DNA of 64,000 nt. Origin: an uncultured Clostridia bacterium. Its GTDB lineage: Bacteria; Bacillota; Clostridia; Christensenellales; UBA1242. A program made the position numbers and the translations under genes. Under the pieces are notes generated by a model. It saw only the letters and a list, made by a program, of their open reading frames with translations. It ran no database searches and was not told the origin of the DNA. The stretch is taken from NCBI GenBank assembly GCA_944350275.1, contig CALVOK010000011.1, forward strand, positions 25,698 through 89,697, read 5' to 3'. This document shows, in pieces, positions 1 through 64,000 of this stretch (positions are counted from its first letter, which is position 1; each line of letters opens with the position of its first letter).

Positions 1-10
1 TAAATATAAT

Positions 11-52
11 ACAACATATAGGGTATGCACACTATTATGCAATGCATAATAG
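11..52 (+). repeat. Short (42-bp) copy of the dispersed composite repeat; palindromic core CTATTATGCAATGCATAATAG at 32-52
   Basis: Left end ACAACATATAG is identical to 59279-59289. The right end matches the palindromic core also seen at 18174, 34615, 51921 and 59320. Confidence 0.75.
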
Positions 53-105
53 AATTTTTGACTTCAAAAAGTAAACTTTGAATTTTTATATCATATAAAT
101 ACTAT

Positions 106-768
106 ATGATAGACTATGTTGTGACAAAAAAGAAGAAAAAGAAATTGTCAGCAAAAACTAAGTTTAGGATATTTTTAATATTCTTACTTGCTTTAATCAT
201 TTTGTGTTTTGTCTATTACTTTAAGGTTGTTTGTCCAATTATTGTAGGCTTGAGTCAGGAAAAAGTACGTTCGGTTGCAACAAGTACTATAAGCACAGTT
301 GTTGGTGATGTTATGGAAGAAGATGGGATGTCTTATAGCAATCTTGTTACTATAACCTATTCTTCAGAAAACAAGGTTGAACTCATTGAAGTAGATACTG
401 TGCAAGTAAATATTATTATCAGAGAGATAACTAAAAGGGTACAGGAAAAGTTTGACTTGCTTGGAGAAGAGGGGATTGATATTGCCTTAGGTACATTTAC
501 AGGCATCCCATTTTTGTTTGGAATAGGACCTGATGTGTCTATTAAACTTGTGCCAATAGGCACTATCTCAACGAGAGTTTCTTCAAACTTTACTGGTGCG
601 GGTATAAATCAAACTATTCATAGGCTTTATTTTATTGTAAACTCAAACATTGGTATGGTTTTGCCTGGAATGACACAAAATTTCCAAACAGAACTTGAGG
701 TGCTTTTGTGTGAAAACATAATTGTTGGAGAGATACCAAATGTTTATTTGCAGGGAAGTTTAATTTAG
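106..768 (+). CDS. yunB: Sporulation protein YunB
   Basis: N-terminal TM segment followed by a YunB-like core (SQEKVRSVAT..., GAGINQTIH, VGEIPNVYL) that parallels B. subtilis YunB as I recall it. Confidence 0.72.
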   Translation: MIDYVVTKKKKKKLSAKTKFRIFLIFLLALIILCFVYYFKVVCPIIVGLSQEKVRSVATSTISTVVGDVMEEDGMSYSNLVTITYSSENKVELIEVDTVQVNIIIREITKRVQEKFDLLGEEGIDIALGTFTGIPFLFGIGPDVSIKLVPIGTISTRVSSNFTGAGINQTIHRLYFIVNSNIGMVLPGMTQNFQTELEVLLCENIIVGEIPNVYLQGSLI

Positions 769-908
769 TAAAATTTATTTGTAAATAAATCATTTCATAG
801 TTTAAACTTGCAATTAGACTTGACCACAATAATTTCATAGTATTCTATTGACATAATTTTTAATTCATGATATAATTTTTGCATAAGTTTTTGTGGCAGG
901 AGAATAAG

Positions 909-1457
909 ATGAAAAGAATGAGTAGAGATGATGTAGATTTGCTATTATGCAAAGATGTTGATGGTCTTTTAAAATTAAAGAAGAAAAACATGAGGGTATA
1001 CAAGATTGCAACTGGTTTAATAGCCTTCGCTGGTGTTTTTTCTGTCGCAATGCTAATATCTTCTGCTGTTTATATATCTAATGCAGATAAAAATTTAAGC
1101 GAATTTAAAGAATCTCAGGAATATTTGGAAGAAGTGCAGTCGCAGGAACAGGAGTTAAATGCAAGTGACATGAATGATGATGATAGGCAACAAAAGTTAG
1201 AGAATATTTACTCAGACGAAAATGCTCTTGCTATCTTAAAAAATTCAAATAGTCCGCTAAGGTTTCAATACCAAAATAATTATGATATTTCCACATCTTG
1301 CTCTGTAAGTTGGATAGTTAGTTTGGCAAGCGTGATTCCTATTGGCATGGCTGGAAAACGTTATGGAGATAGATGTGACTATATAGATAAAAAACTTAAG
1401 GAGCACGAAAAAGAGGCAGTTGCTAGCATTGACTGGAAGGAAATATTTGATTTTTAG
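909..1457 (+). CDS. Hypothetical membrane/coiled-coil protein
   Basis: ORF with GGAG-type RBS before the ATG at 909. It has two hydrophobic segments flanking an acidic coiled region; no family recognised. Confidence 0.45.
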   Translation: MKRMSRDDVDLLLCKDVDGLLKLKKKNMRVYKIATGLIAFAGVFSVAMLISSAVYISNADKNLSEFKESQEYLEEVQSQEQELNASDMNDDDRQQKLENIYSDENALAILKNSNSPLRFQYQNNYDISTSCSVSWIVSLASVIPIGMAGKRYGDRCDYIDKKLKEHEKEAVASIDWKEIFDF

Positions 1458-1571
1458 GACTGTATAACATAAAAGTTATAAAAAAATAAATAAAATTTAA
1501 ATTTTTGCAAGGAAATTTGAAAAGTTTGTAGTATAATAAGACTAAAAGGTGTATTTTAGGAGTTTATTGTA

Positions 1572-3350
1572 TTGCAAAATAGGGGATATTCTGCCGACTG
1601 GCTTTATCAGTTAAAGCAGAAAAACAACATTGTATCAATTATAGGAAGATATGTTCATCTAGAGAAAAAAGGTAGTCGCTATTGGGCTTGTTGTCCCTTT
1701 CATAACGAAAAGACTGCCTCTTTTACGGTTAGTGAGGATGACGGCTTTTATTATTGTTTTGGCTGTAAAGAGTCTGGTGATGTTATAACCTTTGTAATGA
1801 AATATGAATCCTGCGATTTTGCTGATGCAGTCAAAATACTTGCTAAGAATGCAGGCATGGAAGTACCTGAGTTTACAGGTGATAAAGAGATTATTGAAAG
1901 AAAAAAAGAAAAGGAAAGGGTTTTAAAACTTTTGGACCTTACATATAAGCATTATCAGCAAAATCTTCTTCTGCCTGAGGCAAAACCTGCCCAAGAATAC
2001 ATAAAGACTCGACAATTTACCAAAAATGAAATTGATGATTTTAAAATAGGATATTCAGTAAACTGGACTGAACTTATTGATTATTTATTAAGTCAAGGGT
2101 TTACACATAAAGAAATGCTGAGTGCAGGTGTTGCACAGTGCAAGAATGACAAGTATTATGATGTAATGGCGGAGCGTCTTGTTTTTCCTATATTCGATTC
2201 TATGAATGAATGTATAGGCTTCAGTGCAAGAGTTCTTGGACAATCTGATTTTGCAAAGTATAAAAATACTGCTGAGACTATAGTTTTTCAAAAAGGAAGA
2301 GTTGTGTTTGCTATCAATTTGGTTAAAGCCTTAAAGCAACAGGGCAAACTTGATAAAATTATCATAGTGGAGGGACAAATTGATGTTATAGCAATGCATA
2401 AGGCAGGCTTTAAATCAACTGTTGCTTGCATGGGAACGGCTCTTACAAAGGAAAATGCACACGAACTTAAGAAACTCTCAAACAAGATAGTGCTGTGTTT
2501 TGACGGTGATGATGCGGGAACAAAAGCAACTTTGCGAAGTATAGATATATTGAGAGATGAGGGATTTGATGTTACTATTGTATCTCTTCCTGATAAGCAT
2601 GACCCAGATGAAATTTTAAAAGAATATGGCAGGGAGTACCTTGAAAAGTTAATTGAAAGTGCTTTGCCAATCACAGATTATTTAATTAATTATGAACTAA
2701 AAAATTATGATATAAACAAGCCTGATGAAAAGGGTAAATTTGCTACAAGTGTGCTTAAACATATTGCAAAACTTGGCTCAAACAGCGAGGAAGAACCTTA
2801 CCTTGATAAACTTCGTTCTTTAACAGGCATACCAAATGATGTGTTAAGGCGAGATTTAGATAAAATTAAAGGTGAAAAAATAGAGGAAAAAAGTGATAAA
2901 AATATAACCGATAGTGTTTTAATTTCTAGGCAAAATGGCAATATTAAGGCTATAAGATTTATATTGAGTTCGCTTATTTACAAAAAGGACTATGTAGATA
3001 AGAAAATAGACTATTGTAAATTGTTGCCAGGATATAAAGACATTATAGAAAAAGCAAATGAAGGCTTGCCAATCTCATCATATTTTGACTATTTTGATGT
3101 TGAAGGAATACCTATTTTAAAAGATTGTCTCAACTTTGATTTCTTAGAAGTCAAGGATGTAGACAAAAGGTATTTTGATGAATGTGTATGGGCAGTCGCT
3201 AAACAGGAATTTGAGAGAAAGTTGACAGAATTAAACGAAAAATATAAGCAGTGCGAAACAGTCGACGAGAGAGTCAATGTCGCTACGCAAATAAGCGAAT
3301 TAAATAAGGTTATTCAAAAGAAAAATGTGGAGGAATTTTATGTCAGATAA
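1572..3350 (+). CDS. dnaG: DNA primase DnaG
   Basis: Zinc-binding motif [14 protein letters not shown]...YYCFGC, TOPRIM region ([16 protein letters not shown]), and position directly upstream of rpoD. TTG start. Confidence 0.92.
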
Positions 3351-4404
3351 TGTTAAACTTGATTTAGAAATGAAAAGAATTTTTGATGTTGCGACCAAAA
3401 AAGGTTCTATTAATGAGGAGGACGTTTATTTTAGGCTTCTAAAATTTGACCTATCAGCACAAGAAATTCAAAAATTTATAAAAAAACTTGAAAATAATAA
3501 GATTAGAATTTTAAAGACTGATACCGACACTGAGGATACTGAACCACTTGACCTAGGTGTTGCTGGCTTTGTTTTAGGTGATGACCCTGTTAAAATGTAT
3601 TTAAAGGATATAGGCAAAGTGCCACTTCTCTCGTCGGATGAGGAAATTGAACTTGCAAAACGAATTCTTGATGGTGATAAAGAGGCTAAAAGTAGACTTT
3701 GTCAGGCAAATCTTAGGCTTGTTGTATCAATAGCAAAAAGATGGGCAAATACAAACTCATTGTCTTTTCTTGACCTGATTCAAGAGGGAAATATGGGGCT
3801 TTTAAGAGCAGTTGAAAAATTCGATTATACAAAAGGTTTTAGATTTTCAACCTATGCTACTTGGTGGATTAAACAGGCAATTACAAGAGCAATTGCTGAC
3901 CAATCAAGAACTATAAGACTTCCTGTACACATGGTTGAAACAATCAATAGATATGGAAGAACTGTAAGACAACTGACTCAGAAATTATCAAGAGAGCCGA
4001 CCCTTGAAGAGATTGCAGAAGAAATGGGTATAAGTGAAAATAAGGTTGTTGAAATTCAAAAGAGCGCTCTTGACCCTGTTTCGCTTGAAACACCTATTGG
4101 AGAGGAAGAAGATAGCAAGATGAGCGATTTTATAGAGGACGAAAGTGCAAAAAGCCCTATGGAAGTTGCCTCTCAAAAACTTTTGCATGAACAACTTTTA
4201 TCAGTAATTGAAACATTGACTCCAAGAGAACAACAGGTAATTCGTGAAAGATATGGACTTATTGATGGCAAGGCTAAGACACTTGAAGAGGTAGGCAAAG
4301 AGTTTAGTGTCACAAGAGAACGTATTCGTCAAATTGAAGCAAAGGCACTTAGAAAATTAAAACATCCAAATAGAAGCAAGAAACTGCTTGATTTTATGAA
4401 CTAA
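3340..4404 (+). CDS. rpoD: Primary RNA polymerase sigma factor (SigA/RpoD)
   Basis: Region 2 ([27 protein letters not shown]) and region 4 ([27 protein letters not shown]). GGAGG RBS before the ATG at 3340; the track start at 3325 overlaps dnaG. Confidence 0.93.
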
Positions 4405-4416
4405 AAGGAGAATTTT

Positions 4417-5115
4417 ATGGATTTAAGTAATATTTTGGAATATCAGAAATTAGATAGCCAACTTGTAAAAATAGAACGTCAAATTAAAGACAATACAAAC
4501 AAAAAAAATGCAAATAAGATGCATGAAAATATGAGAGAGGCACAAAGTAGGTCTTTGAAACTTGAAGAAAAAGCAGGTTCAATTCTTAGTGAAATTGAAA
4601 AAATAAAAAAGCAATTTAAAATTCAGCAAGAAAAGATGGAAGAGTTTGCCTCAAAAGACCTCGAAAAAATGACGACTGAGGAACTTAATAAACTTTCAGT
4701 TTTAAAGGATAAGTTAGCACAAAACCTCTCCATCTTAGAGCGTAATTTATCATCCCTTGCTGAAACAGTAAATGCGGTACTTTCAGACTTTAATAAGACA
4801 ATAAAAACTTTCAATAACAGCAAAGAGCAATACAACAAAAGCAAAACTGATTATGAAAACGATATAAAATCTGTTGAAGATAGCAAGAAAGAAATTGAGG
4901 ATAAACTTAAAAATCTTAGTAAAGGCATTGATAATAAAATTATGGATGCCTATCAAAAACGAAGGAAAGAAAATATCTTTCCTGTAGTTGTGCCTCTTGT
5001 AAATAATTCTTGTGGCGGATGCCATATAGAACTTCCTTATGCTAACATCTCAAAACTTGAGGATGAGGGGATTTTGACGTGTGAACATTGTCACAGGCTT
5101 ATTTATAAGGGTTAG
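4417..5115 (+). CDS. Coiled-coil protein with C-terminal C4 zinc ribbon (COG1579-like)
   Basis: Long coiled coil followed by CGGCHIELP...CEHCHRLIY. Confidence 0.6.
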   Translation: MDLSNILEYQKLDSQLVKIERQIKDNTNKKNANKMHENMREAQSRSLKLEEKAGSILSEIEKIKKQFKIQQEKMEEFASKDLEKMTTEELNKLSVLKDKLAQNLSILERNLSSLAETVNAVLSDFNKTIKTFNNSKEQYNKSKTDYENDIKSVEDSKKEIEDKLKNLSKGIDNKIMDAYQKRRKENIFPVVVPLVNNSCGGCHIELPYANISKLEDEGILTCEHCHRLIYKG

Positions 5116-5287
5116 GAAAAGATAAAAATTACATAAGACAAGGGAAATTTCAAACAATCAAAATAAGCCCTTGTTTTTTGTTGTGCAAATTTTAAAAAGA
5201 TATAAATGCAAAATAATTTAAAATTTGCTTGCTATATTTATACAAATAAAATATAATATAATCATAGATAGTTTAAAGGCGGATTAT

Positions 5288-7672
5288 ATGATATTTAAAA
5301 AATTTTTTAACAAAGACGCCGATAAAGTAAAGCATTTTGCTCAACAATTCAATTTGTCAGAAAGAGTTACAGAACTATTATTATCAAGGGGATTAAACAC
5401 AAGTGAAGATATTGAAGAATTTTTGAACCCTAAGAAATTACACAATCCTTTTCTTTTAAAGGATATGCAAAAACTTGTAGATAGAGTGAAACTTGCTAAA
5501 GAATTAAAGGACAAAGTGCTAATCTTTGGTGATTATGATGTGGATGGTGTTAGCGCGACATCTATAATGCTTAAAACATTAAAGTTATATGGAATAAATG
5601 CTGATTATTACCTGCCCAATAGATATATTGATGGCTATGGTTTAACAAATCAAGTTATTGATAAGATAGCCAGCACTTATTCGCCAAATCTTATTATCAC
5701 AGTCGACTGTGGTATTTCTTGCTATAAAGAAGTTGAATATGCAAAAAATATTGGTATAGAAATATGTGTTACAGACCATCACGAAATACCTGAGGTAATT
5801 CCCGATACGATAGTTGTAAACGCAAAACTTCCAGGTCAGGAATATCCTTTTAAAGAACTTTGTGGTACAGGTGTTGCTTTTAAGTTTGCTCAGGCATTAT
5901 TAGGCGAAAAAGAGGCAAGGCAATTTCTTCCTGAAACTGCAATAGCAACTATTGTGGATATTGTTCCACTTTTAAATGAAAATAGGACAATAGTCGCTTT
6001 GGGACTAAAACTTTGCGAAAAATATTTACCAATTGGACTTAAAATGATGTTTAAAGAATATGGCATAGCACTAACAAATCCAAATGCGACTGATATCTCT
6101 TTTAAGATTGGGCCTAAACTGAATGCATCAGGGCGGATGGGTGATGCCAGTGATTCACTTAAGATATATTTCGAGACCGACCCTGTGCAAGTTAAAAAGG
6201 ACCTTGAAAAAATTAAACAGCATAATACAAAGAGACAGGAAATTTGCAATAAAATTTATGATGATTGCGAAAAGGCTCTTGAAAAAGTTGATATGAGAGG
6301 TCAACGTGTTATCACTCTTGCATCAAAAGCATGGGACAAAGGTGTACTGGGTATAGTTTGCTCGCGACTTGTTGAAAAATACCATAAACCTACCTTTTTA
6401 TTCGCTCAAGAGGGAGATTTGCTGTGTGGTTCAGGGCGAAGCATTACTGATATCAATATTCATGAACTTTTGTCCTCGCTAAAAGACATTTTGGAGACTT
6501 TTGGTGGACATTCTATGGCGGCAGGACTTACCCTTAAACGAAAAAACTATGAATTGTTCACTCAAAAAATTAACTCCTTCGCACTTGGCAATATAAATGA
6601 TGAGGTCTACATACCTATCAAGTATTATGACCAAGATATAACTGATGAGGAAGTAACTCCTGAATTTTTAAAAGAACTTGAAAAACTTGAACCTTATGGT
6701 TGTGATAATCCAAGACCCAAATTTCGAATTACCGCACAAGAAATTGACCTTCAACCAATGAAAAAATATCCTCAACATTCAAATATAAAGATAGGCAACC
6801 TTAATCTTACCTACTTTAATTTTACAAACAATATAGTCAAAATAAAATTTTCACGAAAAAAATCTTTTATATTTGAATTTCAACCTCTTTCGAATAAAGG
6901 GATTGTAGATGAGTTTGATGGTGGAAGTTTTATAGTCGAGGATTCATATAAAAAACTTAATTCCATTGAATTAAATCAGTTGGTTATCAAAGGCGACGGC
7001 AATGCAAAATTTAAACTCTATCCAAAAGAGCAACTCTTATCCTTTATTGGTGGAACGACGACATCAGTTTTTGGAACTTGCTTTGTGACTTATTCTTGCT
7101 TTGACTATGTAGAGTTTAATAAAAATTACAACACCCAGGGGATATATCAGTTTGGTATATATGAGGATAAGGAGATAGGTTATAATTCTCTTTTGCTATC
7201 GCCAAAAGGAATAGGTTGGGCAAAAAATTTCAATAAGATTATTTTCTTGTCACCTGTGATTGATAAGAATTTTATATCAGCATTAAATAAAGTTACAGAT
7301 GCTGAAATATACATTCCTGTAGAAGAACTAGGTAATCCACGGAAATTTGCTGGCATTGACCTTGATAGAAAGACTTTCGGCAGTGTGTATAAAGCAATTT
7401 CAAATAAGGCAAACAAAGAAGTTTACAATGTGTTTGACTTATACGACAGGTGTGACTTTGGCGACAAAGTATCATTCAGCACGTTTTATTGTGCCTTACT
7501 TGTCTTTAATGAACTTAAGATAATTGATATAGAAAGTGACAAACAGATAAAATTAAAAATCAATAAGTCTATAAAAAGTGATTTGATGAAGTCTAAAATA
7601 TATAATAATTTACTGCTTTTAAAAAATACTTTTAAAGGAGAAATTGATAATGCAAGACGAAACATCTATTAG
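5288..7672 (+). CDS. recJ: Single-stranded-DNA-specific exonuclease RecJ
   Basis: DHH motifs (IFGDYDVDGVSA, ITVDCG, VTDHH) and DHHA1 (GGHSMAAG). The ATG at 5288 is preferred over the track start. Confidence 0.88.
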   Translation: MIFKKFFNKDADKVKHFAQQFNLSERVTELLLSRGLNTSEDIEEFLNPKKLHNPFLLKDMQKLVDRVKLAKELKDKVLIFGDYDVDGVSATSIMLKTLKLYGINADYYLPNRYIDGYGLTNQVIDKIASTYSPNLIITVDCGISCYKEVEYAKNIGIEICVTDHHEIPEVIPDTIVVNAKLPGQEYPFKELCGTGVAFKFAQALLGEKEARQFLPETAIATIVDIVPLLNENRTIVALGLKLCEKYLPIGLKMMFKEYGIALTNPNATDISFKIGPKLNASGRMGDASDSLKIYFETDPVQVKKDLEKIKQHNTKRQEICNKIYDDCEKALEKVDMRGQRVITLASKAWDKGVLGIVCSRLVEKYHKPTFLFAQEGDLLCGSGRSITDINIHELLSSLKDILETFGGHSMAAGLTLKRKNYELFTQKINSFALGNINDEVYIPIKYYDQDITDEEVTPEFLKELEKLEPYGCDNPRPKFRITAQEIDLQPMKKYPQHSNIKIGNLNLTYFNFTNNIVKIKFSRKKSFIFEFQPLSNKGIVDEFDGGSFIVEDSYKKLNSIELNQLVIKGDGNAKFKLYPKEQLLSFIGGTTTSVFGTCFVTYSCFDYVEFNKNYNTQGIYQFGIYEDKEIGYNSLLLSPKGIGWAKNFNKIIFLSPVIDKNFISALNKVTDAEIYIPVEELGNPRKFAGIDLDRKTFGSVYKAISNKANKEVYNVFDLYDRCDFGDKVSFSTFYCALLVFNELKIIDIESDKQIKLKINKSIKSDLMKSKIYNNLLLLKNTFKGEIDNARRNIY

Positions 7673-9761
7673 TCTGTTAAAAGAAAAAATCAGTAAAAAT
7701 TTCAAATTGAATGAAAGAGATAACGAAATTATAGATGAGGTGTTAAGTCATGACCTTAACTATGATAGAATAAATGTAATTACCAAATTGATTATAGATA
7801 CGAGACTTGATAAAAGTTCCCTCATTGCTTTTTTGTGCTATCAACTCTATAAGGTTTATAAGCAGGATGGAGAGGCACTTGAGGCAAAGTTAAACGAAGA
7901 AGAAAGGGCAATGGTTGAGGATTACAAGACCATAAAGGATATAAATCAACTTACTTTAAGTGAAGAGATAGAAGATATTAGACGAATGTTTCTTGTGATG
8001 AGTAATGATATGCGAGTGGTTATCATCAAACTCTGTGGCATTTATTATGATATATCAAAATTAAATCTCCCACTAGACGAAAACGAGTGGCATTTTGTCA
8101 AGCAGGTTGAGGACATCCATGTTCCACTTGCCGAAAGATTAGGTCTTGATAAACTAAAACAAAATCTCTATGATAATGTGATAAGACTTGAGCATCCAAG
8201 CGAGTACAACAGATTAAAAAATACTATTGAAAGCAAACGTGAGGAGAACGAAGAACAACTAAAGATAACAAAACAGAAAATCCAATCTATACTCGATGAC
8301 CTTAAAATAAATGGTGAAATTGTCTGTCGAATAAAGCACGTATCATCAATATTTAATAAACTTCACAATAAACGTTTAACCCTTGACCAAATCTATGACA
8401 TACTTGCAATGAGGGTTATTGTTGATACTGTTGAGGAATGTTATGCAGTGTTAGGGCGAATTCATGCAATTTACAAGCCTATGACGGGGCGAGTTAAAGA
8501 TTATATAGCGAATCCTAAACCTAATGGTTATAAGTCGCTTCATACGACTATAATAGTTGAAAATCAACATCCACTTGAGGTCCAAATCAGGACAAAAGAA
8601 ATGCATAGAGAGTCCGAATTTGGTGGCGTGTGTGCACACTGGCTATATAAAGAGAAAAAGGATAAAAAATCTGATTTTGATAATAGACTTACATGGTTTA
8701 GGCAAACTATAGAGAATGCTAAAAGTATGTCAAATGAGGATTTTATTGAGACGCTAAAAAGTGACCTCTATGATGGTGTAATCATAGTGCAAACACCTAA
8801 GGGAAGAGTAATTGAATTTCCTGAAGGTGCAACCGCAATAGATTTTGCCTATGCAATTCATACAGATATAGGCAATAGTTGTGTTGGCGCAAAAATAAAT
8901 GGAGTGCTTAAGCCTATCACCACGCAGTTGTGCAACGGAGATATTGTGGAGATTTTGACCTCATCTCATTCAAAAGGACCATCACGAGATTGGCTGAAAT
9001 ATGTTAGAACTAGTGGCGCAAGAGGCAAAATAAAGGCATTCTTTAAAAGTGAACTTAAAGAGGATAACATTAAACTTGGTAAAACTATGCTAACTCAAGC
9101 AATACAAGATAAAGGTTTTACCACTTCTCAACTATTAACTGAAAAGTATAATAATGAAATTTTAAAACGATACAATATGGATAGTGTTGATGAACTGTGT
9201 TCGTCAATTGGCTCTGGTTCGATGACTGCAGGTCAAGTTGCAAGCAGGTATATAAATCTTTACAATAATGATAATGCAACATTACCAAAAGTTGAAAGTG
9301 TTGTCCACTTAAAAAGAAATAAAGATGGTGTACTTGTTGATGGTGATAGCGGTATGCTTGTAAGATTTGCAGGCTGTTGTAATCCAATTGAGGGTGATGA
9401 TATTATAGGTTATATATCGCGAGGAAGAGGTGTTACAGTGCACCGAAAAAATTGTTCTAATTTAAGATATTTAGAAAGTGAACGACTTATTGATGCACAG
9501 TGGCAAGTTAAGGAGGGGGCAACATTCTCGGCAATTATAAAGGTGATAGCAGAGAAAGCCGAGAATAACCTTGTTAAACTGACAAACCTTATTACATCAT
9601 TAAAAATAAATATTAAAGGTTTTGATGCAAAGGATGTTGGCGACTCTTTTATATGCACGCTTCGTATAGAGGTTAAAAACAAGGATGAACTTAACAATGC
9701 AATTAAGTCTATCAGAAATCTTAAAAATGTCAATGAAGTTTATAGGAGTGAAAGATGGTAA
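7650..9761 (+). CDS. relA: Long RelA/SpoT-homolog (p)ppGpp synthetase with a degenerate hydrolase domain
   Basis: Synthetase motifs are intact (RIKHVSSIFNKL, DILAMRVIV, YIANPKPNGYKSLHT, EVQIRTKEMH). TGS domain (VQTPKGRVIEFPEGATAIDFAY) and a C-terminal ACT-like domain are present. HD and ED hydrolase motifs are absent. Confidence 0.85.
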   Translation: MQDETSISLLKEKISKNFKLNERDNEIIDEVLSHDLNYDRINVITKLIIDTRLDKSSLIAFLCYQLYKVYKQDGEALEAKLNEEERAMVEDYKTIKDINQLTLSEEIEDIRRMFLVMSNDMRVVIIKLCGIYYDISKLNLPLDENEWHFVKQVEDIHVPLAERLGLDKLKQNLYDNVIRLEHPSEYNRLKNTIESKREENEEQLKITKQKIQSILDDLKINGEIVCRIKHVSSIFNKLHNKRLTLDQIYDILAMRVIVDTVEECYAVLGRIHAIYKPMTGRVKDYIANPKPNGYKSLHTTIIVENQHPLEVQIRTKEMHRESEFGGVCAHWLYKEKKDKKSDFDNRLTWFRQTIENAKSMSNEDFIETLKSDLYDGVIIVQTPKGRVIEFPEGATAIDFAYAIHTDIGNSCVGAKINGVLKPITTQLCNGDIVEILTSSHSKGPSRDWLKYVRTSGARGKIKAFFKSELKEDNIKLGKTMLTQAIQDKGFTTSQLLTEKYNNEILKRYNMDSVDELCSSIGSGSMTAGQVASRYINLYNNDNATLPKVESVVHLKRNKDGVLVDGDSGMLVRFAGCCNPIEGDDIIGYISRGRGVTVHRKNCSNLRYLESERLIDAQWQVKEGATFSAIIKVIAEKAENNLVKLTNLITSLKINIKGFDAKDVGDSFICTLRIEVKNKDELNNAIKSIRNLKNVNEVYRSERW

Positions 9762-11155
9762 AGACAAATTGTGAAGATTTAGAATTAGACCTTGTTGACT
9801 TATACAATCTGTTTGAACCGTCCGAAAATATTATACTCGAGCATAAAGAGATAGAAGAGAATAACAAGATAACAAATTTATTTACATTTCGTATAGATGA
9901 TGAAGAAAAAGAATATACATTTTCCTATGATATTGATGAGCATTTATCAGACCTGAGGAAAAAATCTTTAAGGAAAAGGATGGTAAAAAATCAATTATAT
10001 AAGATATTGTCAGAAAATTTAAATAAAACTCTTCCATGGGGGTCATTAACAGGCGTAAGACCGACCAAACTTGCTCGTGATTTGATTGACTATGGGGAGA
10101 TGAAAGATTATTTAGTTGCCGAGATGCTCAAGCGAGATTATTTTGTCTCACCACAGAAAGCAGAACTTGTAGCAAATATTCTTAGAAATCAAAAATGTAT
10201 TATAAGGAATGACAATTTAATAGACCTTTATATTAACATTCCCATCTGCCCAACAAGATGTATTTATTGTTCTTTCATCTCAAGCGAACTTGTCAAGATT
10301 AAAGATAAGGTTGAAAAATATATTGATACAGTCATAAAAGAAATCAATGCAGTAAAAGAAATTATAAAGGACAGGGCTTATGTGGTAAGATCAATCTACA
10401 TAGGTGGCGGAACTCCATCAGTATTATCTGCCAAACAACTTGATAGGTTGCTTAATGAAGTTAATTTTTTGGCTAGCGAATTTACCGTCGAGTGTGGGAG
10501 GGCAGATACAATAAATGAAGAAAAACTTGATGTTTTAAAAGAACATGGAGTAAGTCGAATTTCAATCAATCCTCAAACTTTTTGCGAGGCGACTCTTAAA
10601 AGGATAGGAAGGAAACAGAAGAATAAAGAGATAATATATGCCTATCAAAAGGCGTTAGAGCGAGATTTTGTTGCCAATATGGACTTTATTGCAGGGCTCC
10701 CTGGTGAAAAGTTGGGTATTTTTAAAAGGACAATAAATACAGCAATAGAACTTTATCCAAATAATATAACAGTTCATACTTTATCATTAAAAAGAGGGTC
10801 AAATCTCTTTAATCAAAAAGATTTTCCTCAAAATAAAGATATTGAAAAAATGATTGATTATGCAAAGGATACTCTAACTCAAAATGGATATAAGCCCTAT
10901 TATCTTTATAGACAAAAACACCAACTTGGCGGGCTTGAAAATGTTGGCTATTTTAGAGATGGTGATGTGTGCATATTTAATATTGATAGTATGGAAGAGA
11001 TAAATACTATTATAGGGATAGGCGCAAATGCCATAAGTAAACGAGTTTACAATATAGAAAAACATATTGATAGACTGCCTAATGTTAAATTTATAGAAGA
11101 TTATATTGCACGAATAGATGAAATGATTGAAAAGAAAAAAGAATTTTTTAAATAA
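9755..11155 (+). CDS. HemN/HemZ-like radical SAM protein (oxygen-independent coproporphyrinogen oxidase family)
   Basis: CPTRCIYCSF radical-SAM cysteine motif, GGGTPS, and overall HemZ-like length. Confidence 0.7.
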   Translation: MVKTNCEDLELDLVDLYNLFEPSENIILEHKEIEENNKITNLFTFRIDDEEKEYTFSYDIDEHLSDLRKKSLRKRMVKNQLYKILSENLNKTLPWGSLTGVRPTKLARDLIDYGEMKDYLVAEMLKRDYFVSPQKAELVANILRNQKCIIRNDNLIDLYINIPICPTRCIYCSFISSELVKIKDKVEKYIDTVIKEINAVKEIIKDRAYVVRSIYIGGGTPSVLSAKQLDRLLNEVNFLASEFTVECGRADTINEEKLDVLKEHGVSRISINPQTFCEATLKRIGRKQKNKEIIYAYQKALERDFVANMDFIAGLPGEKLGIFKRTINTAIELYPNNITVHTLSLKRGSNLFNQKDFPQNKDIEKMIDYAKDTLTQNGYKPYYLYRQKHQLGGLENVGYFRDGDVCIFNIDSMEEINTIIGIGANAISKRVYNIEKHIDRLPNVKFIEDYIARIDEMIEKKKEFFK

Positions 11156-11168
11156 AATCAGAAAATAG

Positions 11169-11256
11169 TTTACAAATCATTTTGTTTGTGCTATAATGAA
11201 AAAGTCGATAAGCCTTGCTACGCAGTCATGAGGAGACCTTCTGGCGCTTGACTTCG
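11169..11256 (+). promoter_or_regulatory. rpsO promoter (TTTACA-N17-TATAAT) plus a structured 5' leader, a candidate S15 autoregulatory element
   Basis: -35 at 11169-11174 and -10 at 11192-11197. In the leader, AAGTCGATAAGC ... GCTTGACTT can pair as two helices with a 3-nt bulge. Confidence 0.4.
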
Positions 11257-11288
11257 TATAAGGGATAAATAAAAAATAGGAGGAAAAC

Positions 11289-11552
11289 ATGGAAGCAAAG
11301 AAAGATATAATTGCTAAGTTTAAGCAATCTGAAAACGACACAGGTTCTGTTCAAGTTCAAATTGCATTGCTTACTGCAAGAATCAACCATTTAAATGAGC
11401 ACCTTAAAGCAAATCCAAAAGATAATCACTCTCGAAGAGGACTTCTTCAAATGGTTGGTAAAAGAAAAGGTTTCTTACTTTATCTCAAAGAAAGAGATAT
11501 TGAAACATATAGAAATCTAATCAAAGAACTTGGCATAAGAGAGGTAAAATAA
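11289..11552 (+). CDS. rpsO: 30S ribosomal protein S15
   Basis: 87 aa with typical S15 sequence ([34 protein letters not shown]). Confidence 0.96.
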
Positions 11553-11619
11553 TTTAAAAAAGGGGGAGATATATATTTTATCAATCCCTTTTTTATGTAT
11601 AAAGGAATAAGGAGAATTT

Positions 11620-13719
11620 ATGAAAGAAGATGCAAAAATTTATGAAATTGAAATAGGAAATAAAAAGGTTACATTTGAGACAGGTAGACTTTGCGAGCAA
11701 TCAAATGGAAGTTGTCTTGTTAAATGCGGAGAAACGGTAGTGATGGTAAATGTAACTATGTCCAAAGAACCAAGACCTGGAATTGACTTTTTCCCACTTC
11801 AAGTAGATTTTGAAGAAAAAATGTATTCGGTAGGGAAAATTCCAGGAGGTTTTAAAAAGAGAGAGGGAAAACCATCAGATAAAGCAATTCTCACTTCAAG
11901 ACTTATTGATAGACCTTTAAGACCACTTTTCCCAAAAGGGTTTTATCATGATGTTTGTGTAGTTGCAACTGCTCTCTCAGTTGACCCAGATGTTGCACCA
12001 GAGCCACTTGCAATGTTGGGGTCAAGTTTTGCATTGACAATATCAGATATACCATTTCAAGGACCTACAGGTTCAGTTCAAGTAGGACTTGTTGATGGTA
12101 AGTTTATAATCAATCCTAATAGTGACGAAAGAGAAAAATCTCTTATCCATTTAACAGTTTCTGGAACCGAGGATGCAGTATTAATGGTTGAGGCTGGTGC
12201 TAAGGAAGTACCAGAGGAAACCATGCTTGATGCAATTATGTTCGCTCATGAAGAAATAAAGAAAATAGTGCTTTTCCAAAAGAAAGTAAAAGAAGAAATT
12301 GGTAAACCAATAGCACAAGGACTTGTATACGATATAGTGCCACAAGAAATTGATAATGCGGTTAGAGAATACGCAAACGAAAAACTCGATTATGCTCTTG
12401 ATACTTTTGACAGACATGAAAGACAGGCAAGACAAGATGAAGTTGACAAAGATACTAAACAACACTTTGAAGAGATTTTCCCTGAAAGTGAAAAGGCAAT
12501 TTCTGATGTACTATACAAAATGACAAAAGAGAAAGTTAGAGCCAAAATTTTAAATCAGGGGATAAGACCTGATGGACGAAAACTTACTGAAATTAGACCT
12601 ATTTGGTGTGAAGTTGGTGTTCTTCCAAGAACTCATGGAAGTGCGATATTTACAAGAGGACAAACACAAGTTCTTACAACCTTAACCCTTGGTACTGTTT
12701 CAGATATGCAAAAACTTGAAGGGCTTGACGACGAAGAAGTAAATAGGTATGTTCACCATTACAATATGCCAGCATACGCAACAGGTGAGGCAAGAGGAAT
12801 TAAAAGTCCTGGACGAAGAGAAATTGGACATGGCGCTCTTGCAGAAAGAGCGTTAGAACCTGTAATTCCATCAGAAGAGGAGTTTCCATATGCTTTGAGA
12901 CTGGTTTCTGAAGTGTTATCCTCAAATGGTTCCTCATCAATGGCATCTGTATGCGGTTCAACTCTTGCATTAATGGATGGAGGTGTGCCTATTAAGAGGC
13001 CAGTTGCTGGAATTGCTATGGGACTTATAAAGGACGATGCAAGCGGTAAAGTTGCTGTTCTATCTGATATTCAAGGTCTTGAAGATTTTCTAGGCGATAT
13101 GGACTTTAAGGTTACAGGAACAGAAAAAGGTGTGACAGCAATTCAAATGGATATAAAAATTAAAGGAATTGACAAACAAATTCTTTCAACCGCCCTTAAG
13201 CAAGCAAGAGAGGGAAGGATGTTTATAATGAACAAACTTCTTGAAGAGATTAAGGCACCTAGAGAGGAACTGTCTAAATATGCTCCTAAAATTATAACAT
13301 TTACAATTGACCCTGATAAAATAAAAGATGTCATTGGAAGTGGCGGAAAGATGATAAATAAAATTATAGATGAAACAGGTGTTAAAATTGATATTGACGA
13401 TAATGGACAAGTATTTATAGCGACTCACGATATAGAAATGGCTGAAAAAGCCAAAAAGATTATCCTTGGTATTGTTGAAGATGTCGAGATTGGCGATGTC
13501 TATGATGCAAAAGTTGTGAGAATTATGAATTTTGGTGCATTTGTTGAGTTTGGAGGCAACAAAGAGGGTATGATTCATATCTCTAAACTTTCGAATAAGC
13601 GAGTTGCAAGGGTTGAAGATGTCGTTAATGTTGGCGATACTGTTGAAGTTGAAGTAATCAAGATTGATGATAAGGGACGCATAGATTTAAAGAGAATTAT
13701 TCCAAAGGACGAGAAGTAG
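11620..13719 (+). CDS. pnp: Polyribonucleotide nucleotidyltransferase (PNPase)
   Basis: Two RNase PH domains, KH domain, and S1 domain (VVRIMNFGAFVEF). 699 aa, downstream of rpsO. Confidence 0.96.
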   Translation: MKEDAKIYEIEIGNKKVTFETGRLCEQSNGSCLVKCGETVVMVNVTMSKEPRPGIDFFPLQVDFEEKMYSVGKIPGGFKKREGKPSDKAILTSRLIDRPLRPLFPKGFYHDVCVVATALSVDPDVAPEPLAMLGSSFALTISDIPFQGPTGSVQVGLVDGKFIINPNSDEREKSLIHLTVSGTEDAVLMVEAGAKEVPEETMLDAIMFAHEEIKKIVLFQKKVKEEIGKPIAQGLVYDIVPQEIDNAVREYANEKLDYALDTFDRHERQARQDEVDKDTKQHFEEIFPESEKAISDVLYKMTKEKVRAKILNQGIRPDGRKLTEIRPIWCEVGVLPRTHGSAIFTRGQTQVLTTLTLGTVSDMQKLEGLDDEEVNRYVHHYNMPAYATGEARGIKSPGRREIGHGALAERALEPVIPSEEEFPYALRLVSEVLSSNGSSSMASVCGSTLALMDGGVPIKRPVAGIAMGLIKDDASGKVAVLSDIQGLEDFLGDMDFKVTGTEKGVTAIQMDIKIKGIDKQILSTALKQAREGRMFIMNKLLEEIKAPREELSKYAPKIITFTIDPDKIKDVIGSGGKMINKIIDETGVKIDIDDNGQVFIATHDIEMAEKAKKIILGIVEDVEIGDVYDAKVVRIMNFGAFVEFGGNKEGMIHISKLSNKRVARVEDVVNVGDTVEVEVIKIDDKGRIDLKRIIPKDEK

Positions 13720-13744
13720 ATTTATATTATTTGGTAGAATAAAA

Positions 13745-13790
13745 GGACTATTATGTTATGAAACTATAACAAAAACATAATAGTCTTTTT
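13745..13790. terminator. Bidirectional intrinsic terminator between convergent pnp and the cysteine desulfurase gene
   Basis: GGACTATTATGTT-16 nt-AACATAATAGTCT stem, with an A-run before and a T-run after. The arms share ACTATTATG/CATAATAGT with the dispersed palindrome. Confidence 0.65.
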
Positions 13791-14932
13791 TAGTTATTGT
13801 CATAACTTTTTTTTATGTGTTTTAATGCAAAAATCAATCTTTGTATTTCAGAGAATGTATTGAAATAGGAAATTGACACTCTAACAGCACCTTGATTTAT
13901 AGTGCCAAGTGCTTTATGTTTTAATGGTGCACAGTGATAACCACTTCTTACACAAATATCATACTTTTCATTTAAAATGTTAGCAATTTCATTCGAATGT
14001 ATATTATTTATATTAAATGCAACAACCCCAAATGAATTTTCTGGATGAGTGTATGAGGTTATACCCATTTTTATTAATTCATAATTGAGGTAGGTTGTTA
14101 AGTCGTCTAGTTTATTTACAATTTCTTTAAAGTTTGCTTCGACGAAGTCTAAACCTGCGCCCAAACCTAAAATAAGCGGAGTGGAAATTGTTCCGCTTTC
14201 AAGTCTTTCTGGAAAAGTTTCTGGTTGAAAGAGTTCAAGTGAATTAGTTCCTGTTCCACCAAAAATGATTGGCTGAGGTCTATAATTGTCATTCATAACA
14301 AGTGCACCTATGCTTTGTGGTGCATAAAAACCTTTATGACCTGCAATGACTAGGTAATCAATGCATAGTTCTTTCATATCAATTTTTTCATGACCACAAC
14401 TTTGTGCACCATCCACAAGAAAGATTATGTTATGTTCTTTGCAAAATTTACCTATGCTCTGAATATCTGCCTTGCTTCCGTTTACATTTGAAATATGGTT
14501 ACATATGACCATGTAGGTATTTTCTTTTATGCACTTTTTAATGTCATCTAATGTTATTCCAATAGGATTTGACTGATATGCAACTGTGTATTCAATTTGT
14601 CCTTTTTGTCTTAGATGTTCAAGCGGACGCAAAACTGAATTATGTTCATTTTCTGTACATATAATGTGTCCTCCTTGCTTAACTGAACCGAGAATTGCTG
14701 TATTTAATGCCTGTGTGCAGTTCAAAGTAAAAACAACATTTTGTCCAGATGAGACATTGAAATGTTTTGCAATTTTTTCTCTTACTTCTTCTATTTTAAA
14801 TGCCACTCTTATGCTTGCTTTATGACCACTTCTACCAGGGTTGGCAGAATAATGTAACAGGCTTTCGCTGACCGCCTTGATAACCTCTTTAGGCTTTATA
14901 AATGTTGTTGCGCTATTATCTAAATAAATCAT
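13790..14932 (-). CDS. Class V aminotransferase-fold cysteine desulfurase family protein
   Basis: MIYLDNSATT N-terminus (ATG at 14932 preferred), PLP-lysine context AGHKGFYAP, and active-site Cys context SGYHCAPL. Confidence 0.8.
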   Translation of the reverse strand: MIYLDNSATTFIKPKEVIKAVSESLLHYSANPGRSGHKASIRVAFKIEEVREKIAKHFNVSSGQNVVFTLNCTQALNTAILGSVKQGGHIICTENEHNSVLRPLEHLRQKGQIEYTVAYQSNPIGITLDDIKKCIKENTYMVICNHISNVNGSKADIQSIGKFCKEHNIIFLVDGAQSCGHEKIDMKELCIDYLVIAGHKGFYAPQSIGALVMNDNYRPQPIIFGGTGTNSLELFQPETFPERLESGTISTPLILGLGAGLDFVEANFKEIVNKLDDLTTYLNYELIKMGITSYTHPENSFGVVAFNINNIHSNEIANILNEKYDICVRSGYHCAPLKHKALGTINQGAVRVSISYFNTFSEIQRLIFALKHIKKSYDNN

Positions 14933-15000
14933 TGTAAACATTCCTTTATAAATACAATATAGTGTTTAATAAGGGATTTTGTGCAAACAAAGGAGATTGA

Positions 15001-15258
15001 ATGATATATATAATTGCAGTTTTTACATCGAGAAACGAGACTTTGTACCTTGCTAATATGTTTAAATCAAATGGTTTATATTCTGATATTATAAATACTC
15101 CTAAAGAGGCAGGGCAGGCATGTGGAATTTCCGTACGATTTGATGAAAGAATGTTGCCTGTTGCTAGAAATTTTTTAAGGGCGAAGCCTTTCCGCTCGTT
15201 TTATGGTTTTTTCAAAGTATATTTAAATGGAAATACTAGAATGGTTGAAAGAATTTGA
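15001..15258 (+). CDS. DUF3343-like small protein (putative S/Se carrier)
   Basis: 85 aa with the pattern IIAVFTS...A..L...G......TPKEAGQACGISVRF, typical of DUF3343. Divergent from the cysteine desulfurase. Confidence 0.6.
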   Translation: MIYIIAVFTSRNETLYLANMFKSNGLYSDIINTPKEAGQACGISVRFDERMLPVARNFLRAKPFRSFYGFFKVYLNGNTRMVERI

Positions 15259-15374
15259 AATTTAATCTATTTGTTAAACTGAATTTGCCCATATGTAACT
15301 TATACTAAAAATGTTAATAAGAAAATATTGATAAATTAATGTATTTTTAATTTAAATATAAATAAAATAAATTT

Positions 15375-15914
15375 ATGAGGACGTCTTTTGTTTTGCTAAG
15401 TCTTTCACTATGCCTTGTCCTATTAGTCTATACTGTAGGATGCGTTTTTAATTACCTTTATCCGATGACCTATTGTCAAGAAATTTCAGATTATGCACAA
15501 CTTTATGATGTTGATAGTGCACTTGTTGCTTCAGTAATAAATACGGAAAGTGGTTTTAATGAAAAAGCGGTATCAAGTAAAGGAGCAGTTGGTCTTATGC
15601 AAATTATGCCTTCTACTGCAGAATGGATTTCGAAGTTGCTTGGAAAAGAATATAGCGACGAAAATCTCCTAGAGGCGAATTTTAATATTGAAATTGGAAC
15701 ATACTACTTAAGTTACTTGAAAAACTATTTTAAAAGTGAAGAACTTGCTCTTTGTGCATACAATGCAGGACAGGGGAATGTGAAAAATTGGCTTAATAAC
15801 ACAGAATATTCCCAAGACGGAAAGACACTTATCAAAATACCTTTTGAAGAGACGAAAAATTATTTGAATAAAGTTTACAAGAATTATCATTATTATAAAA
15901 ATAAGTATAAATAA
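15375..15914 (+). CDS. Lytic transglycosylase (SLT domain)
   Basis: N-terminal TM/signal segment; ESGFNEKAVSSKGAVGLMQIMPSTAEW catalytic region; AYNAGQGNV. Confidence 0.82.
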   Translation: MRTSFVLLSLSLCLVLLVYTVGCVFNYLYPMTYCQEISDYAQLYDVDSALVASVINTESGFNEKAVSSKGAVGLMQIMPSTAEWISKLLGKEYSDENLLEANFNIEIGTYYLSYLKNYFKSEELALCAYNAGQGNVKNWLNNTEYSQDGKTLIKIPFEETKNYLNKVYKNYHYYKNKYK

Positions 15915-15994
15915 TTGACTTATTTTTATTTTTGTGCTAATTTAGTATGTAAGTAAAAACGTTTGTTTTATATACTTTAAGATTAGGAGGTTGT

Positions 15995-17461
15995 ATGCAA
16001 GAGCAAACATTGTCTAGCGAGTTGGACATTAGAAAGAAGAAAATTGAGGATTTAAGAAGTATTGGAGAAATACCTTACAAGGAAAAATTTGAGAGAACTT
16101 GTACGATTTTAGAAGCGAGAGGAAAAGTCGGACAGTATGTAAAAATTGCTGGTAGGATAATTTTTAAACGAGTTATGGGCAAGTTTGGTTTTATCCAAAT
16201 ACGTGATATAAATGCAAAGATTCAAGTTTCTGTCGGTAGAAACGAACTTGATGAAAAGGCTTATGATTTTTACAAAAAAATGATTGACATTGCTGATTTT
16301 GTAGGTGTTGAGGGTGAGGTGTATCTAACTCAAACAGGCGAGGTGACAGTTAGAGCAGAAAAAGTAATACTTTTATCAAAAACGCTCAGGTCTCTTCCAG
16401 AGAAATTTCATGGATTAACTGACGCGGAGACAATTTATAGACAAAGATATCTTGATTTAATAACTAACGAAAAGTCTCGTCAGGTTTTTTTGACAAGAAG
16501 TAAAATAGAATCATTTGTAAGACGTTATCTTGAAGATAAAGGCTTTATAGAAGTGGAAACACCTGTTTTGCAGACAAGTGTATCTGGAGCAAGTGCAAAA
16601 CCATTTTTCACACATCATAATGCACTAGATATTGAGTGTAACCTGCGAATAGCAAAGGAAACATGGCTTAAGCAGTGCATTTGTGCTGGGTTTGATAGGG
16701 TTTTTGAAATGGGTAAAGATTTTAGGAATGAAGGAATGGACCCATCACATCTTCAGGAATTTACTCAAGTTGAATGGTATGCTTCATATTGGAACTATGA
16801 GGATAATATTAAATTCTTCTATACAATGGTAAACAAATTGCTTTTAGAGTGTCTTGGTACGACAAAAATAACTTATCAAGGTCAAGAAATAGAATTTGCA
16901 AGTGTATGGGCAAGAGTAAACTATGTTGAAAAGATGAATGAAATACTCGGTTTTGATTTCCTTGCAGAGAATGACGTTGATGAATTTAAAAAGAAGGTTG
17001 TCGAGAAGGGACTTTATTCTTACGGAGAACTTGAGGAGTGTAAAACTGTAAGAACATTGATAGACTATATTTATAAGAGAAAAATAAGAGCGGGGATTGT
17101 TAATCCAACAATAATTTACAATTATCCAGCAGTTCTTGTTCCGCTTGCAAGACGAAATGATAAGGATAATCGAATTGCTGATATGTTTCAAGTAGTTGCG
17201 GGCGGAGCAGAAATTGTAAAAGCATATTCAGAACTTGTTGACCCAATTTTACAAAGAGAATTACTAGAAAAGCAACTTGAGGAAAAGGCACTTGGAGATG
17301 ATGAAACAATGGATGTAGATGAAGATTTTCTGCTTTCAATGGAACATGGTATGCCACCAATATCTGGACTTGGTTTCGGTATTGATAGATTTGTTCAATT
17401 TATATTTGACTTGCCAAATATTAGAGATACTGTGCTTTTCCCACTTATGAAACAACAGTAA
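15995..17461 (+). CDS. lysS: Lysine--tRNA ligase (class II)
   Basis: OB-fold N-terminal domain and class II motifs (FRNEGMD, GLGFGIDRFV). 488 aa. Confidence 0.93.
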   Translation: MQEQTLSSELDIRKKKIEDLRSIGEIPYKEKFERTCTILEARGKVGQYVKIAGRIIFKRVMGKFGFIQIRDINAKIQVSVGRNELDEKAYDFYKKMIDIADFVGVEGEVYLTQTGEVTVRAEKVILLSKTLRSLPEKFHGLTDAETIYRQRYLDLITNEKSRQVFLTRSKIESFVRRYLEDKGFIEVETPVLQTSVSGASAKPFFTHHNALDIECNLRIAKETWLKQCICAGFDRVFEMGKDFRNEGMDPSHLQEFTQVEWYASYWNYEDNIKFFYTMVNKLLLECLGTTKITYQGQEIEFASVWARVNYVEKMNEILGFDFLAENDVDEFKKKVVEKGLYSYGELEECKTVRTLIDYIYKRKIRAGIVNPTIIYNYPAVLVPLARRNDKDNRIADMFQVVAGGAEIVKAYSELVDPILQRELLEKQLEEKALGDDETMDVDEDFLLSMEHGMPPISGLGFGIDRFVQFIFDLPNIRDTVLFPLMKQQ

Positions 17462-17571
17462 GTACAATAATAACAATTTTATAAAAGAATAAAAATCTTG
17501 AATTAAGTAAAAGTAAGGAACTGTTTTAGTTGTTTGACGTAAATACAAAAGACAATGTAAAAGAGAAAAAT

Positions 17572-18201
17572 ATGGACTTAAATGAATTTTATAGTGAATT
17601 GGATAATCTATTCCCTGAGCCTAAATGTGAACTAGAGTATAAAAGCACATATCAGTTACTGGTTGCCGTTATACTTTCTGCACAGTGTACAGATAGAAGA
17701 GTGAATATTGTGACAAAAGAGTTGTTTAAAGAGTATGATACACCAGAAAAAATGCTTAAATTGTCGCAAAGTGAACTTGAAAATAAAATACATTCAGTTG
17801 GATTTTATCACAACAAAGCAAAAAATATACTTTCTATGAGCAGAGACCTTATTGAAAAATTTAATGGAGAAGTGCCAAAGGATATTGAAAAATTACAAAC
17901 TCTTGCGGGAGTGGGACGTAAAACTGCAAATGTTGTTTTTTCTGAGGCATTTAAAGGAGATGCCATTGCAGTTGATACTCATGTACTGCGTGTTTCAAAT
18001 AGGTTAGGATTTGTAAAAACAGATAATCCATATAAATGCGAACTTGCTTTAATGAATCTTTTTGATAAGAGTAGGTGGGGAAAACTTCATCTTCAACTTG
18101 TTCATTTTGGAAGGTATATTTGCAAGGCAGTAAAACCTAAATGCTCTGAGTGTCCATTCACTAATAATTGCATCTATTATGCATTGCATAATACTAAATA
18201 A
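17572..18201 (+). CDS. nth: Endonuclease III
   Basis: HhH-GPD region (LAGVGRKTANVV, DTHV) and C-terminal 4Fe-4S cluster C..(6)..C..C..(5)..C. ATG at 17572 preferred. Confidence 0.88.
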   Translation: MDLNEFYSELDNLFPEPKCELEYKSTYQLLVAVILSAQCTDRRVNIVTKELFKEYDTPEKMLKLSQSELENKIHSVGFYHNKAKNILSMSRDLIEKFNGEVPKDIEKLQTLAGVGRKTANVVFSEAFKGDAIAVDTHVLRVSNRLGFVKTDNPYKCELALMNLFDKSRWGKLHLQLVHFGRYICKAVKPKCSECPFTNNCIYYALHNTK

Positions 18202-18237
18202 TGCATTATGTATGCAGGACATAATACTATATATTGT
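18174..18237 (-). repeat. Full 64-bp copy of the dispersed composite repeat (reverse orientation)
   Basis: The reverse complement aligns gap-free to 59279-59342 with 53/64 identities by hand alignment. The palindromic end lies within the last codons of nth. Confidence 0.8.
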
Positions 18238-18331
18238 AGTTATTTAAAGATAATTGCTAATACTTATCATGAAATATCCAAAATGAGTATTTAGGAAAAA
18301 GCAAAGAGTGCTAGAAAAGGGGTAAAATTAT

Positions 18332-19600
18332 ATGTTTCTTGACAGAGTAAAAATTTCAATAAAGGCTGGAAATGGTGGAAATGGTTCTACTTCTTTTTTG
18401 CGTAATGCAATGACTGCAAAGGGGGGTCCAGATGGTGGAGAAGGAGGTAAAGGTGGTGATGTGATTTTTAAGGCAACTCAATCACTTAATACCCTGTATG
18501 ATTTTCGTTTTCACAAAAAATTTATAGCAGAAAATGGCGAAAATGGCTCAAAAAAACTTAAGTCTGGCGCTAATGGCAAGAATATTGTAATTAGTGTGCC
18601 TTGTGGTACTGTTATTATTGATGCTAAAACAAATAAAGTAATTGCTGATTTAAATGAGGACGGCATGGAATTTGTTGCCCTGAAAGGAGGAAAAGGTGGG
18701 CATGGGAATGCATACTACAAGTCATCTATAAAACAGACTCCCCATTATTCTCAAACTGGGGAAATAACTGTTGCTCATGAAGTCATCCTTGAACTTAAAA
18801 CAATAGCAGATGTTGGTCTTGTTGGATTTCCAAATGTTGGAAAGTCTACTTTGCTGTCCTGCGTTTCAAATGCAAATCCTAAAATTGCAAATTATCCTTT
18901 TACAACTTTATATCCGAATCTTGCTGTTTGTGAAGTTAAAGGACAGACCTTTGTTGTAGCGGATATTCCAGGACTTATTGAGGGAGCAAGTGAAGGACAA
19001 GGTTTGGGACATTACTTTTTGAAACACGTAGAAAGAGTAAGACTTATTTTGCATTTAGTAGATATATCACAAAGTGATGGTAGGGATTTTATTAACGATT
19101 ATAAAATAATTAATAGCGAGTTAAAAAAATATAGTGAGGAACTTGTAAGGACACCTCAAATTGTAGTGTTTACTAAAGTTGACCTATTAGATGAAAAGAC
19201 TCTAACCGAAAGGCTTAATAGGTTTAACTCTAATGTGGGAGAAAGTTATATTTGTATATCAGGAGCAACATATCAGGGCATTGAAAATCTTAAACTTTTA
19301 ACACTAGAAAAACTAAGCAAAATTCCTAAAAAACCACCTTTATTAGTTGAAGATTATGACTTTGATAAGAGAGATTATTCTTCATTACAAATAACAAGAG
19401 ATGACGATGGTTCCTTTGTCGTTAGCGGTGGAAAGATTGATAATTTTATTCGAGGAGTAGTCCTTTCTGATACTAGGTCTTTTGCTTATTTTCAAAATAG
19501 GCTGCAAGAAATGGGTATTATAGATTTATTGAAAGAAAAAGGGCTCAAGAATGGAGGAATTGTCAAAATAAAAGATATAACATTTGAATATACTGAATAA
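18332..19600 (+). CDS. obg: GTPase Obg/CgtA
   Basis: Glycine-rich Obg fold (GNGGNGS, GGPDGGEGGKGG), G domain (GFPNVGKST, DIPGLIEGA), and C-terminal TGS-like OCT domain. Confidence 0.94.
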   Translation: MFLDRVKISIKAGNGGNGSTSFLRNAMTAKGGPDGGEGGKGGDVIFKATQSLNTLYDFRFHKKFIAENGENGSKKLKSGANGKNIVISVPCGTVIIDAKTNKVIADLNEDGMEFVALKGGKGGHGNAYYKSSIKQTPHYSQTGEITVAHEVILELKTIADVGLVGFPNVGKSTLLSCVSNANPKIANYPFTTLYPNLAVCEVKGQTFVVADIPGLIEGASEGQGLGHYFLKHVERVRLILHLVDISQSDGRDFINDYKIINSELKKYSEELVRTPQIVVFTKVDLLDEKTLTERLNRFNSNVGESYICISGATYQGIENLKLLTLEKLSKIPKKPPLLVEDYDFDKRDYSSLQITRDDDGSFVVSGGKIDNFIRGVVLSDTRSFAYFQNRLQEMGIIDLLKEKGLKNGGIVKIKDITFEYTE

Positions 19601-19689
19601 ATGATATCAATAGGAAGCATATTAAAACTAATCATATGAATTTTAAAATAGATTGTTATATAAATATAACTAAATATTAAGGAGAGTGT

Positions 19690-19986
19690 ATGATAACAAC
19701 TAAACAAAGAGCATATCTTAGAGGACTTGGAAATGCATTAGAACCTGTTATGCAGGTAGGAAAAGATGGGTTAAGTAAAAACTCTTTTGAGGCAATATCT
19801 AATCTATTAGAAGCAAGAGAATTAATAAAGATAAAGGTATTAAAAAATTCTAATTTTACTGCTAAAGAGATTATGTCTGAAATATGTAATAGCCTAGGTG
19901 CAGAGCCTGTGCAGGTTATTGGTAGTATAATAATTATTTATAAAAAATCTTCTAGAAAAGATTTCAAACATATTGAGTTATTATGA
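19690..19986 (+). CDS. yhbY: Ribosome assembly RNA-binding protein YhbY (CRM domain)
   Basis: 98 aa with LTTKQRAYLRGLGNALEPVMQVGKDGL and ELIKIKVL, typical of YhbY/YqeI. Confidence 0.82.
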   Translation: MITTKQRAYLRGLGNALEPVMQVGKDGLSKNSFEAISNLLEARELIKIKVLKNSNFTAKEIMSEICNSLGAEPVQVIGSIIIIYKKSSRKDFKHIELL

Positions 19987-20109
19987 CAAAATTTTAGTTC
20001 ATTGTTTTAGTAGGACATATTTTTGATAAGTTTATTTTATGATGGATGAGGAATAAAATCACTTGTTATATGTTCCTATTTTGCATGTGATTATATAAGG
20101 CTTTTAACA

Positions 20110-20910
20110 CTATAGTATTTCTTTATAAATTTTTTTGTTGGTGTTTTTGTTTGTAAGAGATATTAGAGAAAAGATAAGAAGAATGGATGCAAAAATGCTA
20201 TAATAAATATTAAAGGACACAAATAAACTTGCTATAAAAAGAATTGTTGCTGAGACAAAATATCCTTTTGATTTATCATAATTAAATGCAGATGAAAACA
20301 TATCTTTTAGTGTTGTCTTTGAAAATGACTCATTTGTAGTTATTTCAGGATAATAGTCATACTCTTTATAAAGATTTTGGTAGGTTTCATATTTATTTAA
20401 CAACAATATTTCAAAGTTATAATTTTTAAAACACTTTGAAAGATTTTTGTCGTAGTCATTACAAATAATGACAATTTTATCTAGTGGCTTTTTACAAGAC
20501 GAAATTAATAGAATCAAATCGTCTAAGTTAAATGTTTGAAACTTTAGATATGGGTAAAGAATTACGTGTGAGTTGTCTTGATGAGTAATGTATATATTTT
20601 TTTTACATTTAACTATGTTTTGATGCCTACTTTTTGCAAGTTTAAAGAAAAAATTGATATAGTTTGTATCACTTGCAAGAGAGTAAAACATTTTCTCAGC
20701 ATCTTCCTTTTCTTTTTGCTTTAAGTTTGTCTTAACTCCTTTTCTTTTACTTAGAAATAAAGATATTATTTCTATAATAACTGTCAAAGTAAAAGATATT
20801 AAAATTGATAGCCATACAGAATCTAGTATGTATCTAAGCCATATAAAGAAAACTAAAAATATTATAAAACACTTTATAAAGACCTGCAGTAAAAATAAAA
20901 TTTTTTTCAT
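20110..20910 (-). CDS. Hypothetical membrane protein, possibly with a degenerate restriction-endonuclease-like cytoplasmic domain
   Basis: TM helices at both ends. The central region loosely resembles Mrr/NERD-type folds; this is a weak impression only. The ATG at 20910 lies 6 nt after a TATAAT. Confidence 0.45.
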   Translation of the reverse strand: MKKILFLLQVFIKCFIIFLVFFIWLRYILDSVWLSILISFTLTVIIEIISLFLSKRKGVKTNLKQKEKEDAEKMFYSLASDTNYINFFFKLAKSRHQNIVKCKKNIYITHQDNSHVILYPYLKFQTFNLDDLILLISSCKKPLDKIVIICNDYDKNLSKCFKNYNFEILLLNKYETYQNLYKEYDYYPEITTNESFSKTTLKDMFSSAFNYDKSKGYFVSATILFIASLFVSFNIYYSIFASILLIFSLISLTNKNTNKKIYKEIL

Positions 20911-21039
20911 ATTCAAATTATAGACAAAATATTAAAAAAATAAACAAAAGTTTTGTCTTTATTTTTATACTTTAAAAATGATTTGACAATATACTTTATT
21001 TTAAGTATAATAGTTTATAATTATCTTATGGAGTTTAGT

Positions 21040-21372
21040 ATGGATGAACGTGTTTTAAATCTTTATGAATATTTAACTGAGAAAAAATGCAAGGATATAG
21101 CATTGTATGAAACTTTGACGGATGGTGAAAAACAATATATATTTATCTTATCTAATGCCAGTGTTGCAAGCAATAAAAAGTTCGCACAATCTTTTATGGA
21201 GGATATGCAACTTGAGGTTTATCCAGAGGGGTACCATAAGGGAGAGTGGATTGTTTTTGATTTTAACGACATAATAATTCATTCGTTTATTCCACCAATT
21301 CGTGAAAAGTATAGTTTGGATAAACTTTATCATTCTAAAAAAGTAACTTTAAACAAACAAAACAAAAAATAA
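21040..21372 (+). CDS. rsfS: Ribosome silencing factor RsfS (iojap family)
   Basis: KKCKDIALYE...YIFILSNAS...GEWIVFDFNDIIIHSF pattern. TTGACA-N17-TATAAT promoter at 20985-21010, and GGAG before the ATG at 21040. Confidence 0.8.
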   Translation: MDERVLNLYEYLTEKKCKDIALYETLTDGEKQYIFILSNASVASNKKFAQSFMEDMQLEVYPEGYHKGEWIVFDFNDIIIHSFIPPIREKYSLDKLYHSKKVTLNKQNKK

Positions 21373-21543
21373 GGCAAATTTGTTTTGTTTTTTTATGTTA
21401 TTATGTTAAACTTATATTGTCAGTTAAAGCATTTTGATATAATTTTACTTAGGTTTAAACTGATGTTAAAAACAGAGGAAGTGTGAATATAAGGCTTAAA
21501 TTTAATTCGGTATTTCCAAAAACTTATGTAACTAGGATGTGTT

Positions 21544-21969
21544 ATGATTAAAATATGTTTCGTTTGTAGCGGGAACACCTGTCGTTCTATTATGGCAGAG
21601 AGATTGATGAAAAAAATGCTTAAAGATAGAAAAATTGAAGATATAAAAGTTTCATCAAGAGGATTAAATGCAACAGGTGAAAATATAACTAGTCATGCAA
21701 AACAAGTGCTTAAAGAATTTAAAGCCATAAGTTCTAATAGAAAGTCTATTAAACTAGGGAAAATTGATAGGAATACCTTATATATCACAATGACTAGCGA
21801 CCAAAAAAGTAAGATAAAATCTAAGAATGTTGTGTCTTTTAATGAACTTATTGGATTTGATATTGCTGACCCTTACGGACTAGATTTTCAAACTTACAAG
21901 AAAACTGCTAAAGAGTTAATACAAGGAATAAATGTATTGATTGAAAAATTAGAATTATGGAGACAGTAG
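21544..21969 (+). CDS. ywlE: Low-molecular-weight protein phosphatase (YwlE-like Tyr/Arg phosphatase)
   Basis: CX5R P-loop (ICFVCSGNTCRS) and DP motif (DIADPYG). Adjacent to rpiB, as in B. subtilis ywlE-ywlF. Confidence 0.8.
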   Translation: MIKICFVCSGNTCRSIMAERLMKKMLKDRKIEDIKVSSRGLNATGENITSHAKQVLKEFKAISSNRKSIKLGKIDRNTLYITMTSDQKSKIKSKNVVSFNELIGFDIADPYGLDFQTYKKTAKELIQGINVLIEKLELWRQ

Positions 21970-21979
21970 GAGATAGTTT

Positions 21980-22402
21980 ATGATTATTTTAGCAAGTGAC
22001 CACGCAGGTTTTTTACTTAAAGAAGAAATAAAAAAATTTTTTAATAAAGAAAATATAATAGTAATTGATGTAGGTTGCTATTCAAGAGAACAACCTGATG
22101 ATTATCCAGATTTTGCAAAAGCCGCTAATGCAAAGGTTAGCGAAGATCCCAAAAATGTAGGTATTTATATTTGTGGCACAGGAATAGGTATGAGCATAGT
22201 GGCAAATAGGAATCCTAAAATACGTGCCGCACTATGCATGAATGAAAATTATGCTTCTCTTGCTAGACGACACAACGATGCAAATGTGTTATGTCTTTCA
22301 GGGAGATATACCTCTGCTAAAAAGGCAATTAAGATTGTTAAAGTTTTTTTAACAACTGATTTTGAAGGTGGTAGACACGCACGACGAATAAAAAAATATT
22401 GA
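21980..22402 (+). CDS. rpiB: Ribose-5-phosphate isomerase B
   Basis: IILASDHAGF, YICGTGIGMSIVANR, RHNDANVLCL. Confidence 0.9.
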   Translation: MIILASDHAGFLLKEEIKKFFNKENIIVIDVGCYSREQPDDYPDFAKAANAKVSEDPKNVGIYICGTGIGMSIVANRNPKIRAALCMNENYASLARRHNDANVLCLSGRYTSAKKAIKIVKVFLTTDFEGGRHARRIKKY

Positions 22403-22403
22403 G

Positions 22404-24264
<1,861 letters not shown>

Positions 24265-24271
24265 GGTGAAT

Positions 24272-24607
24272 ATGGACGCAAATAAGGAAAATAGTCAAAA
24301 GGCAGAGAAAGATAAAGCGAAAGCAAGTAACAAGGGGAAAAATCACTTTAATTTTAATAGCATTCTATCACTCGTTGCCTTTATAGGTATTGGTTGTATA
24401 GCCATATCATTGCTTTTAACGTTGATTTTTGAGCGGGATAGCAACTTATCAAACACATTTAAAGCGGTGGGTCAGGTTATAGCATACATTTTATGTATTA
24501 TATTAGCATTTTCGTGGGTTAAATCAAGAGGGAAATCTATTCCTTGGATTGTATGCTATGTTGTATTTGTTGTAACTATTGTAGTACTTTTTATTTTGAC
24601 AATATAG
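24272..24607 (+). CDS. Small hypothetical membrane protein
   Basis: Lys-rich N-terminus followed by three hydrophobic helices; no family recognised. Confidence 0.4.
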   Translation: MDANKENSQKAEKDKAKASNKGKNHFNFNSILSLVAFIGIGCIAISLLLTLIFERDSNLSNTFKAVGQVIAYILCIILAFSWVKSRGKSIPWIVCYVVFVVTIVVLFILTI

Positions 24608-24613
24608 TAGTAT

Positions 24614-24985
24614 ATGAGAAATTTTTATGTATCTATAGTTTTATTAGTTTTAATAATTCTTTTTGCTTCTCTTCAAACTTTTTGGAGTGGGCTCGTTTAT
24701 TTTGCACTAAGTTTTCTAATTATACTATGCATATATTGGCTTATAGTATTAATAAATCAATATATAGTAGATTACTATAAAACGTTTGAAGATGACTTTA
24801 AAATATACTGTAATGAAACTATTAATTCTACTATGTTGTCTGCAAAGGATATAAACGACAACTTAAGTTACTATAGAAAAAAATATAAAAGGTCTCTTAT
24901 TAGAGATAAAATACTTGATATAACAAAAATTTTATTTATAATCTCCATTTTGGTAAGTTGCGTGGTGGGAATGACAATGGTCTAA
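24614..24985 (+). CDS. Small hypothetical membrane protein
   Basis: Hydrophobic helices at both ends; no family recognised. Confidence 0.4.
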   Translation: MRNFYVSIVLLVLIILFASLQTFWSGLVYFALSFLIILCIYWLIVLINQYIVDYYKTFEDDFKIYCNETINSTMLSAKDINDNLSYYRKKYKRSLIRDKILDITKILFIISILVSCVVGMTMV

Positions 24986-25097
24986 TTTCGCTATTATTCT
25001 TCAATCTATTTGTAAAAATTGATTGATTTTTAGTTGATTATTTTTTTATAATGTGTTATTATTTAAGGGCAAAGAAATTAAAACAAAGGAGTTTAAT

Positions 25098-26372
25098 ATG
25101 TACAAATTTGAGAAAAAAGACAAACGAGGAGTTGTAACTATTACCATTTCAAGTGAAGAATGGGAAAACGCTGTCGAAAAATCCTACGAGGAAAACAAAA
25201 GTAAATTTAATATTCAAGGCTTTAGGAAGGGCAAAGCACCAAGAAAGGTTATAGAGCAAAACTATGGTGATACAATATTCTTTGATGATGCGTTTGACCA
25301 TGTTGTAACAGTTGAATATAACAAATTTTTAAACGAGAATACAAATATTATTCCAGTTGAACAACCTCATGTTGTGGATAACAAATTTACAGCAGATAAG
25401 GGACTTGAAGTTGTTTTGGAGTTTGACCTTCTTCCAGAGTTTACATTACCATCATTTAAAGGACTAAAAGCAAAGAAAAAAGATGTAGAGGTTACTGATG
25501 AGCAGGTAGATGCAGAACTTGAAAATGAGAGACAGGCTCATGCTAGATACGTTGAAGAAGAAAAAATTGCCGAAAATGGAGATTATGCTACTATAGACTT
25601 TACCGGATATATTGATGATGTCAAATTTGAAAGTGGGGAGGCAAAAGATTATAGATTGGAACTCGGTTCTCATTCTTTTATTGATACATTTGAGGACCAA
25701 ATTGTTGGCATGAAAAAAGACGAAGAAAAAGACGTTAAAGTAACATTTCCAGAAAATTATCATGTAGATGAATTAAAAGGTAAACCTGCAATTTTTAAAG
25801 TTGTTCTTAAAAAAGTTGAGAAAAAGGAACTTCCTATAATTGATGATAAATACGTTTCAGATACTACCGAGTTTGAGACTTTGGATGAATACAAAAAATC
25901 AATTAAAGAAAATTTATTGAAAATGGAAGAGGACCGTGCAGAACGTGATTATGAGGTTGCTCTCCTTGATGAAATTGCCGAGTTAAGTCATATTGAGGTT
26001 CCTCAATCTATGGTAGAACATGAAGTTCACCATATGGTAGAAGATTTTGAGCATAGACTCTCTCATCAGGGTATGACTTTGCAGAACTATCTTGATTATA
26101 TTGGCAAGAGTCTTGATGAGTTTAAAGAAGATAGAAAATCTGACGCAGAGAAGAATATTAAGACAAGACTTGTTCTTCAAAAGATTATCTCTGAAAATAA
26201 TATAACTGCATCAAATGATGAACTTGATAAAAATATTGAGGAATATGCAATAAAATATAATATGACACTTGACGATTTCAAGAAAGCAATGTCGCCAAAT
26301 GACTATGCTTACTTTGAGAACAACGTTATTATGACAAAAGTTTTAGATTTAATTAAAGAACAAAGTAAATAA
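25098..26372 (+). CDS. tig: Trigger factor
   Basis: GFRKGKAPRKVIE ribosome-binding motif and FKBP-type PPIase region. Upstream of clpP-clpX. AAAGGAG RBS before the ATG at 25098. Confidence 0.92.
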   Translation: MYKFEKKDKRGVVTITISSEEWENAVEKSYEENKSKFNIQGFRKGKAPRKVIEQNYGDTIFFDDAFDHVVTVEYNKFLNENTNIIPVEQPHVVDNKFTADKGLEVVLEFDLLPEFTLPSFKGLKAKKKDVEVTDEQVDAELENERQAHARYVEEEKIAENGDYATIDFTGYIDDVKFESGEAKDYRLELGSHSFIDTFEDQIVGMKKDEEKDVKVTFPENYHVDELKGKPAIFKVVLKKVEKKELPIIDDKYVSDTTEFETLDEYKKSIKENLLKMEEDRAERDYEVALLDEIAELSHIEVPQSMVEHEVHHMVEDFEHRLSHQGMTLQNYLDYIGKSLDEFKEDRKSDAEKNIKTRLVLQKIISENNITASNDELDKNIEEYAIKYNMTLDDFKKAMSPNDYAYFENNVIMTKVLDLIKEQSK

Positions 26373-26410
26373 TTTTTTAATAAAAGGTATATAATAAAGG
26401 GGGATACATT

Positions 26411-27010
26411 ATGCTAATACCTATGGTTGTTGACCAAACAGGCAATAGTGAGAGGTCTTATGATATTTATTCTAGATTGCTGGAAGATAGAATTATCTTC
26501 TTGAATGGAGAGGTTGATGACAATGTTGCTAATATTGTTGTTGCTCAACTTATTTATCTTGAAGGGAAAAATCCAAATAAAGATATATTCATATATATAA
26601 ATAGTCCAGGAGGAAGTGTTTCTGCAGGACTTGCAATATATGATACCATGAAATATATTAAGTGTGATGTGTCAACAATATGCGTTGGCAGGGCAGCATC
26701 AATGGGTGCTTTCTTGCTAGCAGGAGGGACTAAAGGTAAAAGGTTTGCTCTTCCTAATAGTGAGATTATGATACATCAACCACTTGGTGGTGCACAAGGT
26801 CAAGTCAGCGATATTCAAATACAAGCCAATCATATTCAATATATTAAAGAACGTATGAATAGTATGCTTAGCGAAAACACAGGAAAACCACTAGAAATAG
26901 TTGAAAAAGACACAGATAGAGATAACTATATGACAGCACAGGAGGCAAAAGACTACGGAATAATTGACGAAATTTTCGTATCTAGAAAGAAAGATAAGAA
27001 GGAGGCTTAA
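26411..27010 (+). CDS. clpP: ATP-dependent Clp protease proteolytic subunit
   Basis: Catalytic-residue contexts [11 protein letters not shown] (Ser), MIHQPLGG (His) and DTDRDNYM (Asp). Confidence 0.96.
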
Positions 27011-28269
27011 TGTCTGATTTAGAATGTAAATGTAGTTTTTGTGGAAAGAGCCAAAAGGACGCAAAAAAGTTAGTCGCAAGTCCTAATGGAGATGCTTTTA
27101 TTTGTGATGAATGTATTGAAATATGTAAAGATATTGTTACTGACGTCGTTCAGAAGCAGAGTTTTGAAAAGATTGAGTTGCCAACACCTAGTGAAATCAA
27201 GGAAAAACTTGATGAGTATATTGTTGGGCAAGATGAAGTAAAGAAGGTTTTAGCAGTCGCAGTTTACAATCATTATAAGAGATTAAATTATAATTTAACT
27301 AAAAATGAAAATGATAAAAGTGATGTTGAACTTGAAAAAAGTAACATTTTAATGGTAGGTCCTACAGGCTCTGGGAAAACTCTTCTTGCAAAAACACTTG
27401 CTAAGGTTTTGAAAGTACCTTTTGCATCTGCGGATGCAACTACACTGACAGAGGCAGGGTATGTAGGCGATGATGTTGAAAATATTCTTTTAAAGTTAAT
27501 ACAAAATGCTGATTATGACATTGAAAAGGCTCAAAGAGGTATTATTTATATTGATGAAATAGATAAAATTGCAAGAAAAACTCAAAATGTTTCTATCACG
27601 CGTGACGTCGCTGGGGAAGGTGTTCAACAGGCACTCTTAAAAATACTTGAAAGCACAATTGCCTCAGTTCCACCACAGGGGGGACGAAAACATCCACATC
27701 AGGAAATGTTACAGATAGACACAACGAATATATTGTTTATTTGTGGTGGAGCATTTGTAGGACTTGATAAAATTATTGAGGCAAGAGAGAACGATACTAC
27801 ACTTGGCTTCAATGCTGACATAATAACACAAGAGGAAAAAGAAAAGAAAAATTATATTAAAGATATACAGCCAAATGACCTTATTAAATTTGGTCTTATT
27901 CCAGAATTTGTCGGAAGACTTCCTGTTGTAGTTGGTCTTGATGAACTTGATGAAAATGCGCTAGTAAAAATATTGACTGAACCTAAAAATTCAATAATTA
28001 AACAATATGATTTGATGTTTAAGATTGATGGAATAAATATTGAATTTTCAGAAAATGCAATTAAGGCAATTGCTAAAAAGGCTATGGAATTGAAAACAGG
28101 GGCGAGGGGACTTCGTACAATCATCGAAAGTAAAATGAATAAATTAATGTATGAGGCACCAAGTTATAAGGATATTGATAAAATTATTGTAACTGACAAA
28201 TTTATAGAACTCGACAATGGTCAACCTGAAATTATAAGAAAGAGTGCAGATAATAAGGCGGTTTGTTAA
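27010..28269 (+). CDS. clpX: ATP-dependent Clp protease ATP-binding subunit ClpX
   Basis: N-terminal zinc ribbon (CSFCGK...CDECIEIC), Walker A GPTGSGKT, Walker [10 protein letters not shown]. Confidence 0.96.
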
Positions 28270-28333
28270 TTTTTGAAATTAAGTATGTAGGTGACTTTTA
28301 CACAAATAAAATTTAATAAAATAGGTCAAATAA

Positions 28334-28365
28334 GGTCCAAAGCGAAAATCTTTGGACTTTTGTAT
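28334..28365 (+). terminator. Intrinsic terminator after clpX
   Basis: GGTCCAAAG-cgaaaat-CTTTGGAC followed by TTTTGTATT. Confidence 0.7.
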
Positions 28366-28458
28366 TATGTATATAAAATTTAAATATTTTATTAGCGTAT
28401 TGATTAAGTTAATAACAAACTGTTAAAGCAATGCATATATAAACATGGGAGGGTAGCA

Positions 28459-28740
28459 ATGCGTAGAATGTTTAATATTTTTGATAATAACAATAAACCT
28501 GACACTTTTGTTACAATACAGAACACAAGAGAAGATATAATAGGGGAACTTGATGCGATTATTCAGTATGACAATCACCTTGGGCAGACAAATGACCAGA
28601 GAGCAAGACAAACAATTTCAGATATCATGAGGGAAGAAAAACTGCATGTTGGGCAACTTTTTGGTCTGCTATTTTCGCTTGACCCTGAAAGTAAAGAACA
28701 ATTTGAAAAAGGCCTTAAAGAGTTCGAGGGGTTATCATAA
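28459..28740 (+). CDS. EncFtn-like (encapsulated-ferritin family) mini-ferritin
   Basis: GELDAIIQYDNH and REEKLHVGQL align with the ELEAVDWYDQR and DEEKEHAAM (E...ExxH) di-iron motifs of EncFtn as I recall them. GGGAGG RBS. Confidence 0.6.
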   Translation: MRRMFNIFDNNNKPDTFVTIQNTREDIIGELDAIIQYDNHLGQTNDQRARQTISDIMREEKLHVGQLFGLLFSLDPESKEQFEKGLKEFEGLS

Positions 28741-28933
28741 TTTATAAAATCCAATGAATGTATAAATTTTAAAGCAGCCTATATTGATTTTACAAAGGAT
28801 GCTTTAAAAATTTTGTTAATATACTTATGCAAAGTATAATACAATATATATTATCTTGTTTAATATACAACATACTAGATATACTACACTAGACCTTTTT
28901 GATACATTGACAAAATTTATCTAAAACGTAAAG

Positions 28934-28960
28934 ACTTTATCTCATGATAAAGTTTTTCTT
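28934..28960 (+). terminator. Intrinsic terminator-like hairpin in the EncFtn-tRNA spacer
   Basis: ACTTTATC-tcat-GATAAAGT followed by TTTTCTT. Confidence 0.45.
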
Positions 28961-29144
28961 ATTATCAAATAAAGTTGATTGTTGTTTTGAGTTTAAATAG
29001 ATAATGTCAAATGGGGCAAATTTTCATTTAGATTATTCATATAAAAAATAAATATTAAAGTTAAACAGTGTTTTGCTAAGAGATGTAAAGTACATTAAAA
29101 CATAAAATATTACCCAAGAAAAATAATAATTATTAAAAAATTAC

Positions 29145-29173
29145 TTGACAAATGGCTTATGAATTTATATAAT
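29145..29173 (+). promoter_or_regulatory. Sigma-A promoter of tRNA-Leu
   Basis: TTGACA (29145-29150), N17, TATAAT (29168-29173), about 21 nt before the tRNA 5' end. Confidence 0.7.
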
Positions 29174-29194
29174 AATAAGGTATGATAAAAGGAT

Positions 29195-29276
29195 GCGGGC
29201 GTGGCGGAATGGCAGACGCGCTTGTTTAAGGGGCAAGTGGGAAACCGTGTGGGTTCGACTCCCACCGCCCGCACCA
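29195..29276 (+). tRNA. tRNA-Leu (type II, long variable arm), anticodon reads AAG, encoded CCA
   Basis: Acceptor stem GCGGGCG/CGCCCGC and D arm GCG-GAATGGCAGA-CGC. Anticodon stem CTTGT/GCAAG with loop TTAAGGG (anticodon at 29228-29230). Variable arm TGGGAAACCGTG and T arm GTGGG-TTCGACT-CCCAC. Confidence 0.9.
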
Positions 29277-29280
29277 GAGC

Positions 29281-29305
29281 AAAAATCTCGAAAGAGATTT
29301 TTTTT
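29281..29305 (+). terminator. Intrinsic terminator after tRNA-Leu
   Basis: AAATCTC-gaaa-GAGATTT followed by a T-run. Confidence 0.75.
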
Positions 29306-29317
29306 GATTAAGTATAA

Positions 29318-29398
29318 GTGGGAGTCGAACCCAAGGGTTCACAAGGGTTCCCTGAAAATCGTAAGATTTTTAGGGTAAGGCTCCCACCGCCCGCACCA
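29318..29398 (+). repeat. Inverted T-arm fragment (29318-29333) plus 64-nt repeat copy B (29335-29398), which ends in an exact duplicate of the tRNA-Leu 3' end
   Basis: GTGGGAGTCGAACCCA is the reverse complement of the tRNA T arm. CTCCCACCGCCCGCACCA (29381-29398) is identical to 29259-29276. There is an internal 11-bp hairpin CCCTGAAAATC-gtaa-GATTTTTAGGG. Confidence 0.85.
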
Positions 29399-29550
29399 AA
29401 CAAAAATAATCCGAGATTTTTATTCGAGGGTTATTTTTTTGTACTTTTATTTCTTATTTTTTCACTATTCGCTCTTCTTTCCTCGGATTATATTTGAAAT
29501 AAGAAAGAAAAAAGAGAAATGAAAAGTTGAGAATAAGGACAATTTTCACT

Positions 29551-29621
29551 GGGTTTACAAGGGTACCCTGAAAATCGTAAGATTTTTAGGGTAAGGTTCC
29601 CACCGTCCGCACCAGAGCAAA
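29551..29621 (+). repeat. 64-nt repeat copy C, ending in a diverged tRNA-Leu 3' end plus the flank GAGCAAA
   Basis: GGGTTTACAAGGGTACCCTGAAAATCGTAAGATTTTTAGGGTAAGGTTCCCACCGTCCGCACCA, compared with copy B. The following GAGCAAA matches the sequence after the genuine tRNA. Confidence 0.85.
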
Positions 29622-29796
29622 TTGTTGTTTGACCAGACACTGAACTTGAAGAAATTGATAATCTTCTTCTTTTAAAAGGTTATATAAAAAAGTAGAAAAG
29701 TTGTATTGTTTGTCAAATACTTCTTGACTTTTATGTGAATATTTGATAGTATTAATTAAAGCAATTGTTGGTTCGCATAATTCTTAGGAGGGGTTT

Positions 29797-30603
29797 ATGA
29801 AAATAATTGGAATGAATACAACTGTGAATGATTTTGATGAGAATAATGTTACTGTTGATACTTTGATTGAAAATCTTAAAACAAATTTGAGAAATTATAA
29901 TATTGATGAAAGGTATTTTAAATTAGTAGTAGACCTTTATAATAAAATTTTTACTTCAACACCAGAGAAAATGCCAGAGGAAATAATCAAAGAGGGGACT
30001 TTGTTTCATTTTACTCCGGTATATAATAAGGCAAGTGGAGAAATTTTATATGATAAAGTAGAAAGCATTGCCAATAACGGTCTACTTTCTTTGGATATGT
30101 TGACACATCTTTCAGATGGAACAGATCCTGCTTATGTTTCTTTTCATTCTGTTTTAAAAGGTGAGAAAACATTAAAGGATGTTATGTCTCGTATTTCTAG
30201 TGATGACAGAAAAGAGGATATTGGTTATCAAAGTTTAATTATATTTATAAATACAGACACTCCTGCAATTCAGGAGTTATTGAAACTAGGTAGAGTTGGA
30301 ATTGATGACTACAATGATACTAGGCTAGAAGATATGATTAATCTAAAATTCGCTGATTGGGAAATTATAAAGAAAATGTTTGTGCTTGACAATACTTGGT
30401 GTCCAGATGCCGCCAGTTCGTCTGGTGTATGTTATCTTCCTATTGGTGTGCCTTCAAGTTATATTAGTGCGGTTGTTATTCCAAAAAGCATTCAGAAAGA
30501 TGAAAAATTGCTATCTATTTTAAAAAAGGGTTTCATAAATGCAAAACTCTTAGATGACGACGGCAACGAAATACAGGAAGAGCAAGAGACAGAACGGGAA
30601 TAG
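29797..30603 (+). CDS. Hypothetical protein (speculative H-Y-E-type ADP-ribosyltransferase-like fold)
   Basis: Strong RBS (AGGAGGGG). Motifs LFHFTP...SIANNGLLS, AYVSFH, and a C-terminal VP..YI..VVIP strand pattern. No confident family assignment. Confidence 0.5.
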   Translation: MKIIGMNTTVNDFDENNVTVDTLIENLKTNLRNYNIDERYFKLVVDLYNKIFTSTPEKMPEEIIKEGTLFHFTPVYNKASGEILYDKVESIANNGLLSLDMLTHLSDGTDPAYVSFHSVLKGEKTLKDVMSRISSDDRKEDIGYQSLIIFINTDTPAIQELLKLGRVGIDDYNDTRLEDMINLKFADWEIIKKMFVLDNTWCPDAASSSGVCYLPIGVPSSYISAVVIPKSIQKDEKLLSILKKGFINAKLLDDDGNEIQEEQETERE

Positions 30604-30699
30604 GTGTTATGTTTTGCTATATTTAGAAAAACATGAAAATTTTTTTAGAGAAACAAGATTATTTTTTATTGATTAATAACTATTAAAGGGAGTGCAACT

Positions 30700-31161
30700 T
30701 TGAATCAAGAAGATAATAGAAAAGTTGTTATAAGATTCACAGAAGAAAGTGATTTAAAACAGTTGCCGTGGCTTTATAGACGATACCATAACGGAGATAC
30801 TCACTTAGAAACCAATATCGATGGTATGTATAAAAAATTTAGCGAACTAAAACAAAATGACAATTATAGATTCGTTTCGGCGGTAGACGGAGACAAACCT
30901 GTAGGTTTTTGCTCGGTTGTGATAAATCAAGATATTGTAGAGAGATAAAAACCTATTATAATGCTTTGGAATTTGAGGATGCATCCTGAGTATAGAGGGC
31001 AAGGTATAGGTAGTCTAATTATGAAATTTATAGAAGACTTTGGGAAAGAAAAAGGAGTTGATTTTATATTTTTAGGCTGTGATGCAGACAACCAAAGTGC
31101 AAGAAAATTTTACAAGAAACTTGGCTATGGCGAAGATTATGGATTTTATAAGAATTTGTAA
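30700..31161 (+). pseudogene. GNAT family N-acetyltransferase interrupted by one in-frame TAA (30946-30948)
   Basis: The two track ORFs (30700-30948 and 30961-31161) share a frame. Read-through gives ...VINQDIVER*KPIIMLWNLRMHPEYRGQGIGSLIM..., a contiguous GNAT acetyl-CoA motif. Confidence 0.75.
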
Positions 31162-31292
31162 TAATAGAATATAAAAATAAAATGATTAGAAAATTATTAA
31201 AGATTTACAATTATAATTAGGTAAAAGAGTTGGGCTTTATTAGTTGCCAGTACTGTTACGGCAAACATAGAGAAATTCGCGATTTTTTAATT

Positions 31293-32294
31293 TTAGTATG
31301 TAAATTCTTGTTCCATTTGGTTTACATAATCTTTATCTGTTTCAATAATTGTGTCATATATTTTGCTGATATTGCTTCCAATAGTGGTTATTGTCCCATC
31401 AACATTAATTGGTTCTTGCAATCTATTTATATTTTTGTTTATCCATTCTCTTTTTTCTTTCAAAAGTTGAGCATGGGTCTTTTTTGTCCCATCTTCATTA
31501 TACACAAGCTTTAACAATGGAAATCGTTTCACCAAATTCCAGCCATTCGTACACATTTGGGCATCGACTAACTCTGACACTCGAAATGCAAACGGCTCAA
31601 CTTCTCCTTCTAAAATCGGGTTGGTACTTATAAGACCGATATGTTTATTAAAATAACAATCATTATATTTTTTCTCTTGCTTTTCGCTTACGACAAGTTC
31701 TCTTTCTGTCTTTTTTGAAAATTCTGAATTTGGCACGCACTCAGCCATAAACTCAGCTATTTTTTTGTAACTTGTTCTAATCGCTTCACGCTCTATTAAA
31801 AACGAATCATGATTAGCCCGATAAAACCTTGGTTCACATGAAACCAACATGCTTTCTTTTGTATAAATAATTGCTTTTGGAGATAATTTACAAACATCAG
31901 ATTATCTGCATATTGCTTCTTGTTCAGCATGACGAACTTCATGAAACACGCAACGAATTATATCATTTATTCTTGAGTTTCTTTGAGAAATACTTCCTTT
32001 GTAATAAGGTCCTATCTTAAAACCAGCATAATCAGCACTAAGGGCATTTTCATTTATTCCCAGTGATAGAGTGCCGTCTTGGTTATGAAGCATTGCAAAA
32101 CGAACTTTCTCATCTTCGTCATTTAAAGGCAAAATGTCTCCAATAGGGAGTTTGAATGAACTGTTATTTACAGTTTCAAAGAAGAGTGTCTCTACCATCG
32201 GAACAATTTTTTTCTGAACAAAGTTAGTTCCTTCGCAATCTGGAGAGGATATAATACTAACAAAAAATTTTTTTAATTTTTCATCTATTTTCAT
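31293..32294 (-). pseudogene. HExxH (HEVRH) putative metallopeptidase-like protein interrupted by one in-frame TAA (31902-31904)
   Basis: ORFs 31902-32294 and 31293-31850 share a frame (the offset of 444 nt is a multiple of 3). Read-through gives ...HEVRHAEQEAICR*SDVCKLSPKAIIYTKESMLVS... Confidence 0.6.
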
Positions 32295-32428
32295 AACAAT
32301 TTCCTTACATTAAAATTATAACATATTTATTGTAAATTTTCAATATAAAAATAATCTGATTTGAAAATAATTTTTTAAATAATGTTATTAAGGTTTGAAT
32401 TATAATAATTTTATGATATAATGTAAGT

Positions 32429-33247
32429 ATGCAAATCATACATATTGGTAAAGAAAATGCCACATTTCAGCAAATTTTTGCACTTAAAAATAACAGAAAC
32501 AAAAGATTGCATATGGGGCAGTTCTTTGTTGAAGGCGTCCAAAATATAAAAAATGCTATAAGCAATAATTGGCATATAGTTGCTTTTATTTTTTCGCAAG
32601 ATAAAGAGTTGTCTCAATGGGCTAAAAGTATTCTGCGTTTTTCTGATATTAACTATGCCTTATCAAGTGAACTGATGAATAAATTAAGTGATAAAACAGA
32701 CACGAGTGAAATACTTGCTATAATAGAGATGAAAGAAGAACTTAATATTTTTAATACAAAAAATCCTGTGTATGTTCTACTTGATAGACCATCAAAGAAA
32801 GGTAATTTAGGCAGTATAATAAGGTCTTGTGATGCTTTGAATGTGGATTGTTTATTTTATTCCGGGCATAGTGTGGATATATATGACCGTGAAGTTATTA
32901 CTGCATCGATGGGTTCTTTTTTTAGAGTGCCTTTTTGTTTTATTAAGTCAAATGAAGATTTTTTAAGTTTGATATATAACCTTAAAAATATGTATAAAGA
33001 TTTTCAAGTGGTTGCGACTTCATTGCAAGCAGAGGATAAAATTCAAGATTGTGATTTTACTAAACCAACTCTGCTTTTAGTTGGTAATGAAACAGATGGA
33101 CTATGTAAGTTTTATAAAGAAAACGCTGACAAGTCTGTTATAATACCTATAAAAAAAGATATAGATTCTCTTAACGTCGCATGTGCAACTTCTATTTGCT
33201 TATATGAAATTCAAAGGCAAAGGGGTTTTAAAAATATAAATACTTAA
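32429..33247 (+). CDS. TrmH/SpoU-family RNA 2'-O-methyltransferase
   Basis: SpoU motifs (LDRPSKKGNLGSIIRS, LLVGNETDGL, SLNVACATSICLYE). TATAAT lies 6 nt before the ATG. Confidence 0.8.
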   Translation: MQIIHIGKENATFQQIFALKNNRNKRLHMGQFFVEGVQNIKNAISNNWHIVAFIFSQDKELSQWAKSILRFSDINYALSSELMNKLSDKTDTSEILAIIEMKEELNIFNTKNPVYVLLDRPSKKGNLGSIIRSCDALNVDCLFYSGHSVDIYDREVITASMGSFFRVPFCFIKSNEDFLSLIYNLKNMYKDFQVVATSLQAEDKIQDCDFTKPTLLLVGNETDGLCKFYKENADKSVIIPIKKDIDSLNVACATSICLYEIQRQRGFKNINT

Positions 33248-33327
33248 ATTTGTTAATTTAAAATATTTTATTTGGGGTAGTCTTAGCGAGCGTAATTATT
33301 TGGTTTTATAAAAGTAGGAGGGGAATA

Positions 33328-33818
33328 TTGATTAAATTGATGGGCAAGATGTTTGATATAAGCGGATATATTGAAAATGTCTATTGCTTAGATAATTTTT
33401 CTGCGTTTTGCGTTAAGGTTGATGGTATTAAATACAAGACTGTTGAGCACGCATTTCAAACTATAAAATTTTTAGATTCTGCACCAGAAATAGCGGATAA
33501 AATCAAAAATTCCAATTCTCCATTTGAGGCACGAGAGTTAGCCTATAATTACAAATCATTGAGGAGAAAGGACTGGGGACAAGTTAAGTATGATATTATG
33601 GAAATGTTGTTACGACAAAAGGTAAATCAAAATGCCTATGTTAGAGAAAAATTAATCAATACAAGCCCATATACTATTGTTGAAGATTGTGGAGAAGATG
33701 ATGATAAAGATTGGGGTGCGGACTCGACGGAACAGGTAATAATAACTTAGGTAAATTATGGATGAAAGTTAGAGATGAAATATTGCATGATATGAAAATA
33801 ATTAATAATTTCATTTAG
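33328..33818 (+). pseudogene. NADAR (YbiA/DUF1768) family protein with a frameshift near 33727-33729
   Basis: N-terminal NADAR pattern (LDNFSAFCVKVDGIKYKTVEHAFQTIKF). The canonical C-terminus GTGNNNLGKLWMKVRDEIL is encoded in another frame, at 33729-33818. Confidence 0.72.
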
Positions 33819-33951
33819 ATTTAGAAAGTTTTTTGCTGAACTATTAGATTTTGAACTGCAATCTTTCGTAGTAGTGAATAAAAGACATAGAAATTAATTA
33901 CTTTTATGGTAGCAAATATGTAAAATAATATTTAAGAACATATCACTTATT

Positions 33952-34842
33952 TTAATCATCTATAAGTTTCTCAAAATCTTTTGGAAAGGGTACTGAAAAA
34001 GTTAGTGTCTCTTGCTTAAAAGGATGATAAAATGAAACATCTTTACAAATAAGGGCAGTGTGGTTAATCGTTTGAGTTTTATTTCCATAAAGTTCATCGC
34101 CAAGCAGGGCATGTCCTATACTTGAAAGATGCACTCTTATTTGATGAGTTCTGCCATGGATAAGGTTTACACTTATAAGAGTAAACTTTTTTATTTGATT
34201 ATCTTCCTTTATCTCGCAAATTTTAATAGGACGTACAAAGGTCTTTGCATCTTTGCCGTCAAATGCTATCTCTCTTTTCTTATTATTGATTTTATCCTTA
34301 GAAGTGGTTTTTATCTTTTTATCAATTACTAAATCTCTATCTATAACGCCCTCGCATATGGCATAATAGGTCTTATTTATATCCTTAATTTCTTTTTGTG
34401 AAATGCTATCTTTTGCAACAATCACAATACCTGATGTGTCTTTATCTATTCTGTTTATAATTCTCAAAGTGAAGTTTGGGTCTTTGTCTTTCATATAAAA
34501 ACATATTCCGCCTGCAAGGTTAAAGGAATAATGCGATTTGCTAGGCATACTAGCAAGTCCTGCTGGTTTATTGATTAGTAAGTAGTATTCATCTTCATAT
34601 ACTATATCTAGTGGTAGTATGCATTGCATAATAGTAGTTTTGTTGTTAGGATTTGAATTGATGGCAAGGTCATCACCAATAGAAAGAGAATGGTTGATTG
34701 TAACATCATTGCCGTTTACTTTGATATATCCCATATGTTTTCTTAGATTTGTAATAAAGTTTTCTGAAAAATCGTTGTCTTTCAAGAAAAAGTAAATGGT
34801 AGAATAGTTTTTTGTTATTTGATAGTGCTGATATTTTATCAT
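33952..34842 (-). CDS. RluA-family pseudouridine synthase
   Basis: S4-like N-terminus, catalytic Asp region RIDKDTSGIVIVAK, and HGRTHQIRVHL. Confidence 0.87.
   Translation of the reverse strand: MIKYQHYQITKNYSTIYFFLKDNDFSENFITNLRKHMGYIKVNGNDVTINHSLSIGDDLAINSNPNNKTTIMQCILPLDIVYEDEYYLLINKPAGLASMPSKSHYSFNLAGGICFYMKDKDPNFTLRIINRIDKDTSGIVIVAKDSISQKEIKDINKTYYAICEGVIDRDLVIDKKIKTTSKDKINNKKREIAFDGKDAKTFVRPIKICEIKEDNQIKKFTLISVNLIHGRTHQIRVHLSSIGHALLGDELYGNKTQTINHTALICKDVSFYHPFKQETLTFSVPFPKDFEKLIDD
34615..34636. repeat. Palindromic core copy (TAGTATGCATTGCATAATAGTA) inside the rluA-family CDS
   Basis: Matches the TATGCATTGCATAATAG core of the dispersed palindrome. It encodes ...TTIMQCILP... on the minus strand. 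Confidence 0.7.
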
Positions 34843-35061
34843 AAAGTGCTCCTTTTTGATTGTTGATTAAATAAATACTATTTTGCAAGTGTTTACATAT
34901 GCGAGTAGGTAAATATTTCTTTTTTGTAAACAATTGTAGGTGAATTTAAGAGGCTTTTAAAAGAAACTTTTCCTAACTTTTTATAGTTTAGGTTATATTG
35001 CCTATCTATTATAGCAAAAATATATTTTTTTGTAAAATTTATTTAAACTACTTTAAAAAAC

Positions 35062-35090
35062 TTGACATATTTTGTTTGCTATTATATAAT
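35062..35090 (+). promoter_or_regulatory. Sigma-A promoter of the pheST T-box leader
   Basis: TTGACA (35062-35067), N17, TATAAT (35085-35090). Confidence 0.75.
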
Positions 35091-35096
35091 TTTAGT

Positions 35097-35693
35097 GTTT
35101 AAAAGCGATGATGAAAGACTAGTAGCAAGATGTAGTTATCTCAGAGAGCCTATAAGTTGCTGTAATATAGGCATAATAAACCTTGTGAATTCACTTTCTA
35201 GCCACATTTATGAAACTATTTTTCTTAATGCGAAACTTATAAAATGTGTTTGTATCAGTAGCGAATTTAGTAATGATTCTATAAGATGAGTGTAAAAAAT
35301 AGCTCTAATCTCTGCGTAAAAGATAAAGTTATAAAGACAAAATCTTATGTTTTATTAAATGATGGAAAATAGGTGTAGTTTATGTCGTAAAACCTGCGTT
35401 AAAGGTAATTAAGGATTGAATTTATATAAAAAATAGAGCGAGTGTTAAGTTAAAAATGCGGTTTTATCTTACTTTCTTAGGATTTGGATGGTATAACAGA
35501 TAAAAAGCACAAAACGCAAAAGATTTAAAGCAAAAGAAGTTATCTCACAATTTGGAAACATCACTTTTTATGTCTCGCAAGATTGGTTATTGTTTATACT
35601 TTTAATGGCTTGTGGATATATAGATTCAATTAAAATTAGGTGGTACCACGAAGAGACCTTCTTTCGTCCTAATACGAGAGGGTCTTTATTTGT
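35097..35693 (+). promoter_or_regulatory. T-box riboswitch leader, Phe specifier UUC (35190-35192), about 600 nt long
   Basis: Stem I has a GCGATGA K-turn region, AGTA, the AGAGAG motif, and distal loop AGTTGCTGTAA. The specifier loop is GAA-TTC-A between the GAAAG/CTTTC and GCAAG/CTTGT stems. T-box AATTAGGTGGTACCACG at 35634-35650. Terminator AGACCTTC...GAGGGTCT plus TTTATTT at 35654-35693. Confidence 0.85.
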
Positions 35694-35709
35694 TATAAAG
35701 GAGAATGTT

Positions 35710-36732
35710 ATGATAAGTGAACAACTTGAAACAATAAAGGAGCAATTACTTGCTGAAATCAATGGTGCTGAAAGGGTCAACCAAATAGGACAAATTAGAG
35801 CAAAGGCGTTTGGAAAGTCTGGTTCGATATCTGCACTATCAAAGGGTATGAGAGATTTGAGTCCTGAGGAGAGACCTAAATTTGGGGCAATGATTAATGA
35901 ACTTAAAAAAGTCATCGAAGAAAGTTTGGTATCAAAGGAAAGTGAACTTGAAGAAATCGAATTAAAGCGTAAACTAGAAGAGGAGCAAGTGGATATAACT
36001 GAACCTTCAAATATAAGAGAGATTGGAGCACTTCATCCTATTGCTGATGTAATAGATAGACTTACGGATATATGTGTCGACATGGGATTTTCGGTTGTTG
36101 AAGGCCCAGAAATAGAAAGTGATTATTATAATTTCGAGGCTATGAATATACCAAAAAATCATCCATCTAGGGATATGCAAGATACTTTCTTTATAACTGA
36201 CGAAATACTTTTAAGATCTCACACTTCGGCAGTACAAGCAAGGGAGATGGAGACAAGAAAACCGCCTTTTAAGATTATTTGTCCTGGAAAAACATATAGA
36301 AACGATAGCGATGCAACACATAGTCCTATATTTCATCAAATTGAAGGATTGGTTATTGATGAAAATATTTCAATGGCTGATTTGAAATCAATGCTAACAA
36401 TACTTATGAGAAGGTTGTATGGTAATGATACTAAGATAAGATTTAGACCATCATTTTTCCCTTTCACTGAGCCAAGCATAGAGGTTGATGTATCTTGTCC
36501 TAGTTGCCACGGAAAAGGTTGTAAAATTTGCAAGGGTAGTGGTATGCTTGAACTTTTAGGTGCAGGAATTGTAAATCCAAAGGTGCTTGAAATGTCTGGA
36601 ATTGACAGTAAAAAATATCGAGGTTTTGCTTTTGGTTTTGGATTGGATCGTACTGCAATGATCCTTAATAGTATAAACAATATACGTAATTTTTACAGAA
36701 ATGATATAAGATTTTTAGAACAGATGAAATAA
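35710..36732 (+). CDS. pheS: Phenylalanine--tRNA ligase alpha subunit
   Basis: Class II motifs (FRNDSDATHSPIFHQIEG, GFAFGFGLDRTAM). AAGGAGAA RBS before the ATG at 35710; the track start at 35590 lies inside the leader. Confidence 0.95.
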   Translation: MISEQLETIKEQLLAEINGAERVNQIGQIRAKAFGKSGSISALSKGMRDLSPEERPKFGAMINELKKVIEESLVSKESELEEIELKRKLEEEQVDITEPSNIREIGALHPIADVIDRLTDICVDMGFSVVEGPEIESDYYNFEAMNIPKNHPSRDMQDTFFITDEILLRSHTSAVQAREMETRKPPFKIICPGKTYRNDSDATHSPIFHQIEGLVIDENISMADLKSMLTILMRRLYGNDTKIRFRPSFFPFTEPSIEVDVSCPSCHGKGCKICKGSGMLELLGAGIVNPKVLEMSGIDSKKYRGFAFGFGLDRTAMILNSINNIRNFYRNDIRFLEQMK

Positions 36733-36741
36733 GGAGTAAAT

Positions 36742-39153
36742 ATGAAAGTAACATACAATTGGTTAAAAGAATTTGTAAATTTAACAGCCTCACCAGAAGA
36801 GGTCGCTGAAAAATTGACTTCTGCTGGAATGGAGGTTGAGGAAATTATTTATCAAAATAAAAACCTTCATGATGTGGTTGTAGGAAAAATTTTAAAGATT
36901 GAAAAACATCCACAAGCAGACAAATTGGTGGTTTGTCAAGTAGATATTGGCAATTCAATTACTCAAATCATAACTGCTGCAACAAATGTTTTTGAGGGGG
37001 CTGTTGTACCTGTAAGTTTGCCAGGCGCAGACCTTGTAAACGGTATAAAGATACAAAAAGCCAAAATGAGAGGTGTTGAGTCTTGTGGAATGTTCTGCTC
37101 AGGCGAAGAACTCGGAATAGATGAGAACTACTTTGAGGGAGCAGGAGTCAATGGTATTCTTATTTTGCCAAATGATTTTAAAGCAGGAACTCCTATTGAA
37201 AAAGCACTTATGCTTGATGATGTTGTCTATGATATAAATATAACACCTAATAGGGCGGACTGCATGAGTGTTATCGGTATAGCAAGAGAGGTGTGTGCTA
37301 TATACGGCATGGACATGAAAAAGGTAAATTTAAGTTATGATATAGATGTTTATGCTCAAGACACCGTACATGATTATATTAAAGTTAGCGTAAATACGCC
37401 AAATTGCCTAAGATATATGGCAACTGCTGTTACAAATGTGAAAGTTGAAAGATCGCCTTTATGGATGAGAGCAAGACTTAATGCGGTTGGAATTAAACCC
37501 ATTAATACAATGGTAGATATAACAAATTACGTTCTTGTTGAAATGGGACAACCATTGCATGCGTTTGACCAGTCTATGATAGAAGGACAGGAAATAAACG
37601 TAAGACAGGCAAAAGAGGGTGAAGTGATAGATGCTCTCAATCATAATACCTATACTCTTGACGAAAATGTTATGGTAATAGCCGACAAAAACAAACCTAT
37701 GGTTATTGCTGGTGTTATTGGTGGGACTAACTCTTGTATTAGTGACAATACATCAAAATGTGTGCTTGAAAGTGCTGTGTTTGACCTTAAATCAATTAGG
37801 CTTACAAGTAGAAAAATAGGTGTAAGAACTGACTCGTCTGCAAGATACTCAAAAGGTGTAAATGTGGCAAATGCAGAACTAGGAATGGGAAGAGCGCTCC
37901 ACCTTGTTTCAAAATTGAAATGTGGAAAAATTGTTCGAGGTAGAATTGATATAGCGTCAGCGAAAAATGAGGCAAGGAAAATTGTCGTTTCGGTCAAACT
38001 AATAAATGATATACTTGGGCTTCAAATAAAGGCGCAAGATATGCTTAGAATTTTAAATAATTTATGCATAGAATCAACCCTTGCAGGTGATAAGATAACT
38101 TGCGTAGTGCCACCATATAGAGAAGATATAGAAAATGATTATGATATAGCGGAAGAAGTTATCAGATTTTATGGTTATGACGTCTATGACAACATTGAAT
38201 ATGAACTATTTGAGAACTCTAAGGTTAGTGAAGGTCATCATCATCCAAGGCTTGCATTAGAGCGAAAATTTAGAAATTCGCTTGTGGACTTTGGCTTCTA
38301 TGAAAATATTTCTTATACACTTGTACCGAGCGATAGTGCTAGCAAATTGTTATTAAATGATAACAGAAAAAATTTAATAAGAATAGCAAATCCTATTAGC
38401 GAGGATATTTCATGTATGAGGACATCTTTGGCTCATTCCTTGCTATCAAACATTGCCTATAATCTTTCAGTCGGAAATAAAAGCATGAAGATTTTTGAAT
38501 GTGGACGAGAGTATATTACTGATAGTTTGCCACTTGAAAAATTGCCTAATGAGAAAAATATGTTCGCTCTTGCAATTTGCGAAGATGATAAGGAGCATAA
38601 GAATTTTTACTACATGAAAGGCATAATTGAAATGCTTTTAAACAAGACCTCGGTCGAATATACCTTAGTTCGTTCAAAAGAGCCATATCTTCATCCAGGA
38701 ATTTCTGCTGATATTATTTCAAACGGAAAGGTTATAGGCTCATTTGGTCAAGTGCACCCAACTGTTGCTAAAAATTATGGAGTGCCAAGTTACGTAGTTT
38801 ATGGCGAACTTAACGACGATTATCTGTCTAGTTTAGTTGAAAAGCAACGTGCATTTAAAGAAATTTCTAAATATCCTATTGTAGAGAGAGACTTAGCAAT
38901 TGTTGTAGATGAGAATGTTGCTGTTAAGGAGATATTAGATTCAATAAAATCTTCTTGCGGTAAACTCTGCTATAAAGTGGAACTTTTCGATATTTACAGA
39001 AGTCAAGATTTAAAATCTCAAAATAAGAAAAGTTTAGCATTTAATATAAAACTTTCAGACCTTGATAAGACTCTTACTGATGAAGAGGTAAATAAAGTTA
39101 CACAGAAAGTTCTTAAAGCATTGTCCTATAAATTTGGAGCAGTACTGCGATGA
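36742..39153 (+). CDS. pheT: Phenylalanine--tRNA ligase beta subunit
   Basis: 803 aa with tRNA-binding OB domain, B3/4, B5 and FDX-ACB domains. Follows pheS. Confidence 0.95.
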   Translation: MKVTYNWLKEFVNLTASPEEVAEKLTSAGMEVEEIIYQNKNLHDVVVGKILKIEKHPQADKLVVCQVDIGNSITQIITAATNVFEGAVVPVSLPGADLVNGIKIQKAKMRGVESCGMFCSGEELGIDENYFEGAGVNGILILPNDFKAGTPIEKALMLDDVVYDINITPNRADCMSVIGIAREVCAIYGMDMKKVNLSYDIDVYAQDTVHDYIKVSVNTPNCLRYMATAVTNVKVERSPLWMRARLNAVGIKPINTMVDITNYVLVEMGQPLHAFDQSMIEGQEINVRQAKEGEVIDALNHNTYTLDENVMVIADKNKPMVIAGVIGGTNSCISDNTSKCVLESAVFDLKSIRLTSRKIGVRTDSSARYSKGVNVANAELGMGRALHLVSKLKCGKIVRGRIDIASAKNEARKIVVSVKLINDILGLQIKAQDMLRILNNLCIESTLAGDKITCVVPPYREDIENDYDIAEEVIRFYGYDVYDNIEYELFENSKVSEGHHHPRLALERKFRNSLVDFGFYENISYTLVPSDSASKLLLNDNRKNLIRIANPISEDISCMRTSLAHSLLSNIAYNLSVGNKSMKIFECGREYITDSLPLEKLPNEKNMFALAICEDDKEHKNFYYMKGIIEMLLNKTSVEYTLVRSKEPYLHPGISADIISNGKVIGSFGQVHPTVAKNYGVPSYVVYGELNDDYLSSLVEKQRAFKEISKYPIVERDLAIVVDENVAVKEILDSIKSSCGKLCYKVELFDIYRSQDLKSQNKKSLAFNIKLSDLDKTLTDEEVNKVTQKVLKALSYKFGAVLR

Positions 39154-40265
39154 TATATCTTGACAATGCGGCAACAACTAGAATGTATGAGGGGGCGGTA
39201 GACGTATACAAAAAATACGCCTGCCAATCTTTTTATAATATGTCAGCAGGGTACAATAAAGCAATAGAGGTTGCAAAGGATATAGACGAAATACGAAAAC
39301 TAATACTAAAAAAACTAGGAGGAAAAGGGGATATAATCTTCACAAGCGGTGCTACTGAAAGTAACAATCTTGCTATATATGGTAATAAACGAAACGGCAA
39401 ATGGGAATATGTATTCTCTGAGGGAGAACATCCTAGTGTCTACAACATTGCAAAAGACCTCCAAAACCAAGGCTTTATTGTGCATTTTATAAGGCTAAGA
39501 GAAGATGGACAAATTGATTATGAGCAACTGCAAAATGTGGTAAATGAAAGGACTAGAATTATATCTGTTATGCATGTCAGCAATGAGACAGGTGCGATAA
39601 ATGACTTAAAAAAGATAAATTTAATAAGACAAAAATTTTGTCCAAAAGCACTATTTCATGTTGACGGAGTTCAGGCATTTTGTAAACTTGACTACAAGAT
39701 AGAGGATTATAACATTGACCTATATACTATATCTAGTCATAAATTTCATGGGCCAAAAGGTGTTGGTGCATTATACGTTAAAAATTTAAATTCATTAAAG
39801 AACATTATTTTTGGCGGTGGACAAGAAAAAGGCTATAGGTCTGGCACTGAAAATACAAGCGGAATAATGGCAATGGGCTACGCTATAAGTCACTTTAACA
39901 CAAAGGATAATTATGATTATGTTGAAAAGTTGAAGAGCGTTATAAAAAAAGAACTTTCTGTTGATGAAAAGATAAAGATTTTTGATGTAGGAAGTCCTTA
40001 TATATTAAGTGTTACCTTCTCAGGTGTCAATGGAGAAACACTGATGCGTGCACTGCAAGATTATGACATTTTGGTAGGTAATGGTAGTGCTTGTTCCACC
40101 AAAAAGGCTGGTAATAGAGTGCTTGAAAGCATAGGTTTTAATCTTGACGAGATAAAATCTCATATAAGAATATCTTTTTCAGAGGAGTTGACTTTAAAAG
40201 AGGTCGAATATGCAGGAAAAAAGATGGTAGAGGTTTATAATAATATTTTGGAGAAAGTGAAATGA
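39150..40265 (+). CDS. Cysteine desulfurase (NifS/NifZ-like, ThiI partner)
   Basis: MIYLDNAATT, PLP-Lys context SSHKFHGPKGVG, and active-site Cys context GSACS. Translationally coupled to thiI. Confidence 0.85.
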   Translation: MIYLDNAATTRMYEGAVDVYKKYACQSFYNMSAGYNKAIEVAKDIDEIRKLILKKLGGKGDIIFTSGATESNNLAIYGNKRNGKWEYVFSEGEHPSVYNIAKDLQNQGFIVHFIRLREDGQIDYEQLQNVVNERTRIISVMHVSNETGAINDLKKINLIRQKFCPKALFHVDGVQAFCKLDYKIEDYNIDLYTISSHKFHGPKGVGALYVKNLNSLKNIIFGGGQEKGYRSGTENTSGIMAMGYAISHFNTKDNYDYVEKLKSVIKKELSVDEKIKIFDVGSPYILSVTFSGVNGETLMRALQDYDILVGNGSACSTKKAGNRVLESIGFNLDEIKSHIRISFSEELTLKEVEYAGKKMVEVYNNILEKVK

Positions 40266-41416
40266 AGGTATTGTTATTAAGATTTGGCGAGTTGTATCTA
40301 AAAGGGCATAATAGATATGTTTTTGAAAATATGTTGATTAATAATATTAAAAATATGCTGGCTGGCGAGGAATTTAAATTGTCGAAAACCTTTGGGCGAT
40401 ATGTTATTACAGACTATAAAGAAGAACGAGAAAGTGAAATAATTGAAAAGTTAGCAAGAGTGTTTGGTCTTTATAGTTTAAGTCCTGCAGATGAGGTTGA
40501 CGCAGATGTAAAAACGATTGAAAATTATGTATCTAAAATAAATTGCGATGGAGAGAGTTTTAAGGTATTTGTTAAAAGAGCAGATAAATCTTTTCCTATT
40601 TCTTCAATGGACTTCGCTAAAAAGTTAGGAGAGATTGTATTAAATAGCAACAAAAATTCCTATGTAGACCTATACAGTCCAGAGCATGAAATTTATGTTG
40701 ATATAAGAATAAATAAGAAGGCTTATATTTTTGATAATATCATAAAATGTCATGGCGGGCTGCCTCTTGGCTCTTCTGGAAAGGGACTTTTGCTGTTGTC
40801 TGGTGGAATTGATAGTCCAGTTGCTGGGTTCTTGATGGCAAGACGAGGAATGTCATTTGAAGCACTACATTTTCATAGTTACCCATACACCTCAGAACTT
40901 GCAAAAGAAAAGGTTATAACTCTTGCAAGATATCTATCAAAGTATATTGGTAAGATAAAGTTGCATATAGTTTCTTTCACAAAAGTCCAAGAAGAAATTC
41001 ACAAAAGGTGTAAAAGTGAATACATGATAACCATTATGAGAAGGATTATGATGAGGGTAGCAAATAGGCTATGCGAAAAATACAACCTTGGTGCAATCAT
41101 AACTGGAGAGAGTTTGGGACAAGTAGCAAGTCAAACAATGCAGAGCATGACGGTTACAGGCAGTGTGGTAGATGAAATACCTATTTTTAGACCGTGCATA
41201 GCAATGGATAAAGAAGAAATTATACAAGTATCAAAATCAATAAACACCTACGACACATCTATTCTTCCTTATGAGGATTGTTGTACTGTTTTCCTGCCAA
41301 AAAATCCTGTTATTAAGCCAACAATTAAACAGGCTATGCATGAGGAAAGTTTTATAAATGTTGATGCATTAGTAAATGAGTGTGTAGATGGTGAAGAAAT
41401 ACTTGAGATAGAATAA
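40262..41416 (+). CDS. thiI: tRNA 4-thiouridine(8) synthase ThiI
   Basis: THUMP-containing N-terminus and PP-loop LLSGGIDSPVA. Confidence 0.9.
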   Translation: MKVLLLRFGELYLKGHNRYVFENMLINNIKNMLAGEEFKLSKTFGRYVITDYKEERESEIIEKLARVFGLYSLSPADEVDADVKTIENYVSKINCDGESFKVFVKRADKSFPISSMDFAKKLGEIVLNSNKNSYVDLYSPEHEIYVDIRINKKAYIFDNIIKCHGGLPLGSSGKGLLLLSGGIDSPVAGFLMARRGMSFEALHFHSYPYTSELAKEKVITLARYLSKYIGKIKLHIVSFTKVQEEIHKRCKSEYMITIMRRIMMRVANRLCEKYNLGAIITGESLGQVASQTMQSMTVTGSVVDEIPIFRPCIAMDKEEIIQVSKSINTYDTSILPYEDCCTVFLPKNPVIKPTIKQAMHEESFINVDALVNECVDGEEILEIE

Positions 41417-41486
41417 ATTTTAAATATTGTGTTTGTAAGTATATATTAATTCAAATAAATTTATGTAATTTTATGTAATAAATATA

Positions 41487-41512
41487 AAGAGGTCAGAGCA
41501 CCTCTTTTTTTA
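41487..41512 (+). terminator. Intrinsic terminator after thiI
   Basis: AAGAGGT-cagagc-ACCTCTT followed by a T-run. Confidence 0.75.
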
Positions 41513-41678
41513 TTGTATTTTGGAAGGAATAATAATTAAGTTTAAAATGAACACTATCATTTTAAAATTTACCACAATAGAGTATGCATAATGCTTTATA
41601 TTTATAAAATCAACATTTATAAATTTTCATATTATGCAATATATATCAAAAATTCATGCATAAATATACAAAAATCCC

Positions 41679-41754
41679 TTGCATAATTATAAAAAATGTT
41701 GTATAATAATCAAAAATGCATGAATAAAGATAAATTCATAATTATGCATAAATG
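41679..41754 (+). promoter_or_regulatory. argR promoter (TTGCAT-N17-TATAAT) with overlapping palindromic operator-like sequences
   Basis: -35 at 41679-41684 and -10 at 41702-41707. Downstream lie TGAATAAAGATAAATTCA (41721-41738) and TTCATAATTATGCA (41735-41748), the latter of ARG-box type TGNAT-W4-ATNCA. Confidence 0.4.
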
Positions 41755-41800
41755 CTATAAGCCTTTATTTTAAAGGGATTTAGCGATTTAAGGAGAAAAC

Positions 41801-42253
41801 ATGGCAAGGAGTGCAAGACAATCAAAAATCTTAGAACTTATATCTACAAAGGAAATTGAAACTCAAGATGAACTTGCAAGAGAGTTGAGAAATGCGAATT
41901 TTGATATTACTCAAGCAACTATTTCAAGAGACATCAAGGAACTTGGATTAACTAAAATATTGTCTAGTTCGGGGAAATATAAGTACTGCTTTGTTGGTTC
42001 TGACGAACAGGTTATTTCAAATAAATACATAACAATTTTTAAAGAGTCAGTTATATCTGTTAAAGTTGCTATGAATCTTGTTGTTATTAAAACTATGAAA
42101 GGACTTGGTTCAGGATTAAGTAGTTTTGTAGATAAACTCAATATTAATGAACTTATGGGTGCCGTTAATGGTGATGATACAGTTATGCTTATTTTCCCTA
42201 CAACCACACTTGCAAGTCAAGCAGTTGTAACTTTAAATGATATGTTAAATTAA
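41801..42253 (+). CDS. argR: Arginine repressor ArgR/AhrC
   Basis: 150 aa with winged-helix N-terminus (RQSKILELI...TQATISRDIKEL) and C-terminal oligomerisation domain (GDDTVMLIF). Confidence 0.9.
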   Translation: MARSARQSKILELISTKEIETQDELARELRNANFDITQATISRDIKELGLTKILSSSGKYKYCFVGSDEQVISNKYITIFKESVISVKVAMNLVVIKTMKGLGSGLSSFVDKLNINELMGAVNGDDTVMLIFPTTTLASQAVVTLNDMLN

Positions 42254-42264
42254 AAGGAGTTCTT

Positions 42265-43929
42265 ATGCTTCAAACATTGTCTATAAAAAATATTGCTTTA
42301 ATTTCTTCTTTAACAATTGATTTTGGAAAAGGTTTTAATGTTTTGTTGGGAGAAACAGGCGCTGGTAAAAGCATCATTTTTGATGCTTTGAACTTTGTTC
42401 TTGGTGCTAAATTAGACAAAACTCTCTTGCGTTATGGCGAAAGTGTTATGCGAGTTGATGCTGTTTTTACAGGGCTCAAGGAAAGTGCTTTAAATCTTTT
42501 AAAAGAATTCGGAATTGAGGAAGACGAAGTTGCACTTTCAAGAAGTTATTCGACAGAAGGAAAATCTACTATAAGAATAAATGGTATCCCTTCGAGTCAG
42601 AGTGTACTCAAGGAGGTCGGTGAAATACTGGTAAATAGTTATTCTCAGCACGAAAGTATAGACCTACTTAAAACTAAAAATCATCTTATTATGTTGGATA
42701 GGTATGGTGGAGAAAAGATAAGTACAATTAAAGAAAACTTATTGATTGAATATAATAATCTTAAAGAAATTGAGAAAAAGATAAAAGGTTTAGGTGGTGA
42801 CGAATTTGAAAGAGAAAGGACAAAGTCCCTTCTCTTATATCAGATTAAAGAAATAGAAAGCGCTAATTTAAAAGTAGGAGAGGACGAAGAGATAAAAGAA
42901 AGACTTACTTTTTTAAACAACTCCGAAAAAATTTTTCAGGCCATATCTATATGCGAACAGATTTTGTCTGATGATAGTTCTTCCAGCATCAATAATTTGC
43001 AGCAAGCATCAGGGCTTTTGTCTGGTATTTCAGGTTTTGAAAACATTGATGATTGCAAAAATAGACTTGATAGTGCTAGATTTGAACTTGAAGATATTTG
43101 CCAGACATTGTCGGATATTAAGGTAGATGCAGAGTTTGATGAAGATGAATACGAACAACTTGATAAAAGATATGACCTTATAAAGTCACTTACAAGGAAA
43201 TATGGTGGTAGCATTGAAAATGTATTAGAATATCTACATAATTCTCAGTCTCAATATGAAGAACTAGAAAATAGTGAAGTTTTGCTCTCTCGTCTCGAAA
43301 ATGAAAGAAAACAGATTGAAGATAAATTAAATAATCAAGCGGAGGTTCTTTCTGATTTGAGAAAGGAAGTTGCCAAGGAAATTTCTCAAAAAATAGTAAC
43401 AGAACTTCGACAACTAGGAATGAAATCTAGTAACTTTGATGTCAAGTTTTCTAAATTAAACACTATAACAACAGAGGGCTTTGATGATGTTGAATTTGTA
43501 TTTTCGGCTAACAAAGGTCAAGAGTTAAAATCTCTATCAAAAACCGCTTCTGGCGGAGAACTTAGTAGATTTATGCTTGCGGTTAAGAATATCTTTGCCG
43601 AGATAGGTAGTGCACAAACTTTAGTTTTTGATGAAATTGATGCTGGCATTAGCGGTGAAACAGGCAATATTGTAGGACAAAAATTATATAATATAACAAG
43701 ATTTGCACAGGTTATATGTATTACTCATTTACCACAAGTTGCGAGTTACGGTGATGAGTTTTACTATGTAAGCAAACAAGAAGAAAATAATACCACAGTC
43801 ACTAACATAAAACATCTTGAAGGTGATGAAATTGTGTACAATATTGCAAGAATGATTGGCGGGAATAAGGTGAGCGAAATTGCTTTGTCTCACGCTAAAG
43901 AAATGCGAAAGATGACTGAAAAGGTTTAG
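42265..43929 (+). CDS. recN: DNA repair protein RecN
   Basis: Walker A GETGAGKS, long coiled coil, signature SGGELSR, Walker B LVFDEIDAG. Confidence 0.93.
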   Translation: MLQTLSIKNIALISSLTIDFGKGFNVLLGETGAGKSIIFDALNFVLGAKLDKTLLRYGESVMRVDAVFTGLKESALNLLKEFGIEEDEVALSRSYSTEGKSTIRINGIPSSQSVLKEVGEILVNSYSQHESIDLLKTKNHLIMLDRYGGEKISTIKENLLIEYNNLKEIEKKIKGLGGDEFERERTKSLLLYQIKEIESANLKVGEDEEIKERLTFLNNSEKIFQAISICEQILSDDSSSSINNLQQASGLLSGISGFENIDDCKNRLDSARFELEDICQTLSDIKVDAEFDEDEYEQLDKRYDLIKSLTRKYGGSIENVLEYLHNSQSQYEELENSEVLLSRLENERKQIEDKLNNQAEVLSDLRKEVAKEISQKIVTELRQLGMKSSNFDVKFSKLNTITTEGFDDVEFVFSANKGQELKSLSKTASGGELSRFMLAVKNIFAEIGSAQTLVFDEIDAGISGETGNIVGQKLYNITRFAQVICITHLPQVASYGDEFYYVSKQEENNTTVTNIKHLEGDEIVYNIARMIGGNKVSEIALSHAKEMRKMTEKV

Positions 43930-43991
43930 AATAATTTATCGTAAATTGAATAGACTAATACTTAGGTATTGGTCTTTTTTTAGGAGGAAAA

Positions 43992-45200
43992 ATGCAAAAA
44001 AGAGGTAAAAATATATTTTTTGTATTATTAATTATTTTGGTTATGCTTATTATAAATAACATAAATTTTTATAACTTGTGTGGTCTATCTGATAATTTTT
44101 ATACTAATTATAGTGAAATAGAAGAGGCAAACAAGAATGAAATTTTTGGTAATTTTGTTACTATTTCGTTAAATCAAAGTGAAGTAAAAACAAGCGGTGA
44201 AAAATGTAATGATGGAACTGTTTTATTTAAACTTTTTGGTTTTATCCCCATTAAAAAAGTTGATGTAAAAATTATCCCAGAAGACGAAGTTTATTTAGGA
44301 GGTAGCACCATAGGTTTGTCTGTAAATGCCGACGGTGCACTGGTTGTGAGCGATATAATAATTAATACAAAAGATAATCAAATAATAAAAAATAAAGGTA
44401 TAAAAAGTGGTGATATTATAAAGAAAATAAATGATGTAGAAATTAAAGATATAGACGATATAGATAGGGCATTACAAAGTAGCAATAAAGAAGATGCTGA
44501 ATTAGAAATTATACGTGATAACAAGTCAAAAACTATAAAAGTTGGCCTGTTAAAAGACTCTGCAAACCATTATAAATTGGGCGTTTGGGTAAAAAATACT
44601 CTTTCAGGTATTGGAACTTTAACCTTTGTAAAGAAAAATGGAGAATATGGAGCACTTGGTCATCCTGTTACTAATACTGATAGTGACACTGTTGTCCCTA
44701 TAAAAGATGGCAATATATACGATTGCAATTTAATAGGCATAAATAAAGGACAAAAAAATAAGCCAGGCGAATTAAGAGGGGTATTTATGCAGAAAAAATC
44801 TCTAGGTTGCATAGTCAAAAACACACCTTATGGTATATTTGGGAAAACAAGTAACATAGATGAACTTGTTGACGTAAATAGGTCTGTTTCTATAGGGGGA
44901 CGTCTTAGCGTTAAACCTGGGAAAGCAAAAATTGTATCCTCTGTGAGTGGTATACAAGAAGAATACGAAATTGAGATAATAAAAGCGAATTATCAATCTA
45001 AATGCAGTGATAAAAGTTTAGTTTTTAGGGTAACAGATGAAAGACTTATTAAATTGACAGGTGGAATTGTTCAGGGAATGAGCGGTTCTCCAATTATACA
45101 AAACGGCAAACTTGTTGGTGCAGTAACTCATGTGTTCCTATCAGATTCTACAAAAGGATATGGAATATATAGTGATTGGATGCTTGAGCAAATTAGTTAG
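43992..45200 (+). CDS. spoIVB: SpoIVB peptidase (S55)
   Basis: N-terminal TM, PDZ region (GDIIKKINDVEI), and His/Ser catalytic contexts GALGH and GMSGSPII. Position after recN. Confidence 0.82.
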   Translation: MQKRGKNIFFVLLIILVMLIINNINFYNLCGLSDNFYTNYSEIEEANKNEIFGNFVTISLNQSEVKTSGEKCNDGTVLFKLFGFIPIKKVDVKIIPEDEVYLGGSTIGLSVNADGALVVSDIIINTKDNQIIKNKGIKSGDIIKKINDVEIKDIDDIDRALQSSNKEDAELEIIRDNKSKTIKVGLLKDSANHYKLGVWVKNTLSGIGTLTFVKKNGEYGALGHPVTNTDSDTVVPIKDGNIYDCNLIGINKGQKNKPGELRGVFMQKKSLGCIVKNTPYGIFGKTSNIDELVDVNRSVSIGGRLSVKPGKAKIVSSVSGIQEEYEIEIIKANYQSKCSDKSLVFRVTDERLIKLTGGIVQGMSGSPIIQNGKLVGAVTHVFLSDSTKGYGIYSDWMLEQIS

Positions 45201-45299
45201 TATTGTTATTAAATTATAACTTTATATTTGAAATTGAACATAATATAACGGTAATTATGCAATAATATATTTTATACAGCATCCAATAAAGTAGACGTT

Positions 45300-45339
45300 A
45301 AAAACTCCTGTGTATAATGAATTTATCACAGGAGTTTTT
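45300..45339. terminator. Bidirectional intrinsic terminator
   Basis: AAAACTCCTGTG-14 nt-CACAGGAGTTTT, flanked by A and T runs. Confidence 0.7.
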
Positions 45340-45453
45340 GGATAATAAAAAGAAGTTATGACCTAATTTGTCTTAACTTCTTTCTATCTAATGTGAAGCA
45401 TATCTCCTTCACACTATTATTATTTACAGAAATTAGCATAATATACATAGAAT

Positions 45454-46488
45454 TTAAGAATTTATTTTTATTATTTCAGCAACATTCTTTCTCATATCTT
45501 CGCTAATTGCTGCATAGTGCTTTTTCGTTGTATTTACATCTTTATGACCAAGTACATCTGCAACAATATAAATATCCCTAGTTTCTTTATACAAATTTGT
45601 ACCAAAAGTACTTCGCAATTTATGAGGAGAAATTTTCTTCAGTGGCGAGGCAATCTGTGCATATTTTTTTACCAAGTTCTCAACTGCTCTAATAGAAATT
45701 CTCTTGCTTTTCAAGGAGATAAACATTGCGTTTTCATCTTCAGGTAAACCTAATGTGGCACGTTTTTCAAGCCATGTTTTTAGAGCGAGGGCGACTTCTT
45801 TAGAAAAATAAAGGGTAGTTTGATTTCCGCCTTTACGAGTGACTAAAAAAGCATTTTGACTAAAATCAAAACTTTCAATGTTGAGTCCAACAAGTTCTGA
45901 TATACGTATGCCTGTTCCTAAAAAAAGTGTTACAATAGCATTATCTCTTTCAAACGTTTTTTTACTATATTCTTGTTGACGTTTAGTTAATTGTATTGGG
46001 TTTTCTATTGTTTCCATCAATTTTTTAACTTCGTTTTTTTCAAGTCTTATAATTTCTTTATTATGTAGTTTTGGAGTATCAATTTTACTTGCAACATTGG
46101 ATTCAATTAAATCATGATTAAATAAATATTTAAAGAAACTTCGCAGTGATGCCAATTTCCTTGCTTTACCTTTTTCATCATTTTTGTATTGTTTGCCATC
46201 CAATTCATAGTAAGAAAGGTAGGAAAGATATTGCTCCAAATTTCTTGATTTTAACTTATTAAGGTCATCCAAAGTTATGTCGATTTCTTTCTTTTTAAAC
46301 ACATAATTACCTAGATAATTAAAGAAAATATACAGATCCATTGAATAGTTGTACCTAGTAAGCGAAGAGGTGTTATTTTCAATACCTATAAAATAGTCAA
46401 GACAATAATCAGGGAGTCTTTCAGTGTACTTCGACATTTTTAGTCTGTTTTCTAAATCTCGTTGTTCATAAAAACTTAATTTTTTCAT
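45454..46488 (-). CDS. Tyrosine recombinase, XerS-like architecture
   Basis: Catalytic contexts GTGIRISEL (Arg), HKLRSTFGT (H-x-x-R) and LGHKDVNTTKKHY (His/Tyr). VTRKGG motif and N-terminal LPDYCLDYF...YNYSMDLYIFFNYL resemble XerS-type rather than classical XerC/D N-termini. Confidence 0.8.
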   Translation of the reverse strand: MKKLSFYEQRDLENRLKMSKYTERLPDYCLDYFIGIENNTSSLTRYNYSMDLYIFFNYLGNYVFKKKEIDITLDDLNKLKSRNLEQYLSYLSYYELDGKQYKNDEKGKARKLASLRSFFKYLFNHDLIESNVASKIDTPKLHNKEIIRLEKNEVKKLMETIENPIQLTKRQQEYSKKTFERDNAIVTLFLGTGIRISELVGLNIESFDFSQNAFLVTRKGGNQTTLYFSKEVALALKTWLEKRATLGLPEDENAMFISLKSKRISIRAVENLVKKYAQIASPLKKISPHKLRSTFGTNLYKETRDIYIVADVLGHKDVNTTKKHYAAISEDMRKNVAEIIKINS

Positions 46489-46523
46489 AGGTGCATTATA
46501 GCACTATTAATAATAAAAATCAA
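46489..46523 (-). promoter_or_regulatory. Promoter of the recombinase gene giving a probable leaderless mRNA
   Basis: On the minus strand: TTGATT (46518-46523), N17, TGcTATAAT (-10 at 46495-46500), 6 nt, ATG (46488). No RBS. Confidence 0.5.
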
Positions 46524-46783
46524 CAAAATTAATCAACTATGCATAAAATTTTTTATAATATCTTATATATGGAGTAATATGCATAGAATACATACTACAT
46601 ACAGTATATCAGATAAAATTCGTTTTAGTTGATGAGAATATGAAGGGTGAAAAATATCAGTGTTAATACAGTTTAGAGAAATTTATTATTAAGAATTTGT
46701 ATAAATCTTTTATATTTATTTGACTATTCTTTGCATTATAAAGTATAATAAAGGTATTATTTAATATAGGAGATTTAGAACAA

Positions 46784-48073
46784 ATGATAGATATTAATTT
46801 GATAAGAACAAATCCTGAACTTGTAAAAGAGAACATTAGAAAGAAATTTCAAGATATAAAAATTGAATATGTTGACCGAGTTTTAATCCTTGACGAAAAG
46901 ATAAGAAATCTCAAGAAAGAAGGAGATAGTCTTAGAGCATCAAGGAATTCTCTGAGTAGTCAAATAGGCATCTTCATGAAAGATAAAAAAATTGAAGAGG
47001 CCAATAAAATTAAAGAACAAGTTGTCGCTAACAATAAGAGAATTGAAGAAATAGAGATTGAAGAAAATAAATTTTCTGGCGAACTTAAAAACTTGATGAT
47101 GTCCATTCCTAATATAATTGCAGTTGATGTGCCAATTGGAAAAGATGACAGCGAGAATGTGCAAAGGCTAACTGTAGGTGAGGCAAAAATACCTGATTTT
47201 GATATTCCTTATCATACTGATATACTTGAAAGTTTAAACGGACTTGATCTAGACAGTGCTAGAAGAACAAGCGGAAATGGTTTTTATTATTTAGTAGGTG
47301 ATGTTGCACGACTTCATTCATCAATTCTTTCTTATGCAAGAGATTTTATGATAAATAAGGGTTTTACCTATTGCATTCCTCCTTTTATGATAAGGAGTGA
47401 TGTAGTTAATGGTGTTATGAGTTTTGAAGAAATGGAAAATATGATGTATAAGATTGAAGGAGAAGATCTCTATCTTATTGGCACAAGTGAACATTCAATG
47501 ATTGGAAGATTTAAGGATACAATTTTAAAAGAAGAGGATTTGCCATTATGTCTTACCTCATATTCTCCATGTTTTAGAAAGGAAGTTGGAGCACACGGAA
47601 TTGAAGAGCGCGGAATTTATCGTGTTCATCAATTCGAAAAACAGGAAATGATTGTTATCTGCAAACCTGAAGATTCTATGGAGTGGTATAACAAAATGTG
47701 GCAAATTTCATCTGAGTTTTTTAGTACTTTAAATATTCCTCATGAAGTTATGGAGTGTTGCAGTGGTGATCTAGCAGACCTTAAAGTTAAATCATGCGAC
47801 CTCAATGCATGGAGCCCTCGCCAAAAACGTTACTTTGGGGAACTTGGCTCTTGCTCAAATCTTTCAGATGCTCAAGCAAGGCGTCTTGGTATAAAGTTCA
47901 AGTCAAAGGATGGAACTAAATTTGCTCACACCTTAAATAATACAGTAGTGGCACCACCAAGAATGTTAATTGCATTTTTAGAAAACAACTTAAATGCAGA
48001 TGGTAGTGTAAATATACCAGAGGTATTAAGATCATACATGGGTGGAAAAAGCATAATTTATCCTAAGAAGTAA
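46784..48073 (+). CDS. serS: Serine--tRNA ligase
   Basis: N-terminal coiled-coil arm and class II motifs (FRKEVGAHG...RVHQFEK, TLNNTVVAPPRMLIA). Confidence 0.94.
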   Translation: MIDINLIRTNPELVKENIRKKFQDIKIEYVDRVLILDEKIRNLKKEGDSLRASRNSLSSQIGIFMKDKKIEEANKIKEQVVANNKRIEEIEIEENKFSGELKNLMMSIPNIIAVDVPIGKDDSENVQRLTVGEAKIPDFDIPYHTDILESLNGLDLDSARRTSGNGFYYLVGDVARLHSSILSYARDFMINKGFTYCIPPFMIRSDVVNGVMSFEEMENMMYKIEGEDLYLIGTSEHSMIGRFKDTILKEEDLPLCLTSYSPCFRKEVGAHGIEERGIYRVHQFEKQEMIVICKPEDSMEWYNKMWQISSEFFSTLNIPHEVMECCSGDLADLKVKSCDLNAWSPRQKRYFGELGSCSNLSDAQARRLGIKFKSKDGTKFAHTLNNTVVAPPRMLIAFLENNLNADGSVNIPEVLRSYMGGKSIIYPKK

Positions 48074-48084
48074 GGGAAATTGCT

Positions 48085-49056
48085 ATGTCAAATGTAAATA
48101 TTTCAAAGGATATTATAAACAACATTGCAAACCAAGAAAACAAAAAATTTGTTAAAAATATTAACAAATTAATAATGCAATTGGTTAATGATTCAATGCA
48201 AGATTTATCTAATAGCATATCGTTTATTTCGGCCAAAAATGTTGTTTTACAGCCTATCAATGAATTAGTCAGTGGTGCGTTTATTGATGCATCAAATTTT
48301 GTCTATTTGTTGGGCATAGAAAATATTCAATTAGAATTAAATACTGCCAAAAAGATGTCGTTTTTGCGAAATTTAAAAGAGAGATTTAAATATGCTTGGC
48401 AAAATAGAAAGTTGATTTATAAGCGAAGGAAAAAACATCGTAAAAAATCAAAAAAGGAATTGGAGAAGATAGAAGATAAAAAAGAAGTAGATTTTAATAA
48501 TTATACAATATATAGCCTTGCTGAAGATTTACAAAATTCTATTGTTAATTACTTATCGGAAACAAGTATGGTTTACTTGAATGGTAATCTGTTGCAAATT
48601 ATTGGTAAAGATGATTTTGGCTCAAACACAAAGATATTTATATATGTGGTAAGTTATGATGGAACAAATTATAAATATTATGCTGGAAAGAAAAAAGGAT
48701 ATATTAATATAAATGTCAATGGCCGTGTAGATAAATTGTCATCAAAAATGCAGACAGCAGGTGAAAATTTTATAAAAATTTTGAAAATTTTGAATACTCT
48801 TTACTATAATACAAACGGATATATGTGTAATCAAATCTTTATGGAGAGCATTTTATGTTCCGTGCCAGAAGACTTATTTTTTGGTTTAGATATTTATAAT
48901 GTTTTTGTTAAAATTATAAATTATTTATCTATAACATCATTTAAAAATATTAAATCAATAAACAACTATGATTTAACAATATTTAATGATGTAGTATGTG
49001 GGAATTGCATGCTTGGATTTAATAAAATGATGAATAAAATTATAACAAAAAATTAG
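48085..49056 (+). CDS. Hypothetical protein (possibly a degenerate nucleotidyltransferase-fold protein)
   Basis: FIKILKILNTLYYNTNGYMCNQIFMESIL resembles the lRllKhW...S.hlE helix pair of OAS/CD-NTase-like NTases. No GS...DxD catalytic motif is evident. Lys-rich central linker. Confidence 0.45.
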   Translation: MSNVNISKDIINNIANQENKKFVKNINKLIMQLVNDSMQDLSNSISFISAKNVVLQPINELVSGAFIDASNFVYLLGIENIQLELNTAKKMSFLRNLKERFKYAWQNRKLIYKRRKKHRKKSKKELEKIEDKKEVDFNNYTIYSLAEDLQNSIVNYLSETSMVYLNGNLLQIIGKDDFGSNTKIFIYVVSYDGTNYKYYAGKKKGYININVNGRVDKLSSKMQTAGENFIKILKILNTLYYNTNGYMCNQIFMESILCSVPEDLFFGLDIYNVFVKIINYLSITSFKNIKSINNYDLTIFNDVVCGNCMLGFNKMMNKIITKN

Positions 49057-49119
49057 CATGATTCACTTTTATTATGTAAATGTTTTTAACTTATTTTATA
49101 TTTTAAAAGGATTAAGTTT

Positions 49120-49915
49120 ATGATTGGCGCTTTGGTTGGAGATATAGTTGGCTCGATTTATGAATTTAATAACCTCAAAACAAAAAGTTTTTTATTATTT
49201 TCTCCAAATTGTTTCTTTACAGATGACACCGTTATGACAATAGCAGTGGCAAAAGCACTTATAGACTGCAAGGGTAATTATGCTAACTTAGAATCATTAA
49301 CAATAAAAAACTTGCAGTTTTTTTGGGTCTAAGTATCCAAATTTAAGTTACGGTTTAATGTTCAAACATTGGTTGTCAGAAAAAAATCCTAAGCCTTATT
49401 ATAGTTTTGGAAATGGTGCCGCCATGAGAATTTCTCCAGTTGCATATTTTGCAAAATCAGAGCAAGAACTAAAAGAACTATCTTATAAAGTAACAAAGGT
49501 TACCCACAATCATCCAGAAGGTTTAAAGGGCGCTGAGGCCACAGCAATAGCCGTGTGGCTTGCACTTCACAAAAAATCTAAAGAAGAAATAAAACATTAT
49601 ATTGAGAAATACTATTATTCGCTTGACTTTAATTATAATAATTTGATAGAGACATATGAATTCAACGAATCCTGTCAAAAGACTGTTCCGCAAGCAATTT
49701 ATTGTTTTTTAATAAGCAAATCATTTGAAGATGCAATAAGAATTGGAGTTTCTATTGGAGGAGATACTGATACAATATGTGCAATAATTGGAGGAATAGC
49801 AGAAGCATATTACGGGGGAGTTCCTAAAGATATAGCCTGTCAAGCCTTAAATTTTTTAGATAAATATTTACTTAAGGTTTATAAAAAAATACAAAAAAAG
49901 ATAAATTACAACTAA
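49120..49915 (+). pseudogene. ADP-ribosylglycohydrolase (ARH/DraG family) frameshifted in a T7 tract (49318-49324)
   Basis: The N-terminal part (GALVGDIVGSIYEF...FTDDTVMT) is in frame 1 and the remainder (GNGAAMRISPVAY...GGDTDTICAIIGGIAEAYYG) in frame 2. Removing one T gives ...NLQFFGSKYPNLSYGLMFKHWL... Confidence 0.78.
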
Positions 49916-51265
49916 ACATTTTTACCAAATGTACTTTATAATAAAATTATGTGATGATAAAATTTAAACAAGTCAAGTTTTAATTTTTTCTAAGCGCAAA
50001 ATACACACTAAATTGTGTGTCATCCACATAGTATGTAAAACCAATCAGGCTTACTTTTGCAAGCAAGTTGGACTTTCGATAATATAAAATACAGCCAATA
50101 GGAAAATCCTATAAATTTGCTTGCTAACACGAACTTAATATGAATTTATATAATAATACGACACGAATGTCGCAGATAAAAATCTATGATTGTAAAAGAA
50201 TTTGTTATACAAAAGATATACAGAATAAACTGAGGTATCTAAATAAAAACTGTAAAAATATGCATTTAATTGTATAGTTTGCAGACAATATTACATTATA
50301 TATTTATAGCAAATCAGTTTAATTTTCGACAATGCAAAACTAAGAATAAAGCCACGGATAAAAGTTAGCAAAATGTAAAAGTAAAAACAAAATTACTTTA
50401 TAGTAGTAATCTACAATTTTTAATATAGTTAACAAAAGCCATATTTTAATATAGTTATAAAAAAATAACATAATAGATTATTTTTTCATGCTATTATGCG
50501 TGTATCTATTCGTAAAACTTGTGTTTTGCGAATAGATATGAATGTGTTGACTTTTAAATTTCTGTTTACTTTTTATTTCCCTAATAAAATTTTAACACAT
50601 AAAATTCATCATAAATAAACAAATACTAGACCACTTTACACTAATCCCGTAGGTTTAATACAACCCTTTGTTATCAGAACAAGAAAACAAAATTTTCTTG
50701 TGAATAGCACATGTGGAAAATATAAATCATAAAACAATTAAAGTGAAAACTTAAAATTTACATACTTTAAACAATTTAAATTCATTAAATTTTATTACTC
50801 CCCTATAAAAATTTACACTCTCCTTTCAATTTGTTTTAAAATGTCATTAGCGAAAGTTTTTAAACCTAATCTTCTTATTATGTTAAGTCGTCTATGTTTA
50901 TATGATTCACTTATGTTTTCCTTTCGACAAATTTTACAAAAAGTATACATATTTTCGTGACATCTCTTATATGGCTAAAGTAATTATTTGTGTTCTTCTA
51001 TACCCATCGTCATAAACTAATATTAGACATAAATTATTTTATAATTTGTTTTCTTTATCAATCTTTTATCCTCTAGCCAACACATTTTTTGTTTTGTTTG
51101 GCTTGTATAGTAAAATAGTCTTATTTGTCATACATGTTTTATGCAGCCCTAGCACTACACTTCAAAAGAGTTTATTTCCCTTTTTATACATAAAAAATCA
51201 TGCATACTCTATTTGTAAATGTACACTATTTTCGTTTGAGTTATAATTATAGTTTTTATATTACT

Positions 51266-51868
51266 TTATAGAATTTTGCTTGTTAGAAGAAAACTGAACT
51301 TTTTTAGTTCTTCTTTTATTTCTTTATAGTTGGGTATATATTGCCCTACTAATGACCAAAAATATTTCGAGTGATTAAATTCTTGACTGTGACATAATTC
51401 GTGAATTATAATGTATACAATTAGTTCTTTCGGTAATATAACAATTTTCCAATTTAGTTTCATTCTTTTGTTGCTGTCAAGACTCCCCCATACTCTCTTA
51501 GAATTCACTATTGATAAAGACGTATAATATAAATTGCATCTTATTGATAATTCATGTACCATTGGTTTAATATAATTTAAAAATGCATTTCTATAAAATG
51601 TATCCTTCTTGATGTTGCCAAAAGGCATAGCATTGTTAAAAATATAACCATAATTTTCAAAATCATAGGTTGATTTTACCTTGTTCATATTATCTATTTT
51701 TTCGATATGTTTTTCTATCCATTTTCTTTTTGCTTTGATAAAATCTATTATTTTTTCGTTAGATAAAGACTTAGGAGCATAAAGACTTATCTCTCCATTA
51801 TTAGATATTTTTAATCTTATATTTTTGTATTTACCTCTTATAATATCAATATGATGTTTATTATCCAT
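51266..51868 (-). CDS. YgjP-like (DUF45/M48-related) zinc metallohydrolase
   Basis: HELCHSQEFNHSKYFW motif near the C-terminus and a typical YgjP N-terminus (IRLKISNNGEISLYAP). The ATG at 51868 lies 6 nt after a TATAAT. Confidence 0.75.
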   Translation of the reverse strand: MDNKHHIDIIRGKYKNIRLKISNNGEISLYAPKSLSNEKIIDFIKAKRKWIEKHIEKIDNMNKVKSTYDFENYGYIFNNAMPFGNIKKDTFYRNAFLNYIKPMVHELSIRCNLYYTSLSIVNSKRVWGSLDSNKRMKLNWKIVILPKELIVYIIIHELCHSQEFNHSKYFWSLVGQYIPNYKEIKEELKKFSFLLTSKIL

Positions 51869-51920
51869 TAGAATATTATACATAAAATTTAAAAATTTTA
51901 CAAAGAAATTGTATATTTTT

Positions 51921-51949
51921 TTAACTATTATGCATTGCATAATAGTTAA
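51921..51949. repeat. Perfect 29-bp palindrome TTAACTATTATGCA-T-TGCATAATAGTTAA between divergent promoters
   Basis: The 14-nt left arm is the exact reverse complement of the 14-nt right arm around T51935. Same core as the other dispersed copies. Confidence 0.9.
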
Positions 51950-52027
51950 AAATGTTTTTTAAACAAATTAATTAAAAATTGTTGACTAATTTTAAATATT
52001 AGTTTATAATTCTATTAGAGGTTTAAT

Positions 52028-53887
52028 ATGGATTTATATGCAAAAGGACAACTTTCATTTTTAATTTTAAATTGCCTATTAGAACGTGATTTTTATGGAC
52101 TTGATTTAATTACAGAAATATATAACAAATCTAATGGAAGAATTGAACTGAAAAAACCAAGTGTTTATTCCAACCTCACTAGAATGGAAAAACAAGGTTA
52201 TGTGTCTTCATATATGCGGAGTAGCGATTTAGGACCAAATAGAAAATATTATTCTATAACTGAACGAGGTCGTATATTTTATCAAGATTTAAAAAATTAT
52301 TTTGATAGAAATAATATTGACGTCTTTAGAGATTTTAAAGATTTTGAGGCTACAACTAATGCTACAGTTAACGTTAGAGAATCAAATGCAAGTTATAATA
52401 ATGTAAATTATTTTTCTTTAAATAAAACTCAATCATCAAGTCAAAAAGATATTTCGAATATGCAAAATGAAAATATTGAAGAAAATGAAACTAGTGATGA
52501 TGACTATTTTGATTTTTCAAGTTTGGATGAAAAAGATAATACAAATGATATCATCTCTGAGGAAAGTTCAGTCCAGGGAAATAGTGAAAACGAAAATAGC
52601 ATAAAGTCTATACAACAAAATAATGCGGTCCAAACTGATTCATATTCAATCAAGTCACTGTATACTGATACAGATATAAATAGCAATGATAAGAATGAAT
52701 TTGTAAACAAAGTCACTAAAGAAGATAAAGATTTACTGGAAAGTGATGAATCACAAAAAGCAAGTAGTTCTGACACTGTAGTTGTAGATGAAGAGATTAA
52801 ACACGAAGAAGTAAAAAAGGATGATGCCGTATTTTTAAATAGTAAGGATGTAGAAGAATATAATAAACGTCTATATGATATTTCTAAAGATATAAATAAA
52901 TATAAACGTAAAAAGAGTTTTGCGGAGGACCAAATCGCTTTTCAAGTTGAAAACTCCTCACCTATTAGCGAGGCAAATGAACGTACAAAATCAAATATAG
53001 AAGACTTTAAAAATTCTATCCTTGAAAATAAGGGCAAAACTAATGCAACTTATGATTATTCAAAACAGGTTGCATATCGTTTTAATAAAGACAATATGTC
53101 ATATCAAGACATATTGAACACTAATAAAACGCAAAAGAAAGAAGAAATAGTAAAAGACGACGGAAAGTTTATAACAAGCAGAATAGAAGAAACTCAAGTT
53201 GAACACGCAAGAAAAATTGAACCACCTCGATTAAAAATTGTGACTGAAACAAGTAGTCGTGATAACAGTTATAAAATGCCACCACCAAAACGAGACAAGA
53301 CAATTGATCCATCTCACAAGGAAATATTATCAAGACTTTATTCTAAAACTAAGACAGGTAATAATGAAGAAGTAAGAGCGGATGCATTGTATGATTACAA
53401 CGATTTAAGAGACTTCTACAATGATCAAAACATATCTTTTAATGAGTATCAAAAACCTGCTGAAAAAACTGAGCACAACACGAATTTATTATATTTGATA
53501 GTATCTGTTGCTACATTTTTCTTGACGACTATCATTTCTGCTGTGCTATATGGAATATTATCAAGTTCAAGTTTAATAAATAATTCAACAAGTTTCTTAT
53601 ATATTTTGTTGCCTGCCCTGCTATTGATTGATATTGCAATAAAATTTTATAATTATAAAAAATATAAGAGTTGGATGCCAAATCCCCTTCTTCAGCAATG
53701 GAAAATCTGGGGAATAACATTTCTTTTCTCTGCTATTGTTGTAGGTTTAAATTTTATTTGTGGAATGTCCACAACAAACTTTGCTGACTTTGCAACAACA
53801 ACCCTCCTTCCTATATTGTTAGCATTTATTATTCTACCAGGAAGATATTATTTGAATAGATTTCTCTTAATTAAATATTGGAGATAA
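52028..53887 (+). CDS. PadR-family winged-helix regulator fused to a long low-complexity linker and a C-terminal 4-TM domain
   Basis: N-terminus LSFLILNCLLERDFYGLDLITEI...KPSVYSNLTRMEKQGYV...KYYSITERG is PadR-like. It is followed by about 400 aa rich in N/S/D/E/K, then four hydrophobic helices. Promoter TTGACT-N17-TATAAT at 51982-52010. Confidence 0.65.
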   Translation: MDLYAKGQLSFLILNCLLERDFYGLDLITEIYNKSNGRIELKKPSVYSNLTRMEKQGYVSSYMRSSDLGPNRKYYSITERGRIFYQDLKNYFDRNNIDVFRDFKDFEATTNATVNVRESNASYNNVNYFSLNKTQSSSQKDISNMQNENIEENETSDDDYFDFSSLDEKDNTNDIISEESSVQGNSENENSIKSIQQNNAVQTDSYSIKSLYTDTDINSNDKNEFVNKVTKEDKDLLESDESQKASSSDTVVVDEEIKHEEVKKDDAVFLNSKDVEEYNKRLYDISKDINKYKRKKSFAEDQIAFQVENSSPISEANERTKSNIEDFKNSILENKGKTNATYDYSKQVAYRFNKDNMSYQDILNTNKTQKKEEIVKDDGKFITSRIEETQVEHARKIEPPRLKIVTETSSRDNSYKMPPPKRDKTIDPSHKEILSRLYSKTKTGNNEEVRADALYDYNDLRDFYNDQNISFNEYQKPAEKTEHNTNLLYLIVSVATFFLTTIISAVLYGILSSSSLINNSTSFLYILLPALLLIDIAIKFYNYKKYKSWMPNPLLQQWKIWGITFLFSAIVVGLNFICGMSTTNFADFATTTLLPILLAFIILPGRYYLNRFLLIKYWR

Positions 53888-53900
53888 AATCTCCTAATTT

Positions 53901-54503
53901 TCACTGCTTTCTACCCTTATTCGTACTAATGAGAGAAAAAATCAAGTCTCCTAGCATAACTACTATAATAATAACCAATGTTATCATGAAAATATAAGTG
54001 ATGGAGTTTTCAAAAATAGAGCATAGCAACAAAGTTGAACTTGTGGAAATTAGTGAGCCTATTGTGATAGACAGAAAGGCATAGTGTATATTAAGATTTG
54101 ATAGTCCAGCAATTAAACTACCTGTCCACACACCTGTAAGTGGAAGCGGAACGGCAACAAAAACACCTAGTGCAATATATTTTTTGATAGTAGAAGATTT
54201 ATTTTGTATATTTTGACTTCGTAATTTGTATTTTTGTAAAAATTTATTTGTAATAAATCCTGTGGTTTTTTGTCTAAGTTTGCGAATAATAAACATTATT
54301 ACATAACTGGGTATAATTGAACCTACAAATGATAGCAAAAATGCTGACAAAGGTGATAAGATATTGCTTCCCCAAATAGCAGTATTCAAAGCAAGTGGCA
54401 ATGATATTTTGCTTTCCAAGGTTGGACACATTGCAACTAAAATAATAACAAGCCAGACACAGTTGGAAAAGTTTTGTCTAAAAAAATCTAAAATATAATC
54501 CAT
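53901..54503 (-). CDS. COG2426-type small membrane protein (annotated in databases as putative small multidrug export protein)
   Basis: 200 aa with about 5 TM helices. The N-terminal pattern LVAMCPTLESKISLPLAL resembles that family. Confidence 0.5.
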   Translation of the reverse strand: MDYILDFFRQNFSNCVWLVIILVAMCPTLESKISLPLALNTAIWGSNILSPLSAFLLSFVGSIIPSYVIMFIIRKLRQKTTGFITNKFLQKYKLRSQNIQNKSSTIKKYIALGVFVAVPLPLTGVWTGSLIAGLSNLNIHYAFLSITIGSLISTSSTLLLCSIFENSITYIFMITLVIIIVVMLGDLIFSLISTNKGRKQ

Positions 54504-54650
54504 AATATATTTTATTATGCAATTAGACTTATATTACTTAAATTGAAAAGACTTTTAAAATTAAGAATAACACTTAATTTTGAAAGTCTTATTTTTTAGA
54601 TAGAAATATTTAATGAAAAATACTAAATATTTTATAGTGAAGGACAATAA

Positions 54651-54718
54651 TAAAAAAGATATAACAATATTTTCTATAACATTCGAATTAAACTTATAGA
54701 TTAAAATTGTTATATCTT
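54651..54718 (-). terminator. Terminator-like long hairpin after rny
   Basis: AAGATATAACAAT (54656-54668) and ATTGTTATATCTT (54706-54718) form an inverted repeat, with a T-run on the minus strand. Confidence 0.45.
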
Positions 54719-54726
54719 TATGATTT

Positions 54727-56316
54727 TTATTTTGCGGTTTCAGTAACCCTACTCTCTCTTATCACAACAACCTTAATTTGTCCAGGATATTGCATCTCAT
54801 TCTCAATACGTTTAGCAACATCTCTCGCAAGAACGACTGCCTCGTTATCACTTATTTGTTCTGGTTTAACAATGATACGCACTTCGCGTCCGGCTTGAAT
54901 TGCGTAAGACTTTTCAACACCCTTGAAATCATTACATATACTTTCAAGTTGTTCAAGTCTCTTGATATAATTTTCAAAACTTTCTCTTCTCGCACCTGGA
55001 CGTGAACTTGAAATTGCATCAGCAACCTGCACAATAACCGCTTCAACACTTTGGAATGGAACGTCGCCATGATGTGCTTGAATACAATGAATTACTGCAT
55101 CAGATTCCTTGTACTTTTTGGCAAGGTCTACACCAATTGAAACGTGTGTTCCTTCAATTTCATGATCAAGTGCCTTACCAATATCATGCAATAATCCTCC
55201 ACGTTTTGCAATAGAAACATTTGCACCAAGTTCAGTTGCAAGTAACCCTGCAATAATAGAAGTCTCTATGCTATGTTTTAAACAATTTTGCCCATAACTT
55301 GTTCTATACTTGAGTCTACCAAGAACTTTAATAAGTTCTGGATTAAGATTGTATACACCAACCTCGTTGCAAGCCTCTTCGCCAGCCTCCTTAATGGTTT
55401 TATCAACCTCTTTAGTTGCCTTCAATACGACTTCTTCAATTCTGCCAGGATGAATACGACCATCTAAAATAAGTTTCTCGAGAGAAATTCGTGCAATTTC
55501 TCGTCTAATTGGGTCAAAACTAGATATGGTGATTGATTCAGGTGTATCATCCACTATAAGTTCAACCCCTGTCGCACTTTCAATTGAACGAATATTCCTA
55601 CCTTCTCTACCAATAATTCGACCTTTCATATCATCGTTTGGAAGAGCAACACTTGTCACAGTCGTCTCAGATGTAAGGTCTGTAGCACATTTTTGAATTG
55701 CAGTAACTATTATATCTCTGGCAATCTTATCAGCATTTTCTTTTGTGTCTTCTTCTATTTGCTTAATTATTGCTCCTGCATCTTTCTTTGCCTCTTCTGT
55801 AACACTTTCAAGTAAAATATCTTTAGCCTCTTTTTTAGAGAGACCTGAAATATTTTCTAACTTTTCAAGCATTTGGTCTCGTATCTGTTCTTGCTCTTTA
55901 ATTTTTTCTTGTAGTATGATTTTTGTGTTTTCTAGTGAATTCTTTTCATCTTCAAGTTGTTGAGTCTTTGCATCTAAGGTTGTTTCTTTTTTAGTGAGAT
56001 ATTCCTCTCTCTGATCAAGCCTTTCCTCTTGCTTTTGAATTTCTCCTCTTCTTTCTTTTACTTCATTATTTGCCTCATCACGAATTTTTTGTGCTTCGTC
56101 TTTAGCCTCAATAAGTGATTCTTTTTTTATGCTTTTTGCTTCTGCATACGCCTCTTCAATTATCTTTACAGCATTTGATTTACTATTATCAAGTTTTTTA
56201 TTTATGACAATTTTATAAACTATAGCACCAAGTATTGCCCCAACTATTAAGGCAACTACCCCGCTAACTACGCCGGCGGTAACAGCAGCATCGCATAATA
56301 TGCTTAAACTGCTCAT
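54727..56316 (-). CDS. rny: Ribonuclease Y
   Basis: N-terminal TM, coiled coil, KH domain ([12 protein letters not shown]), and HD domain (LLHDIGKA). GGGG-rich RBS before the ATG at 56316. Confidence 0.93.
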
Positions 56317-56472
56317 TTTATTATCCCCTTTTAATCTAGTAACATTATTATTAATGATTTGACAAAAACCACTATAGTAAAATGCTACCATAATAATTAT
56401 ACATTATCAAACTTGATATGTCAAACAAATCAAAAAGAAAAATTAATTTCTTTGAAATAAAAGTTACGATTA

Positions 56473-57276
56473 TTATATTTCTATGATTTCCATATCATTT
56501 GGCACATAAACATTACCTTTAAAGTAAGTCTTTGCCTCTTCTAGATACAATTTTTGTCTTAAATCACCATGCGAGTCCTCGGTATGATATAAGATTAAAT
56601 TTAAAATACCTAAACCATTCATAACTTCGCTAACACTTTTTGTTGTCGAATGATGTTTTTCGTAGGCATGGAAAATATTTTCTTCATTTTCAAGACAGAA
56701 AGCCTCATGAGTAACATAGTCAAAGTTTCTGATCCTTTCATAAAGCATAGGATTTAAAGTTTCGTCTCCCAAAAATGCGAATTTTTTATTTGATAAGTTA
56801 CATAGAAATCCAAATTGTTTTGTCCCTTTTGCCATAATATCAAAGAATGTGTAAGTTTCACCATTTATATCATATTTATCATTGTCTTTTAGAATATGGA
56901 TTTTAAAGTTTTTATAGATAATATCCATAACTTGTGGTGGCAAAATACGACTACCTACTACATTTATTGTTTCGTAAACCACATCGTTACAATACAAGTT
57001 AATCTCTTCTATTTTACTTTGATTTTTTAGATATTGACTTATCTTTTTAAAATACCAAAAAATACCGAGAATATGGTCGGTGTGAGAATGAGATATAAAG
57101 ATATGTTTAATAGACCTATAGTCAATTCCCGCTTGCTCTAATCGCTTTAGGATTTCAATACTTCCACCTGTATCCACAAGAAAATTTCCTTTTTCATTCT
57201 GAATAACAAAACAAGTATTGTAAATGTTCATGGTTGCACCATTGCCTGTACCTAAAAATATTAGTTTGTTTTGCAT
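56473..57276 (-). CDS. MBL-fold metallo-hydrolase
   Basis: HSHTDH motif and overall beta-lactamase fold pattern. Confidence 0.75.
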   Translation of the reverse strand: MQNKLIFLGTGNGATMNIYNTCFVIQNEKGNFLVDTGGSIEILKRLEQAGIDYRSIKHIFISHSHTDHILGIFWYFKKISQYLKNQSKIEEINLYCNDVVYETINVVGSRILPPQVMDIIYKNFKIHILKDNDKYDINGETYTFFDIMAKGTKQFGFLCNLSNKKFAFLGDETLNPMLYERIRNFDYVTHEAFCLENEENIFHAYEKHHSTTKSVSEVMNGLGILNLILYHTEDSHGDLRQKLYLEEAKTYFKGNVYVPNDMEIIEI

Positions 57277-57389
57277 AAGACCTCCATTTAATAATTTTAA
57301 TAGACTAAAGTTGTAATGTTGTTTAACTTTTAATTATAAATCACTCCAAAAAAAATCATTAAAATAAACATTTTGGAAATATAATTTTA

Positions 57390-57974
57390 CTATAATGATT
57401 TGTGATCTTCAATCGGCTCATAATCAAATTCACAATCAGTTGATATTACTTTGTATGGATGTGATTTTCTGAATTTTACTCTCTCATTTGCTGACATTTG
57501 CAATAACTTTTTTGCTCTGTCCATATGGAAAATTCCATCTAAATGGTCAAGTTCATGAGAAATTACAGTTGATGAGAAACCTTCAAATTTTTGAATTTTA
57601 GTTTCTCCATTCTCATTTTGATACTTAACAATTATTTCATAAGGACGTTCAACAAGTCCAAAATTGTCTAACCCACTGACACATGCTTCCCAAAATTCAG
57701 TTTTGCCTCTCTTTGATATAATTTCTGGATTAATCATTAGTATCTGCTCGTTTTCGGCATTAGTAGTTGAATCTGGCTTGGTTGATTTGATATAAACAAT
57801 TCTTTTAGGTATACCAAGTTGAATACAGGCCATTGCATATAATCCATTATTAGAAATGCAATATTCCTTTATATCTTTAAGATTTTGTGTTAAATCTTTA
57901 TCTTTAAAATCTACATTGCTTGATACCTGTCTTAAAAAGTTTTCATTGTCTTTAATTGTCAATGCTTTTAACAT
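57390..57974 (-). CDS. def: Peptide deformylase
   Basis: Three Def motifs in diverged form: ACIQLG (GxGxAAxQ), EACVS (EGCLS), HELDHLDG (HExDH). Confidence 0.85.
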   Translation of the reverse strand: MLKALTIKDNENFLRQVSSNVDFKDKDLTQNLKDIKEYCISNNGLYAMACIQLGIPKRIVYIKSTKPDSTTNAENEQILMINPEIISKRGKTEFWEACVSGLDNFGLVERPYEIIVKYQNENGETKIQKFEGFSSTVISHELDHLDGIFHMDRAKKLLQMSANERVKFRKSHPYKVISTDCEFDYEPIEDHKSL

Positions 57975-58067
57975 TATTTACCTCCTTTATATACTTAGAA
58001 CACCACTAAGATTTTATGTCATATGCAGTTAAATATACAATTAAAATTTTTAAATATTAGGATATAA

Positions 58068-59195
<1,128 letters not shown>

Positions 59196-59278
59196 TCAAC
59201 TTCTCCTAATAACAAAAACTTTTTATATTTTGTGATGAAACATCTAGTATATGTAATTTTATAATAATACTCATAAAT

Positions 59279-59342
59279 ACAACATATAGTATTATGTCTC
59301 GCATACATATATGTATATTTAGTATTATGTATTGCATAATAG
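59279..59342 (+). repeat. Full 64-bp copy of the dispersed composite repeat, filling the queA-tgt junction
   Basis: ACAACATATAGTATTATGTCTCGCATACATATATGTATATTTAGTATTATGTATTGCATAATAG. It ends 1 nt before the queA stop codon (59343-59345). Confidence 0.8.
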
Positions 59343-60389
59343 TCAATATATAAACATTGCGTCGCCAAAAGAGAAAAATCTATATCTTTGCTCTACCGCC
59401 TCCTTATATATAGCCATTGTCTCATCATATCCTACAAAGGCAGAAACAAGCATTATTAGTGTGCTTTCTGGCAAATGAAAATTTGTTATAAGCGCATCGA
59501 CAACTTTAAATCTATATGATGGATAGATAAAGATATTTGTTTCTCGTTTCTGTGGGATAATTATTCCATCATCATTTGCGCAACTTTCAAGGACTCGTAC
59601 TGAGGTAGTCCCTACGGCTATAATTCTTCGTTTCTCTCTTTTTGCCTTGTTTAATTTCTCTGCGTTTTCATCGGTCATCTCTATGTATTCGCTGTGCATT
59701 TCGTGATTTAATATGTTATCCTCTTTAACAGGTCTAAATGTGCCAAGACCAACGTGTAATAAGACTTCTAAAATTTCTACACCCTTTTCTCTTATTTTTT
59801 GCAGAAGGGCTGGAGTAAAGTGAAGGCCAGCAGTTGGAGCAGCAGATGAGCCTTCTATTTTGGAATAAACGGTTTGATATCTTTCTTTATCTTTTAATTT
59901 TTCATGTATGTAAGGCGGTAAAGGCATTTGCCCCACTTCACTCAATCTCTCTTCAAAAACTCCATCAAATTCAAATTGAATAGTGCATGAGCCATATTCA
60001 CCTTTTGATAGTACTTTGCATGATAAATCTTTATTAAATGTTATTTTAGTGCCAACTGACAATCTTTTAAAAGGTCGTGCTATTATTTCCCACTTTTTTA
60101 AATCAATTCTTTTTTGGAGAAGAATTTCAATTTTGGCACCTGTATCTTTATATCCATATAATCTTGCTGGCAATACTCTAGTGTTATTAATTACAAGGAC
60201 ATCACCCTTATGGAGATAATCAATAATATTCCGAAAGATTTTATGTTCTATTGTTTTCTTAGTTTTATTATATACTAAAAGTCTTGAACTGTCTCTAGGT
60301 TCAATAGGTGTTTGTGCTATTAATTCTTCTGGCAAATCATAGTAATAACTACTTTTTAGATTTAAATTTTTATTATTAATATTGCTCAT
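59343..60389 (-). CDS. queA: S-adenosylmethionine:tRNA ribosyltransferase-isomerase
   Basis: [43 protein letters not shown]. Confidence 0.94.
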
Positions 60390-60645
60390 TTTTATTTTCA
60401 ACTTAAATTTAAAATATTTTGTCCTCTTAATGTTTTAATATTTGTTTTTATAGAAAAGATATACACAAATGAAATAAATATATAAGTTTGCCATAAATAA
60501 AATAACATAACTAGATATTGTGTGTATTAATCTAAAATACATACTAAATCAAGGAATTTATATTCCCATAAAATATATCAATAGTCATAAGTAATTGTAC
60601 TTTAACTCAACTATTAGTCAAATTTAGCATAACACTTTGATTTTA

Positions 60646-61659
60646 TTATTGGTTCTTACTTTCATAATTAAGTCCAAAATGTCTATATGCTGGTTCCAAT
60701 GCTATTCTGCCTCTAGGAGTCCTCGAAATAAAGCCAAGTTGCAACAGATACGGCTCATAGACATCCTCAATAGTAGTTGCATCTTCACTTATTGTCGCAG
60801 ATAGTGTGTCTAATCCGACAGGACCACCGCCAAACTTGTTGATTATAGCCAACATGATTTTTCTATCTATAGTGTCAAGTCCTAATTCATCAATTTCCAT
60901 TATTTGAAGTGTCTTGTTGGCTATTTCCCTAGTAACATGACCTTGACCTAAAACCTGTGCATAATCTCTTACTCGCTTCAAAAGTCTGTTTGCAATTCTA
61001 GGAGTTCCTCTGGAGCGCTTTGCAATTTCAATGCTTGCATCCTTATCAATGACTACACCAAGAATTTTAGCCGAACGATCTATAATTATTGACAATTCGT
61101 CTGTTGAGTAAAGTTCTAGCCTACAAATAACACCAAATCTGTCTCGTAATGGATTTGTAAGCATTCCTGCCCTAGTAGTTGCACCTATAAGAGTAAAAGG
61201 TTTTATCTTTAGTCTCATATTTCTTGCAGAAGGTCCTTTCCCTACAATAAAATCAAGGGCAAAATCCTCCATTGCTGGATACAGAATTTCCTCGACTGTT
61301 TTATTTAACCTGTGTATTTCATCAATAAACAATACATCATTTTGATTTAAGTTTGTAAGTATTGCGGCTAGGTCTGCTGCGTGTTCAATTGCAGGACCAG
61401 ATGTAACCTTAAACTGAGTACCGAGTTCATTCGCTATTATGTGAGAAAGTGTTGTTTTACCAAGTCCTGGAGGTCCATATAAAAGCACATGGTCTAAACT
61501 TTCTTTTCTTTCTTTTGCGGCTTTAATATAAACAGCAAGAGATTCTTTAACTTTCGTTTGTCCAATATACTCATCAAAAGTTGTAGGTCTAAGAGAGTTT
61601 TCTATTTCAGCATCTGTAAGATTTTTTGTGCTGGTTATAAATCTTTCGTTTCCTTCCAT
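60646..61659 (-). CDS. ruvB: Holliday junction helicase RuvB
   Basis: Walker [10 protein letters not shown], Walker [10 protein letters not shown], and sensor residues. Follows ruvA. Confidence 0.96.
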
Positions 61660-62252
61660 TATCCTTTATACCCCCTAAGCGACTTTGAAATAATCTCCTC
61701 TGCTGATGCGTTATTCCCAGCATTAGACCTTGCAAGCATATATGCTTCATTTTTAGAAATACCTAAACTTATCAACGTGTCTGTCGCCATTTGAACAGCA
61801 TCTTCATCATAATTGATATCAAAAGTTTGCTCATTATTTTCCAAATGTAAAATATCTAACTTATCTTTCAATTCAAGGCATATTCTCTCTGCTGTCTTTT
61901 TGCCTAATCCTTTTATTTTTGATAGTAATTTAGTATCTTCTTTTGTGATTGCCATCAACAAGTCAGATAAATTTAGCCCTGACAATATAGTTATTGCCAT
62001 TTTAGGTCCAACACCACTTACAGTTATCAATTTATAAAATAAATCACGTTCCTCAATTGACGAAAAACCATAGAGTGATATTCCATCCTCTCGTACAGCC
62101 ATATATGTATATATTTTAACACTTTCGCTCTCGTATGGTAGACTGACCAAAGTGTTATTTGATACTGTAAGTTCAAAACCTATACCATTAACATCTAAAA
62201 CAAGAGTATTTTCTTTTTTCTCTTCAATTATACCGACCAAAAATGAAATCAT
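61659..62252 (-). CDS. ruvA: Holliday junction DNA-binding protein RuvA
   Basis: OB-fold N-terminus and HhH motifs ([21 protein letters not shown]). Confidence 0.92.
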
Positions 62253-62387
62253 ATTTTCTCCTTAAATTTAAAAAAATAAAATTATTCTTTCTATTTTTAA
62301 ACTAATGCAATTACAATCACTTGCTATTAACCTTTTTTGAATTTACTTCTATTACTTGTCCTTGCATTTAGTAAAATAATTTAAAAT

Positions 62388-62876
62388 TTATACCTTATTA
62401 TTATTTAGACTAGGACTTGTTTGACTATGACATATGGCAACAGCAAGAGCATCAGCAGCATCATCTGGCTTTGGTATTGAGTTTAAACCCAGAATTGCTT
62501 TAACCATATACTGAACCTGCGCTTTCTCTGCTCTGCCTTGTCCCGTTAATGCTTGTTTTATTTGTAGTGGTGTATATTCATAAATGTTACCACAATACTT
62601 TTGACAGGCAAGAACTATCACACCTCTTGCTTGTGCAACCTGGATGATTGTTTTTTGATTTTTAAAATAAAAAAGTTCCTCAATGGCAACAACATCGGGT
62701 TTGAATTTGTCAAATAAATACTTAAGGCTTGATTCAATTGCTTCAAGTCTTATAGGCAAACTATCTTCTTTGGGAGTTGTAATTGCCCCATAATCAACAA
62801 CCATATCTTTTTTTTCTGTGTCAATAATTCCATAACCAATTATTGCATAACCTGGATCAATTCCTAAAATAACCAT
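62388..62876 (-). CDS. ruvC: Crossover junction endodeoxyribonuclease RuvC
   Basis: ILGIDPGYAIIGYG, AIEELFYFKN, DAADALAVAICH. Confidence 0.92.
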   Translation of the reverse strand: MVILGIDPGYAIIGYGIIDTEKKDMVVDYGAITTPKEDSLPIRLEAIESSLKYLFDKFKPDVVAIEELFYFKNQKTIIQVAQARGVIVLACQKYCGNIYEYTPLQIKQALTGQGRAEKAQVQYMVKAILGLNSIPKPDDAADALAVAICHSQTSPSLNNNKV

Positions 62877-62930
62877 AGTTATATTTTACATTATACACAA
62901 GAATAAGTCAAATTATATTAGTGTTTTAGC

Positions 62931-62960
62931 AAAAATAAAAATGGCAATTAAATGCCATTT
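62931..62960 (-). terminator. Intrinsic terminator overlapping the stop of the 86-aa ORF
   Basis: On the minus strand: AAATGGCA-tttaat-TGCCATTT followed by TTTATTTTT. Confidence 0.7.
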
Positions 62961-63208
62961 TCCTCATCTTGTTCATTTTCTTTCATGCTATTTCCAACCT
63001 TGAAATTTTCAGGCTTATTTGACTTTTTTTCAACAGGCGGAAAAAAAGATAACTGCGAACGACCATCTTCAGAAGCCAGAGAATATAAACCTGCATTTTT
63101 TATCATCTCATCTATCTGAGCCTCTTTTCTTGCTCTTTGAAAACTAATAGCAAATTGATGATTTCTTTCCTCTAAATCTTCCTCTACCTTATTGTAATCC
63201 CAACTCAT
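62948..63208 (-). CDS. Small acidic hypothetical protein
   Basis: GAGGAGG RBS before the ATG at 63208 and its own terminator. No family recognised. Confidence 0.45.
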   Translation of the reverse strand: MSWDYNKVEEDLEERNHQFAISFQRARKEAQIDEMIKNAGLYSLASEDGRSQLSFFPPVEKKSNKPENFKVGNSMKENEQDEENGI

Positions 63209-63372
63209 ATTTCCTCCTCTGTGCAAAAGAAATGTTTAAAATTCAAAACATACTTTAATCTAGAAATAGTATAACACATATTTTTAGAAATATCAATATT
63301 TTTAGAAAAATATCTTCGTTTTTTGTGTTTTGTTAATAAACAAGTTTTTTATAATGTTAAATGGTTACAAAT

Positions 63373-64000
63373 CTATTCTTCGTCATCTGGAATATTAACA
63401 TTATGAAAAACCTCTTGCACATCGTCAAGGTCCTCAAGAGCATCAATCATCTTAGAAAATTTAGACAATTTTTCTTCATCTAAGTCTATATAACTATCAG
63501 GAATTAATGTAGTTTCAGCACTTAAAACATTATATCCAGCAGTTGTCAATGCATCACTTAAATTTGTATGCTCATTTGGGGAAGTTATTATTTCATAATA
63601 ATCATCATACTCAACAATATCAATAGCCCCCTCATCCAAAGCAGTCATCATTAGTTCATCACCATCAACTTTGTCATTTTTTTCTACATCAACAATACCT
63701 TTCCTTTGGAAAAGATAACTAACACAACCATTTGAGCCTAGTGAACCACCAAATTTATCGAATGAGTGTCTAACATCTCCTGCTGTTCTATTTTTGTTAT
63801 CTGTTAAGCATTCTACAATAACAGCCGCTCCGCCGCTACCATATCCCTCATAAGTACAACTTTCATAGTTTATACCAGATAGTTCTCCTGCTGCCTTTTT
63901 AATACTTCTTTCAATTGTGTCATTTGGCATATTGTTTTGTTTAGCCTTTGCAATTATATCCTTAAGTTTTGGATTAGATACAGGGTCTGAGCCTCCTGTT
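63373..64000 (-). CDS. yebC: YebC/PmpR-family transcriptional regulator (5' end beyond the window edge)
   Basis: NMPNDTIERSIKKA, YEGYGSGGAAVIVECLTDNKNRT, VQEVFHN. The reading frame stays open to position 64000. Confidence 0.88.
   Translation of the reverse strand, partial: TGGSDPVSNPKLKDIIAKAKQNNMPNDTIERSIKKAAGELSGINYESCTYEGYGSGGAAVIVECLTDNKNRTAGDVRHSFDKFGGSLGSNGCVSYLFQRKGIVDVEKNDKVDGDELMMTALDEGAIDIVEYDDYYEIITSPNEHTNLSDALTTAGYNVLSAETTLIPDSYIDLDEEKLSKFSKMIDALEDLDDVQEVFHNVNIPDDEE

Follow-up and report, generated by a model that had tools for sequence, protein, structure and literature searches.

A recurrent palindrome next to a gene for a predicted membrane-anchored PadR-like protein, at the probable replication terminus of an uncultured Clostridia bacterium

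The window, i.e. the whole 64 000-nucleotide stretch of DNA analysed here, has a G+C content of approximately 32%, encodes YunB and is immediately preceded on its left by the sigF operon and the spoVA genes; its source is a spore-forming member of the Clostridia. Two genes diverge near 51.9 kb, one for a YgjP-like metallopeptidase (51266–51867, minus strand; Pfam PF01863), the other for a 619-aa PadR-like protein (52028–53887, plus strand). Reading of the sequence favours ATG 51867 as the ygjP start, rather than the position 51940 given by the ORF finder. The perfect 29-bp palindrome TTAACTATTATGCATTGCATAATAGTTAA reported between these genes by a first-pass annotation was confirmed at 51921–51949 (core 51926–51944), with base pairing that reaches 51918–51952, and is proposed here as a candidate operator of the PadR-like protein. 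The divergent promoter-like sites described on either side are indeed present on both strands: a sigma-70-type promoter of the padR-like gene, TTGACT-17-TATAAT (51982–52010, plus strand), invariant in five species, and a sigma-70-type promoter-like site of the ygjP-like gene, TTGTAA-17-TATAAT (51875–51903, minus strand). The −10 box of the latter ends approximately 8 nt before the likely ATG (51867–51881) and no ribosome-binding site is visible in between; the ygjP mRNA may be leaderless.

When the regions upstream of orthologous padR genes from five species were aligned, a comparison that the first-pass annotation had called for, the palindrome and the padR promoter stood out as conserved islands in a diverged spacer. 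In these species, the palindrome lies 24–37 nt upstream of the padR −35 box, and this upstream position at a variable distance makes it poorly placed for simple steric repression. Variant palindromes precede padR in loci L174, L180 and L181, and no intact palindrome was found upstream of the padR gene in the distant relative L173.

The PadR-like protein matches Pfam PF03551 (E 1e-17; 64.3 bits versus a cut-off of 27). Residues 2–94 of its AF2 model form a PadR/LmrR-like winged helix-turn-helix (wHTH) domain, the best Foldseek matches being PadR/LmrR structures with a TM-score (target) of approximately 0.8. This domain is followed by a disordered linker of approximately 400 aa, acidic and polar (net charge −22) with conserved helical segments, and then by four hydrophobic C-terminal helices (residues 485–618) predicted to be transmembrane from hydropathy and the AF2 model. 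More than 225 unnamed homologues of 520–760 aa were retrieved, and comparison of 11 homologues, the most divergent with 47% overall identity, revealed no change in the recognition helix LKKPSVYSNLTRMEKQ. Pfam, NCBIfam and PDB returned nothing matching the C-terminal membrane part, and HAAS, PspC and Toastrack domains were not detected in the protein.

The 19-bp core of the palindrome, TATTATGCAWTGCATAATA, matches the window exactly at 33–51, 18175–18193 and 51926–51944, and with one mismatch at 34615–34633 and 59323–59341. Such a recurrence had been judged not to be chance; five matches in 64 kb versus 0.13 expected, a count reached in none of 100 shuffles, bear this out. The copy at 33–51 lies between spoVAE and yunB, in a leftward-pointing composite element that runs past the window start (orthologous copies in L086 and L117). 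The copy at 18175–18193, upstream of obg, occupies the last nine codons of the nth-like ORF 17530–18201 and is the first site of another composite (orthologous copies in L022, L104 and L144). Within the rluA-family gene, the minus strand of the copy at 34615–34633 encodes I-M-Q-C-I-L immediately before a PLDIVYED motif, and the copy at 59323–59341, located 2 nt past the queA stop codon and upstream of tgt, is the first site of a minus-strand composite (orthologous copies in L049, L162, L163 and L176). Two copies are thus coding, nth being added to the rluA case, and not a single one as first stated. The earlier list of recurrences holds for the core at five places (51926 included) but not for the element downstream of pnp (13745–13785), which consists of the arms CTATTATGT and ACATAATAG around a conserved spacer of approximately 18–20 nt and lacks the core; this element is kept, spacer included, in L022 and L104. 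As to whether the core occurs only as a part of a longer repeat, this is true of the copies at 33, 18175 and 59323, all in composites of approximately 70 nt, but not of those at 51926 and 34615, which lie by themselves. An Rfam search of the window returned one tRNA and nothing else. A tRNA gene at 29195–29273 is followed, up to 29621, by a 71-nt repeat in two copies that are 90% alike, both ending in the tRNA 3′-end-like GGGTAAGGCTCCCACCGCCCGCACCA; these repeats may be remnants of an integration site.

The composite exists in three copies (at the end of nth, after queA and between spoVAE and yunB), to which a fourth, degenerate one is added after sigF, 4.4 kb to the left of the window (in L118). 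It combines the strong palindrome with a second, weaker 19-mer of consensus nnnTATGCAAGACATAATA, which agrees with the core at approximately 13–14 of 18 specified positions. In the alignment, the degenerate second site of the nth composite, ATGTATGCAGGACATAATA (18208–18226, plus strand), has its centre 33 bp from that of the first site; its counterpart at queA/tgt is ATGTATGCGAGACATAATA (59290–59308, minus strand). The centres are separated by 33 bp in six sequences; a 10-bp insertion widens this to 43 bp in three others, which preserves helical phase. A strong and a weak site that face the same side of the helix suggest cooperative binding of two dimers. Further variation follows the symmetry of the motif: extra direct half-sites TGCATAATA come after the palindrome in L002 and L023, and both arms are changed symmetrically to TAGTATG...CATACTA in L181. 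Composite spacing, direct half-sites and symmetric arm change are, as far as sequence can tell, marks of protein binding to duplex DNA. The composites point to the plus direction at sigF and nth and to the minus direction at queA and spoVAE/yunB, and two sites are symmetric; the directions at sigF, nth and queA are consistent with an RTP/Ter-like polarity. Just left of the window start, after spoVAE, L118 also holds a perfect 15-bp inverted repeat (6358–6402), ATAGACATACTACTA...TAGTAGTATGTCTAT, built from GACATACTA, a word common to the weak composite site.

A scan of a genome collection at species level, made with a pattern that allowed slight degeneracy, yielded at least 117 loci, and a complete scan of metagenome contigs with a strict pattern yielded 52. 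The degenerate pattern also caught a separate GntR/FCD-SusC system of Bacteroidota. Among the matches listed, approximately 35 loci come from uncultured Clostridia with 66–83% nucleotide identity to the window, and in these relatives the same 19-mer is found at window-equivalent positions: in the ygjP/padR spacer (L008, L078, L092 and L131), inside rluA (12 distinct sequences), at the end of nth (L022, L104 and L144), just after queA (L049, L162 and L163) and at spoVAE/yunB (L086 and L117). A mobile REP-like element is ruled out by these orthologous copy positions in species 66–83% identical. Nor do the copies resemble REP/BIME or MITE-like repeats: they occupy orthologous positions, two of them are coding, and matches per genome are few among those listed. 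Seven metagenome contigs (L133, L143, L148, L153, L159, L170 and L171), all devoid of similarity to the window, carry an extended palindrome, GACGTATTATGCAWTGCATAATACGTC, in a conserved block of approximately 70 nt.

The rluA copy is the most informative with regard to the level at which selection acts. Across 12 species, its 19 nt are constant save for the central W and one window-specific base. Indeed, the codons ATT, TGC, ATA and ATA show no synonymous change, whereas third positions vary freely in the adjacent PLDIVYED motif, which is conserved at the protein level; conversely, the variable central base of the palindrome switches a codon between His and Gln. Synonymous sites that are fixed, next to a central base that alone is free, indicate selection on DNA rather than on protein. 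The peptide trace IM[HQ]CI[IL] is found in 58 of the 94 top homologues with a locatable motif.

The surroundings of the padR-like gene have the features of a chromosome terminus. GC skew is positive up to approximately 50 kb and negative after, and gene orientations converge near 50 kb. Comparison of L174 (1–22283) with the window (41800–62900) reveals a symmetric inversion centred on the padR/dif-like locus, in which the ruvCAB-queA-tgt and rny-spoIVB-recN-argR blocks are exchanged and the genes are still directed at the locus. The locus near 50 kb is a probable replication terminus. At 1.5 kb from the padR-like gene, a half-site of the motif, GCTATTATGC (50490–50499), is followed after 3 nt by a near-perfect 36-bp palindrome, TATCTATTCGTAAAAC-TTGT-GTTTTGCGAATAGATA (50503–50538), which is kept in eight species with its two arms changing together. 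This palindrome has an 11-6-11 layout, and its arms ATTCGTAAAA resemble difSL TTTCCGAAAA and difH AGTTATGAAAA, as quoted in PMC5357621; we infer that it is a dif-like site. In each of the seven species having that flank, 3 nt separate the half-site, GCTAKTATGC, from the dif-like site (L008 ends at the site), and L173 and L174 possess a second half-site on the other side. Two more conventional candidates were rejected: no match to a Bacillus-type dif was found at up to three mismatches, and scans for XerD-arm sites remained at chance level.

A gene for a Xer-family tyrosine recombinase of 344 aa is located at 45454–46488 (minus strand). Its best NCBIfam match is XerS (178.7 bits versus a cut-off of 267), followed by XerC, XerA and XerD, the protein falling below every NCBIfam cut-off. 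The xer gene adjoins serS also in L173, L174, L180 and L181, and a single copy of the dif-like arm, CAACTATGCATAAAAT (46536–46552), lies beside its start, approximately 4 kb from the dif-like site. This gene and the 36-bp palindrome may constitute a single-recombinase dif module in Clostridia. The order xer, serS, a gene of 320–345 aa, half-site and dif-like site, palindrome, promoter and padR is kept where homologues share only 44–47% identity. In the window, the gene that always stands between serS and the dif-like/padR locus (48085–49056; likewise in L173, L174, L180 and L181) encodes a 323-aa protein that gave no Pfam, NCBIfam or PDB match. Beyond it, a 1.35-kb gap (49916–51265) of approximately 24% G+C has no ORF of at least 80 aa; it holds the dif-like site and is otherwise poorly conserved among relatives.

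The distribution of the sites was surveyed over the window together with 6.4 kb to its left (L118) and 10 kb to its right (L176). Sites occur at −4.4 kb (degenerate), 0.04, 18.2, 34.6, 51.9 and 59.3 kb, with a same-arm variant at 13.7 kb, and no further site was detected beyond 59.3 kb, up to 72.9 kb. Counting GCAWTGC-type or mixed matches and excluding GTAWTAC, at least 22 of the approximately 25 exact matches in low-G+C Clostridia (at least 85%, among the matches listed and in incomplete genomes) fall in the region of approximately 90 kb formed by the window, L118 and L176. Among the matches listed, L001, L002 and L023 are outside this region, and their gene content did not place them. Six genomes have two loci each among the matches listed. 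In five of these, both loci are syntenic with the window or belong to the spoIIIA locus on its immediate right, and in the sixth one of the pair is the unplaced L001. These observations argue for few sites per genome, concentrated in this region. Among the matches listed, nearly all exact sites in the lineage are within approximately 55 kb of the dif-like site.

Outside the lineage, the motif is also found beside PadR genes. Six-frame ORFs of 172 loci pulled by the motif from public collections (approx. 1.1 Mb) were searched with the window's PadR domain: among these loci, 18 of the 19 PadR-family ORFs lie within approximately 600 nt of the motif, and 13 of these 18 belong to unrelated organisms of other phyla (Bacteroidota, Pseudolactococcus, Pirellulales, Nitrospirales and others) in which the PadR gene is small. 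In 9 of the 13, the PadR gene is directly followed by a gene for a large protein (529–634 aa); according to Pfam, five of these large proteins are membrane proteins of the PspC, LiaI-LiaF-TM or Toastrack type, and HAAS is above threshold in two. In these unrelated loci we recognize the HAAS/PadR pair of Ravi et al. 2024 (PMC11237479). Our search of the literature found no published operator for such pairs, which are widespread and for which we put forward TATTATGYAWTRCATAATA as a candidate operator consensus. The idea that a dimeric regulator would use the palindrome as its operator, the adjacent PadR-like protein being the candidate, finds support both in the conserved footprint and in this association of motif and PadR genes. 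However, in 17 Bacteroidota loci among the matches listed, a GTAWTAC variant of the 19-mer accompanies GntR/FCD regulators that neighbour SusC-like genes; the protein family cannot, therefore, be read from palindrome shape alone. No GntR gene was found near the window's sites. The Bacteroidota variant, TATTATGTAWTACATAATA, stands between the gene for the GntR/FCD regulator and that for a SusC-like TonB-dependent receptor of approximately 1100 aa (L004, L009, L011, L012, L015, L020, L026, L033, L066, L084, L087, L094, L100, L106, L113 and others), and looks like a separate, widely conserved operator.

Taken together, these data lead us to favour, with moderate confidence, a reading in which a dimer of the membrane-anchored PadR-like protein binds the palindromes, with autoregulation at 51921–51949. 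The PadR-family wHTH dimer would recognize the 19–29-bp palindrome as double-stranded DNA, its own gene beginning 80 nt downstream of the site. The protein would not act as a soluble repressor: with a wHTH domain joined through a long linker to four predicted transmembrane helices, it would hold bound DNA at the membrane. The copy at 51921–51949, between divergent promoters, would provide autoregulation, and the copies at spoVAE/yunB, the end of nth, rluA and queA would be further sites of the same protein, as would the weaker variants after sigF and after pnp.

Several other origins of the motif were weighed against this reading. The copies could be REP- or MITE-like hairpin repeats that act as RNA or single-stranded DNA (mRNA 3′ stabilizers, terminators or processing sites), with no dedicated duplex-binding regulator. 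Consistent with this, several copies directly follow a stop codon or separate the genes of one operon (2 nt after queA, the end of nth, sigF, spoVAE, and pheT in L010 and L029), and the same arms recur around loops of differing length; spacers of 5, approximately 9 and approximately 20 nt would indeed be better tolerated by a hairpin than by a rigid dimer, which speaks against the PadR reading. The 51921 copy also forms a strong fold (−16.2 kcal/mol, z −6.5) and was marked as terminator-like. Yet it is the only copy so marked, with 3 of its 16 pairs G–C, and it sits between divergent promoters, where no transcript is expected across it. An intrinsic terminator would have a G+C-rich stem and then a run of U where a transcription unit ends, and the copies do not fit this description. 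The remaining copies fold weakly or moderately (z −0.5 and −1.6 for composites; −2.7 kcal/mol for rluA; −9.0 kcal/mol, z −3.0, a moderate value, for 33–51), and the RNA stem proposed for the core by the first-pass annotation appears weak accordingly. Moreover, the sequence itself is invariant across species, with no compensatory variation of the stem, the single-base variant at queA/tgt creates a C·A mismatch on the transcribed strand, and copies are few per genome and at orthologous positions, one of them within a gene. We thus consider a hairpin function improbable. Binding by the local Xer-type recombinase, with PadR uninvolved and in the manner of the XerD-only sites (XDS) at which SMC complexes are unloaded in the Bacillus subtilis terminus, would fit a cluster that surrounds a dif-like site and a Xer-like gene, a motif half-site that abuts the dif-like palindrome in seven species, and TTATG/CATAA ends that resemble the inner ends of classical dif arms. 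XDS are mentioned in PMC11894783. The geometry of the motif is nevertheless unfavourable: its half-sites are tail to tail (TTATG-N5-CATAA), and two 11-bp Xer arms would overlap by approximately 7 bp. The dif-like arms ATTCGTAAAA are unlike the motif, a classical dif was not found by our scans, and the palindrome beside PadR genes in other phyla would be left unexplained, all of which makes Xer binding decidedly improbable.

Two further explanations rest on resemblances in words. Half-site words of the TGCATAA type crowd the interval 41580–41760, upstream of a gene (41801) identified as argR, and one of them, TATTATGCAATATATATCA, is conserved in L173 and L180, as would be expected if the sites were ArgR (AhrC) boxes. 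An ARG box reads TGNAT-WWWW-ATNCA, with half-sites head to head, whereas those of the palindrome are tail to tail around a 1-nt centre; in addition, arginine genes are absent from the flanks of the sites in the window, and the motif occurs in unrelated loci with no accompanying ArgR gene. An ArgR origin is, in our judgement, very improbable. The cluster of ATGCATAA-type words at 41580–41760, which includes TATTATGCAATATATATCA, probably represents ARG boxes with a half-site word in common with the palindrome. Finally, CATAATA is reminiscent of a sigma-G −10 element and GCATA of a sigma-F/G −35 element, and several sites have sigF, spoVA, yunB, spoIIIA or spoVT in their vicinity. That the words would be pieces of sporulation promoters is hardly credible all the same, as no partner element was read at 15–18 nt in any copy, palindromic symmetry is unexpected in such promoters, and copies are also present at rluA, nth, queA and padR.

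Returning to binding by the PadR-like protein, the palindrome would be routine if it were merely an autoregulatory PadR operator. What sets the locus apart is a candidate binder tethered to the membrane, a linkage to the dif-like site and the Xer gene maintained down to 44% identity, sites held at fixed chromosomal positions even where they constrain protein-coding sequence, and the location of most exact sites in sampled relatives within one region, among the matches listed. The membrane-anchored protein, the positional conservation, including within genes, and the cluster at the probable replication terminus go beyond the earlier description of this DNA. Conservation in sequence and in position, the linkage of the motif to PadR genes, the architecture of the protein and the terminus-like setting are observed; binding by the PadR-like protein, autoregulation and any terminus role are what we infer from these sequence data. 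A bolder extension, which we regard as possible but rather unlikely, is that this Clostridia lineage possesses a terminus-specific DNA-binding system of a new type, in which a membrane-anchored PadR-fold protein occupies palindromes over approximately 60 kb around the dif-like site as well as the abutting half-site; such a system could tether or organize the terminus at the membrane or septum. Alternatively, it could influence recombination by Xer, the unloading of SMC or the progress of replication forks in this region.

The canonical PadR operator is ATGT-N8-ACAT. With the autoregulated PadR subfamily 2 (LmrR-like), our locus shares the PadR wHTH and one dimerization helix, a palindrome in the regulator's own upstream region, and ATG(C/T)...(G/A)CAT half-sites. 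However, the core found here, ATGC-N3-GCAT, brings the half-sites 5 bp closer than in the canonical operator and departs from its geometry, the site lies upstream of the promoter instead of over it, the protein has a 400-aa linker and four predicted transmembrane helices, and further conserved sites are found tens of kilobases away, some within genes. BcrR is a membrane-integrated one-component regulator, as are those of the CadC/ToxR type, with which the window's protein would share a cytoplasmic DNA-binding domain tethered to the membrane. By contrast with these regulators, the fold is here PadR rather than OmpR or XRE, the linker is of great length, a sensory domain is not apparent, and dispersed sites are many in place of one target promoter. 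A membrane-tethered DNA-binding domain of the CadC/ToxR type must find its chromosomal sites (PMC6320335; PMC7888679). The two-gene HAAS/PadR-like wHTH envelope-stress systems (PMC11237479) likewise couple a PadR wHTH to the membrane, but the window's protein is a single fused chain and not a standalone PadR paired with a HAAS protein; wHTH and membrane part are joined in one polypeptide, encoded at a chromosome terminus and not in an envelope-stress operon.

The arrangement can also be compared with terminus-specific site families, namely MatP/matS of enterobacteria, RTP/Ter of Bacillus subtilis and XerD/XDS, in which dif is likewise surrounded by a few conserved copies of a short palindrome, some of them in genes. 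The rtp gene adjoins TerI, just as the gene of our candidate binder adjoins one of its own sites, and the composite of a strong and a weak site recalls the A and B sites of RTP Ter elements. The differences lie in the motif itself, in the predicted membrane anchoring of the protein and in a terminus restriction that is deduced from sampling. In particular, the motif differs from the matS sequence bound by MatP, GTGACRNYGTCAC, and the candidate binder is PadR-like. No sequence relation of the PadR-like protein to MatP, RTP or Tus was seen, and a relationship to RTP was discarded, RTP being absent even from the weak Pfam matches of the wHTH domain. To our knowledge, MatP is confined to enterobacteria and relatives, and we know of no terminus organizer in Clostridia, for which the locus offers a concrete protein and a concrete site as candidates. 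If true, such a terminus system would match MatP/matS, RTP/Ter or XerD/XDS in function while drawing on a protein family unrelated to theirs.

Follow-up and report, generated by a model that had tools for sequence, protein, structure and literature searches.

Why should a sequence of 64 bp recur, in both orientations, between housekeeping genes of an uncultured Clostridia bacterium? The question is raised by positions 59279-59342 of the window (the whole stretch of 64,000 nucleotides analyzed here), which a preliminary description took for a dispersed composite repeat and, tentatively, for a REP/BIME-like element, an RNA processing or attenuation module, or a protein-binding cassette. Its basic observations hold: the segment reads as quoted; the reverse complement of 18174-18237 aligns to it without gaps at 53 of 64 positions (a repeat search gives 70 nt at 83%); a 42-bp short form is present at 11-52; and the palindromic end of the long copies lies, as described, 1 nt from the queA stop codon and within the last nine codons of nth. 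What changes is the unit of repetition. The three copies originally counted comprise the long pair and the short form, all of which stand, but the core unit, a 19-bp palindrome TATTATGCA-W-TGCATAATA that forms the right end of the 64-bp element, has five copies in the window. Nor do these lie exactly at gene junctions, as had been stated: one of the five is inside the rluD coding sequence (CDS), so the sites are not strictly junctional. The sites and the genes around them are as follows; Pfam confirms the names nth, obg, queA, and tgt.

33-51, no strand: palindrome TATTATGCAATGCATAATA of the short composite (11-52), in the spoVAEB/yunB interval
17530-18201: nth
18175-18193, no strand: strong palindrome within the last nine nth codons, read as YYALHN
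18208-18226, plus strand: weak site ATGTATGCAGGACATAATA, 33 bp from the strong site at 18175-18193
18227-18239: end module CTATATATTGTAG, directly after the weak site at 18208-18226, facing obg
18332-19600: obg
33952-34842, minus strand: gene for an RluD-type pseudouridine synthase
34615-34633, no strand: palindrome inside the rluD-like CDS (a minus-strand gene), read T-I-M-Q-C-I-L
50490-50500, plus strand: half-site GCTATTATGCG standing alone, with 3 bp between it and the candidate dif (50504-50537); its membership of the system is uncertain
51926-51944, no strand: palindrome in the promoter region that separates the divergent ygjP-like and PadR-like genes
58068-59195, minus strand: tgt
59279-59289, minus strand: end module ACAACATATAG, outer end of the queA/tgt composite, facing tgt
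59290-59308, minus strand: weak site TATTATGTCTCGCATACAT (plus-strand letters), 33 bp from the strong site at 59323-59341
59323-59341, no strand: strong palindrome, 1 nt 3' of the queA stop codon
59343-60401, minus strand: queA (stop codon 59343-59345)
L175 2047-2098: degenerate composite starting at the TAG stop of sigF, 4.4 kb left of the window in the same species

Just beyond the window edge are the spoIIA and spoVA operons.

Five copies of the 19-bp palindrome, at up to two mismatches, are present in the window; chance would give 0.12, and none of 100 shuffles reaches five. The minimal 7-5-7 form, TAKTATG-N5-CATAMTA, also occurs five times, against 0.3 expected. A perfect palindrome, S-TATTATGCA-W-TGCATAATA-S, is the proposed high-affinity form. 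Fragments previously reported at 35568 and 28865 do exist, at chance level. The former, a 12-mer at 35568-35579, had been placed inside the pheS T-box, but Rfam locates the T-box at 35099-35251, so that the 12-mer falls outside the matched element. This pheS leader (35099-35251) scores 56.5 bits against an Rfam gathering cut-off of 93 (E 1.5e-11), and a default Rfam scan therefore misses it.

The window holds further repeated motifs. In the region 29195-29621, a tRNA-Leu (29195-29276) is followed by two direct repeats of ~70 nt, 90% alike, which terminate in the manner of a tRNA 3' end (...CCCACCGCCCGCACCA); neither ARAGORN nor Rfam calls either repeat a tRNA, and the repeats could be tRNA remnants or attachment-site duplications. 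The motifs TATTATGCAATAT and GCATAATGC at 41576-41642 lie upstream of argR (41801-42253), and L185 has a similar sequence ahead of its argR; they are probably ARG boxes and no part of the palindrome family. The palindrome itself was compared with an ArgR box, argR being present in the window, and this candidate was rejected on a half-site order and spacing unlike TGMAT-W4-ATKCA.

The 64-bp composite can be resolved into a strong site, a weaker site 33 bp away (center to center), and a short AT-rich end. The weak copy reads TATTATG-TCTCG-CATACAT (ATGTATG-CAGGA-CATAATA on the other strand) and is followed by the AT-rich end CTATATRTTGT, within which CTATATRT is conserved; in the degenerate sigF composite, TAGTATGCCACGCATATTA is followed 33 bp further on by ATGTATGCAAGACATACTA. 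The distance between strong and weak sites takes only two values, 33 or 43 bp, which lie 10 bp, or one helical turn, apart. The shorter spacing is found at nth/obg and queA/tgt of the window, in L049/L160, in L159, and in the sigF composite, and the longer one at nth/obg of L022 and of L104/L141 (the last two near-identical at that junction). The strong and weak sites thus occupy the same face of the helix, the layout that cooperative binding by two dimers would need.

PadR genes and the candidate binder

At the level of sequence, the palindrome is firmly associated with PadR genes, well beyond the Clostridia. In 1.16 Mb of DNA from several phyla, fetched by DNA pattern alone, there are 18 PadR-like open reading frames (ORFs), 10 of them confirmed as Pfam PF03551. 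All but one (17/18) start no more than 576 bp downstream of an exact palindrome, and 13 of the 18 no more than 132 bp downstream; the eighteenth, in L159, has a two-mismatch copy upstream of its own gene, and no PadR-like ORF was found away from the palindrome in this pattern-fetched DNA. The sources include Bacteroidota, Nitrospirales, a Pseudolactococcus, and others. In L115, L018, L065, and L040, the gene 3' of the PadR gene encodes a membrane protein of HAAS-PspC-LiaF_TM-Toastrack architecture, and L135 has a weak HAAS match in this position. A dyad of HAAS and PadR proteins, with PspC/Toastrack envelope-stress systems, has already been described (PMC11237479), and the gene neighborhoods suggest that the palindrome is the operator of this signaling dyad.

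The window contains a PadR-like gene of its own, directly downstream of one palindrome:

51266-51868, minus strand: gene of a YgjP-like metallopeptidase, transcribed away from the PadR-like gene, with an operator region common to both
51903-51875: promoter TTGTAA-17-TATAAT of the YgjP-like gene
51982-52010, plus strand: sigma-A-type promoter TTGACT-17-TATAAT of the PadR-like gene
52028-53887, plus strand: PadR-like gene, candidate binder, 619 aa

The 619-aa product comprises a PadR winged helix (aa 1-103), a low-complexity linker of ~370 aa, and C-terminal transmembrane helices. It matches PF03551 with 64.3 bits (cut-off 27; E 1e-17), its best PDB matches are PadR/LmrR proteins, and its DNA-binding domain aligns to the structures of LmrR, cdPadR1, and AphA; HAAS, PspC, and Toastrack domains are not detected in it. 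The same architecture is shared by more than 225 homologs (clusters), none of them named. These are 44-100% identical overall, with near-invariant first 103 residues, and such constancy of the DNA-binding domain matches a conserved target.

In 10 of 12 clade species, TAKTATG-N5-CATAMTA is found upstream of the TTGACT-17-TATAAT promoter of this gene. The distance from site to -35 element is 24-27 bp in seven species and 34-37 bp in three, again one helical turn apart. The site thus falls around -70 or -80 relative to a near-consensus promoter that it does not overlap, an unusual placement for a PadR repressor; its position one or two helical turns 5' of the -35 element of the gene's own promoter points to autoregulation. 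The divergent YgjP-like gene is apparently leaderless, its promoter ending 6 nt before the ATG at 51868, and no Shine-Dalgarno sequence is seen (51866-51903).

The feature is real and conserved, and it is most likely a variant of the known operators of PadR-family transcription factors. Of the identities first proposed, the protein-binding cassette has gained support, in the specific form of a PadR-family operator: the 64-bp repeat is probably an operator pair for a dimeric PadR-family winged-helix protein, most likely the 52028-53887 product, and the palindromes in general are most likely the operators of this membrane-anchored regulator encoded nearby. With its PadR domain, disordered linker of ~370 residues, and membrane helices, this protein would be the likely binder; two dimers would occupy the strong and weak operators cooperatively, and the protein would regulate its own gene through the site upstream of its promoter. 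The sites at spoVAEB/yunB, nth/obg, rluD, queA/tgt, and the sigF stop would be additional targets of the same protein. We infer binding by the 52028-53887 protein specifically, cooperativity within the strong-weak pairs, and the functional outcome. No sigma-70-like promoter is found in the queA/tgt composite, and only weak ones at nth/obg, so that a transcriptional role at these two junctions is not evident; the most economical inference is that, bound between co-directional genes, the protein could act there as an insulator or a roadblock. Its membrane anchor means that binding would also keep the terminus-proximal region near the membrane.

Two features of the site itself sit less comfortably with a PadR operator: its ATGY/RCAT repeats are 3 bp apart, compared with 6-8 bp in characterized PadR operators, and its promoter position is at about -70/-80 rather than over the promoter. 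A literature search for the motif string returned nothing relevant.

Conserved positions and the replication terminus

A pattern scan of species-representative genomes returned matches of which those listed include many unrelated sequences and, in addition, low-GC 'uncultured Clostridia', relatives that share 50-97% protein identity with the window. Among the matches listed, at least 17 come from closer relatives and lie in the same places as in the window; these listed matches place a site in rluD in at least nine species, between the ygjP-like and PadR-like genes in at least three, at nth/obg and upstream of yunB in at least two each, and at queA/tgt in at least one. A more distant clade (L010, L029) has one site in rluD and one at pheT/nifS. 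A complete scan of 241 million metagenome records yielded 52 matches to the exact palindrome, of which seven come from the clade, all seven at junctions occupied in the window. Orthologous sites were located upstream of yunB (L086, L117), at nth/obg (L022, L104, L141), and at queA/tgt (L049, L159, L160), and the site inside rluD is kept in at least 15 species. A search for conservation in relatives had been proposed at the outset, and it finds sites at the same junctions in many related uncultured Clostridia. By an estimate that rests on sampled loci, a genome carries about five to six sites at orthologous positions; from this placement and the small number of matches at the sampled loci, the palindromes form a low-copy, positionally conserved family and no genome-wide repeat.

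The replication terminus lies within the window. Left of ~50.5 kb the GC skew is +0.19, right of it -0.13, the genes converge there, and both skew and gene orientation flip at ~50-52 kb (side region 48000-54000); six relatives (L170, L172, L173, L185, L186, L078) show this flip at the orthologous locus. In L173 (1-22283), the two chromosome arms have changed places symmetrically about the PadR-like/dif locus, with strands inverted and with ruvCAB-queA-tgt now on the left and spoIVB-recN-argR-thiI-nifS-pheT on the right. Two further features of the window lie close to this point:

45454-46488, minus strand: Xer-like tyrosine recombinase, 344 aa, 4 kb from the dif-like site
50504-50537: candidate dif, a 34-bp palindrome ATCTATTCGTAAAAC-TTGT-GTTTTGCGAATAGAT, in a 1.35-kb gene-free gap

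The dif-like palindrome is kept in all relatives covering the region (L172 9768-9803, L170, L173, L185-L188), with conserved arms and a center that differs (CTTGTG or CCTGTC); its arms resemble those of difSL and difH (PMC5357621). XerS is the best NCBIfam match of the recombinase, the only one in the window, with a score below the cut-off. The palindrome at 50504-50537 is a candidate dif site of the single-recombinase type. An operator half-site, GCTAKTATGCG, lies 3 bp to its left in every relative examined, and a mirror half-site, GCATAYTAG, lies to its right in four relatives (e.g. L172 9752-9822).

Several smaller observations concern the same region. The half-sites, the dif-like palindrome, and a T-run form nested inverted repeats that resemble a long bidirectional terminator. 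The gene-free stretch (49916-51265; 1.35 kb) has a G+C fraction of 0.26 and contains a conserved small hairpin block, GTTATAAAAAAATAAC, at ~50454-50469; it is preceded at 49358-49915 by a truncated ADP-ribosylglycohydrolase ORF that matches profile positions 118-283 only. A Xer arm was rejected as the identity of the palindrome, which has only TATGC in common with the dif-like arms and whose TTATG resemblance to XerD arms is wrongly oriented.

Given this setting, the sites might be mainly chromosomal, that is, bound by a membrane-anchored protein that organizes or anchors the terminus in the manner of MatP/matS, XerD sites, or RTP/Ter. The flip in skew and orientation at one locus in six relatives, one of them with swapped arms, fits such a role, as do the six sites of the window genome (sigF composite included), all of which lie within -55 to +9 kb of the candidate dif, and the half-site flanking the dif-like site in every relative. 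The conserved rluD site is intragenic, where promoter control is unlikely, and the protein is tethered to the membrane via a very long linker. Most sampled clade sites fall within this ~64-kb block, four low-GC matches being elsewhere or in unplaced DNA; the clustering could, however, reflect mere proximity to the regulator's own gene. Moreover, small autoregulated PadR genes of the ordinary kind use the same palindrome in other phyla, the promoter phasing looks transcriptional, and the composites are aligned with transcription and with replication alike. On either arm, a fork heading for the terminus meets the strong site of a full composite first, copy 1 being reversed; by analogy with RTP, both arms would then have sites in the blocking orientation, the wrong polarity for a fork trap, and no RTP sequence similarity is found at E 0.01. 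A replication fork trap was accordingly discarded as a candidate, its polarity rule, by which forks may pass into the terminus but not out of it, being applied by analogy. A mainly chromosomal function is, on balance, unlikely. There is a similarly slim chance that the membrane-anchored PadR-domain protein encoded beside dif binds the conserved terminus-flanking sites, and maybe the dif half-sites, thereby tethering or marking the terminus at the membrane. It would then be a functional analog of MatP/matS or of XerD-binding sites, built on a transcription-factor fold. To our knowledge, no terminus-anchoring system has been described in Firmicutes; if the link to the terminus is functional, it bears on how Firmicutes position their terminus.

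Not every relative follows the pattern. L172 and L184/L185 encode PadR-like proteins with intact DNA-binding domains; in the 21-42 kb sampled, the promoter palindrome and the queA/tgt site are absent, and in L184/L185 the rluD site as well. A Gly-to-Lys/Asn change after the recognition helix was considered as a correlate of site loss and rejected, as P0029 has Lys and keeps its operator. Conversely, four low-GC Clostridia matches lie in DNA without a counterpart in the window: L001 (near a tRNA and cmk), L021 (between spoIIIAB and spoIIIAD of the spoIIIA operon), L023 (upstream of a spoVT-like gene), and L002. Both sets of exceptions count against the PadR-operator reading. They also leave room for a different transcription factor, for example a sporulation regulator, whose regulon would include the PadR-like promoter as one target among several: two species keep the PadR-like protein without the sites, and the sporulation neighbors comprise the sigF stop, spoVAEB/yunB, the spoIIIA operon (L021), and spoVT (L023). 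The exact association of palindrome and PadR genes across unrelated phyla would, however, be hard to explain otherwise, and the motif is unlike the sporulation sigma and SpoIIID consensus sequences (compared by eye), which makes another regulator improbable. Promoters for sporulation sigma F/G/E/K were sought by eye through their -35/-10 spacings, and none fits across the copies; an apparent SpoIIID match, GGnnAnAnTA, in one copy is absent from the other copies.

Constraint on DNA rather than RNA

Of the earlier proposals, the RNA module would place a hairpin between genes, acting in processing, stability, or attenuation. Such a role would suit sites that lie within co-directional arrays and composites that are oriented with transcription, and 51918-51952, to which the 51926-51944 palindrome is extended, folds strongly (z -6.3) and was flagged as terminator-like. 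This stem extension is restricted to the window species, and no plus-strand gene lies upstream of it. Folding covered both strands of both composites and two single sites: the composites reach z values of only -0.5 to -1.9, with different folds for the two long copies. No intrinsic terminator (G+C-rich stem plus U-run) was found at either composite, copy 1 runs opposite to transcription, and Rfam has no match for the repeat, either at the gathering cut-off or at E up to 10.

The pattern of variation argues in the same direction. The check for compensatory changes that had been recommended came out negative. All palindrome variants are one-sided, with a single arm changed, and the substitutions break pairs; the queA-tgt variant would give a C-A mismatch in the sense RNA. 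With a hairpin model applied to 37 distinct sites, no compensatory changes were found: pairing at least as good as that observed arises in 447 of 500 column shuffles, and shuffled columns score higher on average for covariation. In this genome of ~31% G+C, 64 of 67 half-sites have G or C as the first base beyond the 19-mer; these G/C bases on the two sides are not complementary to each other, which fits half-site recognition by a protein and not a stem.

Coding sequence provides another view of the constraint. The same 19-mer is translated in two reading frames, as IMQCIL in rluD and as YYALHN in the C-terminal tail of nth, so that the DNA, and not the peptide, is the constant. Four rluD samples are unbiased in this respect, L182 and L183 having been chosen by peptide motif only and L010 and L029 fetched for another site; all four use the palindromic codons ACT/AGT ATT ATG CAT TGC ATA ATA, including the rare TGC, and their neighboring codons differ at synonymous positions. 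In L184 the rluD peptide is ETKSCIL, and the left half-site is gone. The comparisons thus locate the constraint on the palindrome at the DNA level and not at the RNA level; one-sided variants and two-frame translation point to a double-stranded DNA site for a dimeric protein rather than to an RNA or a REP element. An RNA module is accordingly very improbable.

A REP/BIME-like or miniature mobile repeat, suggested by a dispersed palindrome without evident coding capacity that occurs at gene ends in both orientations, is scarcely credible given the very low copy number (52 exact matches in the metagenome records), where REP/BIME elements run to tens or hundreds of extragenic copies per genome, orthologous positions kept despite saturated synonymous divergence, one copy within a CDS, no target-site duplications, no variable presence among close relatives, no blastn match of the repeat to plasmids and phages, only four matches, all unrelated, in a scan of viral contigs, and no RAYT-like gene in the window.

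Comparison with known systems

Read as PadR-family operators, the palindromes turn a puzzling dispersed repeat into a concrete and testable protein-DNA system, and an operator sequence can be assigned both to the widespread nameless family represented in the window and to the HAAS-PadR dyads of other phyla. What is unusual is a regulator joined covalently to a membrane anchor through a very long disordered linker; sites inside housekeeping operons and even a CDS, where they override codon choice; paired sites that hold their helical phase across species; and a set of sites arranged around the replication terminus and a candidate dif of the single-recombinase type.

The closest relatives of the site are PadR operators. 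ATGY/RCAT (ATGT/ACAT) inverted repeats are the classical PadR motif, and a winged-helix dimer is the expected reader of a PadR-type site (PMC5050560). The box of the PadR-family protein AphA, ATATGCA-N6-TGCATAT, has a half-site, TATGCA, identical to that of the window palindrome (PMC3440409). The operators of Bacillus subtilis PadR and Lactococcus lactis LmrR read ATGT-N8-ACAT, and that of Clostridioides difficile cdPadR1 reads TACT-N11-12-AGTA; the window site reads TATT-ATGC-AWT-GCAT-AATA, with variants ATGT-AAT-ACAT in Bacteroidota. Like these operators, it is dyad-symmetric, is ~19-21 bp long, contains ATGY/RCAT cores, and lies upstream of the regulator's own gene. Unlike them, it has cores 3 bp apart instead of ~8 bp (6 bp between the AphA 7-mers); its outer 7-mers TAKTATG/CATAMTA are 12 bp apart center to center, which suits a winged helix-turn-helix (wHTH) dimer. 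Further differences are the location 5' of the -35 element and not over the promoter, the additional conserved sites at gene junctions and inside a gene, and the fusion of the regulator to a membrane anchor.

The HAAS-PadR dyads (PMC11237479) resemble the window system in that the same palindrome precedes small PadR genes and a PadR domain is coupled to a membrane component. In the window, however, the PadR and membrane parts form one polypeptide, joined by a disordered linker of ~370 aa, and there are multiple operators versus one.

ToxR, CadC, and BcrR are membrane-bound one-component regulators, in which a tethered DNA-binding domain captures targets near its own gene. The window protein is likewise a membrane-tethered DNA-binding domain with chromosomal targets close to its gene. 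It differs from them in its PadR wHTH fold, in a C-terminal, multi-pass anchor, in a far longer linker, and in that no periplasmic sensor domain is evident.

MatP/matS, RTP/Ter, and XerD-binding sites are site families associated with the terminus. As in these families, a few short palindromes lie around the terminus and dif at conserved positions, some of them within genes, and as in rtp/TerI, the gene of the candidate binder adjoins one of its sites at the terminus. The differences are that Pfam finds PadR only, that there is no RTP match, and that the polarity is unfit for a fork trap.

With REP/BIME elements, finally, the sites share imperfect palindromes, gene 3' ends, and both orientations. 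They differ in having ~5-6 copies (from the sampled loci) at orthologous positions, one of them within a CDS, and in the conservation of sequence rather than structure.
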